Origin: Naegleria gruberi | Lineage: Eukaryota | Reading direction: 5' to 3' (one strand) | DNA: 64,000 bases | NCBI GenBank assembly: GCA_000004985.1 | Contig: GG738846.1 | In this document: positions 1 to 64,000 of the stretch, piece by piece | Position numbering within the stretch: the stretch's first letter is position 1 | Layout of the letters: every line of letters begins with the position of its first letter | Notes under the pieces: model-generated | Told to the model about the DNA's origin: nothing | Databases searched by the model: none | Seen by the model: only the letters and a program-made list of their open reading frames with translations | Translations under genes and position numbers: made by a program

Positions 1-1364
1 CCAAATACGATTTTCTTCCTTTTCAGTTGTATCGTATGGATTTTCACAAATCCACAATTTTCTTAACGAAGGAATATAGGTTAACACTCTAAGACAGTGA
101 GTTTCAGAAATTGCATTATCATTAATGTTGAACTCTCTCAGTTTTTCTAATCTTTCCAACCCACAACCTTTAATAGTGGTAATACTATTCTTTGAAAGGT
201 CTAATTCCTTGATATTCACCATATTTCCAATATGAAATTCGGTCAGTCTTGCATTTGATAAGGATAGTGTAGTAATATTTTCTGGTTGCCAAGACTCGAG
301 TTCTAATCTTTCACATAAAGCATTCATTCTTTCATCCCACTTAAGGTATGAAAATGTCTTTCTGCTTACTACAGTTCCATAGACATCATTTGCATTCTCT
401 CTCTCTGAAAATGAAACTGTTTGTCCATTGAGTGAAATTATTCTTGGACATGTTCCAATTAGGATAGGTCTCCAATTTCCAATTTTTTCTATTGGATTAT
501 CCATAACAACCAAATGCTCAATGAATGGAGATGCTTGTAGCATTGGTAAAATATTATCCATTACAGAAATGTTATTAAATCTAACATCCAATACTCTTAG
601 TAATGGTAGATTGATACCAACAAGGGTATCCAAATTCATACATCTCATTACAAGTACAACACAATATTGGTATGAGGACAACTATTAAAGATTAACTATT
701 AAAATATTTCCACTTTAAACATACCCTTTGATGAAATTTATCCGATTTGATTCTAATATTTTCCAAAAGAATTTTTTGAATAAATTGAGGTTGTACTGAA
801 TAAATATCCTCAGGTTTAGATATTGTTTCCTGAGCAGTAAATTGATCAAATCTTTTCAATGGAGGTAAATGAGGAGAAAATTTAGAAGGAATAAACTTTT
901 TAAATGGTGTCTTTTCTTCACTCAATCTTATTGAATTGTATTTGTCCACATCAATATGTTTCGGAAATAAACCCATTTGAGGTTCATTCTTATATTTTGG
1001 AGGATCAGGAAGAGCATTTAAAATATCACCCGAGGTTACTATGATTAAAATCAAATTATATAATGCTTAGTATACAAAACCTACAATTTAACATGAGAGT
1101 GAGAGTCTGAGGGAATTGTTTTTCAATCTCAAACACTTGCTTGTATTTATAGTTAGCAGAAATATCTCCTAACTTTAATCTTCCTCTCCTAAAGTAATCA
1201 ACTGATTTTGGATTTAAATATTCTAAATTTTCCATAGTTTTACATTCTTCACCTGCACTAAATGTAATACCGTTATCATTCACGTGATTGTTCAATCCTT
1301 GAATATTAGCAGTTTCTATATCATCCTCCGCACTTGCTAAGGATGATAGTTTGGAACTGAACAT
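1..1364 (-). CDS. Leucine-rich-repeat protein, 5' portion of a gene that continues past the window start. At least 3 exons: about 1082-1364, 693-1044 and 1-649, with GTAGGT/GTATGT introns.
   Basis: Minus-strand translation of 1-690 gives LxxLxLxxNxI repeats (ELDLSKNSITTIKGCGLERLEKLREFNINDNAIS, VLDVRFNNISVMDNILP). An in-frame donor GTATGT after ..KFHQR joins to the 692-1054 ORF. ATG at 1362-1364 (MFSSKLSS). Confidence 0.5.
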
Positions 1365-1603
1365 TTTTTAAGCCTTAATTTTAAAATGAAGAGCGGCACA
1401 AAGAAATCTCTCCTGAGAGTGGATTTTTTGGAGGGAAATGGAGAGAATTGAATTTGGAACTCTATGGATTTTCAACAAGTACTCCCAACGAATAGCTGTT
1501 TACAGTTCAACAACAACACTGTGTTGCTTCAACGGGTTAAGATATTTCACTTGTTTCATTCTCTCTCAGCACCATTCCCAGTGAAAGAAAATGGTATGAG
1601 AAT

Positions 1604-4225
1604 CTACATAATAAGAGCAAGTGTAACAAAGAGAATAAAGTGATACAAAGTCTCTAGAGTAGAATCGAGAAGAAACTTGGGAGAGAATACACTCCAAACA
1701 AACAAGTGGTTTTGCATGAGGAGGAGGACAAATCCGCTCATTAAGATTTTTCCAGACCTCAATAATAAATTGTATACCTGGACATTGAACTTGTTCCCTT
1801 TTCTATTATGGATGGTCCAATCATTTTCCATTTCAATGGTTGCAAAAATTTCAAATATCATTCTTGGAGCGTAAATTTTAACAAACAGGGAAAATCCAAT
1901 TAAAAGAGGATGATAAAAAGTCAATCCTTGATAAGCAATAGAAAAATCAATATTGGCTATGGAAATACTTCTACCAAACCTGAAATAGCATGAATATGCA
2001 AATATTTGACAAATGAACAATTTGGAAAAGTCAGTCAAGGTTCCACTGATTGATGTTCTCGCACGCTTCGTTTGTAGAGAGTGGTGCCTCTTCATGACAT
2101 GATTCAATAGAATAACCTGAATTGTACTAATTAAAATCAATGGATAATTACAAGTATGCTCATTCAGGAACCAAATGAAAGAAAATAGCATGAATGATAT
2201 AATCCTCTCTGTTCTCAAAATAATGGCAACTAGTAAAGCCATTATGCATGATCCCACATTGATAATAACAATATTAATCCTATCAGAAAGTCCCAACTGA
2301 CCCTCTAACAATTTAAAATCCAATACATAACACCATACCAAAATGCAAGGAGCGAGTAGGGCCCCTCTCAACAATTTTCTATCATTCAATTCATGATACT
2401 TCCAATAATGTGCTGCCATTAGAAAAAGTGCAATCAAAAAAGATGCCATTTCAATAATCTCTCTCTTCGAGGTTTGAGTTTCCGAATATTGGGAATCCTT
2501 GACACCGCTAACATTCCAATTTCTTGTCATGGAATCCAATACTAACATGGCGAGTATCCACTTGTTATTCTCCAATTTGAAGAAAATAAATAGTAATATA
2601 AATGCTGCAAAGTAGTACCATATATGGTGTTCTTCTTCAATGAGACTGCTCGATCCATAACTTGCCAGATGGATAATAATCATTCCAACAAATATATAAT
2701 CATTGGAAATATTGAATCTCCTCAAAGAATTGTTCCTATATAGCAAAAACACAAGAAGTGCAACAAAAATGGTAAGGAACGCTAAACCTACTAAGACTGC
2801 TCCCAGTTGAATACTCCCGCTCTTTTTAATGAGCCTAGAGCTCATATCTGAAAGTATGTCGAAATAATTTTCAATTTGATTAGTTCTGTTAAAGTTATTA
2901 TTTTCAACACTCTCCCATCTTTTCAAATATTCAATATATTCTTGATCATTCACATTTTGCAGCAATTGAGCTGCATTGGAAATGATACTTGTGAGTGTAA
3001 ATTGTTCTTTAAAAATTACTATTAATATAATCAATATTATATTATTCAACTTACCACCAAAAGGTAAAAACAAATCGAGAATAATCTTTCCCACACTCAA
3101 TTCTGGAATTGGAACACCGGTCAAGAGTGAAATAGTTGGACAGAAATCTATTTGATTAACTGTGCCTCTGTAAATTGTTTCCTTTGATTGGATTAGTGGA
3201 TGAATAAAAGCCAACACTGCATTGGTTTCCATTGGTGTACTACCACCATGATTTCCATCATTGGTCATTCCATGGTCACTGCCGATAACAAAAAGAGTAT
3301 CATTGATACGAGATAGAATTGGTTCGAAAACTTGATCATTGTAATATTGAAATTTTTCTTTAAATTCCATTTCAGAAGCATGCATATGTCCAAGATGATC
3401 AAATCCAAGATAGTGCAATATCATCAAATCCCAACTGTTTTGCATTTGCATTTCTTCATTGATATGTCGTGTGACATTATTGTCAACAATTACAGTATCT
3501 GTCACATAGAGAGAATGTGTGGAATCACTTCTTGATTGAAAAATATTACTTTCAGATTGGCTTACCAACCTGAACCAAGTTTCATCCCCATGTAGTAAAA
3601 TTTTCCAATCTCCCTTTTTCAAATTATACAAAAATCCACTACTATTAACTATTTTTCTTTTCAACTCTTTATCTGGTCCATCATTCGATTCGGTGGAATG
3701 ATCCTCAGTGACAACATTCATTACAACATCTACAAAATTTGACATTTGACCATTTACAAGTGATCTCAATTTTGGAAGGGTAACAGTTGGTGCATGAGCA
3801 TAACTTGTGAACCATATAAAATTTTCCTTTCTATTGTGAATAGAGCTAAGTAGTGATGTATCATCACTATTCAGTGCATTGTCAAATCTCATTGATCCAA
3901 GAGCATCAATTAAAATAAAAACAATCTTGTTGACCTTTGGTTGATTATTTTCTTCTAATAATTCCAATTTTGAACTCTTTATCAATTCTTTTTTAATTTC
4001 CTCTAAATTTCTATTCGATTGAGAAGTGATTTTATCACCCAAAGGAAAAAATCCAGTAAATGTCAAGTAAATTCCAAACAAGTAGAGAGAAAATAAAATC
4101 CACACTATTAAATTATTTTTGATTCGTTCTGTTGAACAACAATATATTATTGATGCCGATGATGATTCGGAATTGTCATTATCATCATGATTCGTCATTA
4201 ATTTCTTCTCCTGTTGTTTTGACAT
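1604..4225 (-). CDS. GPI ethanolamine-phosphate transferase (PigO/PigG/Gpi13-Gpi7 family), multi-pass membrane protein. One in-frame 48-nt intron near 3010-3057.
   Basis: N-terminal TM followed by an alkaline-phosphatase-like domain with motifs FILIDALGSMRFDN, HGDETWFRL, HYLGFDHLGHM and VIGSDHGMTNDGNHGGS, then >10 C-terminal TM helices. The track start at 4243 is a TTG codon; the first ATG is MSKQQ at 4223-4225. Confidence 0.75.
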   Translation of the reverse strand: MSKQQEKKLMTNHDDNDNSESSSASIIYCCSTERIKNNLIVWILFSLYLFGIYLTFTGFFPLGDKITSQSNRNLEEIKKELIKSSKLELLEENNQPKVNKIVFILIDALGSMRFDNALNSDDTSLLSSIHNRKENFIWFTSYAHAPTVTLPKLRSLVNGQMSNFVDVVMNVVTEDHSTESNDGPDKELKRKIVNSSGFLYNLKKGDWKILLHGDETWFRLVSQSESNIFQSRSDSTHSLYVTDTVIVDNNVTRHINEEMQMQNSWDLMILHYLGFDHLGHMHASEMEFKEKFQYYNDQVFEPILSRINDTLFVIGSDHGMTNDGNHGGSTPMETNAVLAFIHPLIQSKETIYRGTVNQIDFCPTISLLTGVPIPELSVGKIILDLFLPFGGKLNNIILIILIVIFKEQFTLTSIISNAAQLLQNVNDQEYIEYLKRWESVENNNFNRTNQIENYFDILSDMSSRLIKKSGSIQLGAVLVGLAFLTIFVALLVFLLYRNNSLRRFNISNDYIFVGMIIIHLASYGSSSLIEEEHHIWYYFAAFILLFIFFKLENNKWILAMLVLDSMTRNWNVSGVKDSQYSETQTSKREIIEMASFLIALFLMAAHYWKYHELNDRKLLRGALLAPCILVWCYVLDFKLLEGQLGLSDRINIVIINVGSCIMALLVAIILRTERIISFMLFSFIWFLNEHTCNYPLILISTIQVILLNHVMKRHHSLQTKRARTSISGTLTDFSKLFICQIFAYSCYFRFGRSISIANIDFSIAYQGLTFYHPLLIGFSLFVKIYAPRMIFEIFATIEMENDWTIHNRKGNKFNVQVYNLLLRSGKILMSGFVLLLMQNHLFVWSVFSPKFLLDSTLETLYHFILFVTLALIM

Positions 4226-4423
4226 TTTTTTTTTGAAAATCAAAACAAGTGGATATTAAAATTGTGTAACGGTAACCTCTCTACTCTTTTCAAATCAATT
4301 CAATTAATATTAAAATTATTAAAATGTTCAACTCTTATCATTCCAAGTTATATTACAATTATTAAGGAATTTTAAAAAATTGGAGGTAAATTTTCTAATC
4401 ATTTCAAGTAAATTGTTTAAAAA

Positions 4424-4714
4424 ATGAGACAAAACTTTTGTAGAGCCATCCGCTCATTCGCTTCTTCATCTGCCCTCCGTAAGAATTTTACTTCATCCTC
4501 CTCTAGTAGTAGTTTCAAGATTTCAGGAGCAGCTTCATTCCTCACCACTTCACAACAACAAAATAATATAATGAATTATAGCTCATCGACAGCTATTCAA
4601 GCCATAACACAAGAAGGCGGAAAGAATAATAATTTGTCTGGTTTTAGAAATGTTAGATCGACAGGATTGGCTACCCAAGTACTTAGCTTGTGTGTATGCT
4701 CAGATGATGGTACG
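4424..4714 (+). CDS. First exon of a small protein with a mitochondrial-presequence-like N-terminus (MRQNFCRAIRSFASSSALRKNF...). The ORF runs into a GTACGTAAGT donor; downstream exon not resolved.
   Basis: ATG in A-rich context. S/R-rich N-terminus with no acidic residues. Donor gtacgtaagt at 4715. Confidence 0.25.
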
Positions 4715-5128
4715 TAAGTGTCTGGTTTAATGATAATTTTAATATTTACATTCAAATAGATGATTGCTGATAAGTCTGCGGTTGTTTTTGCTCTTTGAGA
4801 GTTTAGGATACTTTGTAACGATAATTTTGTTATTACTCTTTCCCTTTCATCTCTTTCCTACCATACTAAAGTAACAATATTGTTGTTGGACTATTAAAAT
4901 TATTTTCTTAATATTATTTATGTGTATACATTGGATTAATCGTTTGGAATTTTCTTGAATGTTTTAGTAATATAGCAATTATTAACATTTTGATGAAATT
5001 GATATCAATTCTTTCCGATTGCTTCCTAAATCTTTCTTTCTATCATTATTTAACATGTTAATACAATTAAAAGGAAATGATGATAAAAATCACATTATAT
5101 GTACAATTTAATAAGAGATATACATTGC

Positions 5129-5527
5129 TTATTGCAAAGTACCAGCATTGACCAATGAATCAGCAACACCCTTCAAGAATGAGTAAGCATTTGGATTCTT
5201 GTGTGGTTCAGAAAAACTACCAACAATGACAGCTGACTTCAAGACAACTCCTGATACGCCTTGCTTCTTTGTGGAAGAGAAACCTTGGAAGTTTTCTTCA
5301 TCAGCAACCAAACCCATATATTTGACACCACCCAAAGTAATACCAGTAGCAGGAACAGAAGATGGATTAGCAACTTGACCAGCCAAATTCTTAGCTTCTT
5401 GAGCAGTGACGGCCCAACCATCAGTAACACCCCAGATAGTACCATCTCTACCCATGATCAAACCCTTTTGGATCAAACCATTTGATGGAGCAACGAATTG
5501 AGAGTCAACGAAAGGAGTCCAAGACAT
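5129..5527 (-). CDS. Profilin
   Basis: 132 aa. MSW..FVD N-terminus. ITLGGVKYM core motif matches the profilin signature LTLGGxKYM. Length typical of profilin. ATG verified at 5525-5527. Confidence 0.8.
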   Translation of the reverse strand: MSWTPFVDSQFVAPSNGLIQKGLIMGRDGTIWGVTDGWAVTAQEAKNLAGQVANPSSVPATGITLGGVKYMGLVADEENFQGFSSTKKQGVSGVVLKSAVIVGSFSEPHKNPNAYSFLKGVADSLVNAGTLQ

Positions 5528-6090
5528 TTTGTGTTAAATTATTTATATTTGAAATTAATAATACAATGCTGCTGCTGATGTGTACCTATTAAATAGGTTT
5601 GTTCATCATAATGGATTGACAGGTTTAATGTCTTGTCTTTCAAAAATTTAACATGTCGTGTAATGACAAGTGCCATTCAAGGAAATAAGGGGCTAAAATT
5701 GTATTGTGACTACGAATGTATTTACAATGAAAATCTTCTTTACAGTATTTGTGTGTTTAATATTGTATCTTTCATCAATAAGGTAGAAAATGTAAATCTC
5801 TTGATTGTAAACATCTATTTTCCAAATACATTTGAATACTCTTTAGGTTTTTATAATATTATAATAAATGTTAGTTAACTTTGAACTCAACATAATTACA
5901 AGCTTGCAATTCGAATGGTCACAATGATGAACTTGGTTGGTTCCACAAAATTAAAAAAAATGTTCAACTATCAACCACACCAACCATCCATCAACTCCAA
6001 TACTAATAATACTAGTAGCACCATCACCACTCCACCACTCACTAATAATCCATCAATCTTTCCACCCATTCCTTCTTCTTCATCAACATT

Positions 6091-7512
6091 ATGGAATACA
6101 ACTATCATGCCGCAACAGTATGGTCAGCATATGAATCAGATTCATCAAACTCTACTGCTCCATTACTTCTCGTTCCATATGATATGAGAATGAGTTCAAT
6201 GGATACAAGTTGTGGTAATAATTTGGAAAATTTGAATGAGGAAGATGGAATGATTGGTGTATGCACTGGAGAATTGAGTGAAAGTGAAGAATTTCCTTTC
6301 ATTCAATTGATTTTTAGAGATTCTGTCAGAATTGAAAGAATGATTATTGGAGCTTGTTCTCTTGATGTTTGGGGAAATGAATATTTGCAAGGTTGTCAAG
6401 TTCAATATCTTACAAAGGGCAATGAATGGCAACATTTGGCAATTATTTCATTGGATGGTGACAATCCAGATTGTGAAATTATTCTCAAATCACCAATTGA
6501 AACAAACTCAATTCGTGTCAAGACAGATTCTGAATATATTGGATTAGGAAAGTGGAAATGTTTTGGACAAGTAGTTGGTAATGTAACGAGAGGTTTAGAT
6601 ATAGAAAAGTTTCCACTCGATCAAAGTGGAACATCTTTTATTGACATGATTTCAATTCCATATAGAGTCAAGATGAGCTCCAAGTTTGCAAATACTGAGA
6701 ATACCTTTGCTTCACTCGTGGATGCTTCTGATTTATCAGTTGGTGCTGCTACAAATAATGATATCAATAGCTATATTGAAGCAGTGTTTTTGACACCTGC
6801 TCAACCTATTACTCATATTGCAATCAATTCACTTACAAAGAAGGATTGGGGTGTCAAGTATTCCCATAACCTTTTACTTGAATATTCTGATAATGGAGTT
6901 GATTGGAAGGTACTTCAAAAGTTGACTGATGTGCATGATAAATCGGCTCCTATTTCACTTGCACAGGCAGTTGTTTCAACTCATTGGAGAGTAAGGAGAG
7001 TTGAAGAAGGTTATGTAGCTTTGGGGTTGTTTAAATTCTACACATACCATCACATGTATAATGAATCGGTTGCTCCAAGTCAACCAACAATTTCCAAACC
7101 ACTCACCTATACTATTACCATGTCAGATGCCGATGAATCGTTAACAAATACTTATCAGTCATTACAAGACCCTTCTGGAAAATCTAGTGGAGCAGGCACT
7201 CTTGCTTCAAATAGTCCATTCATTCAAATCTCGTTTGATAGAGTGTACAAGTTGGTTTCATTGGATATTAGACCAATCAGAAAGCCAGATTGGGGCACAG
7301 CCTACTTGTCACCATGTTGTATCAAGTACTCTGAGAATGGTACTAAATGGTTTGATTCTGTATCTTTGAGTAATATCAGTCAAGAGTTGACCACCATTGT
7401 ATTGGATAATATATCTGCAAAGCATTTGAGAATTGTTAAGGAACCTAATGAAGAGGAAGAAGAAGAAGAGAGCTATATTGGAGTTGGTTCTTTAATTGTT
7501 CGTGGTTTTTAA
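6091..7512 (+). CDS. Protein with three tandem discoidin/F5-8 type C-like (galactose-binding-like) domains
   Basis: Three ~150-aa repeats each end in W..R...E.GY.ALG-type segments (IRVKTDSEYIGLGKWKCFG; WRVRRVEEGYVALGLFKFY; LRIVKEPN..SYIGVGSLIVRGF), reminiscent of the C-terminus of discoidin domains. No signal peptide. Confidence 0.45.
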   Translation: MEYNYHAATVWSAYESDSSNSTAPLLLVPYDMRMSSMDTSCGNNLENLNEEDGMIGVCTGELSESEEFPFIQLIFRDSVRIERMIIGACSLDVWGNEYLQGCQVQYLTKGNEWQHLAIISLDGDNPDCEIILKSPIETNSIRVKTDSEYIGLGKWKCFGQVVGNVTRGLDIEKFPLDQSGTSFIDMISIPYRVKMSSKFANTENTFASLVDASDLSVGAATNNDINSYIEAVFLTPAQPITHIAINSLTKKDWGVKYSHNLLLEYSDNGVDWKVLQKLTDVHDKSAPISLAQAVVSTHWRVRRVEEGYVALGLFKFYTYHHMYNESVAPSQPTISKPLTYTITMSDADESLTNTYQSLQDPSGKSSGAGTLASNSPFIQISFDRVYKLVSLDIRPIRKPDWGTAYLSPCCIKYSENGTKWFDSVSLSNISQELTTIVLDNISAKHLRIVKEPNEEEEEEESYIGVGSLIVRGF

Positions 7513-7570
7513 ATTCAAAAATCCAATTGTACAATATCAAATAAAGTTAAAAAACCTGACATGAGTTTTT

Positions 7571-8110
7571 CTAATTAAAAACTGTATCGATACACCTTTC
7601 CAATGAAATATCTTGTTTAAAATTTTTCATTTCTCTTCCTGCTGGTTCACTACATGCTGGTGAATTTCTTTCTGTTTCATTATTTGGTCTTAGCAGCCCA
7701 CAATATTGAGTCAGATGATTTAACATGTTTGTGGCTTCTGGAATTGGATTTATGGAAGCTTCTTCTCTTCTTCTAAGAGAAAGTGACAAATCTTGAGGAT
7801 AGATTGCCTTTTGGTGGTATCTTAATATTGTTTTACCATCAAAATCTGCCTTCAGTTCAATAGAAGACCACTCAGTATCATATTCCTCTGAATCTCTCCT
7901 CATATCGGTCACAGTATTTTTTATAAAGGTATAGGTACCAGCTGTTTTTGAATTTGGTTTTGCGAAAGAAAGTGCAGATAAACTTTTAAAGAGATTGAGA
8001 GAATCTCTCGAATGATTCCAATTACCCATCTTTCTAGCACTAATCTCACCATCCCAATTATTAATTGTTCCCTTCTTGAGTTCAGGTTTCTTATTTCCAG
8101 AAAATGTCAT
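7571..8110 (-). CDS. Hypothetical protein (179 aa)
   Basis: ORF with ATG verified at 8108-8110. No recognisable domain. Confidence 0.35.
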   Translation of the reverse strand: MTFSGNKKPELKKGTINNWDGEISARKMGNWNHSRDSLNLFKSLSALSFAKPNSKTAGTYTFIKNTVTDMRRDSEEYDTEWSSIELKADFDGKTILRYHQKAIYPQDLSLSLRRREEASINPIPEATNMLNHLTQYCGLLRPNNETERNSPACSEPAGREMKNFKQDISLERCIDTVFN

Positions 8111-8195
8111 TGTAAACCTGTAAATAAACTCATCAAAATTTCCTCCAGGACGTCTCCTTCAATAATTTTTCCATTTTAATTGAAATTGTTAATAC

Positions 8196-8582
8196 CTACT
8201 CTAAAGCTTTAAAATAAACTTCCAAACTCAACTTGTGTGCACTTTTATACTTTTTAAATATTTTAGATTGACTATTTGTTTGCCAAATCATGAATGGCAC
8301 AGAAATCTTCTTTTTTGCCATAGCATCTTCCAATTCATCATAATCGATCATATTTTGCAAACAAGTATTAAACTTTTCATTACACCTCCGATTGATCAGA
8401 GATAAATTATTAAATGTTTGTGCATCAAGATGAGTACAAATTTCATAAAACACTTCATCATCCATTGTATCAAATTTGAGAGGAATAATTTCATCACTAT
8501 CTGATGATTCCTTCATCTTTTTTGATGACTTATTGACATCAGAGGAGGATGCTTGATTCTTTCTCTTGGTTTGTTTTGGCAT
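8196..8582 (-). CDS. Hypothetical small protein with an F-box-like segment
   Basis: ATG at 8580-8582 (MPKQTKRK). Segment DDEVFYEICTHLDAQTFNNLSLINRRCNEKF resembles an F-box. Basic N-terminus. Confidence 0.4.
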   Translation of the reverse strand: MPKQTKRKNQASSSDVNKSSKKMKESSDSDEIIPLKFDTMDDEVFYEICTHLDAQTFNNLSLINRRCNEKFNTCLQNMIDYDELEDAMAKKKISVPFMIWQTNSQSKIFKKYKSAHKLSLEVYFKALE

Positions 8583-8802
8583 TTTTTTTACAATATGATT
8601 TTAAATATTTATTTTAAATATTTATTTTTAAACCGGTTTACACAACGACCCAAATGGTAAATGGCTGGCAAAAATCAAAGGCGACTTTTTTTTCGCCGCT
8701 TTATTTCTCCCATCCAGTACCAAACTGCTTGGGTGCAGAGTATAAATAAGAGACACAGCTGAGAGGAAGTAAAGAAACAAGCATAAAACAAATCATAAAA
8801 AA

Positions 8803-9201
8803 ATGTTCAACACTCAATTCATGAAAAAACTCCAAACCTTGTGGAATCAAGATGAAACCATTCCATCAACACTCAAATCTATAAATTTCAATGCCAATGT
8901 TGGTTATGGATATCAAGGAAAGGAAAATCCAGAAACTGTTTTGATTATCAAGGAAGGTACTGCTTCTGAAGCAAAGGTTTATGAAGGTGAAACTTTGGAT
9001 TGGGATATTAGATGTAGTGAAGACAATTGGGTGTATTATATGAAGAATGGAATGGGAATGACAACTTTGGGATCTGCTTACACAATGGGATGGATGAAAT
9101 TCCTTAAGGGAGACTACTTTAGTATGATTAAGAATCCAAGTATGATTGGACCATTTATTAAGAGTTTCGAATTGATGAGCAAGGTTTACAAGGACCAATA
9201 A
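8803..9201 (+). CDS. SCP2 sterol-carrier-like small protein
   Basis: 132 aa. C-terminal pattern DIRCSEDNWVYYMKNGMGMTTLGSAYTMGWMKFLKGDYFSM parallels the SCP2 fold signature (..[38 protein letters not shown]). ATG in AAAAATG context. TATA-like gagtataaataag about 45 bp upstream. Confidence 0.45.
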   Translation: MFNTQFMKKLQTLWNQDETIPSTLKSINFNANVGYGYQGKENPETVLIIKEGTASEAKVYEGETLDWDIRCSEDNWVYYMKNGMGMTTLGSAYTMGWMKFLKGDYFSMIKNPSMIGPFIKSFELMSKVYKDQ

Positions 9202-9327
9202 GCCAATTTTTTAAAGCAATTTTGTACTATAAACAACTATTATTTTCTAATTGTTGGCATCTTGGTGTTATTTGAAAAGAGCATCTTTATTCAAATCTCA
9301 AATATATTACTATTTGAATTGACGCTG

Positions 9328-11939
9328 TTAGTGTTCGGTTGTAATATTAATAATACTGGAGAGTCTTTCAAAAGAAGTCTTGACAAGTAAAAGTTGTGAA
9401 TGACATTGTTGAAGGCTGGTCAATTGTTGTTTATCCTCATCTGAAATATAGTCGTGTGTTGGATCTTCATCGTCATCCATAAAGTTTTCAACCCTACTCA
9501 AAAGATTACTTGCTATAGAGCATAAAATATCTTGTAAACCAATAAACTTGTTCATGATAATGAGCATTTGTTCAACTTGGAGTCGTGTATTGACTTGAGT
9601 CTTTGCAAGGAAGGCCTTTTCAGCAATGCCAGTAAGGAAAGCGTAATGGGCAGCATTTAATTGATCCAAGTCCCCATCATTATCTCTCAAGTATTTGACA
9701 TCATGAATGAATTTATCCCAAGCACACTCCATTACTTCAAACATTAAATAGAATTGTAAACTCTTCAAAAATCTACTCATATCATGTCTCAATAGAATTG
9801 AAAAGTTCAAGGCATTTGATAATTGAGAAAGAACAGTAGTCTTCTTTCTGGGAATGGAACGAATGAGTTGGACAACCTTTTTCCAATTTTCATTGAGTGA
9901 TAGTTCTACTCGCTTAATATTCCACAAGAATTTAAATATCTTGTGGTAAACCTTCATAATAGGCTTTGCTAGTATTGTATCCAATGGAACTGTAATCTTA
10001 TAATCCAGATAGAAAACATCCCATCCATTTACATCGCTAGAATTTGTATTAGAATTTGATTTACCTTCAACCTTTAGTGCAACATCCAATCTATTTAGAA
10101 CATCTTGCTCATCGAATTGGGCATTTGAACCTCTGATTGCACTCTCTAGCAGACCAAGAAGGTCATGTTTGAAAATTGCATTGGAAGGCTTTTTCAAATC
10201 ATTGCTGTTATCAGTAATGTAAGATACATTATTCGTGAAAAACTTACTTTAGCAATTCAATTAAATGTTGAATAAAATCACCCTGGCCAAGTAAAAGATA
10301 TTGTTTGATGGCATGACAATGAAGTAAAAACTTGAATTGATCAAGCATTAAGTCGATTACTCTCTTGTTGGCAACTTTTGCTACACAATCAACAACATTT
10401 TCCAACTTGGAAATATTGTGGAATCCCAGTCCATCTGTAGATGACTTGGTTGATGAATCCATTGCCCATTCAGCATCTTTACAACATTGTCTGATAAAGT
10501 TAATGGTTTTACCAGTTCTCAAAATTTTTTCTGCCAATTGCTTGTCAATATAGAGAGGGACCATATCAACATCTATACTATATTTCAGTGCCCACAGTTT
10601 ATCAATGCCAATATTCGGGTTTGACTTGATAAAGAACTCTGCGTAAGGATCTTCTAATTCTCCATCAATAACCCAAGATTTTAACATTCTAAATATTGGA
10701 GAAGAGGTATGATCTAGAATTCTAACAAATAATTGTTGAACTAGTGGATCTCCATGTTTAAGGAAAGTGAAAATAGTGGAGATCAATATGCCCCCCTTTT
10801 TAAATTTACAAGAATCTGCCAATACAGCCAAATTTTTCATAATCTCTGTTGGTTCAATAGCCCATACAGCCAATCTTCTGAAAGTCACGGGTGTATTGGT
10901 ATTCTCTTGACTTTCAATATGTGTTTCGAGTGTAGATATTGTTTTGTAATAATCCACAAGTTCCTTGTCGATGGCTGCACATAAACTCTGCACAATCAAT
11001 CCATTTGAGGTGATATTCAATGTTCCAGAATCCACAAAACTTTTTACCTTTTTGTAGAGCCAACCTAATTCTGACAACTTGCTCATTAGTAGTCGAGTAG
11101 ATTTTGGTATTCCAATTTTTGTATCTACAATATATCGTTCGCTTCCAATATCAAATTTAATGTACTTTCCATCAATTCCTTGAAAGGTGTAAATGATGTC
11201 TCTTACCAGTACAGATTCGGCAATTTCAAATTTTGTATTTTCTTGCTCACTGTACGATTGTCTGTATTGTTCAAATGTTGATGATTTAGGCCTAATTTCC
11301 TGTGATTGAAGCATTCTTGGATTTTCTTGCCTTTGTGGTGTGGTAGAGTTGAGTTTGAATAAATTGTCTTGGAATGTCATATTTAAGGATGACACAGAAT
11401 TATCTTGTTGTAAATTGAAAATTCCTAGAGAATTGAGTAAATATACTAGATTGAATTTGTTTTGAATTACAGTTTTTGAATTGAGTTTGTGATATAATTG
11501 TGAGAATTGAAAAATTGTATCCGATTTGTTTTCTCTTGCAACTATCAAAATAAAAGATAAATATTGGGATTATTCAATGTAGCTACATACGTCTCTTCTT
11601 GATAGTTTCTGTGAGCAAAATTTGATCTTGTGTTTGAACAAGGGTCGGAGAAATCCTACTTGAAAGTAATGATGATAAAAATCTCAATTGCTTATTTACA
11701 TATTGTTCATACTCTTCATCGGTTTGCATTTTACTTTTGGGAATATTAATCTTGACCAGTTTTTTCAATAAACCAATCACTTGCTGAGATGAAAGTGAAG
11801 AAGAAAGAGAAGAGTGGTTCGATCCCATCATTGTATTATATTCTGATGATCCGGAAAGTTGTTGTTGTTGTATGATTGTATTATTGCTGCTAAAATTATT
11901 CGAGTTGTTGATTGTGGGCACATTTTGTCTTGGCATCAT
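9328..11939 (-). CDS. Gamma-tubulin complex component (GCP2/GCP3, Spc97/Spc98 family). 3 exons: 11583-11939, about 10242-11533, 9328-10202.
   Basis: GRIP-like regions (LVYLLNSLGIFNLQ...; C-terminal FLTGIAEKAFLAKTQVNTRLQVEQMLIIMNKF). Introns gtatgtagc...tttgatag (~49 nt) and gtaagtttttc...aacag both keep frame. Total ~830 aa, a size compatible with a GCP3/Spc98-type protein. Confidence 0.65.
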
Positions 11940-11955
11940 TTTTTTTTAAATTCAA

Positions 11956-11968
11956 TTTTGGCGCCAAA
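11956..11968. promoter_or_regulatory. Perfect palindromic E2F-type site TTTTGGCGCCAAA immediately upstream of the GCP gene start
   Basis: Sequence ttttggcgccaaa lies 17 bp upstream of the ATG at 11939 (minus-strand gene). Matches the TTTSSCGC consensus on both strands. Confidence 0.4.
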
Positions 11969-12126
11969 TATTATTTTAAATTTAATAAAAACAATTAATC
12001 AATCATTGATTTAACAATTTTTATTTCTGAGATAATTGTAAAAGATTAAATTCGGAAATCAACCGAAATTAATGAAGAACAAGAACTGTCACCAATCAAG
12101 TTTCCTTCAGTGAATTTTAAAAAAAA

Positions 12127-12820
12127 ATGGCTAAACACTTTCCTACTCAGTTTGGATCCACTTCTTCACGAGACGATTTTACTAACGATCTACACTTTGT
12201 AAAAGCATTCAAGAGGGAAGAAAAAAAAACACCATTATTCTGTGCGAATGATTTTCTCACATTACGAAATGGTGACGTTATTAAAATTAAAATTATTAAA
12301 GTATGTTGATGGATGAATTAATAATTCTAAACTAGAGTCGTACAGGGTGAGGAACTTGTAGTTTGTGATATAAATGGAAAGGCTGGTAAGTTTGGAATTT
12401 ATTGGTGTCAGTGTGTTTATCTTTTTGAAATTAATTTATGCAAATGGAATTACTTTGTTAGATCCATGGTAAGTTTGTAATTCATTGGTTAATGTTTATT
12501 TGGAATGAATTTGGAAAAGGTGTCAGATATATGTCAAGGGATTTAATGAAACACCCTCTACAAGTGTTGTTAAAAAGACTTTGAATCCTGTTTGGGATGA
12601 AAGTTTTTCATTTATAGTGACTGATAGTGAGCTTCTTTCTGTGGATATTGTATTTAGAGTGATGGATAGAGATATGTTTTCCGATGATTTTATGGGTCAA
12701 TCGGTTGTATATTTAACTAGGAAAGATTTTTCTCTGAATTGTTTCAAGAATTTCACTTTACCGTTGGTGGGTGTTGATCATGGATTGTTACACGTGTCAA
12801 TAGGTGTTTTTAGAGATTAA
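12127..12820 (+). CDS. Small C2-domain protein. About 4 exons: 12127-12300, about 12342-12381, a possible 7-nt micro-exon near 12458-12464, and 12516-12820.
   Basis: C-terminal exon encodes a C2-like fold (VVKKTLNPVWDESFSFIVTD...VMDRDMFSDDFMGQSVVYL). Donors gtatgt and gtaagt. AAAAATG start. Confidence 0.55.
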
Positions 12821-13399
12821 CAGATTATAGTTTTAGAAAATCATCCTTAATGTTAACTAATTTTACAAATACAACAATCTAACAATTTTAAGCAATATTT
12901 TATTAATACATTGGATGTAGATCAATTTGGCCTTCATCTGCAGAATCTGCCAAATTAAAGTATTTGGAAGCTGTATTAGGAGTACTCTTCATCATGGTCG
13001 TTCTCCTATTTTCACCAGCACTTGCTATGGAACTACTTGGGCTTGAACCTAGTTCTTCTTCGACAATGGTTTGGAAATCTTTTTGGTCAACCTGTATTCT
13101 TAATTGCTTCTTTTTAGGTATATCTTTTTTGTTAGGGATAACCTTATTCTTAGGTGTATTTTTTACAGAGGATTGATTTTGCCTAGTTGGTGGAGCAGAT
13201 GATGGCCTAGTACCTCTTTTCTCATTCTTTGGAAGAACGCTCTTATAGTAACCAACAACTCCAGCTGCCTTTTTCTTATTGAAATTATCTATTGGATGAG
13301 GATAAGAGTAGCCTTTTCCTTCCTTATTTACAACCATTGAATTTCTCTTTGTTTCCTCAGCAAATTCATCCAGCTCCTTATCAGGTAGAAACTCGTACT
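12591..13399. repeat. Copy 1 of a ~808-bp near-identical (~99%) segmental duplication (copy 2 at 14182-14989)
   Basis: Direct comparison shows only a few substitutions (e.g. gtattagg vs gtaccagg; gccttttcc vs gccctttcc). Covers the 3' end of the C2 gene and the 3' end of a convergent minus-strand gene. Confidence 0.85.
12903..13397 (-). pseudogene. Truncated paralog (the C-terminal 144 codons) of the 14494-15576 gene; upstream sequence diverges at 13399
   Basis: The 144-aa ORF is identical except for one residue to the C-terminus of the 360-aa protein at 14494-15576. It lacks that gene's N-terminal 216 codons. The upstream ORF (13328-13540) is in a different frame. Confidence 0.45.
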
Positions 13400-13656
13400 A
13401 TTTGAATAATCAAAATCAATAACTTCATCTTGTTGTTCCATCTTTCTTCGTTGTTGATCCTCTCCCATTCTATTTAAACTCGATAGAACAGAAACCAAAG
13501 GTTTGGTTTTCATAACTGGTTCAACAAGACTGTTAGTCATTTATAAGAATACTATCAAAAACCCTTACTACTTACATTTCATCATCTTCTTCCACCAACA
13601 GTGGTTGCCAATTTTGCACTGCAGGGGCAACATATTCACTAGCTGGAGAAAACATT
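13328..13656 (-). CDS. Hypothetical small chimeric ORF. Exon 1 is about 13572-13656 (MFSPASEYVAPAVQNWQPLLVEEDDEM). After a gtaagtagtaagg intron, an exon reads into the duplicated segment out of frame with the paralog ORF.
   Basis: ATG plus a GTAAGT donor on the minus strand. The ORF ends at 13328. May be a young chimeric gene or non-functional. Confidence 0.25.
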
Positions 13657-13693
13657 TTTTTTAAATTTAAAAATGTAGATTTGAGGCGGGAAA

Positions 13694-13707
13694 TTTTGGG
13701 CGCCAAA
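13694..13707. promoter_or_regulatory. E2F-like site TTTTGGGCGCCAAA in the divergent promoter between the 13656(-) and 13873(+) genes
   Basis: GCGCCAAA is a perfect half-site; the other half has one extra G. Confidence 0.35.
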
Positions 13708-13872
13708 CATTAATTGGTATATAAATAAAAAAAATGGTCAACAATCTGGTGCTTGTATCATAACAAAGTTGTTCTTCATTGGTTGATATTTCCTAATCCC
13801 AAAAGATAGCATTCATAACAATTGGTGGTATACCAGGGCGGAGTTTGTTTCAGGAATTATTAATCAAAAAAA

Positions 13873-14131
13873 ATGAAAGCCCCTGTCCTTGCTGTTTTCG
13901 TTCTGTTTTTGATGATGGTAATAGTTTCTGCTCGGAGCGCAGAAGGAAGAAGTAACAAACTATCATCTTCTCTTCTTCGTGATCGTAATATTGGTTACAA
14001 GAGAGATTTGGAAAAATTTCAAAGGAGAATTGACAGACTCAAAGAACAACTCGAGTTCTTTGCTGAAAGTGACAGTGAAGGTCTATCCGAAAGAGATTTC
14101 TTACGTAAATTTTACTTGTCAACTGGAGGTC
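13873..14131 (+). CDS. Secreted or coiled-coil protein, N-terminal part (signal peptide MKAPVLAVFVLFLMMVIVSARSAEG); the ORF runs into an assembly gap
   Basis: AAAAATG start. Hydrophobic signal-peptide-like N-terminus. Truncated by the N-run at 14132. Confidence 0.4.
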
Positions 14132-14181
14132 NNNNNNNNNNNNNNNNNNNNNNNNNNNNNNNNNNNNNNNNNNNNNNNNNN
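14132..14181. other. Assembly gap (50 N)
   Basis: Run of n. Confidence 1.
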
Positions 14182-14411
14182 TTTGGGATGAAAGTTTTTC
14201 ATTTATAGTGACTGATAGTGAGCTTCTTTCTGTGGATATTGTATTTAGAGTGATGGATAGAGATATGTTNTCAGATGATTTTATGGGTCAATCGGTTGTA
14301 TATTTAACTAGGAAAGATTTTTCTCTGAATTGTTTCAAGAATTTCACTTTACCGTTGGTGGGTGTTGATCATGGATTGTTACACGTGTCAATAGGTGTTT
14401 TTAGAGATTAA
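14182..14411 (+). CDS. 3' fragment of a C2-domain coding exon (duplicate of 12591-12820), preceded by the gap
   Basis: Identical protein tail ...VGVDHGLLHVSIGVFRD. Contains one n at 14270. Confidence 0.45.
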
Positions 14412-14989
14412 CAGATTATAGTTTTAGAAAATCATCCTTAATGTTAACTAATTTTACAAATACAACAATCTAACAATTTTAAGCAATATTTTATTAATAC
14501 ATTGGATGTAGATCAATTTGGCCTTCATCTGCAGAATCTGCCAAATTAAAGTATTTGGAAGCTGTACCAGGAGTACTCTTCATCATGGTCGTTCTCCTAT
14601 TTTCACCAGCACTTGCTATGGAACTACTTGGGCTTGAACCTAGTTCTTCTTCGACAATGGTTTGGAAATCTTTTTGGTCAACCTGTATTCTTAATTGCTT
14701 CTTTTTAGGTATATCTTTTTTGTTAGGGATAACCTTATTCTTAGGTGTATTTTTTACAGAGGATTGATTTTGCCTAGTTGGTGGAGCAGATGATGGCCTA
14801 GTACCTCTTTTCTCATTCTTTGGAAGAACGCTCTTATAGTAACCAACAACTCCAGCTGCCTTTTTCTTATTGAAATTATCTATTGGATGAGGATAAGAGT
14901 AGCCCTTTCCTTCCTTATTTACAACCATTGAATTTCTCTTTGTTTCCTCAGCAAATTCATCCAGCTCCTTATCAGGTAGAAACTCGTAC
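14182..14989. repeat. Copy 2 of the ~808-bp segmental duplication
   Basis: Near-identical to 12591-13399. Begins exactly at the gap edge. Confidence 0.85.
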
Positions 14990-15576
14990 ATATAATCAGG
15001 TATTCTTTCACTTGCAATTTTATAGTACTCTCTTGTCTTGGCTGTCAAATCTTTGATGGATTCTAGTTGATCCGCGAGAAGGGTAAACGTTGTTCTCTTA
15101 TCTCTTACAACTTGGTCATCATCAGGTATTTGAGAAAGTTGGGTGTGAATTTTGGAATAGGATAATTCAGCCATCTTTAACAATGAGTCGAGTTCTCCTG
15201 GTGTTGAAAGGGCAGCTACTTCATGTGGTTGTACATCTACTAGGGCTAGTTTTTTCTCTATTGGCAGAGGCTTTACTCTGAAGTAATTGAAATCTTGCAG
15301 AATTTCATTAAGGTAGTGATATGTCTTCGGTTTTAGAGGGGAGGACACTGATTTTCTCAGCTTGACTGATGCAGTCACCGTAGACTTTTGTCGTTTCTTC
15401 TCCTTCTTTCTTATGAGACGTTTCATTTTCATTTCAATTGCAAAGGCATCCTTCTTTTTGGCAAAAATTTCCTCAATATTATTCTTTAGATCCTTCTTTT
15501 TAAATTCCTCCTCTGCTATGGTTTTTTTCACTTCTATTGAAGGTATTTTCCTTCCCCTTTGTTTACTAGCGTCCAT
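14494..15576 (-). CDS. Hypothetical 360-aa basic K/E-rich protein, single exon
   Basis: ATG verified at 15574-15576 (MDASKQRGRK). Charged N-terminal region then a P/S/K-rich tail. Its last 144 aa are duplicated at 12903-13337. Confidence 0.55.
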   Translation of the reverse strand: MDASKQRGRKIPSIEVKKTIAEEEFKKKDLKNNIEEIFAKKKDAFAIEMKMKRLIRKKEKKRQKSTVTASVKLRKSVSSPLKPKTYHYLNEILQDFNYFRVKPLPIEKKLALVDVQPHEVAALSTPGELDSLLKMAELSYSKIHTQLSQIPDDDQVVRDKRTTFTLLADQLESIKDLTAKTREYYKIASERIPDYMYEFLPDKELDEFAEETKRNSMVVNKEGKGYSYPHPIDNFNKKKAAGVVGYYKSVLPKNEKRGTRPSSAPPTRQNQSSVKNTPKNKVIPNKKDIPKKKQLRIQVDQKDFQTIVEEELGSSPSSSIASAGENRRTTMMKSTPGTASKYFNLADSADEGQIDLHPMY

Positions 15577-15623
15577 GGCCAGATCTGCGAGTATACTCTG
15601 ACTACCAATGGAAGTAGCAACTT

Positions 15624-15673
15624 NNNNNNNNNNNNNNNNNNNNNNNNNNNNNNNNNNNNNNNNNNNNNNNNNN
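15624..15673. other. Assembly gap (50 N)
   Basis: Run of n. Confidence 1.
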
Positions 15674-15674
15674 A

Positions 15675-15935
15675 ACTGGAATTGCTGATTCTTTACAAAG
15701 TGTCATGATTATTAATTTGGCATTCAATGCAATTGGAGGTCAAATTCCAAAAGAGTATGGTGAAATACCCTCACTAACTGGAATCCATTTAGGAAGCAAT
15801 CATTTCGAAGGATTATTGCCTTCAGGTCTCTGCCGTGTATTGTCCTGTGACTGTTACAATAATCCAAAACTATTGTGCCCAGCCGATAATTGTAATAATA
15901 ACCATTGTAACATTACCTTTTTTCAAAATTTGTAA
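15675..15935 (+). CDS. C-terminal fragment of an extracellular-type LRR protein (plant-like LRR consensus ..NAIGGQIPKEYGEIPSLTGIHLGSNHFEGLLPSGL then a Cys-rich tail); 5' part lost in the gap
   Basis: The frame is open from the gap edge (TGIADSLQSVMIINLAFNAIGGQIP...). LxxLxLxxNxFxGxLP pattern. Cys-rich cap CDCYNNPKLLCPADNCNNNHC. Confidence 0.4.
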   Translation, partial: TGIADSLQSVMIINLAFNAIGGQIPKEYGEIPSLTGIHLGSNHFEGLLPSGLCRVLSCDCYNNPKLLCPADNCNNNHCNITFFQNL

Positions 15936-16133
15936 ATAATGGTGGTCAACTTGAGTATTTCATTTTCAGTAAATGGGATTGTCACAAAGTTTGCAATTTA
16001 CCAGAATTTTTTTTAAAAATGATAACAATTTTATCCTCAAAAAAGGACGTTAAGTGCCAACCTTAATACCTCAAGTTACTATTAAACAACACAGCTGTTA
16101 AAAAATGAACGATATAGAATTGAGATGAAAAGT

Positions 16134-18976
16134 TTAATTGTTATTCAACCCTCTTTGTGAAAAGTAGTGATGTTTTAAAATAGAGCCAGCATCTGGTCGT
16201 CTTTCTGGATCCTTCTCCAACATGCTAAACACCAACTCCACCAACTCTAATGAATAGATCTGTAAACTAATCTTCTCCTTTAATATTTGTTTGACAGTTT
16301 CAGAATCCTTTAACATGTACATTTGATTGATGGAAGTTGTTGTATCATGAGATAGAATCTGGTATAGAGTAACTCCCAAACTGAATATATCAGTTTTATG
16401 ATCACATGAAATTCCACACAACAATTCTGGTGAAATATACAATGGAGTTCCAGCTAATGAAAAACTGGTTGATTGTTTTGAGTTTTTTGCCAAACCAAAA
16501 TCAGCAATGATAATGTCAATGGCTGAATCATTCATTTTCTGAATGAAAATATTGGAAGGTTTAATATCTCTGTGAATAACTCTGATTTAGTGTTAAATCC
16601 ACATATTTTAATATGTTTCTAAACTTACCCAAAGTTGATGAAAATATAATCCAAGGCACTACATGATTGAAATAATATTTGAGCAATTAAAAGTTCTGAA
16701 CAAAATTTGGATCCAGTAATGAGTCTATTCAAATCACCCATCTCATAATAAGTCATATCAATACATAGAATTTGACCATTTCCAATAAAGAAATCATTCA
16801 CTTTGAGAACATTTGGGTGATTCATCTTTAAAAGTTGAATTCCTTCTCTCATAGCCACGTTCAAATCTTCATGGTTATCAAATCTAACCACTTTGATTGC
16901 TTTGACTTCATTATTACATTTAGTGTCATTCACTTTAAACACACTTCCACCTTGTCCAATCTTTACCAAATTTGTATATCTATCCATTGGATCATTTTGA
17001 GATTCTTTTGAAGATGAAGTATATTGAGAAGGGAAATCAGAAATCATTGTTGATTGTGTGAATGATTTTAATTCTTCTTCCGAAGGATTCACCGTATCAA
17101 TGTTCAAAGTTGCTTCCTTTGCTCTATTTCTATTAATTAACACAATAATGATAATTACAAAAATTACAATGATTAAAATTACAATAAATAGGGTTGGAAC
17201 AAGTACTGCAACTAGTATAGTTGTTTGATCAGATTGAGCACTAAGATTTGTTCCATTATTTTGCTTATTAATTGCTGAGCAATCCTTATTATAAGTTGTT
17301 ACATCTGATGTTGGACATGTACAAGTGTCAGGAGCTGTACATTCACCAATACTTGAACAAACCAGTCTACTACTAGAAGAAACTCCAAAACAATTAAATG
17401 TTTCACAATCAGCTCCACTATAACCTGTCTGACATGAACAATTGTTTGGTGCAATGCAATTTCCTTTTGAGGAACATACGTTTACATCTGTTTTGAGTAT
17501 ATTATTACATTTAAACATGCTACATGTGGAATTTAGATATCCACTATTACAAGTACATTCATCTTTGGCAGTACATTTACCAAAACCTGAACAAACATTT
17601 GGTTGACTATTTGATATTCCAAAACATGAATATTCCTGACAATACGACCCATTATAATGATCTTGACATGAACAAGCATTATATGCATAACAAAATCCAT
17701 GTGAAGAACAAACACCTGAACTGTCATATCTTACTCCATTGCAATTAAATAAATTACAACTAGTTCCATATCCAAAATATCCTTCAAAACAATTACAATC
17801 ACTTCCTGATTGAGTAGAATTTAAAGGACATGGTACAATTTTTCTAATATAATTATAATTAGTGTCTGCAATAAATATTTCACCCAATTGATTGATTGAA
17901 ACTCCATGAGGTGATAAATTTGTAGAATTTCCCAATAAACCATCCCCATTGAAAAGTTGATTTCCTGTTCCAGCAAATGTTGAAATAATTCCACTTGTTG
18001 AAATCTTTCTAACTCTGAAATTGACTGAATCTGCAAAAAATACTTCACCCAATTGATTTACTGTAATTCCTCTAGGTGAAAATATCTTTGCCATTGTTCC
18101 TAATATTCCATCTCCATTGTAACCATTTGAACCTATTCCAGCAATTGTGGTAATCGTACCATTTGTCAATATTTTACGAATTCTAGAATGAGAGAGAACT
18201 GAAATGTATACTTGACCTATTTGGTCAACTGCAACACCTGTAGGAGAACAAATATTTGCATTAGTTGCTAAAATACCATCTCCATTAAAATCACATGATC
18301 CTGTTCCAGCAATTGTTGTAATGGTACCATTTGTCAAAATTTTACGAATTCTATTATTTCCAGTATCTTTCCAAATTTAACAGTTAAAAGTTCAACAATA
18401 ATACCTACCTGCAATTATAACTTCTCCCAATTGACTAATAGCAACTGCATTTGGATTTTTAACATTGGCACTTGTTGACGGAATAAAATCACCATTATAG
18501 GCTCCATCTCCAACACTAGTCCCAGCAATTGTTGTTATGGTACCATTTGTCAATATTTTACGAATCCTATTTCCAAATTCAGCAATAATAATTTCACTCA
18601 GTTGACTAACAGCAATATCATAGGGATAGTAAAGTTGGGCATTGGTAGCTAGTATGTTATCACCATTATATCCAGCAGTACCAGTTCCAGCAATTGTTGT
18701 TATTGTGCCATTAGTTAAAATCTTTCGAATACGATGATTGCTCGTATCTGATATCAGAATCTCCCCAGTTGATTCGAGAAAGGCAACAGATGAAGGTGAA
18801 TTTAGAGTTGCAGATGATGCCAACATGTAATCTCCATTGTAAACACTTGAACCCGTTCCAGCAATTACTTTCAAATAGTTTCCAACTCCAAAAGTTGTTT
18901 GTTGTGCTGTGCTTGTTTCAACAACCAACCATGCAGAAAGTAGAAGCAAGCACATGTAAATGATTTGTCGAAACAT
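16134..18976 (-). CDS. Receptor-like Ser/Thr protein kinase: signal peptide, NHL repeats, EGF-like Cys-rich repeats, TM, then kinase domain. 3 exons: about 18410-18976, 16629-18362, 16134-16584.
   Basis: N-terminal MFRQIIYMCLLLLSAWLVVETSTAQ. Repeated ..GTGxxGYNGDG.LAT.A.L..P.GVAV..LGEV.IAD..N.RIRKI (NHL-like) 6-7 times. Cys-rich CxxxxxCxCxxGYxGxxC units. TM LVAVLVPTLFIVILIIVIFVIIIIVLI. Kinase motifs GQGGSVFKV, KAIK, HRDIKPSNIF, DFGLAK, GTPLYISPE. Introns gtaggt...ggaaag and gtaagttt...aatcag keep frame. Confidence 0.7.
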
Positions 18977-19865
18977 TTTTTTATAAAGATGGATCTTGTT
19001 TTTTAATTATTGTGTTGCTACTGTACAGTAGCTCTTGGTATACCAACGAGTGTGACTCTTTGTTTTACACATAGCCTGTTATGTTCTAAATTGATCCTTG
19101 TCAGTTTACAATTTGTCTTATGCGTGCTATTAAATAGACCTTAACATCTCTCTTACAGGTGTCTCTTCGTTCATATTCAATTTATTCAGCCAATTCTGTC
19201 ACTGATGATACTATGAAGGTTATGTTGACACAAGCGGCTACTTTTTGAATGGTAAGCTTCCTTGTTTGCTGGTTCTTCTTTCAATAACACAGTTGTGTTT
19301 TCTCTACTGTTTGTGGTGCTGCTGTGGATATTATTTAGATTATGAAAAATTTGCACTGTTGGATTGTTCTATAACAAGATTGTCACAGTATCTTGTGAAT
19401 AAATACAGGGTTGTTATTGTTGACAATTTGGCAATCATCAGTGATGACACAGTATTTTTTGAATTCTTGAATGCGCTGTCCATTTTCATCAAAAACTACT
19501 TCATCTTAAGGGTTAACTTAAATTACGTAATTTTGGAATTGCTCTCAAATTAGAACCAAAGCCAATATCTCTTTTCCAACTCGAACATTTTTTGACATTT
19601 GACCTTAATTGTTTCATGAATCTAAAATCTACAAGAGATGTTTTTGTAAAATTGATATGGGAGTACCAATAACAAAATTGGACAAATCGCAACACATCTC
19701 TATTTTCTTCCTGGTTATTTGGCTGGTTATTGGATATTAAAACTGATGAAAGCACGGAATCTGAAATTTGAATCTTGGAAATGATTGGAGCGGAAAGCTT
19801 CCCTCTGAAGTGTTGTTGAACATAACAACAGTAAACATCAATAAAGTTCAAAAAAACGAAACTAA

Positions 19866-21839
19866 ATGAAACCAACAACAGAAGCATCATCTTTTCGAAA
19901 CAATAGAAATCGTTCCTCAACTCTTCCTATGAGGTTGTCAAAGAATATGGCTATTGAAAATATCAATCAGTCAATAAAACAATCATTTAGAAATTCAAAA
20001 ACCACAGTTGACCTAAATGAAAGTCAAGGAAGTATGATTATAAAAGATAGAATTTCTTTCTCTAGAAGTAGGCGTTCAAGCACAGCATCAGGTTCAAAAC
20101 AGCCAACATCACTCTACAAGAGACTCTTATCCAACCTCAAACATGGTGATGATTCCATGTCAGACATTATAAGTGAAACATCATATGACACTTCCATGTC
20201 GGGTTTAGTAACGTCATCTATGGGAATAGGTTTCAGATTAAATGGAGCCAACAACACTCCCACACACAAACAAGAAATATCCGAATTGAATAATTTAGTT
20301 TCTCAATTCATGTGTTGTGGCTTTCCAATTGTGGTTTTTGACAAGAAGGGTTGTATTGTCTATATGAATAGAGAATCAGAGGAAATGTTTGGAACATTTA
20401 GTTTTTCAGTATTGGGTGAAGATTTAGTTGAGGTTTTTATGGAGGACACAATTCTCGATATTCACACGTTAATTGATGATTTTTTAGGATTTTCAATGGA
20501 AGATATTGAAGGAGTTGACAGGAAGAATATCAGTCTCAAGAATATGCCTTATGAATTATTGAGCGAGGAAGATAAATCAAAGAGAAGAAGTCACCTTTCA
20601 AAAGAGAGAATTTTGAAAGGAAAATCAATAACTTTGAATCAATTCTTTACCATCTCAACAAAACTTGTTCCAATTAAGAAGAAACATGAAATTCACTTTT
20701 GTGCCTATATGAAATTTGTTGAATTTATTGATAATGAAGAGTTGAACACAATATATGAGAATTTAGATTCCGTTCATGTACAAATTACAAATGCAAGTAT
20801 TGTTCCAATTGTGGCGATTAATGATAAGGGAAGTGTTTTGGTATTCAATAAGGCTGCCACACTGACATTTGGATATGAAAATAGTGAAATAATTGGAAGA
20901 AATGTCAAAATTATTTGTAATAGAAAAGATAGAATGAATCATGACATGTATTTGGAGAGATTTGCCAAAACTGAAAAGAAGAAAATTCTAGATCGTATTA
21001 AGAAAGTCAAAGGTCAAACAAAAGATGGTAAAAGTATTCCAGTGGAAATCAAAATTTCTCAAATTGTCAAAAATGGTCAATCATTATTTGTTGCCTATTT
21101 CAGAGATTACAAATTATTATCCAATCAAGATGAACAAATGACAGGTATTGCAGAAAAGATTTATCCAAGAAATATTGCAGAAAGATTAAGTATGGGCCAG
21201 AAAATCATTGACCAAGTTGATGGATGTTCCATGTTATATTGTGATTTGGTTGGTTTTACAGAGTTATCATCAACCATGCCACCTAAACAAGTTGTTTCTC
21301 TACTACACTCAATATTTTCAAATTTTGATGAAATTTGTCAAAAGTTCAAGATGGAAAAGATTAAAACAATAGGAGATAGTTACTTTTTAGCTTCTGGTTT
21401 AAGGAATGAAACTAGTTCAGTTGACCATATGATTAAGGGTGGTCTTTTAATGATTACAACAGTGAATCAATTTTCAGAATCGACAGGAAATAGTTTACAA
21501 GTTAGAGTTGGAATTCACACCTCAATAGGAGGTGATGTCATTGCAGCTGTAGTTGGTAAAGTGAAGAGAACGTACGATCTCTTTGGGTCTGATGTTAAAA
21601 TTGCTCAACTAATGGAAATGACTGGAATTACTAATGAATTACACATCTCCAACAATACCTACAAATCCATCAAGAGTGAAAAGAGAAAATCACTCTTTAT
21701 TGAAAAATTCAAAGAGGGAGATGAAATTTTAATGGACAAGTATGCAGAACCATTGCAGATACCGACAAATAGTTGGGTAACACACAATGTGTTAGAATTA
21801 CTCAATAGAGATAAGGAAAAGTCAATTCAACAACAATAA
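19866..21839 (+). CDS. PAS-PAS-class III nucleotidyl cyclase homology domain protein (657 aa), single exon
   Basis: Two PAS folds (CCGFPIVVFDKKGCIVYMNRESEEMFG..; IVPIVAINDKGSVLVFNKAATLTFGYENSEIIGRNVKII..). C-terminal CHD with LYCDLVGFT, KIKTIGDSYF and GGDVIAAVVGKVKRTYDLFGSDVKIAQLMEMTG. ATG verified at 19866. Confidence 0.75.
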   Translation: MKPTTEASSFRNNRNRSSTLPMRLSKNMAIENINQSIKQSFRNSKTTVDLNESQGSMIIKDRISFSRSRRSSTASGSKQPTSLYKRLLSNLKHGDDSMSDIISETSYDTSMSGLVTSSMGIGFRLNGANNTPTHKQEISELNNLVSQFMCCGFPIVVFDKKGCIVYMNRESEEMFGTFSFSVLGEDLVEVFMEDTILDIHTLIDDFLGFSMEDIEGVDRKNISLKNMPYELLSEEDKSKRRSHLSKERILKGKSITLNQFFTISTKLVPIKKKHEIHFCAYMKFVEFIDNEELNTIYENLDSVHVQITNASIVPIVAINDKGSVLVFNKAATLTFGYENSEIIGRNVKIICNRKDRMNHDMYLERFAKTEKKKILDRIKKVKGQTKDGKSIPVEIKISQIVKNGQSLFVAYFRDYKLLSNQDEQMTGIAEKIYPRNIAERLSMGQKIIDQVDGCSMLYCDLVGFTELSSTMPPKQVVSLLHSIFSNFDEICQKFKMEKIKTIGDSYFLASGLRNETSSVDHMIKGGLLMITTVNQFSESTGNSLQVRVGIHTSIGGDVIAAVVGKVKRTYDLFGSDVKIAQLMEMTGITNELHISNNTYKSIKSEKRKSLFIEKFKEGDEILMDKYAEPLQIPTNSWVTHNVLELLNRDKEKSIQQQ

Positions 21840-22203
21840 ATCTTTGCACTATTCTCTCTTGTTGATGAAGAAATTTAAATGAAATTATGAAAAAAAATGA
21901 ATTATTTCAAATCTTTAAAATTCAGAAGAAAATTAAATCATCATTTCCAAAATAATAATATGAAAATGAATAGAAGAACATTTTCTACTGTTCGGAATTG
22001 TACTATTCAAGCATTATCAGCATCACCAATAACAGGTAAAATCTCTCCAAATTAATTGGAATGATTAATCCATTATTTACATTTTCAATATATTTAAAAT
22101 ATTATTATTATTATATATTATTAAATCATTGGATGAAAATAATATTAATTAATGATGATTTTCATCCGTATTAAATAATATTTAAATTGAATATTTAAAA
22201 AAA

Positions 22204-23064
22204 ATGGAACAAATCTACGCCAATACCAAAGACTCTCTATTTTGTATTAAACGTTTTCAAGAATTACTAAAAACAAGTTATATAGGACGATCGATCGTGT
22301 ATCGGAATCAAGTGGAAACAACAATGGACATTGGAAGGAGAGAGGCTGAGGAGGGTTGTTTGACTGGAACACTCATCTTGGCAGAGGAACAAACAAAAGG
22401 AAGAGGAAGGAGAGGTAGAGAATGGAGCAGTGCAGGGAAGGGAAAGAATTTGTATTTTACTATTGTATTTCATGTTAGATTGGATAATGCACAGGAATTG
22501 ATAAAACTTAATTTGGCAATTCCTTTGGCAATTACTATTACTTTGAGAGATGAAGGATTGGAAAATTGTGGAATTAAATGGCCAAATGATGTTTGGGTCA
22601 TTCCAAACGAAAAGGATTCACTTCCATCTAAAATTAGTGGAATGTTAATTGATAGTGTACAATCTGGAGAAACTTTATTTGCATTGGCAGGAATTGGAAT
22701 TAATCTCAATAGTTCATTCAAGAGTACATCACTTACCCAAGGTGAAAATGCTCTTCCAAATGTTGCTATTTCATTCCTTGATGCTACCAATAAGAGTGTA
22801 GATAGAGAAAAATTTCTTGCTCAATTGTGTAATACTTTGGAAAACTTATTGGCATTTTCACAAAAGGATGTAATTACTCTGTACAAATCACATGATATTC
22901 TTATTGGAAAGGATATTACCATATCACCATCAGATAAATCACCATCATATACTGCCAAAGCTGTTGGTATTTCCAAGTTTGGTAACTTGATGGTTGAAAT
23001 GAAAGATGGAACAGGTGTCAAGGAAATGATTGCTGAAGAAGTTTCCATTCGACCATTAGAATAA
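22204..23064 (+). CDS. Biotin-protein ligase (BirA-type catalytic domain, class I size)
   Basis: Motif TKGRGRRGREWSS..GKGKNLYFT matches the BirA GRGRxGRxW signature. A possible alternative 5' exon lies at 21898-22038 (see findings). Confidence 0.7.
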   Translation: MEQIYANTKDSLFCIKRFQELLKTSYIGRSIVYRNQVETTMDIGRREAEEGCLTGTLILAEEQTKGRGRRGREWSSAGKGKNLYFTIVFHVRLDNAQELIKLNLAIPLAITITLRDEGLENCGIKWPNDVWVIPNEKDSLPSKISGMLIDSVQSGETLFALAGIGINLNSSFKSTSLTQGENALPNVAISFLDATNKSVDREKFLAQLCNTLENLLAFSQKDVITLYKSHDILIGKDITISPSDKSPSYTAKAVGISKFGNLMVEMKDGTGVKEMIAEEVSIRPLE

Positions 23065-23257
23065 TTTCAAAAAAATCTCTTTTAAGAATGTAAATAGTAG
23101 TCTTATTCAATCAATAAATAGATATTTAATTATTTTAAAATAATAAATTGTAGCTTTAATGTCTCTTATATCATAACGACCTTAGATATTTAATTATTTT
23201 AAAATAGATTGAATTTATTTAAATTTGAATTGGTTTTAAATTGTTTAAAATAAAAAA

Positions 23258-24487
23258 ATGCAAATACTAAGAGATCAAGGAGCCTATATTGTTTCCTTTG
23301 TTAGAACACCAATCGGATCTAATGGAGGAAGCCTCTCATCACTCTCTGCCATAAAAATTGGTTCGGTTGCACTCAAGGAAGCCATTCAGAGATCCAATCT
23401 TTCATTAGGACAAGTTGAAGAGGTAATTATGGGATCTGTTTTACAGGCTGGTCTGGGCCAAAATCCTACTAGACAAGTTGCTCTCGGAGCTGGCTTATCA
23501 ACAGAGGTTATTTGTACAACTGTGAACAAAGTGTGTAGTTCTGGAATGAAATCAATTCACTATGGAGCTTTGGAAATAATGTGTGGACAACGTGATATTA
23601 TTGCATGTGGAGGTGTTGAATCAATGTCAAATACTCCTTATTATTTAAATGAATATAGAAATGGAAAGAGAATGGGAGATGGTAAAATAGTAGATGGAAT
23701 GATGTATGATGGTCTTTTTGATCCTTATCATTCAACCATGATGGGTAAATTTGCAGATGTCACTGCAACAACATATAACATCTCAAAACAAGAACAAGAT
23801 GATTACTCTGTGAAGAGTTATGAAAGAGCAATGAAAAATGCAGATAAATTCAAGAAGGAAATTGTTCCTGTAAAGGTGAATGCAAATTTAACATTGGACC
23901 ATGATGAGGAAGTTTCTAAATTCAGAGGTGCTGATAAATTAAAATCACTCAAACCAGCATTTTCTAAGGAAGGTGGATCTGTAACTGCTGGTAATGCCAG
24001 TAAAATTAGTGATGGAGCTGCCTTTGTAGTGTTGGTAAGTGGAAGATTCTTAAAATCGAATCCAACCTATTTGGCCTCCATTAGAAATCAAAGCATTTTC
24101 CAAGTATTATCATTTGAAGATGCTGAAAAGGAACCTAATTGGTTCACAATTGCTCCATCAGTTGCCATTCCAAAAGCCATTAAGAAGGCAGGTCTCTCAA
24201 TTGACCAAGTTGATAATTTTGAAATTAATGAAGCATTTGCAGCTGTTGCATTAGCCAATTCTAAAATTTTAAATCTTCCAGAAGAAAAGGTCAATATCTG
24301 GGGAGGTGCAGTTGCATTAGGGCATCCATTAGGTTGTTCAGGAGCTAGAATTGTTGTCACTCTCTGTAATCAATTATGTACAAACAATAAGACTATAGGT
24401 TGTGCTGGTATTTGTAATGGAGGTGGTGGTGCAAGTTCTCTAGTTCTTAAGAGAATTGATCCTTCTCATTTAAATTCCTCCCTTTAA
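23258..24487 (+). CDS. Acetyl-CoA C-acetyltransferase (thiolase II, acetoacetyl-CoA thiolase)
   Basis: 409 aa. Motifs NKVCSSGMKSI (active Cys), GGVESMSN, NEAFAAVALAN, GHPLGCSGARIV, CNGGGGASSLVL. AAAAATG start. Confidence 0.9.
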   Translation: MQILRDQGAYIVSFVRTPIGSNGGSLSSLSAIKIGSVALKEAIQRSNLSLGQVEEVIMGSVLQAGLGQNPTRQVALGAGLSTEVICTTVNKVCSSGMKSIHYGALEIMCGQRDIIACGGVESMSNTPYYLNEYRNGKRMGDGKIVDGMMYDGLFDPYHSTMMGKFADVTATTYNISKQEQDDYSVKSYERAMKNADKFKKEIVPVKVNANLTLDHDEEVSKFRGADKLKSLKPAFSKEGGSVTAGNASKISDGAAFVVLVSGRFLKSNPTYLASIRNQSIFQVLSFEDAEKEPNWFTIAPSVAIPKAIKKAGLSIDQVDNFEINEAFAAVALANSKILNLPEEKVNIWGGAVALGHPLGCSGARIVVTLCNQLCTNNKTIGCAGICNGGGGASSLVLKRIDPSHLNSSL

Positions 24488-24601
24488 ATTCCTTTCATGA
24501 TGATGTCTACACCATTTGAACGACTCTATGATGACGTTGCATTAATGTCATTTGAAATGAAAGCATTGAAATAAAAATTATTTAAAAAACACTTAAAAAA
24601 A

Positions 24602-24997
24602 ATGATGAGAAATAACAAGAGTTTGCGTTCAAAACTCTTTTCCGGAGCCAAATATGATGAAGAATATGGTGGATCCTATTTACCTACTACAAATAATTCT
24701 CAAACACAATTGTTAATAGATAAGGCAGAGGATGATATTGACCAAAAAGCAGGAGTGATGGTGAAGGGAGTTAGAGTTTTAAAGGAAATTGCCATGACAA
24801 TGGGAGCGGAATTGGATGAACAAAATGCCTATATGAAATCCATTAATGCAGATGCCAGCAATACAAAGACTATGCTTGATAATACCTTGATGAGGTTGAA
24901 ATTACTCACTCAAAGGAGACATGGAATGCTTGGAATGTATTGTCTATTAATTGGATTTGTTTTATTTGTACTGCTTGTGTTATACACTTGGATTTAA
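24602..24997 (+). CDS. Bet1/Sft1-like Qc-SNARE (tail-anchored)
   Basis: 131 aa. SNARE heptad region (IDQKAGVMVKGVRVLKEIAMTMGAELDEQNAYMKSI) followed by a single C-terminal TM (GMLGMYCLLIGFVLFVLLVLYTWI). Confidence 0.5.
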   Translation: MMRNNKSLRSKLFSGAKYDEEYGGSYLPTTNNSQTQLLIDKAEDDIDQKAGVMVKGVRVLKEIAMTMGAELDEQNAYMKSINADASNTKTMLDNTLMRLKLLTQRRHGMLGMYCLLIGFVLFVLLVLYTWI

Positions 24998-25081
24998 ATC
25001 ATATACGAATTTTTGAAACATTAGAAACTCACTTATTGACTACTTGGATTAATTGTCAACTCCAAATCTGGAATTTTATTA

Positions 25082-26281
25082 TTAATCAAAATAATTATTT
25101 AGTAGATTAACACCTGACGGATTGTCATTCATTTCGTCCAGCATATCAGTTGCAATACTACTCTGGTGCTGCTGGTTGGTACTTATCGTACTTGCCGTTG
25201 TAAAAGTTGCTGTAGAGGAATCCAGAGAATAATTCATTAAAGGTAGAGTGGCATTTGAGGCCACTTTGGAGAGGAGAGAAATAAAATCCTTCTTTTCTGC
25301 TTCTGGAATTTTTGACAATATCTTGTCAACATCCTGCTCACTAGCAATACTAGTCAACAAATCACGCAAATAGAGTGAAACACTTGTAAATTTGTTGGAA
25401 GTGATAAGATCCTTAACAGTTTCTCGAAGTAATGCTTCTTCAACTGGTTCTCCCACAGATTCTTCCTCATCATCGAAATTGGAATCACTGGCTTGCCTTT
25501 CCAGTTTTGCCTTTTTTCTTTCTTCCTCATAATAACTGGGATCTCTTCTCTTTTTTTCATTGTCCATCATTTTGTCAAAAACATGTGTTCCATTAAGTAT
25601 GTGTACAGTTGCCATCTTTTCACTTGTACTTGAAATATTTGTTTCCAAAATAATCAATCCAAGTGTGAAGGTCGTAATTAAGGAGGCAATCTTGACCTTT
25701 TTGTAAATGTCAAATTTGATAATATTTCTACTCTTTTTTCCTTTCATATTCTCAGTGGTGTAAATGTGAAGTTTAAATGGATCATGCAATTCAAAAATGT
25801 AAGCAAAAATCGATTGATGTGGCTCATCAACTCCATAATACAATTTAGATTGTAATTCCTCTGTAATTTTGTAACGAATAGTTTTTCTATGTTTCAATAT
25901 CTTGGTATCAAATGATTCCTGATCAACATCAGTCTCCATAGCAAACTTTGAATTCTTTGCATTTTCAATAATATTTTCCTCTCTCAATTTACCAGTCTCT
26001 ACAATTTCATTCTTTAGCCTTTCTCTCACAAGCTGATAAATCTTTTCAATATTAGCACTTGATGCATTGATCGGTTCAGGAAATGTATAACAATTAAAAA
26101 TCATATTAAAACCACATTCAACCTTCTTATTCCTAACAATCTTTTCCGAAGAGTTTGATGAAGACTTTTTCTTTCTTGATGACGACTCGGATGAACCAGA
26201 AACAGCAGCCATGGTAACAGAAGTAATACTATTGTTATTACTAGAGGCATTTGTTGCCAATAATTCTTCCGAACTTATCAT
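25082..26281 (-). CDS. Hypothetical protein (~400 aa)
   Basis: Long minus ORF. The track start at 26311 is TTG; the first ATG is near 26281 (MISSEELL). No recognisable domain. Confidence 0.45.
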   Translation of the reverse strand: MISSEELLATNASSNNNSITSVTMAAVSGSSESSSRKKKSSSNSSEKIVRNKKVECGFNMIFNCYTFPEPINASSANIEKIYQLVRERLKNEIVETGKLREENIIENAKNSKFAMETDVDQESFDTKILKHRKTIRYKITEELQSKLYYGVDEPHQSIFAYIFELHDPFKLHIYTTENMKGKKSRNIIKFDIYKKVKIASLITTFTLGLIILETNISSTSEKMATVHILNGTHVFDKMMDNEKKRRDPSYYEEERKKAKLERQASDSNFDDEEESVGEPVEEALLRETVKDLITSNKFTSVSLYLRDLLTSIASEQDVDKILSKIPEAEKKDFISLLSKVASNATLPLMNYSLDSSTATFTTASTISTNQQHQSSIATDMLDEMNDNPSGVNLLNNYFD

Positions 26282-26560
26282 TTTGTTGTTGTTGATGTGG
26301 TGTATTATCAATTATTTAATTTGATGAAGCTGATGAAATATTTTTCTTGTGTGGACAATATTTTTTGTTTGGTTTGCACTTGACGCGTTGTATTTTTTTT
26401 TGTAATGTGTTCAAATATCTAATAAAACACGTGATGCACTCTGCTGTTGAATCCATTTTTATCTGGAAATAACTTCAACTGATTTGGATCAACTGAAGAT
26501 GCAAAAAAAGACGAGTTTACTGGAACTACAAATCGATTCCATTTATTCTCAAAGAAAAAA

Positions 26561-27160
26561 ATGGCTCTCCAAGAACATCAAAATGAAACTAACGAAAAAT
26601 TGTTAAGGCAAGAAGAATGTTTAACCTCAAACTCTGATAGAAAAACTTGTCTTCTTGGAAAGAGAAAACAAGAAGAAGCCACGAATGGTACAACTTTTTC
26701 ATCTGAATCACAAGATATAGAGTTTGAAAGTGTTGCTGTTGATGAAGATGTGAAATTAGAAAATGTACAATTAAAACAATCACTTTTGTTACTCGTATTA
26801 GGAGCAGAACAGAGAGAGGAATGGCCTGAAAAGTGGCAAAATTTGGTATGGAAAGTTGTTAATCAGAATATTCTACAAGATTGTTCAAACTCTACAACCA
26901 ACGATTCACTGTTCAATGAGGAATTTACGAGAGAATTGGAGAGTTATTTCCCAATGGACACAAGTACAAACTCTTCCAATACTAATTGTGCTAAGGAGTG
27001 GGTTAGAAATAGAATTAAACCATGCCTTGCTTTCAATTCTCTCCTTGAACCAATCTCTAAAAAGATCAAAATTGCAACAACAAATGAAACTCCCACAACT
27101 ACAAATCCAGACCTAGTAGAAGACGACAATACTGCTGAAGAGGCTTCTCCAATTTTCTAA
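26561..27160 (+). CDS. Hypothetical acidic protein (199 aa)
   Basis: ATG verified at 26561 in A-rich context. E/D-rich. Confidence 0.45.
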   Translation: MALQEHQNETNEKLLRQEECLTSNSDRKTCLLGKRKQEEATNGTTFSSESQDIEFESVAVDEDVKLENVQLKQSLLLLVLGAEQREEWPEKWQNLVWKVVNQNILQDCSNSTTNDSLFNEEFTRELESYFPMDTSTNSSNTNCAKEWVRNRIKPCLAFNSLLEPISKKIKIATTNETPTTTNPDLVEDDNTAEEASPIF

Positions 27161-27225
27161 TTTTAATATCTGTAAATAAAATGCAAGTTGACTTGAACAA
27201 TTTAAAAAAGCAGGTGTTAAAAGAT

Positions 27226-27967
27226 TTATTGAGAAGCTCTTAACTTGTTCAAAGCATCAGTAAACTTATTGCTGTGTGACTTTTCAGCCTTAGCAAGAGT
27301 TTCGAACCATTCAGAAATATCATCGAAACCTTCTTGTCTGGCAGTCTTAGCCATAGATGGATACATGGAAGTATATTCGTGAGTTTCACCAGCAATAGCA
27401 GAAATCAAGTTTGATTCAGTATCACCCATTGGTTCACCAGTGGCTGGGTCACCAGCTTCTTCCAAGAATTCTATTATTATTATTAGTACAAATTAAATAA
27501 TTATTTTAATTGTTATTATTAGAATATAATAATATAAAGTAAAATAATTTAATGTAAATTCTAGTGTAAAGATAATAATATTACTATTAACTACATACCC
27601 AAATGTCCAAAAGCGTGAGCAGTTTCACCATCAGCAGTAGATCTGAACAATTGGGAAATATCAGTGTGACCTTCAACATCAGCTCTATTTTAATACATTA
27701 TTAAACAATAATTATCATCACACAAGAACAAGAATATAATTAAAATCATCATCATCAGTACAATTGTCGTCATCCAAAAAAAACCTACCTATCGGCGAAG
27801 AAGAGATATCTTCTGTTAGCTTGGGATTCACCAGCAAAAGCTTCCTTCAAGTTATTGTGAGTCTTGGTACCCTTCAATTCACTGTACATTCTTGTGGAAG
27901 AAGCATTGGAAATGACGGTAGGCTTGAGGTTAGTGCTCTTTGATACTTTGGTGATGGATCTGAACAT
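27226..27967 (-). CDS. Rubrerythrin-like diiron four-helix-bundle protein (erythrin domain only, no rubredoxin domain) with a mitochondrial-presequence-like N-terminus. 3 exons: about 27785-27967, 27598-27685, 27226-27462.
   Basis: Helix 1 [19 protein letters not shown]. Helix 2 [23 protein letters not shown]. Helices 3-4 [46 protein letters not shown]. These give the E..E-Q..RY / E..H diiron ligand pattern. Introns gtaggttt... and gtatgtag...aatag are in frame. N-terminus [29 protein letters not shown]. Confidence 0.65.
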
Positions 27968-28153
27968 TTTTTTAAGTGACTGGTTTATTTTTAACGACCT
28001 AATTAATTCCGACCACCTATGGCGGAGTAAAGAAAGAATCACCTGTACAGGAGGTTGGTTCAATTCAATTCTTAATAACTGAATAGATATTTAGGATAAT
28101 GGGTGTTTGTTAAGTTAGAAATGGTGATGAAGTGCAAAAGAGTTTTATTGTAA

Positions 28154-28226
28154 GGGGATGTAGCTCACATGGTAGAGCGCTTCTTTAGCATGGAAGAGGT
28201 ACGGGGATCGATACCCCGCATCTCCA
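28154..28226 (+). tRNA. tRNA-Ala (anticodon AGC)
   Basis: GGGGATGTAGCTCA...; G3:U70 Ala identity pair. Anticodon stem CTTCT/GGAAG, loop TTAGCAT (U33-AGC-A37). T-arm GGGGATCGATACCCC. 73 nt. Confidence 0.85.
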
Positions 28227-28328
28227 CACATTTTGCCTTTTGCTAGTTTTCTTATTAAGGCTAATAGAATATTATGACATGGATTAAAAGAAAGATGAAT
28301 AAACCTTCATTCTCTACTTGTTATTCAT

Positions 28329-29306
28329 TTAAAATTGAGCATCAACAAAATTTCTATGATATAGACTACTAAACCTATATTTTCTATTTTCAGTATAGAA
28401 TAATCTTTGATAATCTTGTGGTGTTAAAATATCCTTTTTTGATTTCAATCGTTCTTGATATTCCTCATTGACTTTTCTACTGTCCATGGTTGATATGGAG
28501 TTTTGATGGCGAATATTATTTTGAATTCTTTCGTTCAGACTCATTCTATTTTCAGTGTTGGCATTTACAATATAATTCTGAGTGAAGTATCTGTGTTCAT
28601 GATCAAAGTTTGAGGCAATTTTCAAATCATACAATAGGTCATTAGAAACTCTATTGGATTTTATCAAATCTGATATACTATCATACTTGATGGAATGTAA
28701 TTGCAAATAAAGATACCATAAATATTCCAAATCCACTGGTTTTCCCTTTCTAATCGAGAATATATGTAAATCAAGAGGATGTACCAATAAATCCTTATCA
28801 TTATTATTAACATTCAAATCAGTTGTCAAATCATCCCAATATTTCAAATATTCTTCATTGAAAAACATTCTCATATTTGATTCCTCTTGTGTCAAGTCAT
28901 ATTCTGTAGCATATGGATAAGGAGCTTCAAATCTATATATAAAACAAGTTTCCTTCTTGTGATACAATCTACTTTTAAATATATTTGTCATGTTAATTGC
29001 CGGAATATTGGTCCAATATTGTACTGTTTCATCAAATGAAGAGGAAGGTAAAAAGGAAAACCCAATAAATCCAATAGTTGAGACTGCAGAGATGAGCAAG
29101 GCTCTTGTTGTAAATTTCCTCTGATAAATAAATTTTGAGAGAAAATTCAACTTGACCTCCGTTTCAGGTTTTTGAAAGAAGGAATAAAATTGTGAAAATT
29201 TTGATAATTTAAATTTTGAATTATTTGCTCGTGATGATGATTGGTAATTTATCGGATTTGGAAGAATTTTCCTATCTGCTGATGATGTTTCTGGATCTTG
29301 TTTCAT
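28329..29306 (-). CDS. Hypothetical protein (~325 aa) with one predicted TM segment
   Basis: Likely start MKQDPETSS (ATG ~29304-29306, AAAAATG context). The track ORF extends 5' in an open frame to 29426, overlapping the stop of the upstream gene. Confidence 0.45.
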   Translation of the reverse strand: MKQDPETSSADRKILPNPINYQSSSRANNSKFKLSKFSQFYSFFQKPETEVKLNFLSKFIYQRKFTTRALLISAVSTIGFIGFSFLPSSSFDETVQYWTNIPAINMTNIFKSRLYHKKETCFIYRFEAPYPYATEYDLTQEESNMRMFFNEEYLKYWDDLTTDLNVNNNDKDLLVHPLDLHIFSIRKGKPVDLEYLWYLYLQLHSIKYDSISDLIKSNRVSNDLLYDLKIASNFDHEHRYFTQNYIVNANTENRMSLNERIQNNIRHQNSISTMDSRKVNEEYQERLKSKKDILTPQDYQRLFYTENRKYRFSSLYHRNFVDAQF

Positions 29307-29397
29307 TTTTTTAATATAAATATTTAAATAATATCGATCTTGGAGTTTTAAAATAATATTAATCATATATTTATGAATAATTTTCAATTTAATTTCA

Positions 29398-32112
29398 TTA
29401 TGTTTTCTCATGATAACTCCACACATAATTCCACTTCTTCAAATTGGCCACTCTGTTTCCCAGTTTCATCATTCTTTTGTTGAACTTTCCAATGCGGCTT
29501 GTTCGTTCTTTTTTGGTTTCCTTCTCTGGAGTTCTGAATGACATCTTTACCATGTTGTGCTCTAATTCTATGTGGCGTTTAATTGGAGAAGATTGATCAT
29601 TAATGAACTCTTCTATTCTTCTAGTTGTGAGATTACCTTTAATTTCCTCAATTTTGGTTGGTTCTTGTTGTTGTCTTTGTTTAATCCATTTTACTATTTG
29701 ATTATCTAAAAATTGGTGAGGATCAAGAACCATTTCTCTCAAGTTTGAATATCCACATCTCACAATGGATGGAATGGTATTTGGTTTTACTGATGGATAC
29801 CAAATATGGATCTTGATGGTTGGGATTGTTTTCAATTGGTTCACTAAATTCTTAATTTCTTGATTACTTGTTGATTCATTCTTGTAGCTTTGAAAATATT
29901 TATCAATGTCTAATTGAGCCAATGACTTTTTCATTTCTTCTTGACCTACACATGTATCACTATATTTGATAGAGAATTCTACCATAACTATTGTGGAATA
30001 ATTGTTAAATTCTTGAAAGCTCAAAAAATCTTGATGAGCTGAATTTGGAAGTCTTATCAATCTGTTCAGGTAGAGTTTTTGCTCCTCTGTTATGATCATC
30101 TTGTTATCATTAACATTGGTACAAACTTCAACACATTTCCATAGATAGGAAAGCATGTCCTCGTCTACATTCTTAATCAAGCCAAATCGATTCAAAGATA
30201 GAGGCTTAAATTTAAGATCATGAGATTCTAATATGATTTGATCCATCTCTCCTGAATTTAACAACTTGAGTGCTTTCAAAGAATTTACACTTGTCAACCG
30301 CTTGTTGAACATTAAGTTCAAAACAACTAACCATTCAAATATACCACCAAAACTTGGCCCTCCAAATAATGTTGGATATCTGGTTATTCTTTTTTGTATT
30401 TCAGAGAAAAATAATGAACTATCTCTACAAAATTCAAAGAGGGTGTCGATTAATACTTGTTCATCTAAAAGACTAACTAAATAAGTACCATCTTCATTAC
30501 GCTCAATCTCACACATTCCAACTGGTATCCAACTTGGATCTATAGTACATATCTTGTTCTCTCCTTCTCCTCTTAATTGAATTGATAGGTGCCTAATAAT
30601 TAAATCACTCACTCCATCCCAAAATATCTGACTATAGATTGAAAGCTTTTGACGTAGGAATTGAGTTAGGTCATTACGAAAAGTATCTAATGTTACCAGA
30701 GCTGCTGATTTAACATTTTTACAACTAAATAAATTCTTAATGAAAGTAAAGAATATTCTTTTTCTACCCAGAAATTGATGAATTAAGTGAATGTCAGTAA
30801 GTTCTGAAATAACCTTCTTTGATTGATTGATCATGAATTTTAAAAGTGATTCAATATTGCCTCGATTAATGGAATCAAACTTGCTTGGCATCATTCTAAT
30901 ATTCACTCTCTTTCCCAATAATGACAAATATTGATCTACATAACGCTGATCAAAACTGGTGCCTGCTATGCCAACATATATCGGTTGAAGTTTAGTGACC
31001 TCTCTGACAATGAAATGTTGTAAATTTCTAAATTGATTACATTCATAATCAAAAATATCCAAAAGAGATTTGTTAGAAGTATTCAAAATCTCATCTAAAC
31101 CAAAACCAACATCTTTTCCATACTCATCCTTAATACTACCAATTAACATTCGGTTATAGTTTATGAAATAGGCCAAATCAGTTTCCCAAGGACTAAGCTC
31201 ACTCAAAATTTCAGCATAAATATAGCTGATACATTTCAAGTACCCATTTAATTGGTATTCTAGAAATTCGGTCGATGTCAAATACTTGTTGACCTTCAAG
31301 AGGGACCTTAAGTAAAGCAACCGTGCCAGTATAAATACTTGAATTTCATTGAACACAACAACATTTTTTGCTACATCTGTTCTCAAGCTTCTAATTCTCT
31401 TAGCTAAAAGGTTGTAACAAGGATCTATTATTTGGGTTAAATCAGGAGAACTAAAGTCAGAAAATAAATTAGATTCAGGAGCCAAAATCATGTAAATCAA
31501 AAAGTAGTCCTGGTGTACACTTCTTGACAACATTTTGAAGGTTTTTCCCTTCCCAGAAACACCCAAAAGCATCTCAACATTGACACTTTTGTCAAAGAGA
31601 GTCTCTTTTTTAATGTTGTTCAATAAATCGGGAGTTGTTAAATGTTTATACATGCCAAATAATTCAGGACGAATCGAACCTTGATAAATAGGCAAGCCAC
31701 ATTTTGAATTGTAATATCTACCCATTAATTTCTGTTGTTGGGCAGAATCCAAATAGGTTGGCTTTGTGATAGTGGAAACAACATTATCAGCAATTCTTTG
31801 CAATGTTGCTACAGAAACAAACCGATGGTTACGCTTAACTTTTTCTATAGCGTCCTTATAGAGGCTTGAGAAATCGGGTGAGTTTAATTGTCTTTCTTCT
31901 ACAAATTCAATTGTATTGTTGTAGATAAGTACACTCTCGGGAACACCTTTCTGGTTGAGGCTAGAATGATCCTTAATGAAGTCTTCATGAGGAGCAGAAA
32001 TTGGCATCGGCATTTTTTGCTGTTCTCTAGCCTTATCTTGAGTGCTACTAACACCTGCTTCACCTTGAGGTGTTGAACTAATGTCTCCCAATTTTTGATG
32101 GGAAGAGTTCAT
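29398..32112 (-). CDS. Orphan 904-aa protein with a Walker-A P-loop (putative NTPase), single exon
   Basis: ATG verified at 32110-32112. GVSGKGKT Walker A near residue 185. Possible Walker-B-like VVVFNE. No other recognisable family signature. Confidence 0.5.
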   Translation of the reverse strand: MNSSHQKLGDISSTPQGEAGVSSTQDKAREQQKMPMPISAPHEDFIKDHSSLNQKGVPESVLIYNNTIEFVEERQLNSPDFSSLYKDAIEKVKRNHRFVSVATLQRIADNVVSTITKPTYLDSAQQQKLMGRYYNSKCGLPIYQGSIRPELFGMYKHLTTPDLLNNIKKETLFDKSVNVEMLLGVSGKGKTFKMLSRSVHQDYFLIYMILAPESNLFSDFSSPDLTQIIDPCYNLLAKRIRSLRTDVAKNVVVFNEIQVFILARLLYLRSLLKVNKYLTSTEFLEYQLNGYLKCISYIYAEILSELSPWETDLAYFINYNRMLIGSIKDEYGKDVGFGLDEILNTSNKSLLDIFDYECNQFRNLQHFIVREVTKLQPIYVGIAGTSFDQRYVDQYLSLLGKRVNIRMMPSKFDSINRGNIESLLKFMINQSKKVISELTDIHLIHQFLGRKRIFFTFIKNLFSCKNVKSAALVTLDTFRNDLTQFLRQKLSIYSQIFWDGVSDLIIRHLSIQLRGEGENKICTIDPSWIPVGMCEIERNEDGTYLVSLLDEQVLIDTLFEFCRDSSLFFSEIQKRITRYPTLFGGPSFGGIFEWLVVLNLMFNKRLTSVNSLKALKLLNSGEMDQIILESHDLKFKPLSLNRFGLIKNVDEDMLSYLWKCVEVCTNVNDNKMIITEEQKLYLNRLIRLPNSAHQDFLSFQEFNNYSTIVMVEFSIKYSDTCVGQEEMKKSLAQLDIDKYFQSYKNESTSNQEIKNLVNQLKTIPTIKIHIWYPSVKPNTIPSIVRCGYSNLREMVLDPHQFLDNQIVKWIKQRQQQEPTKIEEIKGNLTTRRIEEFINDQSSPIKRHIELEHNMVKMSFRTPEKETKKERTSRIGKFNKRMMKLGNRVANLKKWNYVWSYHEKT

Positions 32113-32491
32113 AACGTAATTTTTTTCACAAGTATTGAGTTTCGGTAATTTCGATTCCCCTTGAATATTCCTCTACAATCAGTTATTTAAATTCTTTGAA
32201 TATTCAACTAGCAAATTACTGTCAAGTGAGCAATGTGTCGTATTTGAAAGCCGTACAAACTGGATAATACTTTTTTGAAGTTATTCCATCCCATTTAATA
32301 TTTGGTACATTTCGAAAAGAAAAAAAGACTCTCCAACCTCAGTACTGATGTGGTACTAATGACCTGTTATTCTCTCATCAAAGAACAATCCCTTCACAAC
32401 AATAAAGCCATTCCAGAGAGCGGTATTACAAAAGATTACTCCAAATGAAATGAACAGGCGGTTCTCCAATTCTCTTCTACTAGCCCACATA

Positions 32492-35404
32492 CTATCGACG
32501 TTTGTTTTTGAAAAGAGATGAACCTCCACTCGAAACTACCTTCTTTTTTGAGGAACTGTTGTTAGTTTTTGTAGAAGTTGATTTGGTGGATTGTTTAGAG
32601 GAGGAGGATGCCTTTTCTAATTTCTTTTGAGCTTCCTGTTTCCTCTTTTCTTCCTTTTCAATTAGAAAGATCTGCAGCTTTGAACATGTTTCACGTAAAT
32701 TGTCAATTCCTAGTTGATTTTGAATATGGTCCCATATTTGTTGTTGGTGGTATGGAGTATTAAATAGTTCAAGAATGGTGGTATTTAGTTCTCTAAGTGA
32801 TTTGGTCAACTTGGTGAGATAATCATCTTCTCCAATATCTTCATCTTGAACTAATTCCTTAACGTCTTGAACAATATTTCTCAAATCATCTTGGTATCGC
32901 AATTCAATATCATCGATTGTGTAGAGTGGTTTGAGAGAATTCAAAAAGTCTGCATGCTTATCACATCCTTCATCGAGTATCTTTTTGAATTGATCATCTG
33001 AATAGTACTTGGATATTGTTAACAGCAAATCAAATTCTCTCACTTTGAAATCTTGAACATTTAAAGTGAATGTATAAAATGAGCATTGCTCACCAGTACT
33101 TTCGTTAATTAAATTGCAAAGCTCGCTCAACTTTTCAAATAGGAACTGATTCTTATATGTTGCTTTTAACATATTCCAATCCCTGTTTTTCAAATCATTG
33201 AGAATATAATTTTCATTAGGATAGTTTCTGAAAACATCTATCAACATTTCAATATCATGATTGGAATACCATTCAAAAACATTATGAATATTCAAATCTA
33301 TAAAATTATTCTTATAGTCGTATTCAGTCCAGGACTGTTTGATTAATGTTGAAACAGAGTAATAATCCTTATGCTTCTTCTTTTGTAAAATTGATTTTAG
33401 CTCTTTTTGTTTCAATTTGCTCATAATGTTCATGTTATAATAATCATAGTCAATTGAATTTTGATTAACATTTGAATTCACCCTGGTAGACATGGCAAGT
33501 TTTTCCTGTGTATATTTTAGCACCAAGTCCTCAATAGACTTTTGAATTAAAAATTTGTAGACATAGACTGTTTTGGTTTGTCCAATTCTATGGCAACGAT
33601 TGGTTGCTTGCTCGTCTGCATGTGGATTCCATGTAATGTCATATTCAATGACAACATTGGCCGAGATCAAGTTTAACCCAACCCCTCCAGCTTTTGTACT
33701 CAGAAGGAATACAAAGTCTTGTGAATTTTCATGTTGAAATGACTCCACAGCCTCTGTTCTTTCACTCTTAGTATTACTTCCATCAAATCTTTGATATTTG
33801 TATTCTTTTAACATTAAATAATACTCAAGAAAGTCCAAAGTTGTAGTATATTGACTGAATATTACAACCTTATTACCTTCTCCATAGTGTTTTTCCAATA
33901 AATAATCCAAAACTATTAATTTGCTACTAGAGTTGATAATTTTTGAAATTAAATGTTCTCTACAAGAAATAGTAGAAAGGAATTTCTTGTAATATCTTGT
34001 AGAATAAATAGGGTTATTGACTGAATCCTCTTCAGTCAATGTGCTGGTTGGAGCAACAGAAAATTGATCCAACAGATAAATAAATGGATGATTGGCAACC
34101 TTGATAGAATCTGAAACAAATGCCAGAGCATCATCCTTTTCGTATCTATTTCTCACATCTTCAAATGTTTCAATTTGAAGTGGTGTTGGTTCCAAAACCA
34201 AAAAATATTCCTCCTTTGGTTTGATAACACCAGCCAGAACTGATTCCTTAGTTCTCCTTAGCATGATATTTCTCATTATTTTCCCAAATCTGGTTTCGTC
34301 CTCCTGACAAATATGTCTAAATTCTTTAAAAGATCCAAACCCAGAGTCTTTCTTTAGGAATGTTATCAGTGAATAAAATTCTTTCAAATTATTTTGAAAA
34401 GGAGTACCAGTCAATAGTAAGAATGAATCGGTGCTGAGTTGACTCATTTTCTTGTATATTTTCCTCTTACTATCCGAAAGAAAATGGGCTTCATCCACCA
34501 CTACATATTTCCAAAATATTTTTGATAATAGTACTTGTTTACCGACAGTCTCTTTTGTTGTAAGGACGACATTGGGGAGTAAGTATCTGGCATTTGCTTC
34601 TTCTGAAAACATACAATATTTCTCTAAAGCTCGTTTTCTTGTTATGCCTCCGTGGTAGGTTATTATTTCAATGTGATCCAATTTCCAAGTTTTGAACTCA
34701 TTTTCCCATGTAGAGAGGACTGAGAGAGGTACAACAATTAAGAATGGTCCCTTAATTTTCTTATACTTGATTAGATAATTAATTGTAGATACAACTTGAA
34801 CTGTTTTTCCAATACCCTTTTTCGAATTAATATTTAGAAATGCTCAAATGTGGAAACATACCATATCATCTGCCAAAATTACATTATTTCTTTCAAAATA
34901 ATTTTTCAATAACCAAACAATCCCTTCTTTTTGATGTTTGTAGAGGGACAAGTTAGAACTTTCTGGATATAATTCAGAGTGAATATCAATATTCAAATCA
35001 GTCTCCTCATAAGATATTGGCTCCTTTGAAATGTACTCCTCTGCTGGATATTTGTTTTTAATTCTATCTGTGTATTGAGTTATCATTTCCTCGGTAATAC
35101 TATACTCCGACCTAGTTTGTTCATTATTCATTAATTCCACAATCTTGTTCGATTTTGTGAAAATTGTGATGCATCTATTTTCTATTTTCAATATTGTGTC
35201 CACTAATTTACTTTTATCAATGGTTGAATCTTCATTTTCTTCACCAACCATTTCTTCTTGCATTAATTCCTCATCACTTTCTTCGTCATCTGATTGAACC
35301 TTTCTTCGTTTCGTGCTGTCTTCCGAATCCGAATCTGTTTGATTTAACTCTTCGGGTGGGAGCATTAAACTGTCATTGCCGAGAGAATTTGCTTTTCGTT
35401 TCAT
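32492..35404 (-). CDS. SNF2/SWI2-family DNA-dependent ATPase (helicase-like). 2 exons: about 34810-35404 and 32492-34700.
   Basis: Motifs LYKHQKEGIVWL, ILADDM, a split GxGKT motif across the intron (...VCFHI | GKTVQVVSTINYL), DEAH (VVVDEAHFL), LLTGTPFQNN, helicase-C LLSTKAGGVGLNL..ATNRCHRIGQTK. Acidic N-terminus. ~330-aa C-terminal extension. Confidence 0.8.
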
Positions 35405-35416
35405 TTTTTTTGAAAA

Positions 35417-35426
35417 TTTGGCGCCA
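35417..35426. promoter_or_regulatory. E2F-like site TTTGGCGCCA about 13 bp upstream of the SNF2 gene ATG
   Basis: tttggcgcca; TTTGGCGC is a perfect TTTSSCGC match. Confidence 0.35.
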
Positions 35427-35644
35427 GTTTGGTTCTAATTTTTGCTTGACTCTGTTAAAATAACACTAGTTGACCTTTTATTGGTCTTATTGTTAATTCA
35501 GTGAAATTATTCAGCTTTAACTATTCAAATTGCTCTGAGTATTTTTAGTATTCCAAGATCTTGGAATTGACAATCATAGGAATTATCTTCTCACCAGTGG
35601 AACAAAAATTCATCATGTTCCTGTTTCGTTCATCAAATAATCTT

Positions 35645-36121
35645 CTACAATTCATCATCATCAATTAAATTTTCATCATCATCAACCCAAAAGTCTTCAT
35701 CATCTTCTTCATCTCCTTCATCATTTTCCTCTTCATCGGAAGCTGCTCCTCTTGTACGTTCTCTGAGTTGGAGGAATCTCTTCTCCTCCAGTGAACCTAG
35801 TAGAGTGGTTTGATTCTTCTTGGTTGGGAATGAAGAAGGAGAACATTGTTGTGTTTTAAAATCCAAGCCAGCATATTTGCGTAATTGATTGTATTTTAAT
35901 CGGTAAATGCTTTCACCTGTTGAGAGTGATACAAGTTGGAGATTGGAGTTTGAACTGATACTCCTTTTAATTTCATTCTTTAATATTGTGGTTTCATAAG
36001 ATGCTGGAATTCTTGTAGAGAAGGCTGGTGGACAGGATGTATCGTCAATGGTTGCAGTCAAATTTTGGCTCATCGGATCATTTAATGATGAAATAAAATC
36101 GTCTTCTTCGTCTCTTATCAT
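35645..36121 (-). CDS. Hypothetical protein with an acidic tail (158 aa)
   Basis: ORF with a D/E-rich C-terminus (DEEENDEGDEEDDEDFWVDDDENLIDDDEL). Confidence 0.4.
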   Translation of the reverse strand: MIRDEEDDFISSLNDPMSQNLTATIDDTSCPPAFSTRIPASYETTILKNEIKRSISSNSNLQLVSLSTGESIYRLKYNQLRKYAGLDFKTQQCSPSSFPTKKNQTTLLGSLEEKRFLQLRERTRGAASDEEENDEGDEEDDEDFWVDDDENLIDDDEL

Positions 36122-36201
36122 TTTTTAATAATAAAAAAATTAAATCTATTCATAATTTATTAACAGAATTAAATAAATTAAATAATATTTATAATTACAA
36201 T

Positions 36202-38883
36202 TTACAATTTTGGTCTTGGTGGAGTATTTCTTTCAATGAATTTGGCAGCTGGTCTGTCAGGGTAGAAACGTTCATTATTTTCAGCCATTGAGAGTAAGAG
36301 CTTACTTGGCTTGAATCTGACACTACCATTTGATGAACCATATAAATCTGAAAGTTCTTTCAATCTCTTGACAATCCATTTAGCTCCCTTAGAGTCAGCA
36401 TATTGAAGTAGACCACCTCTGAATGGTGCAAAACCAGTGCCAAAGATCATACCCATATCAATATCTTGAGCTGTTTCAGCAACTCCTTCCTCTAAAATAA
36501 GACATGCTTCATTGACCATAAGCAATACACAACGATCAATGATTTCTTCTGGTGGGAATTTACGACGAAGCTTTGGATCATAACCTGGGAAGACTTGCAA
36601 AACATCAGGATTGATATCTCCCTTCTTTACCTTTTCAGCATGTTCTCCATAAAGGAAGATACCCTTTCCAACCTTCTTACCTAATAATTTAGCATCGACC
36701 AATTTCTTCAAATCAAAGAGAGAATTACCACTTGTTTCAGTAAATCTTTGACCAAGAACTCTCAGAGTTTCTCCAGAGTGATAAGCAACATCAGTACCAA
36801 CTTCATCCAATAATCTGAATGGACCCATTGGCATACCAAATTGCTCAACCATTACCTTATCAATTTGTTGAATTTCACCACCATCATTAATCAAACGACC
36901 TGCTTCAGTCATATAGATACCCAAAATTCTATTTACAATAAATCCAGGACCATCATGACATACAATTGGAATCTTACCCAAGTCGAGTGCCAATTTGTAA
37001 ATGGTTGCAACAGTTTCATCTGAAGTTTGCTTTCCACGAATAATTTCTACGAGTGGCATCTTGTGAACTGGATTGAAAAAGTGCATACCAACAACCAAAT
37101 CTGGATGTTTAGAAACTGTAGCCAATTCATTGATAGAAAGGGTAGAAGTATTGGTAGCAAAAATAACATTTCCAGAACTGGCAAAAGATTTTTCACATTC
37201 CAATAAAATCTTCTTCTTGAGATCCATGTTTTCTACGGCAGCCTCAATGACAACTTGAATACTGGAAGAGTTGTCAGATTTTGGATATTCAGTACCTCCA
37301 GAAACAAGCTTGATTCTGAAAAGAGCTTCCTCTCTTGACATTCTTCCCTTCTTTACATAGTCGTCCATGAAAATTCTCTCAACAATATTCATTCCATTCT
37401 TTACAAATTCAGGTTTGATATCCTTCATAAATATTGGATAATTTTTGTGTGCAAAAAGTTGGGCGATACCACTACCCATAACACCAGCACCAATCACAGC
37501 AACAGATGGAGCAACAGTTCCTGCCTTCTTGGCAGATGTTGGATCATAGGTTACCTTTGTGACTTGTTTCAATTTGTTCAATTTTCCAAATCTCTTCTTC
37601 CAATTCTTGGCATTTTCACGCATAAAGAAGACTGACATTAAATTCTTTGATTCAGCAGTAACTGCCATCTTGCCAAATAATTGTCTTTCCATAAGTAATG
37701 CTCTTCCATTAGACATACCAGATTTAGTGGAATTATAAACAGATTGCAAAGCAGAGTATGGAGCTGGATATTTGCCACGAGTTGTCTTGTCAAGATTTGA
37801 AAGAGCCATTTGAGCAACAAATTTACGTCCAATGAAATTACCTTCCAACAACTTGTCTTGAATTGTTTTTGGAACATATTTAGCAACTGATGGTTGTTTG
37901 TCAACTGTTTTTGCTCCAGCAAAATTTCTACAAGCTGAAAGGAATCTAAATTCATTTTCAATTCTATCTTGATATGGAATAATGACATCCACAATATTTG
38001 CCTTTTTAGCACGAGTAGCTGAGAGAGTCTTTCCAGGTAAAATCAATTCCAAACTCTTTTGTAAACCAACCAATTTACTCATACGAACTGTACCACCAGC
38101 ACCTGGAATCACTCCTAGCATGACTTCAGGCAAACCAACAGTTGTACTCTTATGATCACTGGCTAATCTGTGAGTTGTGGCAAGACATAGTTCAAATCCA
38201 CCACCAAGTGCAGGTCCATGAATGCAACTCAATGTTGGTACTCCAAGACTGGCCAATTTATCCATAGCATCTTGACCATACTTGGCTGCTTTTTCTGCAG
38301 ATTTCTCATCCAAGTTTGGATACATCATATTAATATCGGCTCCTACACAGAAACTATTATTCTTTGCTGATGTGATCAAGAGTGACTTGATTTTCTTTGT
38401 TTTAATACGAGCATCAATAACTTCCAAAATTGATTTGATATCGGAAATGAATTGTCCATCAATAACATTGACTCCAACCAATTCACCTTTAGTAGTTTTT
38501 AATGTTTCCAATATTTCATTCTCACTTTTAATTGTTTTTTCATTTTCTAATAATATTCAATTATTATTAATTGAACAAATTAAAATTAAATTAATTTGTT
38601 AGTTGACAAAAGACGATCAATTACTTAGTAATGAATCAGTGGAAATAAACTTACTAGCATCACCAACTTTTAAAAACTTTTGATTCAGTACAAGCCATCC
38701 CAATGTATCAGAATCAACAAATAAATCAAAACACAAGTTTGTATAATATTCAGTTATTCTTCCACTCTCGGAAAGTAAATACTTTTCTGTTGGTGAAGAC
38801 ACTTGTATATTCAAAGCTTGAAGAATTGGATGTTGTATATTTCTATACAGTGTTGATGAGACTGGTTCTTGTTGTCCTTGCAT
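36202..38883 (-). CDS. Fatty-acid beta-oxidation multifunctional enzyme (enoyl-CoA hydratase plus 3-hydroxyacyl-CoA dehydrogenase, FadB/MFE-1-like). 2 exons: about 38624-38883 and 36202-38525.
   Basis: Hydratase fold in exon 1 and the start of exon 2 (DTLGWLVLNQ...; FCVGADINMM). Rossmann VAVIGAGVMGSGIAQ and the 3HCDH region. Intron gtaagtttatttcc...attag keeps frame. The track start at 38511 is TTG; the real N-terminal exon is the 38617-38886 ORF. C-terminal ..PKL. Confidence 0.8.
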
Positions 38884-39666
38884 CACTATTTTAAATAATC
38901 GGATAGGAAATGATGTTATTGTTTTTGAGTGCAGCCATCAATGATGAATAATATATTATTTGCTTAAAATTCTCCACTCTGAGCAAACCACATACCTTTT
39001 GATTCTTTTTTATGCTTGGAAATTTATTTTATGAGAGGAGAAAAACTTCAATCCGACCAAACAAATTAATTTTCCTTCCAGCTATGAACTTATCGATAGG
39101 ATTATTGTTTGAAAGCAATCGATCACAAGAAGAAAATAAAATGTAAAATGGGGTTCAATTATTATTAACTAAAAATCGCCTACATTGCATAATCAGGTAA
39201 AGAAGACCTCTTAATAATCACTGACTCGTCATACAAGTTGTTGAGTTAAATATGCGGGATAAGTTTTCATCATCAAGACATTCTCCACTATTTAACAACT
39301 CTTTGCATCTTAAAAATGCCATTTAATAAAATGCTTTTGGTTCCAAGATAAAAATGAATTTTTTCTTCTAAGAATATCGGCTGCATTATAACCTTTGATT
39401 CATGAAAATCATAAACAATAATTGATAATAATATTAATGGTCGTGAAACCTCTTAAATGTCTCCTATCACTCTACGATTCACATCAAAAAAAAATATGTT
39501 CATTCGAAATATCTTTTCCTCCAAGTCACTCTCAAAAAGTGGTAAGTGTGTGTTACTTGCAAGTTGTTGAGAATGACCCAACAACTACTTCTTGCTGATA
39601 ACTTTTCAACTGTGAATTAAATGTTATTCAATTTGAATTGATCGGAAATTTGACTTCTTCACAGCC

Positions 39667-41128
39667 TTGTCTGATGTGGTCGATGAAGAAATGTCGGATG
39701 ATGTTCAACCACAACAAATACCACAACCTGTTAAGAAGACTAAACCTATTGAAGATGCTCATGTTACCACTTGTTTATATTTTACAAATCAATTATTCGA
39801 TTCGTCTGATTTAATTGAAGAAACTGATTCGAAACCAATTGCAATGGGTGAAGTTTACTATTGTACAGATCAATATCCGGAAGATAAATTATCATACAAG
39901 GAATTAGATGCGAGGGATATTTTCGTCCAAAAATTGAAATATTTAAAATGTGAAAAGAAGAATCCAAGACAATTAGAAACTATTGCACAAGATTGTGTTT
40001 TAAAAGAACGTTTTAAACGTAGATTTTTATATAGAAATAGAGGTTTATCTGATACTCAATCCAAAGGTGATTGTGTTTTGAGTATTGGTATTGGTGTTGT
40101 TGCTGTTAATGATCATTTTCAACATCGAGTTTTGGAAAAATATCCAAATGAGGAAAATGGTCCATTCTTTCAATTAGTTCCTGTTGTGGGCAATAGATAT
40201 TTTGCATGGAATGATTCATCCATTATTAGTATGTATTTATTATTTTTAATAATGTTATATTTATTATTAATTTTATTTTATCATTTATTTAATAATAATG
40301 GATAAATATAGCTGTTGGACATAAGGTTAAGGCAGAAGTAACGACATTGGTTGATTTGGTAAAATTAGTCAACCAAGAACAAGTTGAGAAAATATTTAAT
40401 GATGTTGCAGAGGAGTGTTGTTATTGGAATTTGGAAAAATTATTTTGTTTTGATACCAATAATTCTTATCACTGTATGTTTCAAAGATATATTTCAAAGA
40501 TATTTATTAATCAAAATTATTTTCATACTAAATTTAATGCAGTTTTGAAAATTTTCCTTTCAAGAATATTATTATCAATTTCTCAACTTGCCAACACAAA
40601 TGATGAGCAGAGAATTATTTCCAAAAAATCCATTGATGAAATTATTGAAACCAAACTAACATACAGTATCAAGACATATGTCAGAGAATTTGTAGAACCG
40701 AGAGGTTTCTCCAGGGCAATTATTCCCCTCTCGCATAAGGTCAAACCATTTGCTCCTGATTTGTTGAATCAATTTGGATCTGATTATAAACCACTCGTTC
40801 AACAACAGGGTGCCAATACACTCACATTACCAATTTTATTCACCTCAGAGGAACAGTTATGCATTTATAAAAAGATTGTGGAAAGTAACATGTCAACCTA
40901 TTTCATGAGTGATGGAATTCAAGAGTTTCGTTTCTGGAATGTAAGTTTAACAATGACTTGTTATTTCCTTACGATATCATGTTAATATTATGCTTAAAAC
41001 AATTAGTGTTTGAGGAGAAAATTTTGTGTGGACAAGAGTGCTCCAGAAAATAATGGAGTATTGCAAATCATATTGAAAGATAAGGCCTTTGACTTGTATG
41101 ATTATATCACACCAAATCCACAGAGATA
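39667..41128 (+). CDS. Hypothetical protein (~465 aa). 3 exons: 39667-40231, about 40318-40949, 41016-41128.
   Basis: Two track ORFs plus a short terminal exon, joined by in-frame introns gtatgtattt...atatag and gtaagtttaac...aattag. No recognisable domain. Confidence 0.5.
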
Positions 41129-41133
41129 GACTT

Positions 41134-42083
41134 TTAAAACTTGATTTCCATTAGAATAGGATAGTGATTCTCTTTAGAATACAGTGGATTTTCTGTTACA
41201 AACGATAGATGTTTCTCAAATGTCCTTTCATCATACCTTTCTTCCAAATTGACAATTGCATTTGGACATTGCTCCTTGAAAATGGCAAGAAAATTGTCCA
41301 AACTTTTGCCTCTCCTTGGATTAAACATGATTACTGTTGCTCCACTCTTTTCTCCAACTCTTTTCAACAGGATTGACAAATCTCTATGGAATGATTCGAA
41401 AAACAAACAATCAGCAGCAAGAATTACATCAAATGAACCAATTTTTTCAATTTCTTTGTCGTCTTGCCATAACAATTGAGAAGAGCTCATATTGGATTTA
41501 AATTCAGTCAAATGTTGCTTGATATTATACTTTAAATTTTCAATCACTGACTCATTACCGTCAGTGAGTACAATTTCCTTAATGGATGGAAATTGTTTGG
41601 CAATCAACAAACCTCCAACTCCCACTCCACATCCAATCTCCAATACTCTCCTATTCTCAAAGAATTCACTTCCTAAATAATTTATACAATAGTGAGCAAG
41701 AATTTCCTCTGATGGCCATACACAAATATTTCCAGTATTATCAACATGATCCTTGTCAGCAATATCCAAATCTTGCATGGTTGTTTCAGTTTTTAAACGA
41801 AGATTGATGCTCAAATTATTTTCCTTCAATGAAAAACAAGCCATTCTGTATCCTTCTTGATGTTGTGGTTGATCATCTACAAAATGCTCGGAAATATAAT
41901 TTTGATCCAACCATCCATAACTTGAGACACATCTAGTAACACTCATTGCCGATTCATTGGATGATTGTTTTTTGAGGAGAAAGTTTTTCAACAATTTCCA
42001 TCTCATTGAGGCTTTTGTATTTTTATCTGGACATGTTGGAACAACCTGTGGCAACAACTGAGCTTCACTATTACTTTGAGGCA
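41134..42083 (-). CDS. SAM-dependent methyltransferase (Methyltransf_16 / METTL21-FAM86-like lysine methyltransferase family)
   Basis: Motif I VLEIGCGVGVGGLLIAK, post-I VLTDGN, motif II FDVILAADCLFF. Likely start MPQSNSEAQ (~42083); the longer track ORF overlaps the neighbouring gene. Confidence 0.6.
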
Positions 42084-42187
42084 TTTTTTGTATTTTTTCA
42101 ACAGCAAATGAACTGAGATTTTGTATGAAATTTGCACAATTTATTGAATTTTCAATTAAAGAGTGTCCTAGAGTTGCAGTTTTAATT

Positions 42188-42985
42188 TTAATTCTTCTTT
42201 TTGAGTTTGTGAGCTGTATTGAAAACTCCCTTTGTATTATTTCCACAACATTGACAATTAGGATTTTTACCAGCATTATATTTTTCCAATGCACATTTGC
42301 TACAGAAATAGTGTCCACATATCGTCACCACTGGATCATTGAAAGTCTTTTTACAAATAAAGCAAGCATGTGGCACTTGTTCCTCTCCTTCTGCTCTCAT
42401 ATCCTTGGTTGATTGAGCTTCCAATTTCTTTTTTTGTTCTTGTTCCCACTTTTTAGAATGCTCAATAGAGCTTACATGTTGTTCACGAACGTGAGCAAAT
42501 TTACAATTGTCTCCATAGCCACAAAAACCAGTCTCGTAATAGTCCTTGCATATGTCTGGTTGATAATCCATTCTACTGGTAACTCTGACACTCTTAGATA
42601 CTTTTGTAGGCCCTAGATCCTTCTTTTTCTTATTATCCAAATCATCAAATTCATTGACATTTGTTGAGGTTATTCTATCCATGTAAGTTTCGTCTTGTTT
42701 TTCTTCTCTATTGGCATTTATAATTGTTTGATGTATTCCTAGTTGTGCCTTTTTGTTTTGTTTCGTTGATACAGCAAGTATTGAATTGTTTGATTTCTCA
42801 TTCTTTCCACTATTAGTAGGTTTTAAATTATTCAATTCCACTTCCACTTCCTGAGCATGATTTGTTGCAATTTCCTCCAAAACTTGATTCATAGTACCCT
42901 CCTCATTGCCATCCTCTATTTTCTTCTTCTTCTCCGCACGTTGATTTTCAGTAGAGGCCTTGTTGGTTCTCTTTTTGATGATCAT
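42188..42985 (-). CDS. CCCH zinc finger plus RING finger splicing factor (Cwc24 / RNF113 family)
   Basis: CCCH CKDYYETGFCGYGDNCKFAH followed by RING CFICKKTFNDPVVTICGHYFCSKCALEKY..CQCCG. Basic, K-rich N-terminus. Confidence 0.7.
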   Translation of the reverse strand: MIIKKRTNKASTENQRAEKKKKIEDGNEEGTMNQVLEEIATNHAQEVEVELNNLKPTNSGKNEKSNNSILAVSTKQNKKAQLGIHQTIINANREEKQDETYMDRITSTNVNEFDDLDNKKKKDLGPTKVSKSVRVTSRMDYQPDICKDYYETGFCGYGDNCKFAHVREQHVSSIEHSKKWEQEQKKKLEAQSTKDMRAEGEEQVPHACFICKKTFNDPVVTICGHYFCSKCALEKYNAGKNPNCQCCGNNTKGVFNTAHKLKKKN

Positions 42986-43089
42986 TTTTTTTAATAATTC
43001 TTTTCCAATTTTTCACCACCAGGCCAAAGAGCACTACAGGTTCTATTTTTAATTTCTACTGCTTCAATTTATTCATCACTGTTTTTAAA

Positions 43090-44025
43090 TTAGGCTTTGG
43101 TCGTCTCAATTAAAGAGTTAAGGATACCTTCTGGATCAGTTGAAGTTGGATATTTGGCCATCAGTCTTTTGCAAATATCTTTCATTTGGTCATCCTTAAT
43201 AATCTCTTCGTTCAAAACTAATTTATGATAAATAGCGTTTCTTTCTTCATATACCTTATCTGCAAATACGCGAAACTTGTTGAATTCAATCAAAGAAATT
43301 GGTGCATAGAGATGTTTTCCCTCACTAATTAATTGTTCTGTAAAGTAATCTGCTCCAACATTATCAAGCAATTTCTTTAACAAGTTACCGGTAGATGAAA
43401 CCAACTGCTCACAATAATGAGGGATCAACTTGATAACCATCTTATTTAACTTCTTAACTTCTTTTTTAAGGGATTGTATTTCTTCTGCATGCTCTCTTCT
43501 AAGGGCTTGTATTTCTTCAGAATGCTCTCTTCTGAGGGCTTGTATTTCTTCTGCATGCTCTCTTATAAGGGCTTGTATTTCATCCGAATTCTCTTTCTTA
43601 TAATCGGATAGTTCTCTTTTAAGGGCTTGCATTTCTGCCATCAATTCTTTCCTAGTCTCAGCATTTTCTTTTCTGACGACTTGAATTTGTTCAAATAATA
43701 CATCCATTTTTTTCTTTTCCATACTGGTTTGTTCTTTCAATTCTTCATTCTCTTTCTTCAACTCTAGGTTTTCCTCACCTAATTCTAGGGATTTTTCAGT
43801 TGCTTCAAAGATAGTATTGCTGGAAGAAAGACAAACATCTAGAAGGTTTTTATAATTCCTTGTTTCCATAGAGTTTGAAGGAAACCCGAATAAACTTCCT
43901 TCTCCTTCTTTTGAGATGGTGTACAATTCAGAGGTGGTTAAATCTGTGCGAAGAACAGGTTCTTCGAACAGGATTGGATAAACAACTTCTTGGTGACTCA
44001 TATTGAACGAATTTTTTTTGTACAA
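43090..44025 (-). CDS. Coiled-coil protein with an internal 11-aa tandem repeat (EEIQALRREHA/S)
   Basis: 311 aa. Heptad-rich. 33-bp DNA tandem repeat at ~43455-43640. Confidence 0.5.
   Translation of the reverse strand: MYKKNSFNMSHQEVVYPILFEEPVLRTDLTTSELYTISKEGEGSLFGFPSNSMETRNYKNLLDVCLSSSNTIFEATEKSLELGEENLELKKENEELKEQTSMEKKKMDVLFEQIQVVRKENAETRKELMAEMQALKRELSDYKKENSDEIQALIREHAEEIQALRREHSEEIQALRREHAEEIQSLKKEVKKLNKMVIKLIPHYCEQLVSSTGNLLKKLLDNVGADYFTEQLISEGKHLYAPISLIEFNKFRVFADKVYEERNAIYHKLVLNEEIIKDDQMKDICKRLMAKYPTSTDPEGILNSLIETTKA
43455..43640. repeat. 33-bp tandem repeat (~5.5 units), coding
   Basis: Unit gcatgctctcttctaagggcttgtatttcttca, repeated with minor variation. Confidence 0.7.
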
Positions 44026-44287
44026 TATATTTCTTCAAGGTTTAAATCCTAAAGTTATTAATGTGCAATATGTATTGGTGCTTGTAACAGAACTCTACTT
44101 TAAAGTTTATAACATTAGACAATTAAGGCCACCTTTTAACTTTATCTTCTTCTAAGAGATTACAAAACATGTAAACCATGAACCAAAGCTCACCACAATG
44201 TTGGTACTTTTTTGTTGACATAAGTATAAAAAGATTGTTCATTAGTTTCACAGTGTTGTCTGTCTGGCAAGAGAAATTTAAATCAAC

Positions 44288-46430
44288 ATGATACACAAAA
44301 AAATGTCTTCAAATAATTTGCTACTTGTTGGGAGTGGAATAGGAGGTGGTGGATTTTTACTTGTTTATTTGGCACAAAAATTATATAATCATTTTAATTC
44401 ATCATCACCATCATCTATTACTACTACTACTACTGCTAATTCCGAAGAAAATAATTCGTTATATAATTTATCCTATTTGATGAATGAAATATTCCCTTTT
44501 CACTTTCTTCCCGATAATTCAAATAGTGGATCAACAGTGTTTGTTGAAATGAAATTAAATGATAAGAAGAAATTAAATCAATTAATTAGTCTTTTGAGAG
44601 ATTATAATACATGTAAACAGGCTATTTTCAAGGAAATGTTATTTCATAAACTTGCACGAATAATCAAGCCAGATACTACTTTGGAGGATGTTAATAGTAA
44701 GGAGTTTTTCAAGAGGGAGAAACAGATTCATACTTGTTTGTGGATTTTATTGCATTGTTTAGTTTTGGTTGGAAATGATTCAATTGATGTCTTGCTTTCA
44801 ATTTTTAGATTGGATGATTTTTATCAATTCTTTATGGAAAAGGATTTTACAAAACACCAAGCAATGAAAATATTCAATTTAAAAGGTGATTCAGTATTCA
44901 ATGCAAGTGAATCATTCTTGTTTTCCATTGATATTATTTGGTTGGCATATGCAATTTTAGGTCACTTGTATTGTCAATCATTGAATAGCGAGGAGAAGAA
45001 TAATTTGCAATATTCGAAAAAGCATTTGGAGGTTTTACAAATTAATAAGGAAATGTTTGAACAATTGCTTTATTTATCGCCTTCTGGAGTGAATAATTCA
45101 AAACAAGAGGGAGAAAGATACAAGAGGAATATCTTATTTACAAGTGATAATCAAATTGGATACGATAATTTAGTTAAATTTTTAAATACTACAAACTTAT
45201 TGATGAGATGTGATGACAATACTCTAGTTCAACTATCATTATCAATATTTGGCCAACTAGTTGCCAATGTACAGGATGAAAATGTAATTTTGAAGAATTT
45301 CAATGTAAGTTTGAGTTTATGAATTTTTGAGATTTAATATTCATAGTTTTTAAAAAACACTGAACATTTATTGCTATGTACCGATGAGAATGTTATTCTT
45401 TCCCTAGGAAAATGTATTTTCACTCTATTTATCAAGAATGTTGCTATAATTTCAAATATTGTTAATAATCCTAAAATTGTGAATGAAATTATTTATTGGT
45501 CTCTTAATTCACAACAATCATCAACTAGAATTCAATGTAAGTGTTTATATTAATTAATTTTAAATTTAACATTGTAAAGACATGAATATATTGTACATTT
45601 TAATATTACAAAGCGAGAAATTTACTATTCAAGCTATCACCAATCCTAAAATTAACATTCTTGGAAATATTCACAATTTAATTACCAAATCAGATCCAAT
45701 ATTAGAATTTGTTTTAGTGCAATTAATTTATGGAATTTCTACTCATCCATCCTGTCACAAATTTATTATCGAATTTCATCATGAAAAACTTAATTTTGTA
45801 ACCATATTGAAAAACTTGACATTTTCCAAGCACTCACTCATTCGATACTATTGTATAATGATCTGGAGTAATTTATTGACCATGTACACAAAGAGTTCAG
45901 AACAAGTGAATTATGAGAAAATTTATGACAATAGATTCACAAGATACTTGTGTAAAAATGAACAAGTACTCAATTTAATCATGTTTTCATTTAAGGAGGA
46001 GAAGGAATTACTATTGAAGAAATCAATAACTAATTTGTTGAAAGATATTTGTTCATTCAGACAAAACGATTATGAACGCATCATACTATTTGAGCATTTT
46101 AATTTGTTATTTGAATGTGTGGATTTATTACACTTTCAAGTGAACTATTTGATGGATGTTTATCAGAACAGGGATGGACAATTGGTTGAATCTGCAGAGA
46201 TGGAGACAGTCGAAGGAAGTTTACAATTATCACTTGCATTATTCCATCTCATCACTACCATCGTACGAATGTCTCCAGACTCTAATAATGAAACATTGGA
46301 CATTTTACTTAATCAGTACCAAATCAAGAGGTACATTACTGATCTACTTTTTATTTTACAAAAACGTGGAGATAATAAGAATGTTACAATAATTTCAACC
46401 TTGTCAAATTCAATTTTTAAACTTTCCTAA
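44288..46430 (+). CDS. Hypothetical large protein (~690 aa). 3 exons: 44288-45308, about 45351-45544, about 45581-46430.
   Basis: Three track ORFs joined in frame by introns gtaagtttgag...catag and gtaagtgttt...gtaaag. Helical-repeat-like composition. Possible N-terminal TM or signal anchor (LLLVGSGIGGGGFLLVYLAQ). Confidence 0.5.
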
Positions 46431-46453
46431 TATACTATAATTAATCAAAATTG

Positions 46454-47659
46454 TTACTCTATTATACAATTACTGTTTCTCTTGTTGGGTATCGTTCCGT
46501 TATCGCTGTTAGGTGAGCCAGTTGTTGGCGATCTAGGCATGTATCTCACTAATTGCGACAGGGAATATTTACAGCTGTATGATATTGCTGTTTCTATTAA
46601 ATCGTGTGAGAAATGTTTCAAAACCGAAAACTTACCAATGCACTTCTTAACACCTTGTCCTGATTTAGCAGAAGTTTCAATATATCCAACACAATTACCA
46701 ATCTTGTTGGCCAATGCCACTCCTTCATCAAATGTGACCACTCCATACTTTGAAAATTTAGAATCGATATAATATTTGAGTGAACCTGATTCGTTGATAT
46801 TCGATATTCTCAAATCCAATTTGGTTCCACATAAAAGGATTGGAACATTTGGTGCACATAAATTTAATTCTCTTATCCAAATATTTAAAACATTTTGAAA
46901 GCTCGATGTGTTCATTAAATCAAAACAACATATAAACAAGTCACATCCTGTATAACTCAGAGGTCTATCAATTTGATTTTAAAGCAACATTTCAATAAAA
47001 ACATACCTTATTTTGTCATAATCTTCTGATCCAGCAGTATCTATAATAGTGACAGCCCATGTCTTGTTATCAAATGTTGAATATGTTGTAAAATTATCAA
47101 AAATAGTTGGAAGATATTGATCTGATAAAAATTCATCATTGGCAAACCTCCCCAACAATGAAGTCTTTCCAACAGCACCTATAAATAATGAATTATTTAC
47201 AAAAATAATTATTAACCAAGAAACTTACCATCTCCAACCACTTTGTCAACAAAAAGTTATTGTAAAAAACATAACAAGCCCCTACTTACCCACAATTTTA
47301 ACAGGCATTGATTGATTAACTGCACTTGAAGGTGAAATACTCAAGACATTTTCCTCACTACCAGTAGAAACTAGAGCTGAATTTAAATGATTTGCACTGT
47401 TATTACCATTATTAGAAGTGGAGTTTCCATTATTATTATTGGGTGAATGGAAGAAAATGTAATCTTCTTTACTCCACGGTGACTTTTTAAATTTGATATC
47501 TTTTTTCTCGAATGATCCTGTTTTTAACAATATAAAATCATTATACACAATTTCTGAATAAATATTTTTGAATTTTGTAATCTTGTTTCGTCTATTATTT
47601 GATTTTTGCATTTTCTGAGTTTCATTTGGATAAATCATTGAACAAACTGTCCCAAGCAT
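46454..47659 (-). CDS. Atypical Rho/Rac-family small GTPase with a ~115-aa N/S-rich N-terminal extension. 4 exons: 47290-47659, a 12-nt micro-exon at 47229-47240, 47007-47222, 46454-46964.
   Basis: Spliced product ..[40 protein letters not shown]...IIDTAGSEDYDKIRPLSY...LLCGTKLDL...ETSAKSGQGV. The Rho-type DTAGQEDY motif reads DTAGSEDY here (catalytic Gln to Ser). C-terminus ..NCIIE. Introns gtaagtagggg...caaag (49 nt), gtaagtttc..., gtatgttttt...gatag (42 nt). Confidence 0.6.
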
Positions 47660-47759
47660 ATATTAGTACAAATTATCGTGTGAATTTATCATCATTATTA
47701 AAATTATCAAATATATAAAAAGGCACACACATATTTCAAAGTAATTATTATAAATATGA

Positions 47760-48476
47760 TTAAATTAAATGTGTGTAAATAAAATCATTACCTTGTTCCC
47801 ATAAAATTTCATCTTCACAAGCTCTGTACCAACTCTTACAAACCAAACAAACTCTATAAAATGAAATTCCATTCAAATATGTAAATATTTTAATCAAAAT
47901 TTCATTTGGTAAATCAGATGCCAAACCATATAAATTTCTCATTGATCCATTTTCATCCAATCCAATCAACATTTGATTAGAAATTACATTTCCATGTATC
48001 GTAATTCTCCTATCATCATCCAATGTTCTCATTGAAACGACAGAATTTGCATACTTGACACTACTATTTCTCTTCTGACCAAATAAACCCTTCCTACTTC
48101 GATGAGATTTTACATATTTTGCAGGTGATGATGATGGTGAAGATGTTGGTGGTATTGTTGAAGCATTTATGGATGATGGTGATGATGATGATGAATTAAA
48201 TGAAGAAATTATATTATTCGAATTGGATGAAGAATTTAATGATGATGGAATGCTCACATCACTACTAGTGGTCAATGACAATCCGGGAATGTTCAAATTG
48301 TTATAATTATGATTGGTGGTAGTTATGTGAGGATTGGTAGAAGGAGAAAGTTGCCGAATGTTCGTTGTTGTGGTTGTTGGTGGTGATGTGTTGTTGTTGT
48401 TATTGATGGTGGACTTTCCACCTCCAACAATCAACATTTTTTCTTCTATTTTTATTAAACAAGTGACAATTTCCAT
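47760..48476 (-). CDS. F-box protein (F-box at the C-terminal end of this ORF); possibly the 5' exon of the downstream Rho GTPase gene
   Basis: ATG at 48474-48476. S/N/T-rich low-complexity region, then LPNEILIKIFTYLNGISFYRVCLVCKSWYRACEDEILWEQ (F-box). A GTAATG donor directly follows ..WEQ. Confidence 0.55.
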   Translation of the reverse strand: MEIVTCLIKIEEKMLIVGGGKSTINNNNNTSPPTTTTTNIRQLSPSTNPHITTTNHNYNNLNIPGLSLTTSSDVSIPSSLNSSSNSNNIISSFNSSSSSPSSINASTIPPTSSPSSSPAKYVKSHRSRKGLFGQKRNSSVKYANSVVSMRTLDDDRRITIHGNVISNQMLIGLDENGSMRNLYGLASDLPNEILIKIFTYLNGISFYRVCLVCKSWYRACEDEILWEQGNDFIYTHLI

Positions 48477-48854
48477 CCTTTGAGAAATTTAAAGAATCTT
48501 TTTTATAACAAAGAAAGAAAATGGAACAACAACCTCTAAAATATATTGAAAAACTTATATTTTGTATTGTTTGTTACCTTGTTTCAAATATTATTCTTTC
48601 TTTTTACACAAAGGATCTGATGAAATAGTTCATCTTCATTACTGTTTGATATTAATATAGGAAGAAAAGTGGCTGGGTCTTTCATTTCTGGAGAGAGCAT
48701 TAAATGCACCACTATTAAAATATCATTTCTTTACAATAAAAATTCAACATCAAGTTCATATATTGTATTAAGGCTATTTTTTTGACCGTTTCAATTTGTT
48801 CACGACTTTATCCTAATAATTGGTGGGGCAGTGGTGAATATTCAACGGTTTAAC

Positions 48855-48863
48855 TTTCCCGCG
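48855..48863. promoter_or_regulatory. E2F consensus TTTCCCGCG in a GC-richer intergenic block between the F-box gene (-) and the PMCA gene (+)
   Basis: tttcccgcg; a TTTSSCGC match. Confidence 0.3.
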
Positions 48864-49063
48864 TTACACAACTGCACGATAAATACGTAAATTCTCTAAA
48901 AAAAAAGCCTTAATACACTCCCAAGCTCACTTGTTATTAGTCAGCACAAATATTGGATAATTGCTTCTGTTAAAATTATTTAATATTATCGCATCACAAG
49001 TATAACTTGCTTGTCCACTAGTATTTACACTTTTTAGGGAGTGTAATAGGTTTAACTTATTCC

Positions 49064-52000
49064 ATGGAATCATCGTATCATCAACAAGAAAAATCCGCAG
49101 AAGAAAACAAAGGTGCACATTTTGTACAACGTTCCTCAAGTAAAAACATGAACACTAAAGATGATTCTCACCATAAGGCTTCCAGTATGAGTAATGGCTC
49201 TTTTGGTCTTACAGTGGAGGAATTAACGGAGATGCATCAAACTAAAAACCTAAATATCTTATCCCAATGGGGAGGATTCACAGGTCTATCGAAACTCTTA
49301 CGAACAGACCTCAAAAGAGGTATTGATTGGGATAAAGAGGGAGACTTTGAAGAAAGAATTAATACCTTTGGCATCAACGTCTATCCCGAACCACCTGCTA
49401 GAAGTCTTATTAGAATATTCTTTGACTCGCTTAATGATACAACACTAATTATTCTTCTGGTATTTGCTTTCTTTTCTATGGTTTTCGGTGTTGCTTTCCC
49501 AGATGAAGAGGAGGAAAGACCATATGGTTGGATTGAAGGCTGTGCAATTTTGTTGGCTGTAGCTATTGTTACAACTGTAGTTACTGTAAATGACTACTCT
49601 AAGGAAAGAAAGTTTAGATCACTCACAAAAGAGTCTAAGAAAGTTCAAGTCAAAGTAATTAGAAATGGAAACAATCACAGTATTCTTGTAGACAGTATCC
49701 TTGTCGGCGATATTGTTGAAATTGAACAAGGTGATGGTATTCCAGGTGACGGACTGTGTATTGAATCAAATCAGTTAAAAACGGACGAATCTGTCATGAC
49801 AGGCGAACCTGATCTCATTAAGAAAAATACCACAGAAAGTCCATTCTTACTCAGTGGTTGTACAGTTGCTGAAGGATCTGGTAAAATGATTATTGTTGGT
49901 ATTGGTGTAAATAGTGAATGGGGAAGAACTCTTCAAAGTTTAAAGGAGGCTGATGAAGATAAGGGAGAAACCCCACTCGAACAAAAGCTAGACCAACTCT
50001 CTGTAAATATTGGTAAGGTGGGTATGCTCTTTGCTGCCTGTACTCTAGTGGTCCTTCTAATTGGTTATTGGATTAAAAAGTTAATGTACACCACAACATG
50101 GAATGATTCAACAAATGGATTTGAAGAAGCATGGGCTGATAAGAATATTGTTGAAATTGTCAAGTTCTTTGTCATTGCTTTAACCATTATTGTTGTTGCT
50201 GTTCCTGAAGGTTTACCATTGGCTGTCACTATTGCTTTAGCTTACTCTGTGCGTAAAATGATGAAAGACCAAAACTTGGTTCGTCACTTGGCGGCTTGTG
50301 AAACCATGGGAGGAGCAAACAATATTTGCTCCGACAAGACTGGTACACTTACTTTGAATCAAATGAGAGTGACCCATGCTTACTTTGGAGGTCGTTATTT
50401 TGGAGATCAGCTTGGATCGTTATTATCCACCCTGAGCTCAAACATTCTTCAAATTTTGATTGATGGTATTGTGGTAAATTCCAAAGCAAATCTTGTAAAG
50501 AATGAAGATAATAAGAATAAGGAGTATGCCACTCAGGGAAGTAAAACGGAGGCAGCTCTTTTGCTTTTGATTGTCAAACATCTCAATCAAACAATCGATT
50601 CCTACAGAGAACGAAGATCAGACCTGATGAGCGAAGAAAGAGGATGTCATTTGCAACTTCCATTCTCATCCAAGCTCAAAAGAATGAGTACCTTAATTCC
50701 AAATCCTGATGGAGATACAAAATATAGGTTATTTACAAAGGGTGCCTCTGAAATTGTTGTCAAACTTTGCTCTAAATATATGAGATCAGATGGAAGTCTT
50801 GAGACTATGACTAAGGAAAAAGAACAAGAAATTGTGCGTTACATTGAAGAAATGGCCAATCAAGGCCTCAGAACAATCTGTCTTGCATATAGAGATGTAA
50901 ATCCAGAGGTTGATTTTTCTTCAAGGGAGGAAGAAACAACATATCTTGATAACTTGGATCCAGTAAGTTTGGAAGAAAATCTCATCTGTATTGGTGTTGT
51001 TGGTATTAAGGATCCTCTCAGACCAGAAGTCCCAGCAGCTATTGCCCAATGTAAAAAATCTGGTATTATTGTTAGAATGGTTACTGGTGACAATATTCTT
51101 ACTGCCAAATATATTGCTAGGGAATGTGGTATCTTGAGCAAGGATGGTATTGCCATTGAAGGTCCTGATTTTAGAAAAATGACTCCAGAACAAGTTCATG
51201 AAATTCTTCCAAGACTCCAAGTTATGGCTAGAAGTTCTCCAACAGATAAGTATAATCTTGTCAAATATTTAAAGAAGAGAGGTGATGTAGTTGCTGTCAC
51301 AGGAGACGGTACTAATGATGCTCCTGCTCTTAAAGAGGCTGATGTTGGTTTGAGTATGGGTTTGAGTGGAACTCAAGTTGCTAAGGAAGCATCAGATATC
51401 ATTATTCTAGATGACAATTTTTCTTCAATTGTGAAAAGCGTTTTGTGGGGCAGATCTATCTTTGAAAATATCAGAAAGTTCTTAACCTTCCAATTGACTG
51501 TCAATATTGTTGCCTTGGTTTTGACCATTGTTTGTGCTATCAGCTCAACTTTTGTTAACCACTCGGGTGGATTTAAGCCTCCTCTCAGTCCTGTGCAAAT
51601 GTTGTGGATTAACTTGATCATGGACACCTTTGCAGCTCTTGCGCTCGCCACTGAACCCCCAATCCCTGAATTGTTGGACAGAAAACCTCATGGAAGAAAA
51701 GAAGGTCTAATAACCGTTAAGATGTGGATCTTTTTGATTGCCCAGGCTGTTTTCCAACTTACTGTTTTGTTTGTACTTTACTATGGTGCTAAGACATACA
51801 GAGCTGGTTCATTCTCCTTCGCAAGAGATGATGATGAAGTAAGAACTGTTGTTTTCAATGCATTCGTGTTTTGTCAAGTATTCAATGAGTACAATGCAAG
51901 AAAGATCAATTTTGAGTACAATATCTTTTCAGGATTGCACAAGAGTATCATGTTTGTTGTTATCAGTGTAATTATTATTGTTTTGCAAATTTTAATGGTA

Positions 52001-52258
52001 AATTTTGCATACTATGACCCTTCATTGCTTGCCACAGGAAAGGCTGATGGCACTCACCCATCTAACTTTACTCAAACCATTCCACTCAACTGGTATCAAT
52101 GGTGCTTGACTGTTTCCATTGGTTTTCTTGGTATCCCATATGGATATGTTATTAGATTTGTTGCTAGAATTATTTTTGCAATTATTGAAAGAAAGAGAAA
52201 GAACAAAGTTTTTGATGAGCAATCTGAAACCGTTACTACTCCAGACAGTGATTTTTAA
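49064..52258 (+). CDS. Plasma-membrane-type calcium-transporting P-type ATPase (PMCA, type IIB)
   Basis: 1064 aa, single exon. Motifs TGES-like (MTGEPD), ICSDKTGTLT (phospho-Asp), KGASE, TGDN, GDGTNDAPALKEADVG, 10 TM segments. ATG verified at 49064. Confidence 0.9.
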   Translation: MESSYHQQEKSAEENKGAHFVQRSSSKNMNTKDDSHHKASSMSNGSFGLTVEELTEMHQTKNLNILSQWGGFTGLSKLLRTDLKRGIDWDKEGDFEERINTFGINVYPEPPARSLIRIFFDSLNDTTLIILLVFAFFSMVFGVAFPDEEEERPYGWIEGCAILLAVAIVTTVVTVNDYSKERKFRSLTKESKKVQVKVIRNGNNHSILVDSILVGDIVEIEQGDGIPGDGLCIESNQLKTDESVMTGEPDLIKKNTTESPFLLSGCTVAEGSGKMIIVGIGVNSEWGRTLQSLKEADEDKGETPLEQKLDQLSVNIGKVGMLFAACTLVVLLIGYWIKKLMYTTTWNDSTNGFEEAWADKNIVEIVKFFVIALTIIVVAVPEGLPLAVTIALAYSVRKMMKDQNLVRHLAACETMGGANNICSDKTGTLTLNQMRVTHAYFGGRYFGDQLGSLLSTLSSNILQILIDGIVVNSKANLVKNEDNKNKEYATQGSKTEAALLLLIVKHLNQTIDSYRERRSDLMSEERGCHLQLPFSSKLKRMSTLIPNPDGDTKYRLFTKGASEIVVKLCSKYMRSDGSLETMTKEKEQEIVRYIEEMANQGLRTICLAYRDVNPEVDFSSREEETTYLDNLDPVSLEENLICIGVVGIKDPLRPEVPAAIAQCKKSGIIVRMVTGDNILTAKYIARECGILSKDGIAIEGPDFRKMTPEQVHEILPRLQVMARSSPTDKYNLVKYLKKRGDVVAVTGDGTNDAPALKEADVGLSMGLSGTQVAKEASDIIILDDNFSSIVKSVLWGRSIFENIRKFLTFQLTVNIVALVLTIVCAISSTFVNHSGGFKPPLSPVQMLWINLIMDTFAALALATEPPIPELLDRKPHGRKEGLITVKMWIFLIAQAVFQLTVLFVLYYGAKTYRAGSFSFARDDDEVRTVVFNAFVFCQVFNEYNARKINFEYNIFSGLHKSIMFVVISVIIIVLQILMVNFAYYDPSLLATGKADGTHPSNFTQTIPLNWYQWCLTVSIGFLGIPYGYVIRFVARIIFAIIERKRKNKVFDEQSETVTTPDSDF

Positions 52259-52415
52259 TAAATTGAAAATGTACATAATTTCATTTCTCTTATTACATGA
52301 AGTGTTGTTTCACACATTTTAATTTGATTTTAGAAACACGTGTTTTTCATTCCTTTTTCTTGATGCAGTCCTTCCAATAAAAGCGATTGGTCTATTTAAA
52401 TCTCTTTAAAAAAAA

Positions 52416-53375
52416 ATGAGCACCAACACTGCTGAGCCACCTACAGAGGTAACAGGAACAAAAACTGGTGGTGTTGAACAAGTCTCACCAAATAAAACAA
52501 CACAAAGCGGATCATCATCTGTTGTAAATAAGAGTCATCATGGCATAAAAAGAATTATGAGTGAGATGAGAGAATTACAAAAAAATCCATCACCCGAATA
52601 TGAAGCACATCCTCTTGAAGATAATTTATTTGAATGGCACTTTACTATAGCTGGACCAAAAGAAAGTGCTTTTGAAGGAGGTATTTATCATGGTAGAATT
52701 ATTCTTCCACCTGAATATCCTCACAAACCACCAGATATTGTATTATTAACTCCCAGTGGAAGATTTGAAGTAAATACAAAGATTTGCCTCTCACTCACTT
52801 CCTATCACCCTGAAAGTTGGACACCACAATGGGGTATTAGAACTGTACTAATTGCACTACAAGGATTTTTCCCAACCGAAGCCAAAGGTATTGGAAGTAT
52901 TGATTATCCAGACAGTGTCAGAAAACGAATGGCCAATCAATCTAGAAAATGGAAATGTGATGTATGTGGAACTTGTAATGATGAAGTACTCAAGACACCC
53001 CAAGTTGTAGCATCATCATCTAGTAATAATACCAATTCAAATACAACTACTGCTACTATTACTACTAACAATACGAGTGAAACTATACAAACATCTACCT
53101 CAATAATTGAGGAATCAACATGTGAGGAAAAACGTTGTTGTAATAATACTGATCACACTCACCATCATTACGAAAATAAGGTTGTATCACGTGGAGGTCC
53201 AACACCACAACCAGCCACAACCACAAAACCGTCTGTACAAAAAAGTGGAGAATCAAACACAAAAACAGTACCAAAAAAGTCAACTGTTTGGATATTGGAT
53301 TTATTAATAGTGTTGGTAGCAATACTTATATCATATATTGTGTATATTAGATATTCTTCTTCTGGAAGGAGATGA
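52416..53375 (+). CDS. Ubiquitin-conjugating enzyme E2, UBC6/UBE2J type (tail-anchored ER E2)
   Basis: UBC fold with the Ubc6-type catalytic region (HPLEDNLFEWHFTIAGPKESAFEGGIYHGRIILPPEYPHKPPDIVLLTPSGRFEVNTKICLS). T/N-rich linker. C-terminal TM VWILDLLIVLVAILISYIVYI. Confidence 0.75.
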   Translation: MSTNTAEPPTEVTGTKTGGVEQVSPNKTTQSGSSSVVNKSHHGIKRIMSEMRELQKNPSPEYEAHPLEDNLFEWHFTIAGPKESAFEGGIYHGRIILPPEYPHKPPDIVLLTPSGRFEVNTKICLSLTSYHPESWTPQWGIRTVLIALQGFFPTEAKGIGSIDYPDSVRKRMANQSRKWKCDVCGTCNDEVLKTPQVVASSSSNNTNSNTTTATITTNNTSETIQTSTSIIEESTCEEKRCCNNTDHTHHHYENKVVSRGGPTPQPATTTKPSVQKSGESNTKTVPKKSTVWILDLLIVLVAILISYIVYIRYSSSGRR

Positions 53376-53650
53376 TTGTAAATATTTGTAAAAATAAAAA
53401 TTTCAATTTTAAGATTTCAAAAAAGAAAGATTATTAATATTTCACAAGCTGTCTAACAGATTACAATTATAATTATTTGTAAAGAATTATCCAGATGCCA
53501 TTTATGACTTTAAGCTTTCAATTCTGAAATGTTTCAAACTCTTTCCTTTGAAAACCAGAGAAGATTGCTAATTAAAAGAACAGTCCATTAAAAAGAGGGC
53601 AAGAATAAGAATTTTAAATAAAGTGATTTATTTTTACATAGACCCTGAGC

Positions 53651-56600
53651 TTAATTGATGGACCAAGAGAGAATTTCACTTTGATTTTCATCACTTGCAA
53701 TGAAACCTTCATCAATAGAATTAATCATCATTTCACCACATAGTGGACATTCAGAGGATAAGATTTCATCCAACTCTCTCAACTCATCTTGGAGTTGAGA
53801 CAATTCCTTTTGATCGAGGAGACCACTATTGGAACCAGAACTTTGATTACCACTACTACTATTGGCATTCAATAATTCAACTTGTCTATTGTAGAGTCTT
53901 CTCTTTTCCTCTAATTGTTTTAACTTTTCTCTGCCATTTTCAGATTTGGTGTGCTTGATAACCTCTTCGACAAGGGCATCAGCTCTGAAAACATGTTGGC
54001 AAGGGAATAAGTAGAAATCTGTTGTTAAAACAGACTTGGATGAAAGATCACATTTGGCATTGGAAGTAATAAACCCATAACGATGTTTCAACTCCTTAAT
54101 ATCTTCTCTAATCTCACTAGCTGTTTGAGTTGCCAATTGCATATCATTTTTCAACTTTTCAATTTCATTCTTATATTGATCCAATGATTTACAAATTTCT
54201 TCCTTAAAGTCATCAATTCTAGAAAAATCAGGGAAGTATGGTAAAATATCTTCTAATTTGATCTTGTCGGTATAGCTCAAAAATTCAATAGCCTGTTTGA
54301 CACCAGTATTATGGTTAATAACATGCTTTGCAATCTTGAGCCACAACTTTTTCCTATTTTCATCATCATCAGGTTTATCAGCACATTCTCTGGCCAAGTC
54401 AATGTCATCATTTTCCAAGGCGAGATCCACAGCGTCATCAAATAATTGCATAGCACTGTATAATCTAACACATGCCTCTATCTTTTTCTTTTGACTGCAA
54501 ACACGAAGAGCATACTTTGGATCATAGAAATTATTTTCACCTTCTGTATCCAGGAAGGTCAAGAGTTTTTCATCATCATCTAAATCAGCATACAATGTTA
54601 AAAGTAAATTGTGGATAGCTGGATCTTCATTCTCTTGTTTCTTGATACACCACTCCAAGTATCTAATGACGTGATTTTGTTGATCATTTGTCAAGAGTGA
54701 GGAAAATTGTTGATTTTCGTTGAGTTTTTGTGTAATTTTGGCATTATCATCATCTTCGTCGAGAGATTCAGTCAGGGCATCTTCATCATCATCTTCTGGA
54801 GACTTCTTTTTAGTATAGCTTGACAACATGGAATTGTTACTGGAGAGAGCTGTAGTGATATTAAGGTTGTTAGTTAGAGTATGGAAAGTGCTATTGAGAG
54901 TGATTGGTGGTAGACTACCAGTATTATTCATAGAGGCTTGTTGATGGGAAATGTATCTCATCAGCGCAGGGATTAATTTACCAGAATCCAAGAAACGTTT
55001 TTGTGTCAATGTATTGACAGTTTCCTTTGGTAAATGTTGCATTAATATTGGAGAAAACTTGTAAAAGTAATCTTCGTACGCTCTTGTTGTACAAAACTTG
55101 TTAAGAATTTCTAAAGCTTCACTATACTCCTTTTCAGTAATACAGTGGCTAATAACTCTTTCATAATCTTCAATAAGCATGGCATAGTACAAAACTTCTT
55201 CTGTTTGGCCGTGACTGGTAATCAATCTGAATGTTGTTTCCTTGTTTAAGTATTTCTTGTTATCTTCGAGGAACTTTCTAAACTCATTCTTAATGACTGT
55301 ATATTGTTCTTCAAAGCTCACTTGATTAGAGCTTGTAATGTCACGTGTTTGTTGAGATTGAAGTGAAACCAAATCATACAATTCGTTAATCTTATCCAAA
55401 TACATTTCTGTTAACCAGGTACACAAACAACATAATTGTGTTGCATCTTGATTTTCTGTTTTGATATTCTTTTTAAGAGATTGTAATTTGGCCAAAACAT
55501 AGATACGTAAAGCATCTTTTTGACCCTTGTTATGGAAAGCTATGGAAACTTGTTCAAAACTCTTGGACGTCATGGCATAAATGTTGGCAGCATCATTGAA
55601 TCTACCAACTTTGAAGAAATAGTCAGCCTTTGCAGATAATACAATATCTTTTGTTTTTGGATCTTGTTTACATAATTTGAAGGCAACATCAAAATAGGAT
55701 TCCTTAGAAGATTTAGGATCCAAAGCTTGTTCCAAGTACAATTTCCAAACATCTCTTTCCTCATCCTCTATCAAAATTCTCCAAACACTTGAATTACTAT
55801 ACAAATAAATGAATCTATTGGAAGTATCTGTACACATTCCAATCAATTCACCACATGTTCCAACTGGGAAGGTTTTTTGATAGACAACCCTAATGTCTGA
55901 CAAGGAGATTTCGCCAACATTTGTAAGGGAAGCCATGAAGAGATTTAAATTATTACTACTTCCAGTAATGTTTGAATTATCAGTGGTGCCATATCCAAAG
56001 AATTTATCAATGCCTTGAATACCCTGTTGATTAGTTTGATTGTCATTCATTGGATCAACCAATAATGAGCTTAACATCATTGGGTTAACGCTACTAGCAG
56101 TACATAGACCTGGTGGTTGCATTAAAATTTGTAACTTTTCAGGATACAATACAAACATGTGGAATTCGCTAATAGCAATTGAAATAACTTGAGATGAACT
56201 CTTATTATCATATTGAATTACTTCGCTCTCAGTTATAATACTTGTGCCACTTTGTCTAGATTGAGGATTTGCAAAGTTCAAAACACCATGATAAACACCA
56301 GCATTACTGAGCCATGCAAATGATTCTTGATCAGTGAGAGAGGATGAATCCTTTTTGAATAAGTGCAATTCACTATTTGGTAACATGTCACTTCTCTTTG
56401 CAGGCAATTCCTTATATTTTAACAAATCAAATGATTGTTTGTATGAAGCAAATACATCTTGAAGAGTAGGACCTCCAATAAATTCGAACATTCTCAATCT
56501 TGTAGAAACAAGAACCAAATAGGTGTTGAATGAATTCTTAGTCTTTGGGAAGTGTTCAATTTCAATTCCTGTAATTGGTCCAGTACTGACCAACATGTCG

Positions 56601-57403
56601 CAATCGTTAAAGTCGAAAAGTAATTTCAATGAGTTTTTAACTGGATCTTTCAAATCATCATAGAGAATACATTCGAAAATCTTACTGTCATTAGTACCCA
56701 ATAAAATAGTTCCAGTTTCTTCTCTATTACATTGTTCTGCATCCCATCCAATACTTTCAATTATCATATTTTTCAATTTGGCAACCAATTTTGGGTTCTT
56801 GTTATATTGTGTGTTAAAATAATAGTTATCACCATTGGTCATTGATATCAAAACGTGGAAACCAGATGGATCAATGAAGCACTTGTGTATTTTTTCATCA
56901 TCATCATCATCATTGTGGGATAATCTAAATTCTCTATATCTTTCAAAATCATCATCAACATAGATACAAGTATTTTGATTTGTGGCCAATAATAAATTTC
57001 CTTTTGATGCGCGAACATGAGTGAAAGATTTAGAAAATTCAAACTTGATTTCTTCAACTTCAAATCTATCTTGTCCCATATTTTGTTGTTGTAATAAATC
57101 GGAAGGTAAAGTTTCACCATCGTGTTTGTTACTGGAGGCCAAACCTTCGTTTTCATCATCGTTATCTTCATCACTATCAATTCCATTTAAATTATAAGCT
57201 GATGATAATAATGTTGATGTATCATTGGTTTTTTTGTTGTTAGTTAAATTGGATGAGCTGTTTGTTTTATCACCAGCTGTAGTAAAATCCTTTGTTGTTG
57301 AAAAACCCAATTTCTTGTTGGTTGTTTGTCTGGATGAAAAACCACCCAATCCAACATCCCAATCACCACCATTTAACAAATCCTCTTCATCATGGGGAAG
57401 CAT
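53651..57403 (-). CDS. vps18: VPS18 (HOPS/CORVET core subunit, Pep3/deep-orange family), 1250 aa
   Basis: C-terminal RING-like FPCQHVF..., followed by ..ECPLCGEMMINSIDEGFI...SWSIN, which parallels the VPS18 C-terminal motif (ECxxCGExMIxSIDxPFI..SW). N-terminal beta-propeller-like region. Clathrin-heavy-chain-repeat-like middle. ATG verified at 57401-57403. Confidence 0.75.
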   Translation of the reverse strand: MLPHDEEDLLNGGDWDVGLGGFSSRQTTNKKLGFSTTKDFTTAGDKTNSSSNLTNNKKTNDTSTLLSSAYNLNGIDSDEDNDDENEGLASSNKHDGETLPSDLLQQQNMGQDRFEVEEIKFEFSKSFTHVRASKGNLLLATNQNTCIYVDDDFERYREFRLSHNDDDDDEKIHKCFIDPSGFHVLISMTNGDNYYFNTQYNKNPKLVAKLKNMIIESIGWDAEQCNREETGTILLGTNDSKIFECILYDDLKDPVKNSLKLLFDFNDCDMLVSTGPITGIEIEHFPKTKNSFNTYLVLVSTRLRMFEFIGGPTLQDVFASYKQSFDLLKYKELPAKRSDMLPNSELHLFKKDSSSLTDQESFAWLSNAGVYHGVLNFANPQSRQSGTSIITESEVIQYDNKSSSQVISIAISEFHMFVLYPEKLQILMQPPGLCTASSVNPMMLSSLLVDPMNDNQTNQQGIQGIDKFFGYGTTDNSNITGSSNNLNLFMASLTNVGEISLSDIRVVYQKTFPVGTCGELIGMCTDTSNRFIYLYSNSSVWRILIEDEERDVWKLYLEQALDPKSSKESYFDVAFKLCKQDPKTKDIVLSAKADYFFKVGRFNDAANIYAMTSKSFEQVSIAFHNKGQKDALRIYVLAKLQSLKKNIKTENQDATQLCCLCTWLTEMYLDKINELYDLVSLQSQQTRDITSSNQVSFEEQYTVIKNEFRKFLEDNKKYLNKETTFRLITSHGQTEEVLYYAMLIEDYERVISHCITEKEYSEALEILNKFCTTRAYEDYFYKFSPILMQHLPKETVNTLTQKRFLDSGKLIPALMRYISHQQASMNNTGSLPPITLNSTFHTLTNNLNITTALSSNNSMLSSYTKKKSPEDDDEDALTESLDEDDDNAKITQKLNENQQFSSLLTNDQQNHVIRYLEWCIKKQENEDPAIHNLLLTLYADLDDDEKLLTFLDTEGENNFYDPKYALRVCSQKKKIEACVRLYSAMQLFDDAVDLALENDDIDLARECADKPDDDENRKKLWLKIAKHVINHNTGVKQAIEFLSYTDKIKLEDILPYFPDFSRIDDFKEEICKSLDQYKNEIEKLKNDMQLATQTASEIREDIKELKHRYGFITSNAKCDLSSKSVLTTDFYLFPCQHVFRADALVEEVIKHTKSENGREKLKQLEEKRRLYNRQVELLNANSSSGNQSSGSNSGLLDQKELSQLQDELRELDEILSSECPLCGEMMINSIDEGFIASDENQSEILSWSIN

Positions 57404-57563
57404 TTTTTGAATCTAGATTTTTCTTCCTCGCGTTGTTGGGTGGGGTTTGATATTTTTTATTAATAATGTTGAGGCAAAATACAGTGATTTCTCAGCACAA
57501 AGAGCGACCACTACACATTCAATACCAAATATTGTTGCTAAGGCAGTTTGAAATATCAAATAA

Positions 57564-58928
57564 TTATTGTTTATTATTTGCTTGTTCCTTCTTCTTTTTA
57601 ATATCTCGTTTCTTCTTTTGAAGTGTGGAACGAACCTGGAATACATTCTCAATAGCTTGCTTGAAAATATCAAAGTTATAATTAATGAGTCCAACCTTTT
57701 CATAACTGTCCTTTGTTAATAGGCAAACCAAAGCCAAATACTTATTGACCTCTCGTAAATATAATACTGTTCCATTATTGAGTTTAATGACAGCTCCTGT
57801 TTCTTCATCATAGGCACTGCTTGATCCCTCATTTCCATTAATTCTATTTCCATAAATACAACTTATATCAATGACAACATCAATCATATCACTACACAAC
57901 TCATAGGTAGTATTATCAACAGGTGTTGCATCTGTGGCAATATAAATTTTAGAAACAACATCGAAAAGGAAGGCCTTTTCTAATCTGGAATTTGTAACGA
58001 GCATATCCAACAAGTTTTCCAATGTTGGTAATTGTGGAATTAATTTTTGAATAACCTTACTGAAAGCTTCAAAAATAGAGTGATCATAAATACTTGTCAT
58101 GTGGAATCTAATCTTGACATTTGGTGGTACTTTAACTTCGGAATCATTCAATTCATCATTAAGTCTTTGTTGAATATCTTGTTGGATTTGAATTTTGTGA
58201 TCATCACTAATACCGTCCATTTTGTGAATAAAAATCTCAAAAGCAATTTGATCATTGACTTTGCTTGCCTCTTGAATGGTTTCAGCCAATTTGCTAATAC
58301 TGTCCAAGTAATTGTCTTGAGCATCAACAACATATACTATGGCTCCACAACCACTGAAAATTAATTCACATTCAAAATTTTGTGTATCTCCAAATAAATC
58401 AATTTGTCCAGGGAAGTCCCAAATTTGAAATTGTACAAAGGTATTATTCGAAATATCATTCTTTACAATTTTGTTAGTTGATTCCAAGAATAAAGTTTCG
58501 TGTGGCGACATTTTCTGGAAGACAACTTTTTGAATACTTGATTTACCACTTCTTCTTAAACCCATGAGCAAGATACGAGGTTTATCATCATCGAGAGAAT
58601 TATTATTTTGTGCTATGGACTTTCTGAGACTTGAACTTAATTTTTGCTCATTGGCCATATTAGCACCAACCCCAACACTACCAATAACAACATGATTATT
58701 TAGACCGGAATCTTGTTTTCGGTTTGGTGTTGTTGGATTTCTTTGTTGTTTATCTAAATTATCGCCCACATTTGGCGGTTGAGAATAACTTCCAACAAAA
58801 TCTTCATCATCACCATAACCATAGTCATCTCCAGTAAAATTTATATTTTGATCATAGTCTTGATCCATATCATCGTCATATCTTTCATCAATTTCATCCG
58901 ATAAATCAAAATTGAATTGGTGAGCCAT
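57564..58928 (-). CDS. ragC: Rag-family GTPase, RagC/D (Gtr2) type, with a ~145-aa acidic N-terminal extension
   Basis: [21 protein letters not shown] (RagC-type P-loop), DFPGQ switch II, HKMD (NKxD variant). Start MAHQFNFDL at ~58926-58928; the longer track ORF is a spurious 5' extension. Confidence 0.75.
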
Positions 58929-59111
58929 TTTTTTAAATTTATTAATTATTAATAAAAAAAATTGCCAATGACAATTATTGCATTGTGATATGAAATTCTT
59001 CATAATAAAATGTGTGGAGATGCGGGGGTAAAAGGGGGAATGAAGAAGGAATATAAGAATAGGGTGCTATTAAAACTGAAGCAAAGAAGACTTGCAAAGT
59101 AAAAAACTTAG

Positions 59112-59184
59112 TGGAGATGCGGGGTATCGATCCCCGTACCTCTTCCATGCTAAAGAAGCGCTCTACCATGTGAGCTACATCCCC
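59112..59184 (-). tRNA. tRNA-Ala (AGC), identical to the copy at 28154-28226, opposite strand
   Basis: Reverse complement is a 73/73 match to the plus-strand tRNA-Ala. Confidence 0.85.
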
Positions 59185-59397
59185 TTACATAAACAGTTTT
59201 CGAAGTAAATAATCAATATTTAAAGAACCAGATTCCTTTTCCTCCAGTTCTTTGTTCTTAAATTGCATCCTTAAACGATTTTATAAAGAAATTCGATTCA
59301 ATTTTTCAATCTAATTTTCGACGACTTTATCCAACTAAAAGGAAATTCGATAGAACCGCACTAATGATGTCCACAACAATTCACAAGTCCAAAAAAA

Positions 59398-61149
59398 ATG
59401 ATTCATCCATCGGCTGCCACCTCTGGATTAGTAAACAGAAAAAAACTTGATGAAGAACCCATCATTAATTTACAAACATCAAATCAATTCATTCACAATG
59501 AACAACAATTTACACAAAAATCAATTTCCAATTATTTAATTATTTTCAGCATTATTATTAATATTTTACTTTTTTATTTTCTATTTATTGTCTTTCCGAG
59601 GAGGATAACATCCATTGGTGATGGCTATAATTTACCAAATACTAAATGGAATGAAGTAACATTTCTACATCAGCACATTCGATCATCACCATCATTTCCA
59701 AAATCATTTAACATTCATGATTTGATAGCAATCTTGCTGACCAATAAGGAAACTACTGTTGGATCCTATCAATGGTATAAAAATCAATTGGAACAGTTTA
59801 GTTTGTTGGGTACTACTAAATTTAAAGATAGAGTCATGACTAGGTTTGGATTTGATACAGAGAGAATAACTTCGCCAAATATGTTTAATTATTTTAGGAC
59901 ATTTAGTGTAAAGGATAATTGTAAATATCAACACTCATGTCAAATATATCCTTTCAATGATGCCATACGTGAATTTAATATGGGTAATCAATTGGATGCT
60001 GTACTGTATTATTACCATGAGCCTTACAAGTACATTTCTAAACCACTTCACAGTGAAAAGAAAGTTATTGGTTCTCTTTGGCAGAGTTTAACAAATTTTG
60101 ATTTGGAACATGTTTCATCAATGGAAGGTTTACAACAATTATCTGCCAAAATTGATGATTTGAATGGTGAAAATGTTTGGAGAGGAATGAGAACTCTTTC
60201 AATTTATATGAATAGTGAAGCACTTGTAGAGGAAAGATTATCAAACAAGATTCAACTTGTCAATGATAAGGATTCCATGCAAAGATTTTCTAATTCTCAT
60301 ATAGATATTACTTCTTGTTTTATGAAGAATTGTACAGTATGGATTAACTATTTGTATCAACCAATTGATTTAGACTCTCCAAAATTTGCATCTAAAAATC
60401 CAACCCACTCATCCATTTGTGCATTCATTTCCAATTGTATTGCTGGTGGTCAATTGCCACTAAGAAGACTTTTACTGCTTCGTAAATTAGGTCAATATGT
60501 TCCAGTGCGGCAATATGGAAAATGTTTTAACAATGCACAAGAAGGTCCAGGGGGAAAGGCCTTTGAATTGGAAAATAATTGTAAATTCTATTTTGCCATG
60601 GAAAATTCACTCGTACCAGATTACATTACTGAAAAATTCTTTGAAGGAATGAAAGCTCTTGAAAAGGGTGCTAAAATTCTAATGATCTACAAGGGTGCAC
60701 CAAATATTCACTCCTTCAATTTCCCAAAATCCATGTACATTAACATTGATGACTATGAGTCAGTGGATGAGTTGGGCAAGTATTTGAAATTTTTAAATGA
60801 TAATCCAGTAGAGTTTGAAAAGAGATTTGCTCAAATTACTAAAAGTGATAGAATACAAGCTAATAAGGCAATTGATGAGTTGAATTACAAATTAGGTAAT
60901 ACTATTCCTTGCAGATTTTGTAAATCTATTGGGCAAGTTAAATTGGCTAGATACCTTTTATTCAAAATTGGTCTAGTTCCAAAATATTATAAGGTAAACT
61001 TTGATGAATGGAAAGAATTCAGGTCTAAATTTAATTATTTAGGTGAGGAAAGGTTGGCAATTTTGGATTCCATTTATCAAATGGCTTATGCAAATCTATT
61101 TTGTCCTGAAAATTTCAGAAATGAGTTTAATCTTGGATTTCAATATTGA
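59398..61149 (+). CDS. Alpha-1,3-fucosyltransferase (GT10 family), type II membrane protein
   Basis: N-terminal signal-anchor LIIFSIIINILLFYFLFIVF. GT10 motifs CAFISNCIAGGQLPLRRLLLL...YGKC and KFYFAMENSLVPDYITEKFFEG (compare FYLAFENS..DYVTEKFW). AAAAATG start. Confidence 0.7.
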   Translation: MIHPSAATSGLVNRKKLDEEPIINLQTSNQFIHNEQQFTQKSISNYLIIFSIIINILLFYFLFIVFPRRITSIGDGYNLPNTKWNEVTFLHQHIRSSPSFPKSFNIHDLIAILLTNKETTVGSYQWYKNQLEQFSLLGTTKFKDRVMTRFGFDTERITSPNMFNYFRTFSVKDNCKYQHSCQIYPFNDAIREFNMGNQLDAVLYYYHEPYKYISKPLHSEKKVIGSLWQSLTNFDLEHVSSMEGLQQLSAKIDDLNGENVWRGMRTLSIYMNSEALVEERLSNKIQLVNDKDSMQRFSNSHIDITSCFMKNCTVWINYLYQPIDLDSPKFASKNPTHSSICAFISNCIAGGQLPLRRLLLLRKLGQYVPVRQYGKCFNNAQEGPGGKAFELENNCKFYFAMENSLVPDYITEKFFEGMKALEKGAKILMIYKGAPNIHSFNFPKSMYINIDDYESVDELGKYLKFLNDNPVEFEKRFAQITKSDRIQANKAIDELNYKLGNTIPCRFCKSIGQVKLARYLLFKIGLVPKYYKVNFDEWKEFRSKFNYLGEERLAILDSIYQMAYANLFCPENFRNEFNLGFQY

Positions 61150-61243
61150 TTCTTTTGCTCCTAATTCATTCCACCATTGAGTTTTTTGCTCCTAATTCAT
61201 TTTTCGAGAATTGTGATATGACAGTGTTGTTATTAAAATAATA

Positions 61244-62005
61244 TTACAGGATTGGTTTTGAAGTGAATTGATCACAAAAACCATTCAACTTTTTGAGTAA
61301 GTCAGTTTGTTTCTTTTTCTTTTGTTTCTCCTTCTTATTTTCCAAATACTTCCTATAAAACTCATAGTATTCCTCTTCATATTTTGAAAGAATGGGCGAA
61401 ATTTTGTTTGTAGGAGTTTGTTCAGACTCTTTCTTGGTCTTTTTTAAAATAAATTGATTCAGAAAATCTCTAATAATCTTGAAAATTCGAAATTGTTTCA
61501 CCACATTTCTTCCATAAATTACCAAGGTAAATAATAATCCTAATATGAAATATATTAATAAATTAATTTTAAATTTGAGATTGCTTTGATTTTTAAAAAA
61601 GCCAACCAATGGATTATATAAATTAATGGATGCTTCATTCATTCTATTAAATGATGATTTATAACTCATGGTATTGTTATTTAATTCTTCTCCGAATTGA
61701 TTTGAAAATACTTGATTCCTTTCCGTTTGTTGTGAATTGTGTAATTTGTAAAATGATGACGGATAGGAAGTGTAAACATTACTATTAAAGTTATTGGTGT
61801 TATTATTATTGAATAAGTTGTTGTTGTTATAATTATTGTTGAAGGGAGATGAAGAATTTGTGACAGAGTTATATCCACCCATATCTCCTCTACTCATTAA
61901 ATTATTATTATTATTAAAATTTGTATCCTGATAAAAATCATTCCGAGAATAGGGCAATGATGATGGATTGAACATTTTTTTAATTTTTATTTCTAAATAA
62001 TCCAA
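61244..62005 (-). CDS. Hypothetical N-rich protein with one TM (253 aa)
   Basis: ORF with TM LLIYFILGLLFTLVIYG, an N/Y-rich N-terminal half and a K-rich C-terminus. Confidence 0.4.
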   Translation of the reverse strand: MDYLEIKIKKMFNPSSLPYSRNDFYQDTNFNNNNNLMSRGDMGGYNSVTNSSSPFNNNYNNNNLFNNNNTNNFNSNVYTSYPSSFYKLHNSQQTERNQVFSNQFGEELNNNTMSYKSSFNRMNEASINLYNPLVGFFKNQSNLKFKINLLIYFILGLLFTLVIYGRNVVKQFRIFKIIRDFLNQFILKKTKKESEQTPTNKISPILSKYEEEYYEFYRKYLENKKEKQKKKKQTDLLKKLNGFCDQFTSKPIL

Positions 62006-62044
62006 TAATTTGTATTCATTTCGAATAAATTGAATATTGATTAA

Positions 62045-63793
62045 TTATTGAGAACCTGGATATTTGCATGGGAGACTAGTTGGAGTGACATAACCAGCAG
62101 AACTAAACTTGATTGGTGGAAGAGGAATTGGAATACCATTATCATTACCAGCAAGACCAAATTCCATTTCAACAGAGAATGCAGTCCATCCCTTAGCTGG
62201 ATTTGGAACAAAAACATTGTAAGACCATGGATCATCAGGTGTGGTGGATCTGATAACGGTTGGTTCAAAGCTTTTACCTGTTTCAGTAATACGGAAATCT
62301 CTTGCCTTTTCATTGGTAGAAGCCCACAATGTTACTCTGAATGGAGTAACACCATTGAGAATTCTGATTTGAACATAGGCACCTTCTGGAGCATAGTTAT
62401 GAGAGAATGTATAGGTTGGAAGAGTAATGTTATAGAGAGTGGCAAATGAGAAGGTCAAAATGGTTTCCCAAATATCAGATCCAGCCATAGAGTGGCCAAC
62501 ATTAGGAATGTATCTTATTCTGTTGTCACATTAAAGTGGTAAGGTTGTAATAATTTCAAATTATTGAGATTATTGAAAAAATTAAATGAAACAAACCTTT
62601 TGAGATCATCACTACCAGGCAATTGTGGATAACTGTACAATGCCAAATCCTTTTTAAAATTAATTATTAAAATAAAATTATTGAAAACTTACAGGCCAGA
62701 AGAAGATATCTCCCAAACCATTGATAATAAACTTATTAATATTGGCATAACGTTCCTTATAAACGAGAGGATCAATAATTTGAGTCAATTGAGCAAATTC
62801 CTTAGTTTCCAAAAGATTCATAACACCTTGATCAGTGTAAGCCTCTGTATATATTATTTCACACCATTTTAAACATCCAAGTATGATTAATGAAAAAAAA
62901 TAAGCATTCATAAAGATATAAAATCCCAAAAAAAACATACCCATAGATTGTGGCCAAGAACAGAGAGAATTATAAACATGTTCCAAAATTTGTTTAAAGT
63001 TCAAAACTTGAATGACAATTGGAATAATTGTCTTGACTCTCTTATCAGTGGCAGCAACCAACCAAGTAGTCCAACCTCTCTTGGAACCACCCAAAACAGT
63101 AAAGTTTTCAATGAATTGACCACTTTTAACACCCATAATGGAATTAATAAAACTTTGCATAGAATCCATAGCAAGTTTAGCAGATTTAGCCATTGGTAAT
63201 TGAATAATCCAATCAGAGGCTGCTGAACCATCCTTTGTGTTATTCAAGAAATGTCTCCAAGTGAAAGCAGTAATTTCATCCTCAGTTCTACTTTGTTTAG
63301 CTGGATCACTTGCAAAGACAATTGGTTGATTAGGAATTTGAGTCAAATCAGCAATAATAGAACGTGTAACACTAGCCACCAATACAAGGTCATTGACATC
63401 ATTTGAATCAGGAATTGGTCTAATGTTATCACCACCATTGATCAAAAGGGAAGCTGTTCTCAAATTCTTATTTAAATTCTTTGGAACAACAACAGTAAGA
63501 GCATGTGTCCATATGGAACGAATTCCAACTTCTGATGGTGTTAAATAGGCTAAACTAGTCATATTCAAAATATAAATTGTTGCAGCAGGATTTTCAGTTT
63601 GAGAGGCGAGTTTATATCCATAGACTGGATCGGGAGTAGCCATGTACTTGTCGAGAATGGTATTTCCATCCTTGAAATTATTAGAAGAAGGTGGTCTATT
63701 CATGAGTGCAGCCATTGTTGTTGTTGTCATTGTCATCATTATCATGCAAAGCAGTAATACTGCTGATGATGATTTAAAATTAATTGATAAAAT
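62045..63793 (-). CDS. PhoPQ-activated pathogenicity-related protein family (PqaA-like; large dictyostelid family), secreted. About 3 exons: 62699-63793, about 62587-62642, 62045-62517.
   Basis: Signal-peptide-like MILSINFKSSSAVLLLCMIMM.... Family-typical segments FTVLGGSKRGWTTWLVAATDKRV and TEAYTDQGVMNLLETKEFAQLTQIIDPLVYKERY. Introns gtaagtttt... and gtttgtttc... keep frame into the terminal exon MAGSDIWETIL.... Confidence 0.6.
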
Positions 63794-64000
63794 CATCGCG
63801 GGATCTATTGTTGGTTTTATAATATTGTTATTGTTGTTGATCAAAATTATTGATGATAAACGGAAGAAGCACACAGAGTTGTTGCTGTTGTTTTTTCAAA
63901 AAAGAGAGAGAATCAAATGGACCACTGTGTGGTGTGTGTGTTTCTCTCATTGATGCCTTAATATCCAAGTTGGAAAAAACCCTACCCCACACATTAAGAA

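What the first reader, a model, noticed from the sequence alone, without database searches (positions are those of the whole stretch)
12591..15673. ~99% identical 808-bp segmental duplication at gap edges creating a truncated out-of-frame paralog; possible recent duplication or assembly artefact
Seen in sequence: 12591-13399 and 14182-14989 differ by only a few substitutions. The unit spans the convergent 3' ends of the C2-domain gene and of the 360-aa minus-strand gene. Copy 2 starts exactly at a 50-N gap, and a second gap follows at 15624. In copy 1 the paralog retains only the last 144 codons, and its upstream ORF (exon MFSPASEYVAPAVQNW.. plus intron) reads into it in a different frame. Inference: either a very young tandem duplication generating a chimeric or pseudogenised locus, or a scaffolding error duplicating one locus across gaps.
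Basis: seen in the sequence. Interest (0 to 1): 0.5.

Follow-up and report, generated by a model that had tools for sequence, protein, structure and literature searches.

The report
One locus assembled twice, not duplicated
The near-identical 808-bp "duplication" in this Naegleria gruberi scaffold is most likely one locus written down twice: a 1.4-kb leftover contig carrying an intact version of a gene was wedged into a small gap next to a version of the same gene that has an internal deletion, so it is an ordinary assembly artefact and not new biology.

Summary
The repeat is real in the sequence. Window 12591-13398 and 14182-14989 match without gaps over 808 bp, with 4 substitutions and 1 N. 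Copy 2 lies on a 1,442-bp mini-contig (14182-15623) bounded by the only two 50-N gaps in the window.

The window is Naegleria gruberi. Three results argue against a genomic tandem duplication:
- **The mini-contig interrupts a gene.** A near-identical N. gruberi LRR protein on a separate 8,656-bp scaffold (NAEGRDRAFT_76635) reads straight through, leaving only 148 nt for the hole that holds the mini-contig.
- **The "paralog" and its "upstream ORF" are one gene.** They are the 3' and 5' ends of the orthologue of N. fowleri FDP41_000666 (814/859 aa). That gene is single-copy and convergent with a single C2 gene in N. fowleri. The main contig lacks about 1.9 kb of its middle, and the mini-contig supplies 634 nt of that.
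- **The overlap looks allelic.** It is about one Sanger read long and about 0.5% divergent.

Most likely the mini-contig is the other haplotype, intact, and the main contig carries a heterozygous frameshifting deletion. A cloning or assembly deletion, or a true duplication collapsed into the gaps, cannot be excluded without reads. Interest is low.

The parts
12127..12820 (+). C2-domain gene (several exons). Its last 230 nt (12591-12820) lie inside the repeated unit.
   Evidence: Pfam C2 E=3.4e-08 for the last exon. Exons at 12232-12814 match the single N. fowleri C2 gene, L001 12807-13708.
12591..13398 (.). Copy 1 of the 808-bp unit, inside the long contig A (which ends at 14131).
   Evidence: Ungapped match to 14182-14989 with 4 substitutions and 1 N.
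12903..13398 (-). 3' end of the FDP41_000666 orthologue in contig A: 164 codons plus stop. It is annotated as the 144-aa NAEGRDRAFT_61946, starting from an internal ATG.
   Evidence: It aligns with the C-terminus of N. fowleri P0084.
13398..13399 (.). Breakpoint where contig A and mini-contig B diverge. On the minus strand, A reads ...TTCAAATA|GTACGAGTTTC and B reads ...GATTATAT|GTACGAGTTTC. In A the reading frame shifts here.
   Evidence: Conservation with the N. fowleri exon 2 stops exactly here.
13399..13529 (-). Exon 2 of the same gene (131 nt up to the breakpoint), encoding ...LVEPVMKTKPLVSVLSSLNRMGEDQQRRKMEQQDEVIDFDYSN.
   Evidence: 56% identity over 55 aa to residues 12-64 of the 859-aa N. 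fowleri model, E=8e-17. DNA alignment, coordinates.
13530..13575 (-). Intron 1 (46 nt, GTAAGT...ACAG). It joins exon 1 and exon 2 in frame.
   Evidence: The donor sits at the same position and phase as in N. fowleri.
13576..13655 (-). Exon 1 of the same gene (ATG at 13655), encoding MFSPASEYVAPAVQNWQPLLVEEDDE.
13873..14131 (+). 5' part of a secreted LRR-protein gene (signal peptide through ...FLRKFYLSTGG), cut off by gap 1.
   Evidence: 84/86 identical to residues 1-86 of NAEGRDRAFT_76635.
14132..14181 (.). Gap 1 (50 N).
14182..15623 (.). Mini-contig B (1,442 bp). The first 808 bp are copy 2, and the remaining 634 bp carry more of the gene's large exon. There is one N at 14270.
14494..15623 (-). 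3' 375 codons of the FDP41_000666 orthologue in its undeleted form. It is annotated as the 360-aa NAEGRDRAFT_61947, but the frame stays open up to the contig end (VATSIGSQSILADLA-MDASK...), so the model is N-terminally truncated.
   Evidence: phmmer hit to the N. fowleri 814-aa protein, E=6.9e-45. The alignment covers P0084 residues 432-814, C-terminus to C-terminus.
15624..15673 (.). Gap 2 (50 N).
15675..15935 (+). 3' part of the same LRR gene (TGIADSLQSV...NNNHCN). It ends early compared with NAEGRDRAFT_76635 because of an 89-nt length difference near 15912-15915.
   Evidence: 79/79 identical to residues 137-215 of P0082. The 31-aa Cys-rich tail of P0082 is absent, and PFFKICK* is found in another frame at 15916-15936.

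Best explanation
There is one locus here, not two. The scaffold is Naegleria gruberi. The true arrangement is a C2-domain gene on the plus strand, convergent with a single gene of roughly 800 codons on the minus strand (the orthologue of N. fowleri FDP41_000666). The 5' end of that gene sits back to back with a secreted LRR-protein gene.

Two versions of this locus were sequenced:
- **Contig A (up to 14131)** carries a version in which about 1.9 kb of the gene's middle is missing. Exon 2 is fused out of frame to the last 164 codons, giving a predicted 93-aa product.
- **Mini-contig B (14182-15623)** comes from the undeleted version.

Reads from the undeleted version that crossed the breakpoint could not be merged into contig A. 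They formed a small separate contig that overlaps A by about one Sanger read length (808 bp). The scaffolder, guided by mate pairs, then dropped it in the right orientation into the nearest hole, a 148-nt gap inside the LRR gene. That created an apparent tandem duplication and two spurious 'paralogous' gene models, NAEGRDRAFT_61946 and NAEGRDRAFT_61947.

I think the two versions are most likely the two haplotypes of a heterozygous diploid, so the deletion would be a real heterozygous loss-of-function allele.

Shown: the repeat, the gaps, the identity of both gene ends, the single-copy synteny in N. fowleri, and the continuity of the LRR gene in a sister scaffold. Inferred: that B is allelic, how the scaffolder behaved, and that the deletion is real.

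I put the probability that no genomic duplication exists at about 0.8. The confidence of 0.55 given for this explanation is for the specific 'heterozygous deletion allele' version.
For: 1. **Organism.** The GCP3 ORF at 10244-11548 is 100% identical to a Naegleria gruberi protein on a 1,001,995-bp scaffold.
2. **Copy 2 has no sequenced flanks.** It sits on a 1,442-bp contig between the only two gaps in 64 kb. It begins at the gap edge, in the middle of the last exon of the C2 gene, and it contains an N.
3. **B splits a gene.** Window 13873-14130 matches residues 1-86 of NAEGRDRAFT_76635 and window 15675-15911 matches residues 137-215. That is a 253-aa N. gruberi protein on a separate 8,656-bp scaffold. 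Only 50 codons (148 nt) are missing, yet the scaffold holds 1,542 nt there.
4. **The 360-aa ORF is the C-terminal half of a longer gene.** It hits N. fowleri FDP41_000666 (814 aa) at E=6.9e-45, aligning to residues 432-814, and its frame is open to the end of contig B.
5. **The exons upstream of copy 1 are that gene's own 5' end.** They show 56% identity to residues 12-64 of the 859-aa N. fowleri model, E=8e-17. The intron-1 donor position is conserved, and conservation stops exactly at 13399.
6. **N. fowleri has one copy.** In two N. fowleri assemblies the locus carries a single copy of this gene, and in the reference assembly a single C2 gene is called convergent with it.
7. **The divergence fits alleles.** There are 4 substitutions in 807 compared bases (0.5%), two of them synonymous changes in two different genes. 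Naegleria is described as a heterozygous diploid (PMC9928731).
8. **This is a documented artefact class.** Small contigs highly similar to nearby sequence are a known product of haplotype mis-assembly in Sanger WGS assemblies. One published example is a 1,537-bp contig at 98.9% identity (Kelley & Salzberg 2010, PMC2864568).
9. **The placement is explained.** Overlaid on contig A, B would span 12591 to about 14032, ending 100 nt short of gap 1. That makes gap 1 the nearest available hole.
Against: - No reads, mate pairs or depth were available, so the allelic status of B is inferred.
- The 8,656-bp scaffold could not be fetched. It could be a paralogue and not the allele, and it differs from the window by an 89-nt indel and 2 of 86 residues.
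- The 50-N gaps may be placeholders of unknown true size, so more sequence could be hidden in them.
- B is only about 1.4 kb long. The remaining roughly 1.2 kb of the undeleted gene is nowhere in the window, which is somewhat odd if a full haplotype was sequenced at normal depth.
- The alignment does not meet the formal 'contained' or 'overlapping' contig criteria of Kelley & Salzberg, because of the structural difference.
Confidence: 0.55

Rival explanations
1. There is one locus and one intact sequence. The deletion junction at 13398/13399 in contig A is itself an artefact, from a chimeric or internally deleted plasmid clone or from an assembler misjoin. Mini-contig B shows the only true sequence. 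No duplication and no deletion allele exist in the organism.
For: The evidence against a duplication is the same as for the best explanation. In addition, the junction breaks the gene out of frame within a block conserved with N. fowleri, which is what an artefact would do. The sequence just after the junction, GTACGAGTTTC, resembles the start of N. fowleri intron 2, GTACGTGTTTT. That leaves room for slippage between short direct repeats, which can also happen during cloning in E. coli.
Against: The assembler chose the deleted path for the main 1-Mb scaffold and left the intact path as a 1.4-kb orphan. That suggests the junction had more than single-read support. A and B also differ by substitutions away from the contig end (12976-7, 13314), so they appear to come from different DNA molecules or haplotypes. 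A nearby second lesion on the same contig path, the 89-nt indel in the LRR gene, suggests a genuinely divergent haplotype.
Confidence: 0.2
2. This is a genuine recent segmental duplication, tandem or dispersed. The genome holds two copies of the C2 / FDP41_000666-like unit. Copy 1 has been pseudogenised by an internal deletion. The near-identical remainder of copy 2 was collapsed by the assembler and is hidden in the two gaps or on another scaffold.
For: The two copies are in direct orientation 1.6 kb apart and are 99.5% identical. The gap sizes may be placeholders, so kilobases could be hidden. In a collapsed tandem duplication, the end of contig A and the start of contig C would also fall close together in LRR coordinates. 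A third near-identical LRR gene copy exists on a separate scaffold, so this region is present more than once in the assembly.
Against: - No duplication junction is sequenced. Both ends of copy 2 are contig ends.
- As placed, B lies inside an LRR gene that is continuous in NAEGRDRAFT_76635, leaving a hole of only 148 nt.
- The left 'boundary' at 12591 lies mid-exon and coincides with a contig end. The overlap length is about one Sanger read, as expected for leftover reads.
- N. fowleri has a single copy of the unit.
- This reading needs more ad hoc assumptions than the haplotype reading.
Confidence: 0.15

Closest known systems
False segmental duplications caused by haplotype mis-assembly in Sanger whole-genome shotgun assemblies (Kelley & Salzberg 2010, Genome Biol 11:R28, PMC2864568). 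Later work on false gene gains from duplication errors is PMC9516828.
   Same: A small contig (1.4 kb) highly similar (99.5%) to sequence 1.6 kb away in the same scaffold. It is bounded by gaps, in the same orientation, in a heterozygous diploid genome, and it creates a spurious extra gene model. The paper's own example is a 1,537-bp contig at 98.9% identity.
   Different: Only 56% of the mini-contig aligns, because the two versions differ by a roughly 1.9-kb indel. It therefore meets neither their 'contained' criterion (>93% of the contig) nor their 'overlapping ends' criterion. The mate-pair test that defines the class could not be run here.
Heterozygous structural variants (indel alleles) that break contigs in assemblies of heterozygous diploids
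   Same: The two versions are co-linear on one side of a sharp breakpoint and diverge on the other. Substitution divergence of about 0.5% is typical of alleles. The variant disrupts a gene in one version only.
   Different: The right-hand junction of the undeleted allele is not in the window, so the indel is seen from one side only. Its size (about 1.9 kb) is estimated from the N. fowleri orthologue.
N. fowleri FDP41_000666 / CAG4716434.1 (uncharacterised protein of 814/859 aa), the orthologue of the gene involved
   Same: - The C-terminal 375 codons align to residues 432-814 (E=6.9e-45).
- The first two exons align to residues 12-64 of the 859-aa model (E=8e-17).
- The intron-1 position is the same.
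- The gene has the same convergent C2-domain neighbour.

   Different: There is no Pfam domain and no homologue outside Naegleria among 1.84 billion representatives. About 400 central codons of the N. gruberi gene are not present in the window.

Membership tests
False duplication from haplotype mis-assembly (Kelley & Salzberg 2010) | A placed contig aligns at >95% identity to nearby sequence in the same scaffold | tested here: met
   808 bp, 99.5% identical, 1,591 bp away, same orientation.
False duplication from haplotype mis-assembly (Kelley & Salzberg 2010) | [quoted passage not shown] | tested here: not met
   The alignment covers 808 of 1,442 bp (56%) of the mini-contig. It reaches B's left end (0 bp) but lies 733 bp inside contig A's right end. 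The shortfall is explained by a structural difference between the two versions.
False duplication from haplotype mis-assembly (Kelley & Salzberg 2010) | [quoted passage not shown] | not testable with these tools
   No reads or mate-pair data were available.
False duplication from haplotype mis-assembly (Kelley & Salzberg 2010) | The sequenced organism is a heterozygous diploid | not tested
   From the literature only. Naegleria is described as mainly a heterozygous diploid, citing the N. gruberi genome paper (PMC9928731). The 0.5% divergence seen here is compatible with that.
Genuine tandem segmental duplication | Both copies are embedded in sequenced flanks, with a sequenced duplication junction | tested here: not met
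   Copy 2 begins at a gap edge, and its contig ends in a second gap. No junction sequence exists in the window.
Genuine tandem segmental duplication | The placement of the second copy is compatible with the surrounding genes | tested here: not met
   The mini-contig splits an LRR gene whose two halves are only 148 nt apart in the near-identical NAEGRDRAFT_76635.
Genuine tandem segmental duplication | Read depth over the unit is twice that of the unique flanks | not testable with these tools
   No read data.
Orthologue of N. fowleri FDP41_000666 | Significant sequence similarity at both ends of the protein | tested here: met
   C-terminal part E=6.9e-45. N-terminal exons E=8e-17.
Orthologue of N. 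fowleri FDP41_000666 | Conserved gene neighbourhood and intron position | tested here: met
   A convergent C2-domain gene lies next to it in both species. The intron-1 donor is at the same codon and phase.

The most novel reading that the evidence does not exclude
The main haplotype of N. gruberi NEG-M really carries two nearby gene-killing lesions, while the other haplotype keeps both genes intact. The lesions are a roughly 1.9-kb frameshifting deletion in the FDP41_000666 orthologue and an 89-nt frameshifting deletion in the adjacent LRR gene. That would be a local example of allele-specific decay in a mostly clonally propagated diploid amoeba. The deletion may have formed between short direct repeats (GTACG...) at the exon-2 donor and inside the large exon.
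Probability: 0.4. Interest if true: 0.25.

Novelty: not a real feature. Interest (0 to 1): 0.1.

Why it matters
The value is mainly housekeeping. Two annotated N. gruberi proteins, NAEGRDRAFT_61946 (144 aa) and NAEGRDRAFT_61947 (360 aa), look like recent paralogues. They are most likely two partial readings of one gene of roughly 800 codons.

The flanking LRR gene is left unannotated in the main scaffold because a foreign contig sits inside it. Anyone counting recent duplicates, orphan genes or gene-family sizes in the reference Naegleria genome would be misled by loci like this one.

If the deletion is a real allele, it is an ordinary heterozygous loss-of-function variant in a Naegleria-specific gene of unknown function.

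Tried and rejected
- **Looking for the 360-aa protein in the 5.8-billion-protein index.** No hit, not even to itself. The exhaustive HMMER search later found the N. gruberi 144-aa model and the N. fowleri orthologue.
- **Fetching N. gruberi contigs by exact protein.** I tried to get the annotated scaffold, the 8,656-bp sister scaffold or an independent assembly. All seven look-ups failed, so N. gruberi does not seem to be in that contig index.
- **Two metagenome scans** for relatives of the gene or for the junction-adjacent 25-mer. Both were empty.
- **Testing whether contig A right of the junction is a diverged version of B's unique part.** There is no DNA match, and the protein alignment scores no better than shuffled sequences. 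Rejected: it is the gene's 5' end, not a diverged middle.
- **Aligning the exon 1-2 peptide to the 814-aa N. fowleri model.** Not significant (265 of 1000 shuffles scored as high), because that model skips the conserved exon 2. Reading the N. fowleri DNA and using the 859-aa model resolved this.
- **Looking for a splice that would restore the frame across the junction in contig A.** I did this by eye on the sequence and saw no plausible acceptor.
- **Reading the N. gruberi genome paper for heterozygosity figures.** It is not held in the library.
Full report
**Observation**

With an offset of 1,591 bases, window 12591-13398 matches 14182-14989 without gaps over 808 bp. The only differences are 12682 C/A, 12976-12977 TT/CC and 13314 T/C, plus an ambiguous base at 14270. 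A self-comparison of the whole 64-kb window finds no other long near-identical pair.

The window has only two gaps, 14132-14181 and 15624-15673, each exactly 50 N. Together they isolate a 1,442-bp mini-contig, which I call B (14182-15623). Copy 2 starts at B's first base. Copy 1 lies inside the long contig to the left (contig A, ending at 14131). The contig to the right (C) starts at 15674.

**Organism**

A gamma-tubulin-complex ORF at 10244-11548 is 100% identical to a Naegleria gruberi protein on a 1,001,995-bp scaffold. Both copies of the minus-strand ORF are annotated on that scaffold:
- NAEGRDRAFT_61946, 144 aa, copy 1.
- NAEGRDRAFT_61947, 360 aa, copy 2.

The public proteome therefore already contains this pair as apparent paralogues.

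**What the mini-contig interrupts**

Contig A ends inside a plus-strand gene that begins with a signal peptide (13873-14131). Contig C begins, on the same strand, with leucine-rich-repeat sequence and a Cys-rich end (15675-15935; weak Pfam LRR match).

A search with these pieces found a single hit, NAEGRDRAFT_76635. This is a 253-aa N. gruberi LRR protein on a separate 8,656-bp scaffold.
- Its residues 1-86 match the end of contig A (84/86).
- Its residues 137-215 match the start of contig C (79/79).

Only 50 codons lie between. Allowing for the partial codons at the contig ends, that is 148 nt. The scaffold instead has 50 N + 1,442 bp + 50 N at this point. A and C are therefore neighbours within one gene, and B does not fit between them.

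**What the duplicated gene is**

The 360-aa ORF has no Pfam domain. An exhaustive HMMER search of 1.84 billion representatives found only two proteins: the 144-aa copy-1 model and N. fowleri FDP41_000666 (814 aa, E=6.9e-45).

The N. gruberi ORF aligns to residues 432-814 of that protein, C-terminus to C-terminus. Its reading frame stays open up to the right end of contig B. The 360-aa model is therefore a fragment truncated by the gap.

In two N. fowleri assemblies the locus carries one copy of this gene. In the reference assembly a single C2-domain gene is called convergent with it, the same arrangement as in the window.

**What lies to the right of the junction in contig A**

- exon 1, 13655-13576;
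- a 46-nt GT...AG intron, 13575-13530;
- exon 2, 13529-13399, which splices in frame to exon 1.

Reading the N. fowleri DNA showed that the 814-aa model skips a conserved 135-nt exon, L001 10125-10259. The alternative 859-aa model (CAG4716434.1) includes it.

The N. gruberi exon 1-2 peptide aligns to residues 12-64 of the 859-aa protein with 56% identity, E=8e-17. In the DNA alignment the intron-1 donor is at the same position, and conservation ends exactly at window 13399.

So contig A holds the authentic 5' end and the authentic 3' end (164 codons plus stop) of one gene, joined out of frame. The predicted product is 93 aa. Measured on the N. fowleri gene, about 1.87 kb is missing between them (L001 10249 to about 12119). 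Contig B supplies 634 nt of that missing middle, and about 1.2 kb is not in the window.

**Interpretation**

The simplest account is that one locus was sequenced in two versions: one with the internal deletion (contig A) and one without (contig B).

Reads from the undeleted version that cross the breakpoint cannot be merged with A. They can reach at most one read length to the left of it. The 808-bp overlap is about one Sanger read, and its left end is simply a contig end in the middle of a C2 exon. This is an inference from the anatomy.

Overlaid on A, contig B would span 12591 to about 14032. That ends 100 nt short of gap 1, so gap 1 is the nearest hole a scaffolder could use. B's orientation is correct for this.

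The 0.5% substitution divergence includes synonymous changes in both genes. It fits allelic variation in an organism described as a heterozygous diploid (PMC9928731). The same contig path also carries a second lesion relative to NAEGRDRAFT_76635, an 89-nt frameshifting length difference at the 3' end of the LRR gene.

This is the known artefact class of false segmental duplication by haplotype mis-assembly (Kelley & Salzberg 2010, PMC2864568). The formal contained and overlapping criteria of that paper are not met, because the two versions differ structurally, and its mate-pair test cannot be run here.

**Rivals**

*(a) The deletion junction in contig A is itself a cloning or assembly artefact.* This keeps the conclusion "no duplication" but removes the deletion allele. 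Against it:
- the deleted path was chosen for the main scaffold;
- A and B differ by substitutions away from contig ends;
- a second lesion sits nearby on the same path.

For it: the junction cuts a conserved coding block. In addition, the sequence after the junction (GTACGAGTTTC) resembles the start of N. fowleri intron 2 (GTACGTGTTTT). That allows slippage between short repeats either in the amoeba or in E. coli. This resemblance is post hoc and weak.

*(b) A true recent duplication whose near-identical remainder is collapsed into the gaps.* This cannot be excluded, because the 50-N runs may be placeholders. However, no duplication junction is sequenced, B as placed splits a gene that is continuous elsewhere, and N. 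fowleri has a single copy.

My estimates:
- heterozygous deletion plus misplaced haplotig, 0.55;
- artefactual deletion, 0.2;
- true duplication, 0.15;
- something else, the remainder.

**Limits**

No reads, mate pairs or independent N. gruberi assembly could be reached. The metagenome scans were empty. The N. gruberi genome paper is not in the held library. Nanopore reads of strain NEG-M exist (PMC12344493) and would settle the matter.

**Verdict**

The "chimeric paralog" description should be replaced by "one gene with an internal deletion in one version". As a genomic duplication this is most likely not a real feature. The underlying biology, if real, is an ordinary heterozygous indel. Interest is low.

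Noticed in passing
window 15912-15936: The window's LRR gene lacks the 31-aa Cys-rich segment (MAVCNCGG...SNGS) present in NAEGRDRAFT_76635. Four nt stand where 93 nt are expected, an 89-nt frameshifting difference. The shared end PFFKICK* is left in another frame, and the window ORF ends early as ...NNNHCNITFFQNL*.
   Followed up: partly
L001 10125-10259 (N. fowleri VFQX01000002.1): The 814-aa N. fowleri model FDP41_000666 skips a 135-nt exon. That exon is conserved in N. gruberi and is included in the alternative 859-aa model CAG4716434.1, so the 859-aa model is probably the correct one.
   Followed up: yes
window 14494-15623 (-): The annotated 360-aa protein NAEGRDRAFT_61947 starts at an internal ATG. 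The frame is open for 15 more codons up to the gap, and the orthologue has about 430-475 further N-terminal residues. The gene family appears to be restricted to Naegleria, with only two hits among 1.84 billion representatives.
   Followed up: yes
window 28154-28227 (+) and 59111-59184 (-): Two tRNA-Ala(AGC) genes in inverted orientation, 31 kb apart. They account for the 111-bp, 91%-identical inverted repeat seen in the self-comparison.
   Followed up: yes
window 17865-18866: Several internal direct repeats at 65-92% identity lie around the 5' end of the minus-strand NHL/EGF/transmembrane/kinase ORF (16625-18337) and extend upstream of it. They are presumably diverged NHL-type repeat units of a receptor-kinase-like gene.
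   Followed up: no
window 13398-13408 (-) versus L001 10260-10270: The first 11 bases of the shared segment after the junction (GTACGAGTTTC) match the start of N. fowleri intron 2 (GTACGTGTTTT) at 9 of 11 positions. This may hint that the deletion arose between short direct repeats, one of them at the exon-2 donor. It cannot be tested without the undeleted N. gruberi sequence.
   Followed up: partly

What the first reader, a model, noticed from the sequence alone, without database searches (positions are those of the whole stretch)
16134..18976. Receptor-like Ser/Thr kinase with an NHL-repeat beta-propeller plus EGF-like ectodomain
Seen in sequence: a signal peptide, about 6-7 NHL-type repeats, about 5 Cys-rich EGF-like modules, a single TM, and a complete kinase domain with Ser/Thr-type catalytic loop HRDIKPSN (not the DLAARN of tyrosine kinases). 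It sits next to a second LRR ectodomain fragment at 15675-15935 across a gap. Inference: the NHL/EGF combination resembles extracellular ligand-binding modules of metazoan receptors (e.g. teneurin/LRP-like) but is fused here to a cytoplasmic kinase.
Basis: partly seen in the sequence, partly recalled or inferred. Interest (0 to 1): 0.55.

Follow-up and report, generated by a model that had tools for sequence, protein, structure and literature searches.

The report
Naegleria NHL–EGF receptor Ser/Thr kinase gene
This is an intact three-exon gene of the amoeboflagellate Naegleria gruberi for a cell-surface receptor (six-bladed NHL propeller on an EGF-like stalk, one membrane span, internal Ser/Thr kinase); it belongs to an uncharacterised family found so far only in Naegleria, so it is a modest find.

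Summary
On the minus strand, 18976-16134 encodes a 917-aa protein from three exons with two GT-AG introns of 42 and 47 nt. The order of parts is signal peptide, six NHL blades, one truncated plus four complete EGF-like modules, one TM helix, a Ser/Thr-rich juxtamembrane segment and a C-terminal kinase with HRDIKPSN. Exon 2 alone joins blades 4-6, all EGF modules, the TM and the kinase N-lobe, so the fusion is not a gene-model artefact.

The window is Naegleria gruberi NEG-M (Heterolobosea), not a dictyostelid. The kinase is not TKL-like or tyrosine-kinase-like; it scores about equally with STE20, NEK, ULK and CAMK kinases. The NHL propeller is closest to a bacterial teneurin-like protein.

Relatives with the same architecture occur in N. 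gruberi, N. fowleri and N. lovaniensis. All are named only "predicted" or "hypothetical", and I found no paper on them. This paralog is at most 53% identical to any of them. Its 917-aa model is absent from the public protein collection. It alone lacks two residues of the glycine-rich ATP loop.

Best reading: a type I receptor Ser/Thr kinase, possibly with weakened catalysis. The ligand is unknown. Interest is modest.

The parts
18409..18976 (-). Exon 1: start codon, signal peptide and NHL blades 1-3 (aa 1-190, first base of codon 190)
   Evidence: An in-frame TAA lies 36 nt upstream of the ATG (read).
18367..18408 (-). Intron 1, 42 nt, GT..AG. If retained it gives a stop after GRYYC.
   Evidence: After splicing, the junction ...GEVIIA|DTGNNRIRK matches the blade consensus.
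16629..18366 (-). Exon 2: NHL blades 4-6, all EGF-like modules, TM, juxtamembrane segment and kinase N-lobe, up to ...DYIFINFG
   Evidence: A single uninterrupted ORF.
16582..16628 (-). Intron 2, 47 nt, GTAAGT..TCAG
   Evidence: The spliced junction FINFG|VIHRDIKPSN aligns without a gap to eight paralogous kinases.
16134..16581 (-). Exon 3: kinase catalytic loop to the C-terminus, plus the stop codon (16134-16136)
18905..18976 (-). Predicted signal peptide, aa 1-24 (MFRQ + 15 hydrophobic residues + TSTA|QQ)
   Evidence: The cleavage site is inferred from the -3/-1 rule.
17837..18895 (-). Six NHL repeats, inferred to form a six-bladed beta-propeller; aa 28-366; contains intron 1
   Evidence: Pfam NHL 9e-28 and TEN_NHL 9.8e-25. 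Six copies. PDB relatives 9IFO at 4.6e-64, Pizza6, teneurin-2 and PknD.
17279..17836 (-). EGF-like stalk, aa 367-552: one truncated four-Cys module plus four six-Cys modules
   Evidence: Pfam EGF_2 and EGF_Teneurin above their cut-offs. Cys spacing. AF2 pLDDT 85.6. Foldseek hits to Jagged, DLL, Notch and integrin-beta EGF arrays.
17135..17218 (-). Transmembrane helix I573-I600, followed by the positive-inside NRNRAK
   Evidence: Kyte-Doolittle maximum of 4.15; the only such segment apart from the signal peptide.
16976..17134 (-). Ser/Thr-rich juxtamembrane segment, aa 601-653, with the family-conserved DFPS motif (aa 633-636; 17027-17038)
16161..16975 (-). Protein kinase domain, aa 654-909; contains intron 2
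   Evidence: Pfam Pkinase 1.5e-44. Best PDB relatives are NEK1, CDPK, NEK7, MST3 and ULK3.
16940..16957 (-). Glycine-rich loop G660-Q-G-G-S-V665, two residues shorter than the canonical GxGxFGxV
   Evidence: (gap in the HMMER alignment to NEK1).
16551..16574 (-). Catalytic loop HRDIKPSN (aa 772-779), Ser/Thr type
16425..16502 (-). Activation segment from DFG (796-798) to SPE (819-821), containing S803, S806, T807, S808, S810 and T814

Best explanation
This is a type I, single-pass receptor Ser/Thr kinase gene of Naegleria gruberi, and a divergent paralog of a family seen so far only in Naegleria.

Shown here:
- The domain order is signal peptide, six NHL repeats, 4.5 EGF-like modules, TM helix with positive-inside flank, a ~50-aa Ser/Thr-rich juxtamembrane segment with a conserved DFPS motif, and an RD-type Ser/Thr kinase that ends 8 residues before the C-terminus.
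- The catalytic Lys, Glu, HRD, Asn and DFG are all intact.
- Ectodomain, TM and kinase are physically continuous in a single exon.
- The same architecture recurs in three Naegleria species.

Inferred:
- The protein enters the secretory pathway and sits in the plasma membrane.
- The NHL propeller is held away from the membrane on a disulfide-bonded, N-glycosylated EGF stalk, and its face binds an extracellular ligand or surface. Candidates are prey bacteria, substrate or other Naegleria cells.
- Binding clusters receptors. The RD kinase domains then trans-phosphorylate Ser/Thr residues in the activation segment (KNSKQSTSFSLAGTP) and juxtamembrane region, and go on to phosphorylate cytosolic targets.
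- This paralog alone has lost the two residues at the tip of the glycine-rich loop. Its ATP handling is therefore probably weakened, and it may signal mainly together with fully active paralogs.

The module is a chimera. It combines an NHL propeller of the bacterial teneurin-like type, eukaryotic EGF modules, and a eukaryotic kinase with no clear group assignment (STE20, NEK, ULK and CAMK all score alike).
For: - Gene model and domains.
- Continuity: exon 2 encodes NHL blades 4-6, the EGF modules, the TM and the kinase N-lobe. Both splice junctions restore sequence that aligns seamlessly to paralogs or to the repeat consensus.
- Purifying selection: the four copies of the 15-aa motif IRKILTNGTITTIAG differ at 3-9 of 45 nucleotides, and every difference is synonymous.
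- EGF stalk: AF2 pLDDT 85.6 with Foldseek hits to tandem EGF arrays.
- Kinase type: Pkinase 152.8 bits against PK_Tyr_Ser-Thr 80.9 bits. The best solved relatives are NEK1, CDPK, NEK7, MST3, ULK3 and CaMK1.
- Family: the exhaustive profile search, local domain mapping, Pfam scans and cluster names show NHL(+EGF)-TM-kinase proteins in three species (P0024 and P0030). In N. gruberi these are D2VCE7, D2VUG2, D2VNU7, D2VPM5, D2VGC0, P0024 and P0030. In N. fowleri they are FDP41_013523 and FDP41_002843. In N. lovaniensis it is C9374_012036.
- Organism: nine neighbouring ORFs match N. gruberi NEG-M proteins exactly.
Against: - There is no transcript, protein, localisation, ligand or activity evidence. 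Splicing is inferred from sequence only.
- The 917-aa model is not in the public protein collection. No hit above 53% identity to it was returned. The gene may therefore be unannotated, or possibly not expressed.
- The two-residue deletion in the G-loop is found in none of the 22 family members whose loop could be read, so the kinase may be impaired.
- At least one paralog, D2VGC0, is clearly kinase-dead (HGNIKTSN), so kinases in this family can decay.
- Closure of the six blades into a propeller could not be modelled, because the structure tool refuses spliced sequences.
Confidence: 0.65

Rival explanations
1. It is a kinase-impaired co-receptor, that is, a pseudokinase or very weak kinase. 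The ectodomain still binds ligand, but the shortened glycine-rich loop prevents productive ATP positioning. The cytoplasmic domain would then act as a scaffold or allosteric partner, or as a substrate of active paralogs.
For: - The G-loop reads GQG--GSV where every other readable family member has GxGxFGxV. HMMER places the same two-residue gap against NEK1.
- The N. gruberi paralog D2VGC0 (P0445) has the same N-terminal layout of one propeller plus an EGF array. It has lost the catalytic Asp (HGNIKTSN) and also has a shortened G-loop and activation segment. Kinase-dead receptors therefore exist in this family.
Against: - All three glycines and the valine of the loop are kept, as are K681, E697, HRD, N779, DFG and SPE. 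True pseudokinases usually lose at least one of these.
- This gene does not group with D2VGC0 in a neighbour-joining tree. Its best sister is P0176, with only 29% bootstrap support.
Confidence: 0.2
2. It is a silent or decaying paralog: an intact-looking reading frame that is not expressed, which would explain why it is missing from the annotated protein set.
For: - The exact model is absent from the collection, while nine neighbouring genes are present.
- No hit above 53% identity was returned in three word-based searches.
- Only one UniProt accession (D2UZI4) falls between the two flanking genes. By GenBank numbering it is probably a plus-strand model. This is my inference from the accession order.
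Against: - The 917-codon frame is intact across two canonical introns in 31% G+C DNA.
- Differences between the repeated motif copies are all synonymous.
- All catalytic residues are kept.
- N. gruberi annotation of this family is visibly incomplete: several kinase-only models of 151-290 aa look truncated. Absence from the annotation is therefore weak evidence.
- The word-based searches also missed known family members. P0024 and P0030 are absent.
Confidence: 0.1
3. It is an assembly or gene-model artefact that joins an NHL/EGF surface-protein gene to a separate kinase gene.
For: - The scaffold has gaps nearby (14132-14181 and 15624-15673).
- An 812-bp 99.3% duplication abuts one of them.
- Naegleria also has NHL-EGF-TM proteins without a kinase (P0069, P0073).
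Against: - There is no gap inside 16134-18976.
- A single ORF (exon 2) runs from the NHL blades through the TM into the kinase N-lobe.
- At least ten independent proteins in three species share the architecture.
Confidence: 0.02

Closest known systems
Naegleria NHL(-EGF)-TM-kinase paralogs and orthologs: N. gruberi D2VCE7, D2VUG2, D2VNU7, D2VPM5, D2VGC0, P0024, P0030; N. fowleri FDP41_013523 and FDP41_002843; N. lovaniensis C9374_012036
   Same: - Same architecture and order of parts.
- Same kinase subfamily (45-53% identity).
- Same 39-aa EGF unit.
- The same juxtamembrane DFPS motif in 12 of the 27 sequences examined, this gene included.

   Different: - This one is the smallest complete member seen: one propeller and 917 aa, against 1037-2807 aa with up to 17 NHL repeats.
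- It is at most 53% identical to any other member.
- It alone has the two-residue G-loop deletion.
- Its model is not in the protein collection.
- None of the family has been studied. No paper in the library holds both 'Naegleria' and 'NHL repeat'.
Mycobacterium tuberculosis PknD and PknD-like bacterial kinases (e.g. P0006)
   Same: A single-pass Ser/Thr kinase whose extracellular sensor is an NHL beta-propeller. PknD 1RWI matches the NHL region at E 6.9e-12. P0006 has Pkinase plus NHL repeats.
   Different: - The order is reversed in bacteria: kinase N-terminal, propeller C-terminal.
- There is no EGF stalk.
- The kinase here resembles eukaryotic STE20, NEK, ULK and CAMK kinases, and no bacterial PknB-type chain appears in the top 60.
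- The similarity is therefore best read as convergent domain combination, not shared descent of the whole gene.
Teneurins and bacterial teneurin-like proteins (BiTLP, PDB 9IFO/9PT5; PMC13018210)
   Same: - The NHL subtype: BiTLP is the best solved relative at E 4.6e-64, and Pfam TEN_NHL scores 87.7 bits.
- EGF modules of the teneurin-like Pfam types.
- In both, the EGF modules lie next to the membrane and the NHL domain lies distal to them. The teneurin domain order is taken from PMC13018210.

   Different: - No YD/RHS shell, FN-plug, TTR or toxin domain.
- Type I rather than type II orientation.
- It carries a kinase, which teneurins lack.
Plant wall-associated kinases (WAKs) and other receptor-like kinases
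   Same: Type I receptor with EGF-like repeats outside and an RD Ser/Thr kinase inside; a lineage-specific expansion. The WAK description is from established knowledge.
   Different: - Plant RLK kinases belong to the IRAK/Pelle (TKL) group. No such kinase is among the 60 best solved relatives here.
- WAKs have no NHL propeller.
Entamoeba histolytica transmembrane kinases (EhTMKs; PMC2880585)
   Same: A protist-specific, multi-copy family of proteins with an extracellular domain, one TM segment and an intracellular kinase.
   Different: A different organism (Entamoeba), a different family, and no NHL propeller. No specific sequence relationship was detected in any search here.

Membership tests
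Eukaryotic protein kinase superfamily (Pfam PF00069) | Profile score above the curated threshold | tested here: met
   152.8 bits against a cut-off of 31.7, covering profile positions 2-263 of 263.
Eukaryotic protein kinase superfamily (Pfam PF00069) | Catalytic residues: VAIK Lys, alpha-C Glu, HRD Asp, catalytic-loop Asn, DFG, APE | tested here: met
   K681, E697, D774, N779, D796-F-G and S819-P-E (SPE is also the family's own form).
Eukaryotic protein kinase superfamily (Pfam PF00069) | Canonical glycine-rich loop GxGxxGxV | tested here: not met
   The loop reads GQG--GSV. The two residues between the second and third Gly are missing, although all 22 other readable family members are canonical.
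Ser/Thr-specific (not Tyr) kinase | HRDxKxxN catalytic loop and a GT-containing P+1 loop, not HRDLAARN/HRDLRAAN | tested here: met
   HRDIKPSN and AGTPLYISPE. Pkinase scores above PK_Tyr_Ser-Thr.
NHL-repeat beta-propeller (PF01436 / PF25021) | Repeat profile above threshold, and six repeats in tandem | tested here: met
   NHL 95.3 bits (cut-off 20) and TEN_NHL 87.7 (27.1). Six copies with a period of 55-58 aa. Solved six-bladed relatives.
NHL-repeat beta-propeller (PF01436 / PF25021) | The repeats close into a six-bladed propeller | not testable with these tools
   The domain spans intron 1, and structure prediction refuses spliced sequences.
EGF-like domain | Six-Cys pattern, profile above threshold, EGF fold | tested here: met
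   EGF_2 36.0 bits (22.1) and EGF_Teneurin 29.1 (24.3). Four modules with C-x10-C-x5-C-x5-C-x-C-x8-C. AF2 pLDDT 85.6 and Foldseek probability 1.00 to Jagged, DLL, Notch and integrin EGF arrays. Disulfide pairing was not tested.
Type I single-pass membrane receptor | Cleavable signal peptide, one TM segment, positive-inside flank | tested here: inconclusive
   The hydropathy profile and flanking charges fit. No dedicated signal-peptide or topology predictor was available, and there is no experiment.
Teneurin / teneurin-like protein | FN-plug + NHL + YD/RHS shell superfold; type II orientation | tested here: not met
   Only the NHL and EGF families hit. There is no RHS/YD, TTR or toxin domain. 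The N-terminal signal peptide and C-terminal cytoplasmic domain give the opposite orientation.
PknD-type bacterial receptor kinase | N-terminal cytoplasmic Hanks kinase, TM, C-terminal NHL sensor | tested here: not met
   The order of parts is reversed. The best solved kinase relatives are eukaryotic, and no PknB-type chain is in the top 60.
   None appear among the 60 best PDB matches, whether searched by sequence or by family profile. PF07714 scores 80.9 bits, below PF00069 at 152.8. No formal kinase-group classifier was run.
   No PF00058 hit at E<=1.
Naegleria NHL-EGF receptor-kinase family (unnamed) | Family-type C-terminal kinase preceded by a TM, with an NHL and/or EGF ectodomain | tested here: met
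   45-53% identity to family kinases, against about 30-35% to others. The architecture is shared. The DFPS motif is shared. The lower boundary of the family is fuzzy: an Ank+kinase protein scores 257 bits.

The most novel reading that the evidence does not exclude
Naegleria may have built its own class of cell-surface receptor kinases, independently of animals, plants and bacteria. On this reading it captured a bacterial teneurin-like NHL propeller by horizontal transfer and fused it to an EGF stalk and a eukaryotic Ser/Thr kinase. This would parallel the bacterial origin of metazoan teneurins and converge on the design of mycobacterial PknD. The family would then serve as sensors for prey bacteria or for self-recognition. 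This paralog, and the kinase-dead D2VGC0, would be examples of receptors evolving towards pseudokinase co-receptors.
Probability: 0.25. Interest if true: 0.55.

Novelty: new variant of a known kind. Interest (0 to 1): 0.35.

Why it matters
Single-pass receptor kinases have arisen separately in animals, plants, Entamoeba and bacteria. A Naegleria family that combines a bacterial-type NHL propeller, EGF modules and a non-TKL Ser/Thr kinase adds an independent example from Discoba, a deep and little-studied branch of eukaryotes. It also gives concrete candidates for how a bacterivorous amoeba, and its pathogenic relative N. fowleri, sense surfaces or prey.

For this particular locus the practical points are smaller:
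- The gene appears to be missing from the public protein set.
- Several family members look truncated in the N. gruberi annotation.
- This paralog carries a unique two-residue deletion in the ATP-binding loop, which makes it a natural test case for how much of that loop a kinase needs.

None of this overturns current understanding.

Tried and rejected
**Tool attempts that led nowhere**
Only the EGF region, which lies inside exon 2, could be modelled.
- The look-up of encoding contigs held no record for three N. gruberi neighbour genes. I could therefore not read the public annotation of this locus.
- Exact look-ups of two versions of the LRR fragment also failed, so the identity of UniProt D2UZI4 is unresolved.
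- The afdb50 fold library, which could have shown whether this protein is in UniProt, was not available.
- The N. gruberi genome paper is not held in the library.
- Four completed literature searches found nothing on Naegleria NHL or receptor kinases. A fifth query was rejected for its syntax.

**Analyses that gave nothing useful**
- Tandem Repeats Finder saw no DNA-level repeat for the blades. The blades are 56-74% identical at the DNA level, so they are not a recent duplication.
- The sigma-70 promoter and terminator scan is irrelevant for a eukaryote and showed no enrichment.
- tblastn found no second copy of the gene in the window.

**Ideas considered and rejected**
- A dictyostelid origin and a TKL kinase.
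- An LRP-like propeller.
- Teneurin membership.
- Whole-gene descent from a PknD-like bacterial kinase.
- A specific sister relationship with the kinase-dead paralog D2VGC0.
- A functional link to the LRR fragment, which is on the opposite strand and ends in its own stop codon.
Full report
**1. What is in the sequence**

The region lies in 31-34% G+C eukaryotic DNA. On the minus strand three ORFs (18976-18392, 18337-16625, 16535-16134) join into one reading frame once two short GT-AG introns are removed. The introns are 18408-18367 (42 nt) and 16628-16582 (47 nt). The result is a 2754-nt CDS and a 917-aa protein.

- The ATG at 18976 is preceded by an in-frame TAA 36 nt upstream.
- Retaining intron 1 gives a stop after five codons.
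- Both spliced junctions restore conserved sequence. ...GEVIIA|DTGNNRIRK fits the blade consensus. ...DYIFINFG|VIHRDIKPSN aligns without a gap to eight paralogous kinases.
- Exon 2 alone is 1738 nt with no stop. From base composition I calculate the chance of this as about 4e-21. It encodes NHL blades 4-6, every EGF module, the TM helix, the juxtamembrane segment and the kinase N-lobe.

**2. Domains**

- Pfam scores: Pkinase 152.8 bits (aa 654-909), NHL 95.3, TEN_NHL 87.7, PK_Tyr_Ser-Thr 80.9, EGF_2 36.0 and EGF_Teneurin 29.1. All are above their curated cut-offs.
- There are six NHL repeats (aa 28-366) with a period of 55-58 aa.
- Residues 369-552 hold 28 Cys, arranged as one truncated four-Cys module and four C-x10-C-x5-C-x5-C-x-C-x8-C modules with a 39-aa period.
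- An AlphaFold2 model of this region, built with 15 homologous EGF stretches, reaches mean pLDDT 85.6. Foldseek matches it to the tandem EGF arrays of Jagged-1/2, Delta-like 1/4, Notch-1, the integrin beta stalk and SCARF1, with probability 1.00 and best E 2.7e-7.
- By sequence the best solved EGF relative is WIF-1, at 1.3e-6.
- The only strongly hydrophobic internal segment is I573-I600. It is followed by NRNRAK and preceded by an acidic/polar stretch.
- The N-terminus (MFRQ, 15 hydrophobic residues, TSTA|QQ) looks like a cleavable signal peptide.
- Twelve N-x-S/T sequons lie in the ectodomain. Four of them sit in the conserved blade motif LTNGTITT.

**3. The kinase**

K681, E697, HRDIKPSN (772-779), DFG (796-798) and SPE (819-821) are all present. 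It is an RD kinase with a Ser/Thr-type catalytic loop.

Searched by sequence, the best solved relatives are NEK1 (1.1e-25), a CDPK, PKR, NEK7, ULK3, CaMK1, MST3 and CHK2. With a profile of the family, MST3/STK24, ULK3, STK25, NEK1/2, CDPK1, SLK and ULK1 all score 120-137 bits. No group stands out. No TKL, IRAK/RLK, TGF-beta-receptor, tyrosine or bacterial PknB-type kinase is in either top 60. I read it as a lineage-specific eukaryotic Ser/Thr kinase.

One feature is unusual. The glycine-rich loop reads GQG--GSV, two residues shorter than GxGxFGxV.
- HMMER puts the gap there against NEK1.
- MAFFT puts it there against all paralogs.
- All 22 other family members whose loop could be read are canonical.
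- The three glycines and the valine survive, but the hairpin tip that clamps the ATP phosphates (established kinase structure knowledge) is shortened.

**4. Organism and family**

Nine ORFs elsewhere in the window match proteins of Naegleria gruberi NEG-M exactly, on a 1,001,995-bp scaffold.

The full-length query finds N. gruberi proteins with the same architecture at 37% identity over 95% of its length (P0024 at 1414 aa, P0030 at 1037 aa).

An exhaustive HMMER search with a kinase profile against 1.84 billion cluster representatives was followed by local mapping of NHL, EGF, TM and kinase, Pfam scans and cluster names. Together these show a family of proteins with one C-terminal kinase preceded by a TM, and mostly by EGF modules and 1-17 NHL repeats:
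- N. gruberi: D2VCE7, D2VUG2, D2VNU7, D2VPM5, D2VGC0.
- N. fowleri: FDP41_013523 and FDP41_002843.
- N. lovaniensis: C9374_012036.
- Unnamed environmental sequences.

A few members carry the same kinase behind EGF-only or unrecognised ectodomains. N. fowleri and N. lovaniensis also have NHL-EGF-TM proteins with no kinase (P0069, P0073). All named members are only 'predicted' or 'hypothetical'. No paper in the library holds both 'Naegleria' and 'NHL repeat'.

The present gene is a divergent paralog:
- It is at most 53% identical in the kinase, at most 45% in the EGF region and at most 47% in the NHL region to anything retrieved.
- It is weakly placed in a neighbour-joining tree. Its best sister is P0176, with 29% bootstrap.
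- Its 917-aa model is not in the 15-billion-protein collection, and no near-identical hit appeared in any search.
- Only one UniProt accession (D2UZI4) lies between the two flanking genes. GenBank numbering suggests it is a plus-strand model. The gene is therefore probably unannotated, but I could not verify this.

**5. Origin of the parts**

The best solved relative of the NHL region is the NHL domain of the Bacillus inaquosorum teneurin-like protein (9IFO/9PT5, E 4.6e-64; PMC13018210). It is far ahead of the next solved relatives: the designed Pizza propellers, the plant protein SOQ1, teneurin-2 (1.8e-17), NHLRC2, TRIM71 and PknD (6.9e-12).

In the large database the best NHL matches outside Naegleria are bacterial or metagenomic, at 45-48% identity. 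That is as close as the Naegleria paralogs. The kinase, in contrast, looks eukaryotic.

The receptor is therefore a chimera. Its likeness to bacterial PknD-type proteins (P0006: kinase, TM, NHL) is in design only, because the order of parts is reversed. Horizontal acquisition of the NHL module is plausible but was not tested.

**6. Is the gene alive?**

Four copies of the 15-aa blade motif IRKILTNGTITTIAG differ at 3-9 of 45 nucleotides, with no amino-acid change. Whole blades are 56-74% identical in DNA and 32-59% in protein, and TRF sees no DNA repeat. This pattern indicates selection on the protein rather than recent duplication or gene conversion. There is no direct evidence of expression.

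**7. Mechanism**

Best reading (0.65): a type I receptor Ser/Thr kinase. The NHL propeller, held on a glycosylated EGF stalk, binds an external ligand or surface. Clustering allows trans-phosphorylation of the Ser/Thr-rich activation segment and juxtamembrane region, and the kinase then signals to cytosolic substrates. The domain anatomy is shown. Localisation, ligand binding, clustering and activity are inferred.

Rivals:
- A kinase-impaired co-receptor (0.2). This is supported by the unique loop deletion and by the clearly kinase-dead paralog D2VGC0, which has HGNIKTSN and a shortened G-loop and activation segment.
- A silent paralog (0.1).
- An assembly or model artefact (0.02).

**8. Comparison and verdict**

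It works like other single-pass receptor kinases. It is not a member of the teneurin, PknD, plant RLK/WAK, TKL, RTK or LRP families (see the membership table). It is a member of an unnamed, uncharacterised Naegleria family.

I class it as a new variant of a known kind. The receptor-kinase principle and each of the three modules are known. The combination NHL-EGF-TM-kinase in type I order has, as far as my searches show, not been described in the literature, although paralogous sequences sit unremarked in databases. Interest is modest (0.35).

Noticed in passing
window 15675-15935 (+), gap 15624-15673: This is the 3' end of a plus-strand ORF with plant-type LRR-like periodicity (…LTGIHLGSNHFEGLLPSGLC…) and a Cys-rich tail. 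It ends in its own stop 198 bp from the stop of the kinase gene (tail-to-tail). Its 5' part is lost in the assembly gap. Pfam LRR_1 scores only 16.6 bits, below the 20.6 cut-off. Neither version tried is in the protein collection.
   Followed up: partly
window 12591-13401 and 14182-14993; gap 14132-14181: There is an 812-bp direct duplication at 99.3% identity, and the second copy starts exactly at the edge of an assembly gap. It makes two annotated proteins (D2UZI2 at 144 aa and D2UZI3 at 360 aa) share a nearly identical C-terminus. It is probably an assembly or haplotype artefact.
   Followed up: partly
window 19866-21839 (+): The divergent neighbour, 890 bp upstream of the kinase gene's ATG, is a 657-aa PAS-PAS-adenylate/guanylate cyclase (N. 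gruberi D2UZI5). This is another signalling gene.
   Followed up: partly
N. gruberi proteins P0138, P0139, P0142, P0176, P0177, P0178 (not in this window): Six annotated N. gruberi 'protein kinase' models of 151-290 aa contain only the family kinase domain. Some start with residues that look like the end of a TM or juxtamembrane segment (MIISSS…). They are probably truncated models of further receptor genes, so the family is under-annotated in NEG-M.
   Followed up: no
N. gruberi D2VGC0 (P0445 / P0317), not in this window: This paralog has the same N-terminal layout (one propeller plus a long EGF array) but a degenerate kinase. HRD is replaced by HGN, the G-loop is shortened to GSGRTFKV, and the activation segment is truncated. 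It is a predicted receptor pseudokinase.
   Followed up: partly
window 17027-17038 (-), aa 633-636: The juxtamembrane motif (I/P)(S/T)DFPS(D/E/Q)xS is conserved in 12 of the 27 sequences examined (this gene included), from N. gruberi, N. fowleri and N. lovaniensis. Its function is unknown; it could be a docking or phosphorylation site.
   Followed up: partly
window 17837-18895 (-), aa 89, 144, 202, 258: The most conserved blade motif, LTNGTITTIAG, contains an N-glycosylation sequon (NGT) in four of the six blades. If used, the propeller would carry a ring of glycans.
   Followed up: no
metagenomic relative P0137 (578 aa): This environmental family member has a weak, sub-threshold match to the GPS autoproteolysis motif (PF01825, 19.1 bits against 22.5, E 0.0019) between its EGF module and the TM.
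   Followed up: no
window 23258-24487 (+) and 36202-38511 (-): Two fatty-acid beta-oxidation genes lie within about 12 kb of each other. One is a thiolase and the other an enoyl-CoA hydratase / 3-hydroxyacyl-CoA dehydrogenase multifunctional enzyme.
   Followed up: no
tool behaviour: The word-indexed protein search failed to return P0024 and P0030 (and, P0137), although their kinase domains are 46-50% identical to the query and were part of the query alignment. 'No hit' from that tool is therefore weak evidence of absence.
   Followed up: yes

What the first reader, a model, noticed from the sequence alone, without database searches (positions are those of the whole stretch)
19866..21839. PAS-PAS-cyclase with substituted transition-state residues: candidate novel sensory (pseudo)cyclase
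Seen in sequence: a 657-aa single-exon protein with two PAS folds followed by one class III cyclase homology domain. Both metal-binding Asp are present (LYCDLVGFT; KIKTIGDSYF). In canonical cyclases the transition-state motif reads FGDTVN..ASRMES; here it reads FGSDVKIAQLMEM. The Asn is replaced by Lys and the Arg by Leu, and AGVVG becomes AAVVG. Established knowledge: dictyostelid cyclases described to date (ACA, ACG, ACB/AcrA, GCA, sGC) do not have a PAS-PAS-CHD architecture. A lone CHD must homodimerise, and the Asn/Arg pair is required for catalysis (e.g. mammalian AC C2 N1025/R1029; Rv1625c N372/R376). Inference: either a regulatory pseudo-cyclase, a subunit needing a heteromeric partner, or a divergent enzyme. 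The tandem PAS domains suggest a small-molecule, redox or light input. Not a LOV domain: no NCRFLQ cysteine motif.
Basis: partly seen in the sequence, partly recalled or inferred. Interest (0 to 1): 0.7.

Follow-up and report, generated by a model that had tools for sequence, protein, structure and literature searches.

The report
Heme-PAS cyclase subunit lacking half its active site
This Naegleria gruberi gene encodes a soluble sensor protein whose second PAS domain looks like the heme oxygen sensor of bacterial FixL and whose cyclase domain keeps only the metal-binding half of the active site, so it probably makes cyclic nucleotide only when paired with a second, still unidentified subunit.

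Summary
ORF 19866-21839 (+) encodes 657 aa with PAS-PAS-cyclase architecture. Both metal Asp are present (D460, D504). The transition-state Asn and Arg are replaced by K578 and L582.

Three parts of the interpretation change.

1. The organism is Naegleria gruberi NEG-M, not a dictyostelid.
2. The substitutions are not a one-off. All nine Naegleria-clade sequences compared, from three species, lack Asn and Arg but keep the metal Asp. Fifteen related heme-PAS cyclases from other lineages keep both. The domain scores far better against mammalian C1 and sGC alpha than against C2 and beta. It is a C1/alpha-type half-site.
3. PAS2 is a FixL-type heme PAS. It aligns without gaps to B. japonicum FixL (E 7.5e-18), and the proximal His (H359) is invariant.

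Best reading (confidence about 0.45): a heme-regulated alpha-type subunit of a heterodimeric cyclase, a functional analogue of soluble guanylate cyclase built from different parts. The partner was not found, and heme binding is only predicted. The main rival is a catalytically dead regulatory pseudo-cyclase. No paper in the searchable library mentions these genes or describes such an enzyme.

I rate it a new variant of a known kind, interest 0.55.

The parts
19866..21839 (+). Complete single-exon ORF, 657 aa plus stop: PAS - heme-PAS - CTE - cyclase domain
   Evidence: The last 129 aa are 100% identical to N. gruberi XP_002668454.1.
19866..20252 (+). N-terminal Ser/Asn/Arg-rich region with no recognised domain (aa 1-129); contains 'KRLLS' (aa 85-89), the counterpart of a 'KRGIS(R/S)R' motif conserved in paralogues
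   Evidence: No Pfam hit. Motif seen. The region was left out of the structural model.
20262..20717 (+). PAS1 (aa ~133-284): divergent PAS-like domain with an inserted charged helix; conserved 'CGFP' and 'YLNxEAExLFG' motifs; cofactor unknown
   Evidence: Weak Pfam PAS_4/PAS_8 at aa 153-201. AF2 strands and helices at model residues 4-155. Clade alignment A3.
20733..21107 (+). PAS2 (aa ~290-414): FixL-type predicted heme-b PAS domain, including its N-terminal helix
   Evidence: Pfam PAS E 3.3e-17. Ungapped 101-aa alignment to BjFixL and E 7.5e-18 to RmFixL; the 13 best PDB hits are all FixL or DosP/EcDOS heme-PAS entries. Heme-pocket table.
20940..20942 (+). Codon of His359, the predicted proximal heme ligand (= BjFixL His200)
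   Evidence: Aligned. Invariant in 11 of 11 Naegleria-clade sequences. Lies in a helix (model residues 224-240) in the AF2 model.
21126..21191 (+). Linker / cyclase-transducer-like element (aa ~421-442, 'QMTGIAEKIYPRNIAERLSMGQ')
   Evidence: Aligns with the segment before AC9 C2 ('llrniipyhvaeqlk') and with the same element in all relatives. Two short helices in the model.
21213..21785 (+). Class III cyclase homology domain, C1/alpha-type (aa 450-640)
   Evidence: Pfam PF00211 E 2.1e-41, matching only profile positions 5-158 of 183. AC9 C1 90.7 bits against C2 50.5 bits; sGC alpha 100.6 against beta 54.5-54.8 bits.
21243..21245 (+). Codon of D460, metal-binding Asp 1 (= AC5 C1 D396)
   Evidence: Asp in 8 of 9 clade members (Glu in P0055) and in 15 of 15 canonical relatives.
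21375..21377 (+). Codon of D504, metal-binding Asp 2 (= AC5 C1 D440)
   Evidence: invariant in 9 of 9 and 15 of 15.
21597..21599 (+). Codon of K578, at the ribose-binding Asn position (= AC2 C2 N1025)
   Evidence: the clade shows K/E/E/E/E/A/L/T/S (0 of 9 Asn); canonical relatives are 15 of 15 Asn.
21609..21611 (+). Codon of L582, at the transition-state Arg position (= AC2 C2 R1029)
   Evidence: the clade shows L/M/L/L/I/L/L/L/S (0 of 9 Arg); canonical relatives are 15 of 15 Arg.

Best explanation
The gene encodes a soluble sensor-cyclase subunit of Naegleria gruberi. PAS2 is predicted to bind heme b through His359, in the manner of the bacterial oxygen sensor FixL. It would report O2 (or NO, CO or redox state) through a short helical linker to the cyclase domain. 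That domain keeps the half of the class III active site normally supplied by mammalian C1 or sGC alpha, namely the two metal-binding Asp. It has lost the half supplied by C2 or sGC beta: the ribose Asn, the transition-state Arg and the conserved KGxG hairpin. A homodimer would therefore have two crippled sites. The protein most likely becomes active only when its cyclase domain pairs with a second Naegleria cyclase domain that still has Asn and Arg, giving one competent site under heme control. This is functionally like soluble guanylate cyclase, but the sensor is a heme-PAS and not an H-NOX domain. Shown here: the domain architecture, the residue pattern, its conservation across the genus, the C1/alpha affinity and the FixL-like pocket. 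Inferred: heme binding, the identity of the signal, the existence and identity of the partner, and the product (cAMP or cGMP).
For: C1/alpha type. (1) The domain scores 90.7 bits against AC9 C1 and 50.5 against C2, and 100.6 against sGC alpha and 54.5-54.8 against beta. (2) D460 and D504 are kept while the Asn and Arg positions hold K578 and L582. This is the C1/alpha column pattern of Table 1 in PMC6005667, including a vestigial Lys and Asp at the base positions. (3) The pattern holds across the clade: Asn 0 of 9 and Arg 0 of 9, with variable replacements, while metal Asp 2, K500 and D571 are 9 of 9. That points to selection on the metal face only. (4) The Pfam cyclase match stops at profile position ~158 of 183 in clade members but reaches 180 of 183 in canonical relatives. 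The invariant Lys of 'xKGxG' (14 of 14 canonical) is D/E/G/P in the clade. (5) The canonical form looks ancestral. Percolomonas (another heterolobosean) has the same PAS1-PAS2-CHD layout with Asn, Arg and Lys intact. (6) Experimental precedent: Rv1625c D300A and R376A are each inactive but complement each other (PMC4821796 citing Guo 2001). Chytrid NeoR/RGC single-domain cyclases work as obligate heterodimers (PMC10622942). Heme PAS. The alignment to BjFixL is ungapped over 101 aa and the E-value to RmFixL is 7.5e-18. All 13 top PDB hits are FixL or DosP/EcDOS heme-PAS entries. H359 (= H200) is invariant in 11 of 11; R365 (= R206), I374, I395 and I397 are conserved. H359 lies on a helix in the model. 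Fold search returns sGC chains, DosP and tandem-PAS FixL as the closest architectures.
Against: No partner was identified. There is no second cyclase domain in the 64-kb window. Two profile searches meant to recover other Naegleria cyclases failed for technical reasons, so a complementary subunit remains an assumption. The distal Arg that contacts O2 in FixL (R220) is Lys (K379) in this protein, though it is Arg in 8 of 11 relatives, so ligand selectivity could differ. The Phos(8) Lys call is ambiguous, because 7 of 9 clade members have a Lys one residue downstream in a hairpin of different length. Heme binding, dimerisation and activity are all untested. The structural model is a monomer with pTM 0.42.
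Confidence: 0.45

Rival explanations
1. Regulatory pseudo-cyclase. The protein forms homodimers, or poisons heterodimers, that bind metal-nucleotide but never cyclise. It would act as a heme-controlled scaffold, nucleotide sensor or dominant-negative regulator of other Naegleria cyclases.
For: Asn and Arg are absent in all nine clade members, with non-conservative and variable replacements. The C-terminal hairpin has diverged. One paralogue, P0055, has also changed metal Asp 1 to Glu and diverged further (Pfam 88.8 bits against 142-151 for the query and P0001). No partner was found. The isolated cyclase domain of NeoR is inactive on its own (PMC10622942).
Against: D504, K500 and D571 are strictly conserved, and D460 nearly so, across three species. 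That is hard to explain if no catalysis ever occurs at a site using them. The loss is one-sided, as in bona fide C1/alpha subunits of active enzymes.
Confidence: 0.27
2. Divergent but active homodimeric cyclase that stabilises the transition state with other residues.
For: The base-specifying pair K500/D571 (ATP type) and both metal Asp are intact, so substrate and metal binding could be normal. K578 is basic and sits close to the site.
Against: The residue at the Asn position varies across paralogues (K/E/A/L/T/S), and the Arg position is always hydrophobic or Ser. No conserved substitute exists. The single mutation R376A inactivates the homologous Rv1625c (PMC4821796). No clade-specific invariant basic residue was seen in the cyclase-domain alignment A1.
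Confidence: 0.1
3. PAS2 does not bind heme. The FixL similarity reflects common descent only, and the domain binds another ligand or serves only for dimerisation.
For: Heme binding is inferred from sequence alone. The distal Arg is Lys here and Thr in P0055. According to PMC10468136, heme binding usually needs only one conserved residue, a His, and heme-PAS domains evolved several times, so motif-based calls carry risk.
Against: The proximal His is invariant in 11 of 11 sequences. The FG-loop Arg/Lys, the basic residue at the H214 position in 9 of 11 clade sequences, and the hydrophobic distal residues are also kept. All significant PDB matches are heme proteins.
Confidence: 0.18

Closest known systems
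Soluble guanylate cyclase alpha subunit (animal NO receptor, alpha/beta heterodimer)
   Same: A single cyclase domain per chain that supplies the two metal Asp but not the ribose Asn or the phosphate Arg and Lys. Sensor-PAS-helical linker-cyclase order. Heme-based gas sensing in the holoenzyme. Best full-length structural match (8hbe_A and others), and a stronger sequence match to alpha than to beta (residue split from PMC6005667).
   Different: No H-NOX domain. The predicted heme sits in a FixL-type PAS domain on the alpha-like chain itself. The base positions are Lys/Asp (ATP type), not Glu/Cys. The lineage is a heterolobosean amoeba. The partner is unknown.
Mammalian membrane adenylyl cyclase C1 domain (e.g. 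AC9, AC5)
   Same: Highest-scoring solved relative (AC9 C1, 90.7 bits). Same residue pattern: D...D present, 'NDVxLAN(L/H)ME' type motif without Arg, a vestigial base-position Asp (plus a Lys in AC5 C1; AC9 C1 has Ser there), and no KGKG hairpin.
   Different: C1 is fused to its C2 partner in one 12-TM polypeptide. Here the domain is alone on a soluble PAS protein. The AC5 Arg484 equivalent is not present; this protein has a 'TSIGGD' insertion there.
FixL (rhizobial heme-PAS oxygen sensor kinase) and E. coli DosP/EcDOS
   Same: PAS2 aligns without gaps to the BjFixL heme domain. The proximal His, FG-loop Arg and distal Ile/Leu are conserved. The tandem PAS-A/PAS-B arrangement resembles 8js5.
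   Different: The output is a class III cyclase domain, not a histidine kinase or EAL/GGDEF. The distal Arg220 is Lys in this protein. The host is eukaryotic.
Rv1625c R376A / D300A complementing mutants, and chytrid NeoR/RGC heterodimeric rhodopsin-guanylyl cyclases
   Same: They show that a single-domain class III cyclase lacking the transition-state Arg is dead alone but active with a partner supplying it (PMC4821796). They also show that obligate heterodimers of single-domain sensor-cyclases can evolve by gene duplication in a microbial eukaryote (PMC10622942).
   Different: One is an engineered bacterial mutant and the other a rhodopsin photoreceptor. Neither has a heme-PAS input.
Canonical heme-PAS cyclases of other protists and bacteria (e.g. 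Percolomonas cosmopolitus A0A7S1KT32, Andalucia godoyi ANDGO_07835, Leptospiraceae MBE7413536)
   Same: Same FixL-like PAS + linker + cyclase build. The Percolomonas protein also shares PAS1.
   Different: They keep Asn, Arg and the KGxG Lys and are predicted to be self-sufficient homodimers. I found no paper characterising them either.

Membership tests
Class III nucleotidyl cyclase catalytic domain (PF00211) | Sequence and fold match to the cyclase homology domain | tested here: met
   Pfam E 2.1e-41. PDB hits to AC9, AC8, AC5, sGC and Rv1625c. Foldseek TM to target 0.73-0.86 for isolated cyclase domains.
Class III nucleotidyl cyclase catalytic domain (PF00211) | Two metal-binding Asp | tested here: met
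   D460 and D504.
Class III nucleotidyl cyclase catalytic domain (PF00211) | Ribose-binding Asn and transition-state Arg, as needed for a self-sufficient homodimer | tested here: not met
   K578 and L582; 0 of 9 in the Naegleria clade against 15 of 15 in canonical relatives.
Class III nucleotidyl cyclase catalytic domain (PF00211) | Gamma-phosphate Lys in the beta7-beta8 'xKGxG' hairpin | tested here: inconclusive
   The aligned column holds D624, with a Lys (K625) one residue later in a longer hairpin. The Pfam match ends at profile position 158 of 183.
Class III nucleotidyl cyclase catalytic domain (PF00211) | Cyclase activity | not testable with these tools
   Needs an enzyme assay.
C1 / sGC-alpha type half-site subunit | Keeps the metal face and lacks the Asn/Arg face | tested here: met
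   with the residue split taken from PMC6005667 Table 1.
C1 / sGC-alpha type half-site subunit | Closer in sequence to C1/alpha than to C2/beta | tested here: met
   AC9 C1 90.7 against C2 50.5 bits; sGC alpha 100.6 against beta 54.5-54.8 bits.
C1 / sGC-alpha type half-site subunit | Phosphate-binding Arg of C1/alpha (AC5 R484, sGC alpha R574) | tested here: not met
   The query has 'HTSIGGDV' with no Arg. Only some paralogues (P0051 'HTGRDV', P0057 'HTSHRGV') have an Arg nearby.
C1 / sGC-alpha type half-site subunit | A complementary C2/beta-type partner exists and dimerises with it | not testable with these tools
   None in the window. Searches for other Naegleria cyclase domains failed.
FixL-type heme-b PAS sensor | Sequence similarity to the FixL/DosP heme domain | tested here: met
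   E 7.5e-18 to RmFixL. Ungapped 101-aa alignment to BjFixL. The top 13 PDB hits are all FixL or DosP/EcDOS heme-PAS entries.
FixL-type heme-b PAS sensor | Proximal His on the F-alpha helix | tested here: met
   H359 = BjFixL H200; invariant in 11 of 11; in a helix in the model.
FixL-type heme-b PAS sensor | FG-loop Arg (BjFixL R206) and hydrophobic distal residues (I215, L236, I238) | tested here: met
   R365, I374, I395 and I397.
FixL-type heme-b PAS sensor | Distal Arg that hydrogen-bonds bound O2 (BjFixL R220) | tested here: not met
   K379 in this protein. Arg in 8 of 11 clade sequences, Lys in 2, Thr in 1.
FixL-type heme-b PAS sensor | Heme binding and ligand-dependent switching | not testable with these tools
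   Needs spectroscopy of recombinant protein.
Soluble guanylate cyclase (H-NOX family) | N-terminal H-NOX heme domain | tested here: not met
   No H-NOX/HNOB hit in Pfam. It is an analogue of sGC, not a member.
LOV photosensor PAS | Flavin-adduct Cys in an 'NCRFLQ' motif | tested here: not met
   The motif is absent from the translation (output, direct reading). PAS2 matches heme-PAS entries and no LOV entry appears among its PDB hits.

The most novel reading that the evidence does not exclude
Heterolobosean amoebae independently evolved a heme-gated heterodimeric cyclase, a convergent counterpart of animal soluble guanylate cyclase. A bacterial-type FixL heme-PAS oxygen sensor sits on an alpha-like subunit that must pair with a beta-like subunit. 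This would give Naegleria, including the pathogen N. fowleri, a direct link from O2, NO or CO to cyclic nucleotide. The multiple paralogues would then be interchangeable sensor subunits that tune one or a few catalytic partners.
Probability: 0.3. Interest if true: 0.75.

Novelty: new variant of a known kind. Interest (0 to 1): 0.55.

Why it matters
Direct oxygen or gas sensors coupled to cyclic-nucleotide synthesis are well characterised in eukaryotes mainly for H-NOX guanylate cyclases and one globin-coupled Leishmania cyclase (from my own knowledge). A FixL-type heme-PAS cyclase would be a third solution. The searchable literature names only hemerythrins as candidate O2 sensors in Naegleria. 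[quoted passage not shown] A testable oxygen-to-cAMP/cGMP link would therefore bear on its ecology and possibly on infection. The one-sided active-site loss, conserved across a gene family, also gives a natural case for studying how obligate heterodimeric cyclases arise from homodimeric ancestors. The canonical Percolomonas-type proteins serve as the outgroup. Modular heme-PAS cyclases could also become gas-switchable tools.

Tried and rejected
1. Dictyostelid origin: rejected. Exact protein matches place the window in N. gruberi NEG-M.
2. Misalignment of Asn/Arg: rejected. HMMER against AC9 C1 and C2, and MAFFT against 15 canonical relatives, agree.
3. One-off decay or pseudogene: rejected. 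The ORF is intact and the pattern is shared by nine sequences in three species.
4. Partner gene nearby: none. tblastn with the cyclase domain finds no second copy in the 64 kb. The neighbours are an NHL/EGF receptor kinase, a biotin ligase and a thiolase.
5. Genomic context of the query, P0001 and P0002: no record in the contig index.
6. Profile search with the clade's linker plus cyclase domain, to pull out other Naegleria cyclases: it returned only bacterial cyclases at 33-44% identity and not even the input family. Uninformative.
7. Profile search with PAS1: no hits at all, not even to itself. This is a limit of the word index, not evidence of absence.
8. The remaining cyclase-domain hits in the representative search are 12-TM or P-type-ATPase two-domain cyclases, where the query matches the C1-type half. 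They are not Naegleria partners.
9. The N. gruberi genome paper and Guo et al. 2001 are not held. The Guo result is cited second-hand via PMC4821796.
10. A locus-tag literature search gave zero papers.
11. The adjacent 212-aa ORFs at 39.7-41.0 kb looked like a tandem pair but are unrelated.
12. A homodimer or heterodimer structure prediction could not be run, because the tool folds single chains only.
Full report
**Observation**

All three upstream frames are full of stop codons. A tblastn with the N-terminal 520 aa of the longer paralogue P0001 finds nothing upstream of the ORF, so a single-exon gene is plausible.

Pfam finds one cyclase domain and two PAS regions:
- Guanylate_cyc at aa 450-605, E 2.1e-41.
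- A strong PAS at aa 306-414, E 3.3e-17.
- A weak PAS at aa 153-201.

An AlphaFold2 model of aa 130-657, built on a 14-sequence alignment, has mean pLDDT 77.9. It shows two PAS-like alpha/beta domains, two short linker helices and a cyclase domain.

The residue mapping is correct. In the HMMER alignment to bovine and human AC9, the query's 'ydlfgsdvkiaqlmemtg' pairs with C2 'ydiwgdtvniasrmdttg' and with C1 'fdvwsndvnlanlmeqlg'. 'lycdlvgft' and 'iktigdsyf' carry the two metal Asp. In query numbering the key residues are:
- D460 and D504: the two metal-binding Asp.
- K500 and D571: the two base positions.
- K578: at the ribose Asn position.
- L582: at the transition-state Arg position.

**Organism**

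The window is not from a dictyostelid. The closest proteins are Naegleria gruberi predicted proteins at 50% and 45% identity. A 129-aa database entry that is 100% identical to the C-terminus is N. gruberi NEG-M XP_002668454.1 / EFC35710.1, on an 8.6-kb scaffold.

Six of ten neighbouring ORFs looked up are exact matches to N. gruberi proteins, and those entries lie on a 1.0-Mb scaffold. The biotin-ligase neighbour carries two accessions, one adjacent to the fragment. The small scaffold is therefore probably a redundant copy of this locus.

The exact 657-aa product is not on record. I could not see how the locus is modelled on the large scaffold.

The neighbours are an NHL/EGF receptor-like kinase, a biotin ligase and a thiolase. 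They are functionally unrelated. No second cyclase domain lies in the 64 kb.

**The family**

An exhaustive HMMER scan of 1.84 billion representative proteins found a set that matches the query end to end at 39-52% identity. They are all from Naegleria:
- N. gruberi: P0001, P0002, P0056, P0057, P0059.
- N. fowleri: P0051, P0058.
- N. lovaniensis: P0054, P0055.

The same scan also found shorter or multi-PAS proteins with a FixL-like PAS plus a cyclase domain from other lineages. These include Percolomonas cosmopolitus (another heterolobosean), the jakobid Andalucia godoyi, a Leptospiraceae bacterium and many metagenomic sequences.

I aligned nine Naegleria-clade sequences with 15 of these outside relatives and with AC9 C1 and C2. 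Counts per position:

| Position | Naegleria clade | Outside relatives |
|---|---|---|
| Metal Asp 1 | 8 of 9 (Glu in P0055) | 15 of 15 |
| Metal Asp 2 | 9 of 9 | 15 of 15 |
| Base Lys | 9 of 9 | 15 of 15 |
| Base Asp | 9 of 9 | 15 of 15 |
| Ribose Asn | 0 of 9 (K/E/E/E/E/A/L/T/S) | 15 of 15 |
| Transition-state Arg | 0 of 9 (L/M/L/L/I/L/L/L/S) | 15 of 15 |
| Lys of 'xKGxG' hairpin | D/E/G/P at that column | 14 of 14 |

On the hairpin, a Lys lies one residue downstream in 7 of 9 clade members, and the hairpin is longer, so that position is ambiguous. Consistent with this, the Pfam cyclase match ends near profile position 156-162 of 183 in clade members but reaches 180 of 183 in the canonical Percolomonas and P0088 proteins.

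The Percolomonas protein shares PAS1, PAS2 and the cyclase domain and is fully canonical. So the canonical state is most simply ancestral, and the loss is specific to the Naegleria clade.

**What kind of cyclase domain**

Table 1 of PMC6005667 divides the catalytic residues between the two halves of heterodimeric class III cyclases:
- C1 / sGC alpha gives the two metal Asp and one phosphate Arg, and carries a vestigial Lys/Asp (or Glu/Cys) at the base positions.
- C2 / sGC beta gives the functional base pair, the ribose Asn, and the phosphate Arg and Lys.

The query fits the C1/alpha column, except that it lacks the AC5 R484-type Arg. Independent of motif reading, it scores 90.7 bits against AC9 C1 and 50.5 against AC9 C2. 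It scores 100.6 bits against sGC alpha and 54.5-54.8 against sGC beta.

The variable, non-conservative residues at the Asn and Arg positions argue against a conserved substitute mechanism. The strict conservation of the metal face argues against simple decay.

Experimentally, Rv1625c R376A and D300A are each inactive but complement each other (PMC4821796 citing Guo et al. 2001). Chytrid NeoR/RGC photoreceptors show that obligate heterodimers of single-domain sensor-cyclases arose by duplication in a microbial eukaryote. The isolated NeoR cyclase domain is inactive (PMC10622942).

**The sensor**

PAS2 searched alone against the PDB gives E 7.5e-18 to Rhizobium meliloti FixL. Its 13 best hits are all heme-b PAS sensors (FixL, DosP/EcDOS). 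The next hits are weak, E above 1e-3.

The alignment to B. japonicum FixL runs 101 residues without a gap. The heme-pocket positions map as follows:

| BjFixL residue | Query residue | Conservation in 11 Naegleria-clade sequences |
|---|---|---|
| H200 (proximal His) | H359 | invariant |
| Y203 | Y362 | Y or F |
| R206 | R365 | R or K where aligned |
| H214 | K373 | basic in 9 of 11 |
| I215 | I374 | hydrophobic in 10 of 11 (Thr in P0002) |
| R220 (distal, contacts O2) | K379 | Arg in 8, Lys in 2, Thr in 1 |
| L236 | I395 | hydrophobic in 10 of 11 (Thr in P0059) |
| I238 | I397 | hydrophobic |

H359 lies in a helix in the model (model residues 224-240). Foldseek's best full-length matches are sGC chains, DosP and the tandem PAS-A/PAS-B of FixL.

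Heme binding is thus a strong prediction. The ligand (O2, NO, CO or redox state) is open.

PAS1 is a divergent, lineage-specific PAS-like domain with an inserted charged helix and conserved 'CGFP' and 'YLNxEAExLFG' motifs. I found no clue to a cofactor. By analogy with FixL PAS-A it may mainly serve dimerisation; this is inference.

**Mechanism proposed**

Heme on H359 senses a gas or redox signal. The change passes through the PAS2 C-terminus and the 'IYPRNIAERL' linker to the cyclase dimer. Because this chain offers only the metal face, a competent site forms only with a partner domain that has Asn and Arg.

The partner could be a fully canonical Naegleria cyclase or a beta-type one. PMC9928731 reports at least 81 cyclases in the genus. 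I could not identify the partner: two profile searches failed technically, and the Naegleria proteomes are not otherwise reachable with these tools. My confidence in the combined statement is about 0.45.

The main rival is a catalytically dead regulatory pseudo-cyclase (about 0.27). P0055, which also has Glu at metal Asp 1 and a weaker Pfam score, may have gone that way. An active divergent homodimer seems unlikely (about 0.1).

**Novelty**

No paper in the searchable library mentions these genes or describes a FixL-type heme-PAS cyclase in Naegleria or elsewhere. The Naegleria pangenome paper names only hemerythrins as possible O2 sensors. The PAS survey PMC10468136 notes only that N. gruberi is rich in PAS proteins.

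All the modules are known. The combination is uncharacterised, as is the family-wide one-sided loss of the active site. I therefore rate it a new variant of a known kind. Interest is moderate to high, tempered because every functional step is still inferred.

Noticed in passing
window ~12591-13401 and ~14182-14993: An 812-bp direct repeat at 99.3% identity, with copies about 1.6 kb apart. The second copy overlaps a 360-aa ORF (14494-15576, - strand) that has no Pfam hit.
   Followed up: partly
window 22204-23064 (+) and the cyclase C-terminus 21453-21839: The biotin-ligase neighbour has two N. gruberi accessions, EFC49951 on the 1.0-Mb scaffold and EFC35709 next to the 129-aa cyclase fragment EFC35710 on an 8.6-kb scaffold. 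The small scaffold looks like a redundant copy of this locus, and the exact full-length 657-aa cyclase protein is not on record in the collections searched.
   Followed up: partly
window 16625-18337 (-) and 18392-18976 (-): Two adjacent ORFs both carry NHL/teneurin-like repeats. The downstream one also has EGF-like, transmembrane-like and protein-kinase matches. They are probably one receptor-kinase gene interrupted by a short intron.
   Followed up: no
proteins P0010-P0050 (representative search): The highest-scoring hits are giant proteins of 1,700-5,500 aa with 13 or more tandem copies of a FixL-like PAS domain. The two examined (P0010, P0013) have no other Pfam domain. Their organism and function are unknown.
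   Followed up: partly
protein P0002 (N. gruberi paralogue): The gene model runs from PAS1-PAS2 straight into a cellulase (PF00150) domain where the cyclase domain should be. This is either a fused gene model or a real domain replacement.
   Followed up: no
proteins P0085 and P0137 (source organisms not looked up): Two multi-heme-PAS cyclases outside the Naegleria clade also lack the Asn/Arg pair ('DAVEFASEMES', 'EAAIFANELES') and the KGKG hairpin while keeping both metal Asp. This suggests the same one-sided loss happened independently.
   Followed up: no
window 20118-20132 (+), aa 85-89 'KRLLS': This is the counterpart of a basic 'KRGIS(R/S)R' motif conserved in the otherwise unalignable N-terminal regions of the paralogues. 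It is a possible basophilic-kinase phosphorylation site; this is speculative.
   Followed up: no
protein P0054 (N. lovaniensis): The sequence jumps from the heme-His motif region directly to the linker, so the C-terminal half of PAS2 is missing. This is probably a gene-model error.
   Followed up: no

What the first reader, a model, noticed from the sequence alone, without database searches (positions are those of the whole stretch)
27226..27967. Intron-containing rubrerythrin-like diiron protein with a mitochondrial-type presequence
Seen in sequence: all three helix signatures of the rubrerythrin/erythrin diiron domain are present (E..E-Q..RY, E..H, E..E..H). The three exons are separated by two AT-rich GTAGGT/GTATGT...AG introns, so this is a native nuclear gene, not bacterial contamination. 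The N-terminus is basic, hydroxylated and free of acidic residues ([29 protein letters not shown]), as expected for a mitochondrial presequence. There is no C-terminal rubredoxin Cys4 domain. Established knowledge: rubrerythrins act as peroxidases mainly in anaerobes and microaerophiles, and in eukaryotes are mostly reported from anaerobic protists, often via lateral transfer. A mitochondrially targeted version in a putatively aerobic amoeba would be notable, but I cannot confirm novelty without a search.
Basis: partly seen in the sequence, partly recalled or inferred. Interest (0 to 1): 0.55.

Follow-up and report, generated by a model that had tools for sequence, protein, structure and literature searches.

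The report
Known Naegleria mitochondrial aerobic-type rubrerythrin

Summary
On the minus strand, three exons (27967-27789, 27684-27599, 27470-27226) are split by two AT-rich GT..AG introns. They encode a 169-aa protein with a 28-residue basic, acid-free N-terminal extension and a one-domain rubrerythrin fold. All seven di-iron site residues are present, and there is no cysteine and no rubredoxin domain.

The product is 100% identical to Naegleria gruberi EFC50160.1 / XP_002682904.1. That accession is listed by Gray et al. 2020 (BMC Biol 18:22, Table S3C) as the N. gruberi "aerobic-type rubrerythrin" with predicted mitochondrial targeting. [quoted passage not shown] It also appears in the experimental N. 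gruberi mitochondrial proteome of Horváthová et al. 2021.

My own checks agree:
- The intron positions are conserved in N. fowleri.
- The presequence and its R-x-Y|S motif are conserved in Naegleria and Willaertia.
- The nearest prokaryotic relatives are Rhodospirillales (70-76% identity).
- The bacterial genes sit in Rbr-RFO-DUF3501 operons.

Peroxidase activity is the most likely function, by analogy with ferriperoxin, but it has not been tested in any eukaryote.

Verdict: a real gene, correctly read, already known, and of low interest as a discovery.

The parts
27789..27967 (-). Exon 1 (codons 1-59 plus two bases of codon 60). Encodes the presequence and helix A with ligand E47.
   Evidence: The spliced product equals EFC50160.1.
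27884..27967 (-). Coding region for the 28-residue mitochondrial presequence [28 protein letters not shown], ending in an R26-M27-Y28|S29 (R-3 type) cleavage motif.
   Evidence: Composition: 5 K/R, 0 D/E, 10 S/T, pI 11.2. The bacterial homologues start exactly after it, and the R-x-Y-S motif is conserved in N. fowleri, N. lovaniensis and Willaertia. Published predictors call it mitochondrial, and the protein is in the mitochondrial proteome. The cleavage site itself is inferred, not shown.
27685..27788 (-). Intron 1: 104 nt, GTAGGT...TAG, phase 2, inside the Arg60 codon.
   Evidence: N. fowleri has an intron at the same position and phase.
27599..27684 (-). Exon 2. Encodes helix B with ligands E80 and H83.
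27471..27598 (-). Intron 2: 128 nt, GTATGT...TAG, 12% GC, phase 1, inside the Glu89 codon. A TACTAAT branch-point-like motif lies near the 3' end.
   Evidence: N. fowleri has an intron at the same position and phase.
27226..27470 (-). Exon 3. Encodes helices C and D with ligands E117, E120, E151 and H154. Includes the TAA stop at 27228-27226.

Best explanation
This is the single-copy nuclear gene of Naegleria gruberi for the mitochondrial 'aerobic-type' (sulerythrin / ferriperoxin-like, one-domain) rubrerythrin, NAEGRDRAFT_77926 (EFC50160.1).

The 169-aa precursor is made in the cytosol and imported into the mitochondrion by a 28-residue presequence. The presequence is probably removed at the R-x-Y|S motif, leaving a roughly 15.6-kDa acidic four-helix-bundle protein. 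By homology this protein forms a domain-swapped dimer.

Each bundle holds a two-metal (di-iron) site ligated by E47, E80, H83, E117, E151 and H154, with E120 poised above it.

The most likely activity is reduction of H2O2 and organic hydroperoxides to water or alcohol inside an aerobic mitochondrion. With no rubredoxin domain, electrons must come from a separate partner. The best candidates are the two co-inherited nuclear-encoded proteins, the CCG-domain Fe-S oxidoreductase RFO and DUF3501, or a ferredoxin/FNR-type reductase.

Shown: gene structure, family membership, ligand conservation, expression, and enrichment in the mitochondrial fraction. Inferred: cleavage site, dimer, metal identity, peroxidase activity and electron donor.
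For: Identity: 100% match to EFC50160.1 / XP_002682904.1. The same accession is listed as the N. gruberi aerobic-type rubrerythrin in Table S3C of Gray et al. 2020, with DUF3501 = EFC41941.1 and RFO = EFC47468.1.

Family:
- PF02915, E=2.8e-27.
- 213 bits (about 71% identity in the A1 alignment) to B. pseudomallei Rbr and 184 bits to sulerythrin, against 108 bits to classical D. vulgaris Rbr.

Ligands: all seven positions are invariant in alignment A1. With an offset of +27 they map onto the BpRbr site residues E20/E53/H56/E90/E93/E124/H127, which were defined by crystallography and by the E53A/E124A mutant.

Localisation:
- Presequence composition and its conservation.
- Published scores: TargetP 0.657, MitoProt 0.957, Predotar 0.63.
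- The protein is in Sheet 1 (mitochondrial cluster) of the N. gruberi organelle proteome, with 11 unique peptides and 39% coverage. LFQ rises 26.3 -> 28.4 -> 30.2 towards the mitochondria-rich fraction. DUF3501 (XP_002674685.1) behaves the same way.

Native gene: two intron positions are shared with N. fowleri. The protein was also detected in whole-cell proteomes.

Origin and module:
- The closest prokaryotes are Rhodospirillales and other Alphaproteobacteria.
- 62 of 80 bacterial loci carry both RFO (CCG domain, PF02754) and DUF3501 (PF12007) within 4 kb of the Rbr gene.

Activity: ferriperoxin, a member of the same lineage, is an FNR-dependent H2O2 / organic hydroperoxide peroxidase that is essential for aerobic growth. 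Homologues from two Hydrogenobacter genomes, the genus of ferriperoxin's source organism, are 67-69% identical to the Naegleria protein.
Against: No enzymatic assay, metal analysis or genetic test exists for any eukaryotic member. Gray et al. state that the function of the system still needs work.

B. pseudomallei Rbr binds several metals promiscuously, so the metal used in vivo is not settled.

The proteomic assignment rests on co-fractionation, not imaging, and that fraction co-purifies with peroxisomes.

I could not confirm RFO in the stored part of the proteome table, which is truncated. The N. gruberi RFO is known to me only by citation.

TargetP gave only reliability class 4.
Confidence: 0.85

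Rival explanations
1. The gene reached Heterolobosea by a comparatively recent lateral transfer from an alphaproteobacterium, then gained a presequence and introns. It is not an inheritance from the original mitochondrial endosymbiont.
For: Identity to Rhodospirillales proteins is very high, 73-76%. Distribution across eukaryotes is patchy. My NJ tree does not resolve the position of the eukaryotic clade among bacteria, with support of only 18-49%. Willaertia has no introns and N. fowleri has three, so introns are young and dynamic.
Against: Orthologues with a homologous presequence occur in Naegleria spp. and Willaertia. Gray et al. also list Pharyngomonas and Heterolobosea sp. BB2, and more than 15 other eukaryotic lineages, usually together with RFO and DUF3501.

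The seven sequences that carry a presequence cluster together with 72% bootstrap. Four are heterolobosean; the other three (P0017, P0127, P0128) I judged eukaryotic from their N-terminal extensions.

The published RFO tree groups the eukaryotic with the alphaproteobacterial sequences with maximal support, and the authors report an alphaproteobacterial origin for DUF3501 too.

The whole family is highly conserved; even archaeal sulerythrin scores 184 bits. High identity is therefore not a sign of recency.
Confidence: 0.08
2. The protein is mitochondrial but is not primarily a peroxidase. It might act as a small iron or other metal buffer (ferroxidase), an O2 or redox sensor, or the catalytic subunit of a different oxidoreductase formed with RFO and DUF3501.
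For: BpRbr binds Fe, Mn and Co promiscuously in a pre-formed site. Naegleria lacks a well-defined ferritin system and re-allocates iron under limitation. The N. fowleri orthologue changes about 1.5-fold (p=0.03) in the iron-limitation proteome, with no transcript change. The obligate co-occurrence with a CCG-domain HdrD/GlpC-like protein is unusual for a simple scavenger. The function is stated to be unknown.
Against: The only biochemically and genetically tested member of the lineage is a peroxidase required for aerobic growth. The full peroxidase-type ligand set, including the E120 equivalent above the site, is conserved. A dimer of four-helix bundles has no ferritin-like storage cavity (inference from the structures cited).
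Confidence: 0.2
3. The gene is bacterial contamination, or an unexpressed pseudogene that merely resembles a eukaryotic gene.
For: The mature domain is 70-76% identical to bacterial proteins.
Against: Two spliceosomal introns interrupt the frame, and both are shared with N. fowleri. The gene sits among typical eukaryotic genes on a 1.0-Mb scaffold. An LplA/LipB-family neighbour is shared with N. fowleri. Peptides covering 33-39% of the protein were detected in two independent proteomes.
Confidence: 0.01

Closest known systems
Eukaryotic mitochondrial aerobic-type rubrerythrin system (Rbr + DUF3501 + RFO), described from Andalucia godoyi and many protists (Gray et al. 2020, BMC Biol 18:22)
   Same: This gene is itself a listed member (EFC50160.1). 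It is a one-domain Rbr with a predicted mitochondrial presequence. Its partners DUF3501 and RFO are encoded elsewhere in the nuclear genome, and its nearest relatives are alphaproteobacterial.
   Different: Nothing substantive. New details added here are the two introns shared with N. fowleri, the intronless Willaertia gene, and the conserved R-x-Y|S motif.
Burkholderia pseudomallei rubrerythrin (PDB 4DI0, 8FUH, 9ONM...)
   Same: About 71% identity over the whole mature domain. The metal ligands are identical and there is no rubredoxin domain. The bacterial gene is part of an operon containing a DUF gene.
   Different: It is bacterial, cytoplasmic and has no presequence. The Naegleria protein has HAFGH where Bp has HAHGH, and LFFA where Bp has LYFA. 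The domain-swapped dimer is only assumed for Naegleria.
Sulerythrin of Sulfolobus tokodaii (PDB 1J30)
   Same: It belongs to the same aerobic-type lineage, scores 184 bits, has the same ligands, and also has the HAFGH motif.
   Different: It is archaeal and has a two-residue insertion in the inter-helix loop (GGLTDPAT against AGDPAT). It has no organellar targeting.
Ferriperoxin of Hydrogenobacter thermophilus (Sato et al. 2012)
   Same: It belongs to the same lineage. Homologues from other Hydrogenobacter genomes are 67-69% identical to the Naegleria protein. Ferriperoxin provides the only direct evidence that such proteins are peroxidases needed in air.
   Different: The electron donor shown in vitro is FNR plus NADPH. 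Whether the mitochondrial protein uses RFO/DUF3501 or a ferredoxin reductase is unknown.
Classical rubrerythrin of anaerobes (D. vulgaris 1RYT) and of anaerobic protists (Entamoeba mitosome, Trichomonas)
   Same: It has a ferritin-like four-helix bundle with an E/E-x-x-H/E-x-x-E/E-x-x-H di-iron site and uses peroxidase chemistry.
   Different: Classical forms carry a C-terminal Cys4 rubredoxin domain, and the eukaryotic copies are attributed to LGT into anaerobes. Here the score is only 108 bits, and the NCBIfam RuberyRbr score of 130.8 is below its cutoff of 200.

Membership tests
Rubrerythrin / ferritin-like di-iron superfamily (Pfam PF02915) | Profile match above the curated threshold. | tested here: met
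   96.2 bits against a cutoff of 22.8, E=2.8e-27, covering residues 38-160.
Rubrerythrin / ferritin-like di-iron superfamily (Pfam PF02915) | Complete set of metal ligands on four helices: E; E-x-x-H; E-x-x-E; E-x-x-H. | tested here: met
   E47, E80, H83, E117, E120, E151 and H154 are invariant in alignment A1. They align to BpRbr E20/E53/H56/E90/E93/E124/H127.
Aerobic-type (group 4; sulerythrin/ferriperoxin) rubrerythrin lineage of Cardenas et al. 2016 | No rubredoxin-like Cys4 domain. | tested here: met
   The protein has zero cysteines. Its stop codon lies 65 bp from the neighbouring ORF.
Aerobic-type (group 4; sulerythrin/ferriperoxin) rubrerythrin lineage of Cardenas et al. 2016 | Closest to sulerythrin and BpRbr rather than to classical, nigerythrin or symerythrin groups. 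| tested here: met
   213 bits to BpRbr and 184 to sulerythrin, against 108 to D. vulgaris Rbr, 58 to nigerythrin and 49 to symerythrin.
Aerobic-type (group 4; sulerythrin/ferriperoxin) rubrerythrin lineage of Cardenas et al. 2016 | Co-occurrence with DUF3501 in the same genome. | tested here: met
   The N. gruberi DUF3501 protein XP_002674685.1 (sequence taken) matches the DUF3501 genes of 59 of 80 bacterial Rbr loci at E<1e-5. It is not linked: there is no hit in the window.
Aerobic-type (group 4; sulerythrin/ferriperoxin) rubrerythrin lineage of Cardenas et al. 2016 | Co-occurrence with the CCG-domain Fe-S oxidoreductase RFO. | not tested
   Known only by citation: EFC47468.1 in Gray et al. 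Table S3C. I could not retrieve its sequence. It is absent from the window and was not found in the truncated stored proteome table.
Aerobic-type (group 4; sulerythrin/ferriperoxin) rubrerythrin lineage of Cardenas et al. 2016 | Domain-swapped dimer and hydroperoxide reductase activity. | not testable with these tools
   Shown only for homologues: BpRbr and ferriperoxin.
Classical two-domain rubrerythrin (NCBIfam NF045767 RuberyRbr equivalog) | Equivalog score cutoff, and a C-terminal rubredoxin domain. | tested here: not met
   130.8 bits against a cutoff of 200. The match covers profile positions 2-146 of 194 only.
Nuclear-encoded mitochondrial matrix protein with a cleavable presequence | N-terminal extension relative to bacterial homologues that is basic, hydroxylated and acid-free, with an R-2/R-3 cleavage motif. 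| tested here: met
   28 residues with 5 K/R, 0 D/E and 10 S/T. RMY|S, RMY|S and RKY|S are conserved immediately before the start of bacterial homology.
Nuclear-encoded mitochondrial matrix protein with a cleavable presequence | Experimental presence in mitochondria. | not testable with these tools
   Published co-fractionation proteomics places it in the mitochondrial cluster. No imaging or import assay is known to me.

The most novel reading that the evidence does not exclude
The Rbr-RFO-DUF3501 trio, retained patchily across diverse protist lineages, many of them with gene-rich, bacteria-like mitochondria, is not a generic H2O2 scavenger. Instead it is a dedicated three-component oxidoreductase with a different substrate or electron route. 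One example would be a thiol/disulfide- or quinone-linked oxidase/peroxidase built on an HdrD-like CCG protein. Its loss in most eukaryotes would then mark a specific change in mitochondrial redox physiology. Nothing in my evidence excludes this, because no eukaryotic member has been assayed.
Probability: 0.2. Interest if true: 0.55.

Novelty: already known. Interest (0 to 1): 0.15.

Why it matters
As a discovery it does not matter. The gene, its family, its predicted and proteomically supported mitochondrial location, and its evolutionary interpretation are all in print.

[quoted passage not shown] Naegleria gruberi can be grown in culture, and the protein is readily detected in its proteomes, so it is a reasonable organism in which to test this biochemically.

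Tried and rejected
1. Bacterial contamination or pseudogene. Rejected because of the introns shared with N. fowleri, the eukaryotic gene neighbourhood and the detected peptides.

2. The highest-scoring database hits, P0002-P0013 and P0016 (207-228 aa), looked as if they might be longer heterolobosean relatives. Inspection shows they are internally duplicated or chimeric bacterial rubrerythrins on roughly 1-kb metagenome contigs. I discarded them.

3. Many 150-200-aa hits with apparent N-terminal extensions have an internal Met directly before the LKG start. These are over-called bacterial ORFs. Only P0017, P0127 and P0128 look like true eukaryotic presequence-bearing proteins.

4. I searched the 64-kb window for the partner genes DUF3501 and RFO by tblastn and found none.

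5. I searched for RFO in the stored N. gruberi mitochondrial proteome table and did not find it, but the table is truncated (344 rows missing), so this is uninformative.

6. Pfam on the immediate neighbours (26561-27160 +, 28329-29426 -, 29398-32112 -, 25082-26311 -) gave no hits and no functional link.

7. The first bootstrap NJ run with Biopython timed out. I re-ran it with a numpy distance routine. The tree is too short (135 columns) to place the eukaryotic clade among bacteria. The bacterial sample was seeded from the query, so it is biased towards close relatives.

8. I did not run structure prediction. Solved structures at about 71% identity make it redundant.

Full report
**1. What is in the sequence**

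The feature is a minus-strand gene. Reading the reverse complement of 27150-28100 and splicing exon 1 (27967-27789), exon 2 (27684-27599) and exon 3 (27470-27226) gives a 510-nt frame. It encodes a 169-aa protein ending in TAA.

- Intron 1 is 104 nt (GTAGGT...TAG, 24% GC).
- Intron 2 is 128 nt (GTATGT...TAG, 12% GC).
- The exons are 41% GC.
- Unspliced, the frame breaks at both junctions.

The window as a whole is about 32% GC. It carries ordinary eukaryotic genes: thiolase, a PAS-adenylate cyclase, a P-type ATPase, RagA, a UBC enzyme and a fucosyltransferase.

**2. Identity**

The spliced product is 100% identical, end to end, to 'predicted protein [Naegleria gruberi]'. Its accessions are EFC50160.1 / XP_002682904.1 / NAEGRDRAFT_77926 / UniProt D2UZJ0, on a 1.0-Mb scaffold. 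This also validates the intron model. Orthologues are:

- N. fowleri, 82% identity, 171 aa.
- N. lovaniensis, 171 aa, in the same 90%-identity cluster as the N. fowleri protein.
- Willaertia magna, 76% identity, 168 aa.

**3. Family**

- Pfam Rubrerythrin PF02915: 96 bits, E=2.8e-27.
- The NCBIfam equivalog for classical rubrerythrin is missed (130.8 against a cutoff of 200). Only the di-iron domain aligns.
- Among solved structures the best matches are one-domain proteins: Burkholderia pseudomallei Rbr (213 bits; about 71% identity in alignment A1) and Sulfolobus sulerythrin (184 bits). Classical D. vulgaris rubrerythrin scores 108 bits.

The seven site residues E47, E80, H83, E117, E120, E151 and H154 are invariant in an alignment of heterolobosean, alphaproteobacterial and Burkholderia sequences. 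With a +27 offset they correspond to E20/E53/H56/E90/E93/E124/H127 of BpRbr. Those residues were defined by crystal structures and by the metal-free E53A/E124A mutant (the mutant chain is visible).

The protein has no cysteine. Only 65 bp follow before the neighbouring convergent ORF, so there is no rubredoxin domain. This places it in the 'aerobic-type' lineage of Cardenas et al. 2016.

**4. Presequence and localisation**

Bacterial homologues begin at the position of residue 29-30. The extra 28 residues have 5 K/R, no D/E and 10 S/T, with pI 11.2, while the mature part has pI 4.9.

The extension ends in R-M-Y|S. N. fowleri and N. lovaniensis have R-M-Y|S and Willaertia has R-K-Y|S. From general knowledge of MPP/Icp55 processing this is the classical R-3 motif. 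The cleavage itself is inferred.

Published predictors give TargetP 0.657 (class 4), MitoProt 0.957 and Predotar 0.63.

Experimentally, XP_002682904.1 is in Sheet 1 (the mitochondrial cluster) of Supplementary Data 2 of Horváthová et al. 2021. It has 11 unique peptides and 39.1% coverage. Its LFQ intensity rises 26.25 -> 28.38 -> 30.17 towards the densest, mitochondria-richest fraction. The DUF3501 partner XP_002674685.1 is in the same sheet. The Sheet 2 (peroxisome) header appears only after these rows.

**5. The gene is native and old within Heterolobosea**

In N. fowleri (locus L001) the gene has three introns. The first two sit at exactly the same codon and phase as in N. gruberi. The third interrupts after ...EYTSM. 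The Willaertia gene (L002) is intronless.

The LplA/LipB-family gene that lies directly downstream of the rubrerythrin gene in N. fowleri has its orthologue at 22204-23064 in the window, about 4 kb away and in a changed orientation.

**6. Relatives and operon context**

A scan of one genome per prokaryotic species returned 80 loci at 65-76% identity. The top of the list is dominated by Rhodospirillales and other Alphaproteobacteria: Magnetospirillaceae, Rhodospirillaceae, Telmatospirillum, Ferrovibrio and Phaeospirillum.

In two loci examined by Pfam, the gene order is Rbr, then a 447-aa CCG-domain protein (PF02754, the RFO), then DUF3501 (PF12007). By tblastn, 62 of 80 loci have both partners within 4 kb. 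The N. gruberi window has neither.

A bootstrapped NJ tree (89 sequences, 135 columns, 100 replicates) gave these results:

- The four heteroloboseans group with 98% support.
- All seven presequence-bearing sequences group with 72% support. These include P0017, P0127 and EukProt EC722613.1.
- This clade sits within the mostly alphaproteobacterial cluster, but with only 18-49% support.

The protein is too short to resolve more, as Gray et al. also note. My bacterial sample was seeded from the query, so it is biased towards close relatives.

**7. What is already published**

Gray et al. [quoted passage not shown] They reported the following:

- Mitochondrial targeting is predicted broadly across these lineages.
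- RFO and DUF3501 are shown to be of alphaproteobacterial origin.

Their Table S3C lists N. gruberi EFC50160.1 explicitly. Later papers cite the 'aerobic-type rubrerythrin system' as a textbook example of a patchily retained ancestral mitochondrial trait. The Naegleria pangenome paper counts one rubrerythrin gene.

The N. fowleri orthologue appears in three datasets:

- Pathogenicity proteomics, annotated as 'Rubrerythrin-1'.
- An iron-limitation proteome, with a fold change of -1.53 and p=0.028. I did not verify which condition the sign refers to.
- The matching transcriptome, with no significant change.

The N. gruberi protein is detected, and unchanged, in a copper-stress proteome.

**8. 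Mechanism**

The best-supported reading is a mitochondrial hydroperoxide reductase. The only member of the lineage tested biochemically and genetically is ferriperoxin of Hydrogenobacter thermophilus. It reduces H2O2 and organic hydroperoxides with NADPH plus FNR and is indispensable for growth in air. Homologues from two other Hydrogenobacter genomes are 67-69% identical to the Naegleria protein.

With no fused rubredoxin, the electron donor must be a separate protein. The near-obligate co-occurrence with the HdrD/GlpC-like RFO and with DUF3501 makes these two the prime candidates.

All of this is inference for the eukaryotic protein, and Gray et al. say so themselves. Promiscuous metal binding by BpRbr leaves room for a metal-handling or other redox role.

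**9. Verdict**

The suggestion that this might be a notable, possibly laterally acquired, novelty is not supported. The gene is a catalogued member of a known family of eukaryotic mitochondrial proteins that the literature treats as vertically inherited. Novelty: already known. Interest is low; what remains open is the untested biochemical function of the three-component system.

Noticed in passing
window 28154-28227 (+) and 59111-59184 (-): There are two tRNA-Ala(AGC) genes with identical 74-nt sequences and unrelated flanks. The first lies 187 bp upstream of the rubrerythrin ATG, in divergent orientation.
   Followed up: partly
window 22204-23064 (+); L001 5319-6200: A BPL_LplA_LipB-family (lipoate/biotin ligase-like) gene lies immediately downstream of the rubrerythrin gene in N. 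fowleri. In N. gruberi its orthologue lies about 4 kb away with changed relative orientation. A thiolase gene and two ORFs without Pfam matches sit in between. This is local synteny with rearrangement.
   Followed up: partly
L001 4001-4937 (N. fowleri); L002 4001-4507 (Willaertia magna): Intron content of the orthologues differs: N. gruberi has 2, N. fowleri has 3 (an extra one after ...EYTSM), and Willaertia has 0. This indicates intron gain or loss within Heterolobosea.
   Followed up: yes
P0015 (nr 'unnamed protein product [Naegleria fowleri]', 164 aa): This alternative N. fowleri gene model lacks the seven residues RADVEGH at the exon 1 / exon 2 junction. It is probably a mis-spliced annotation of intron 1.
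   Followed up: no
database proteins P0002-P0010, P0012, P0013, P0016, P0122-P0124: These 207-228-aa 'rubrerythrins' on roughly 1-kb metagenome contigs contain an internal tandem duplication of about half the domain, joined in frame. They outscore true orthologues in HMMER because of the repeat. They look like assembly chimeras of closely related strains, although real duplications were not excluded.
   Followed up: partly
database proteins P0017, P0127 (JGI metagenome contigs) and P0128 (EukProt EC722613.1): These are further aerobic-type rubrerythrins with genuine basic N-terminal extensions and no internal start Met. They are probably from uncultured or other protists, and they cluster with the heterolobosean proteins (72% bootstrap).
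   Followed up: partly
window 19866-21839 (+): This ORF encodes a PAS-domain sensor fused to an adenylate/guanylate cyclase catalytic domain. This gene type appears to be expanded in Naegleria, and there is no link to the finding.
   Followed up: no
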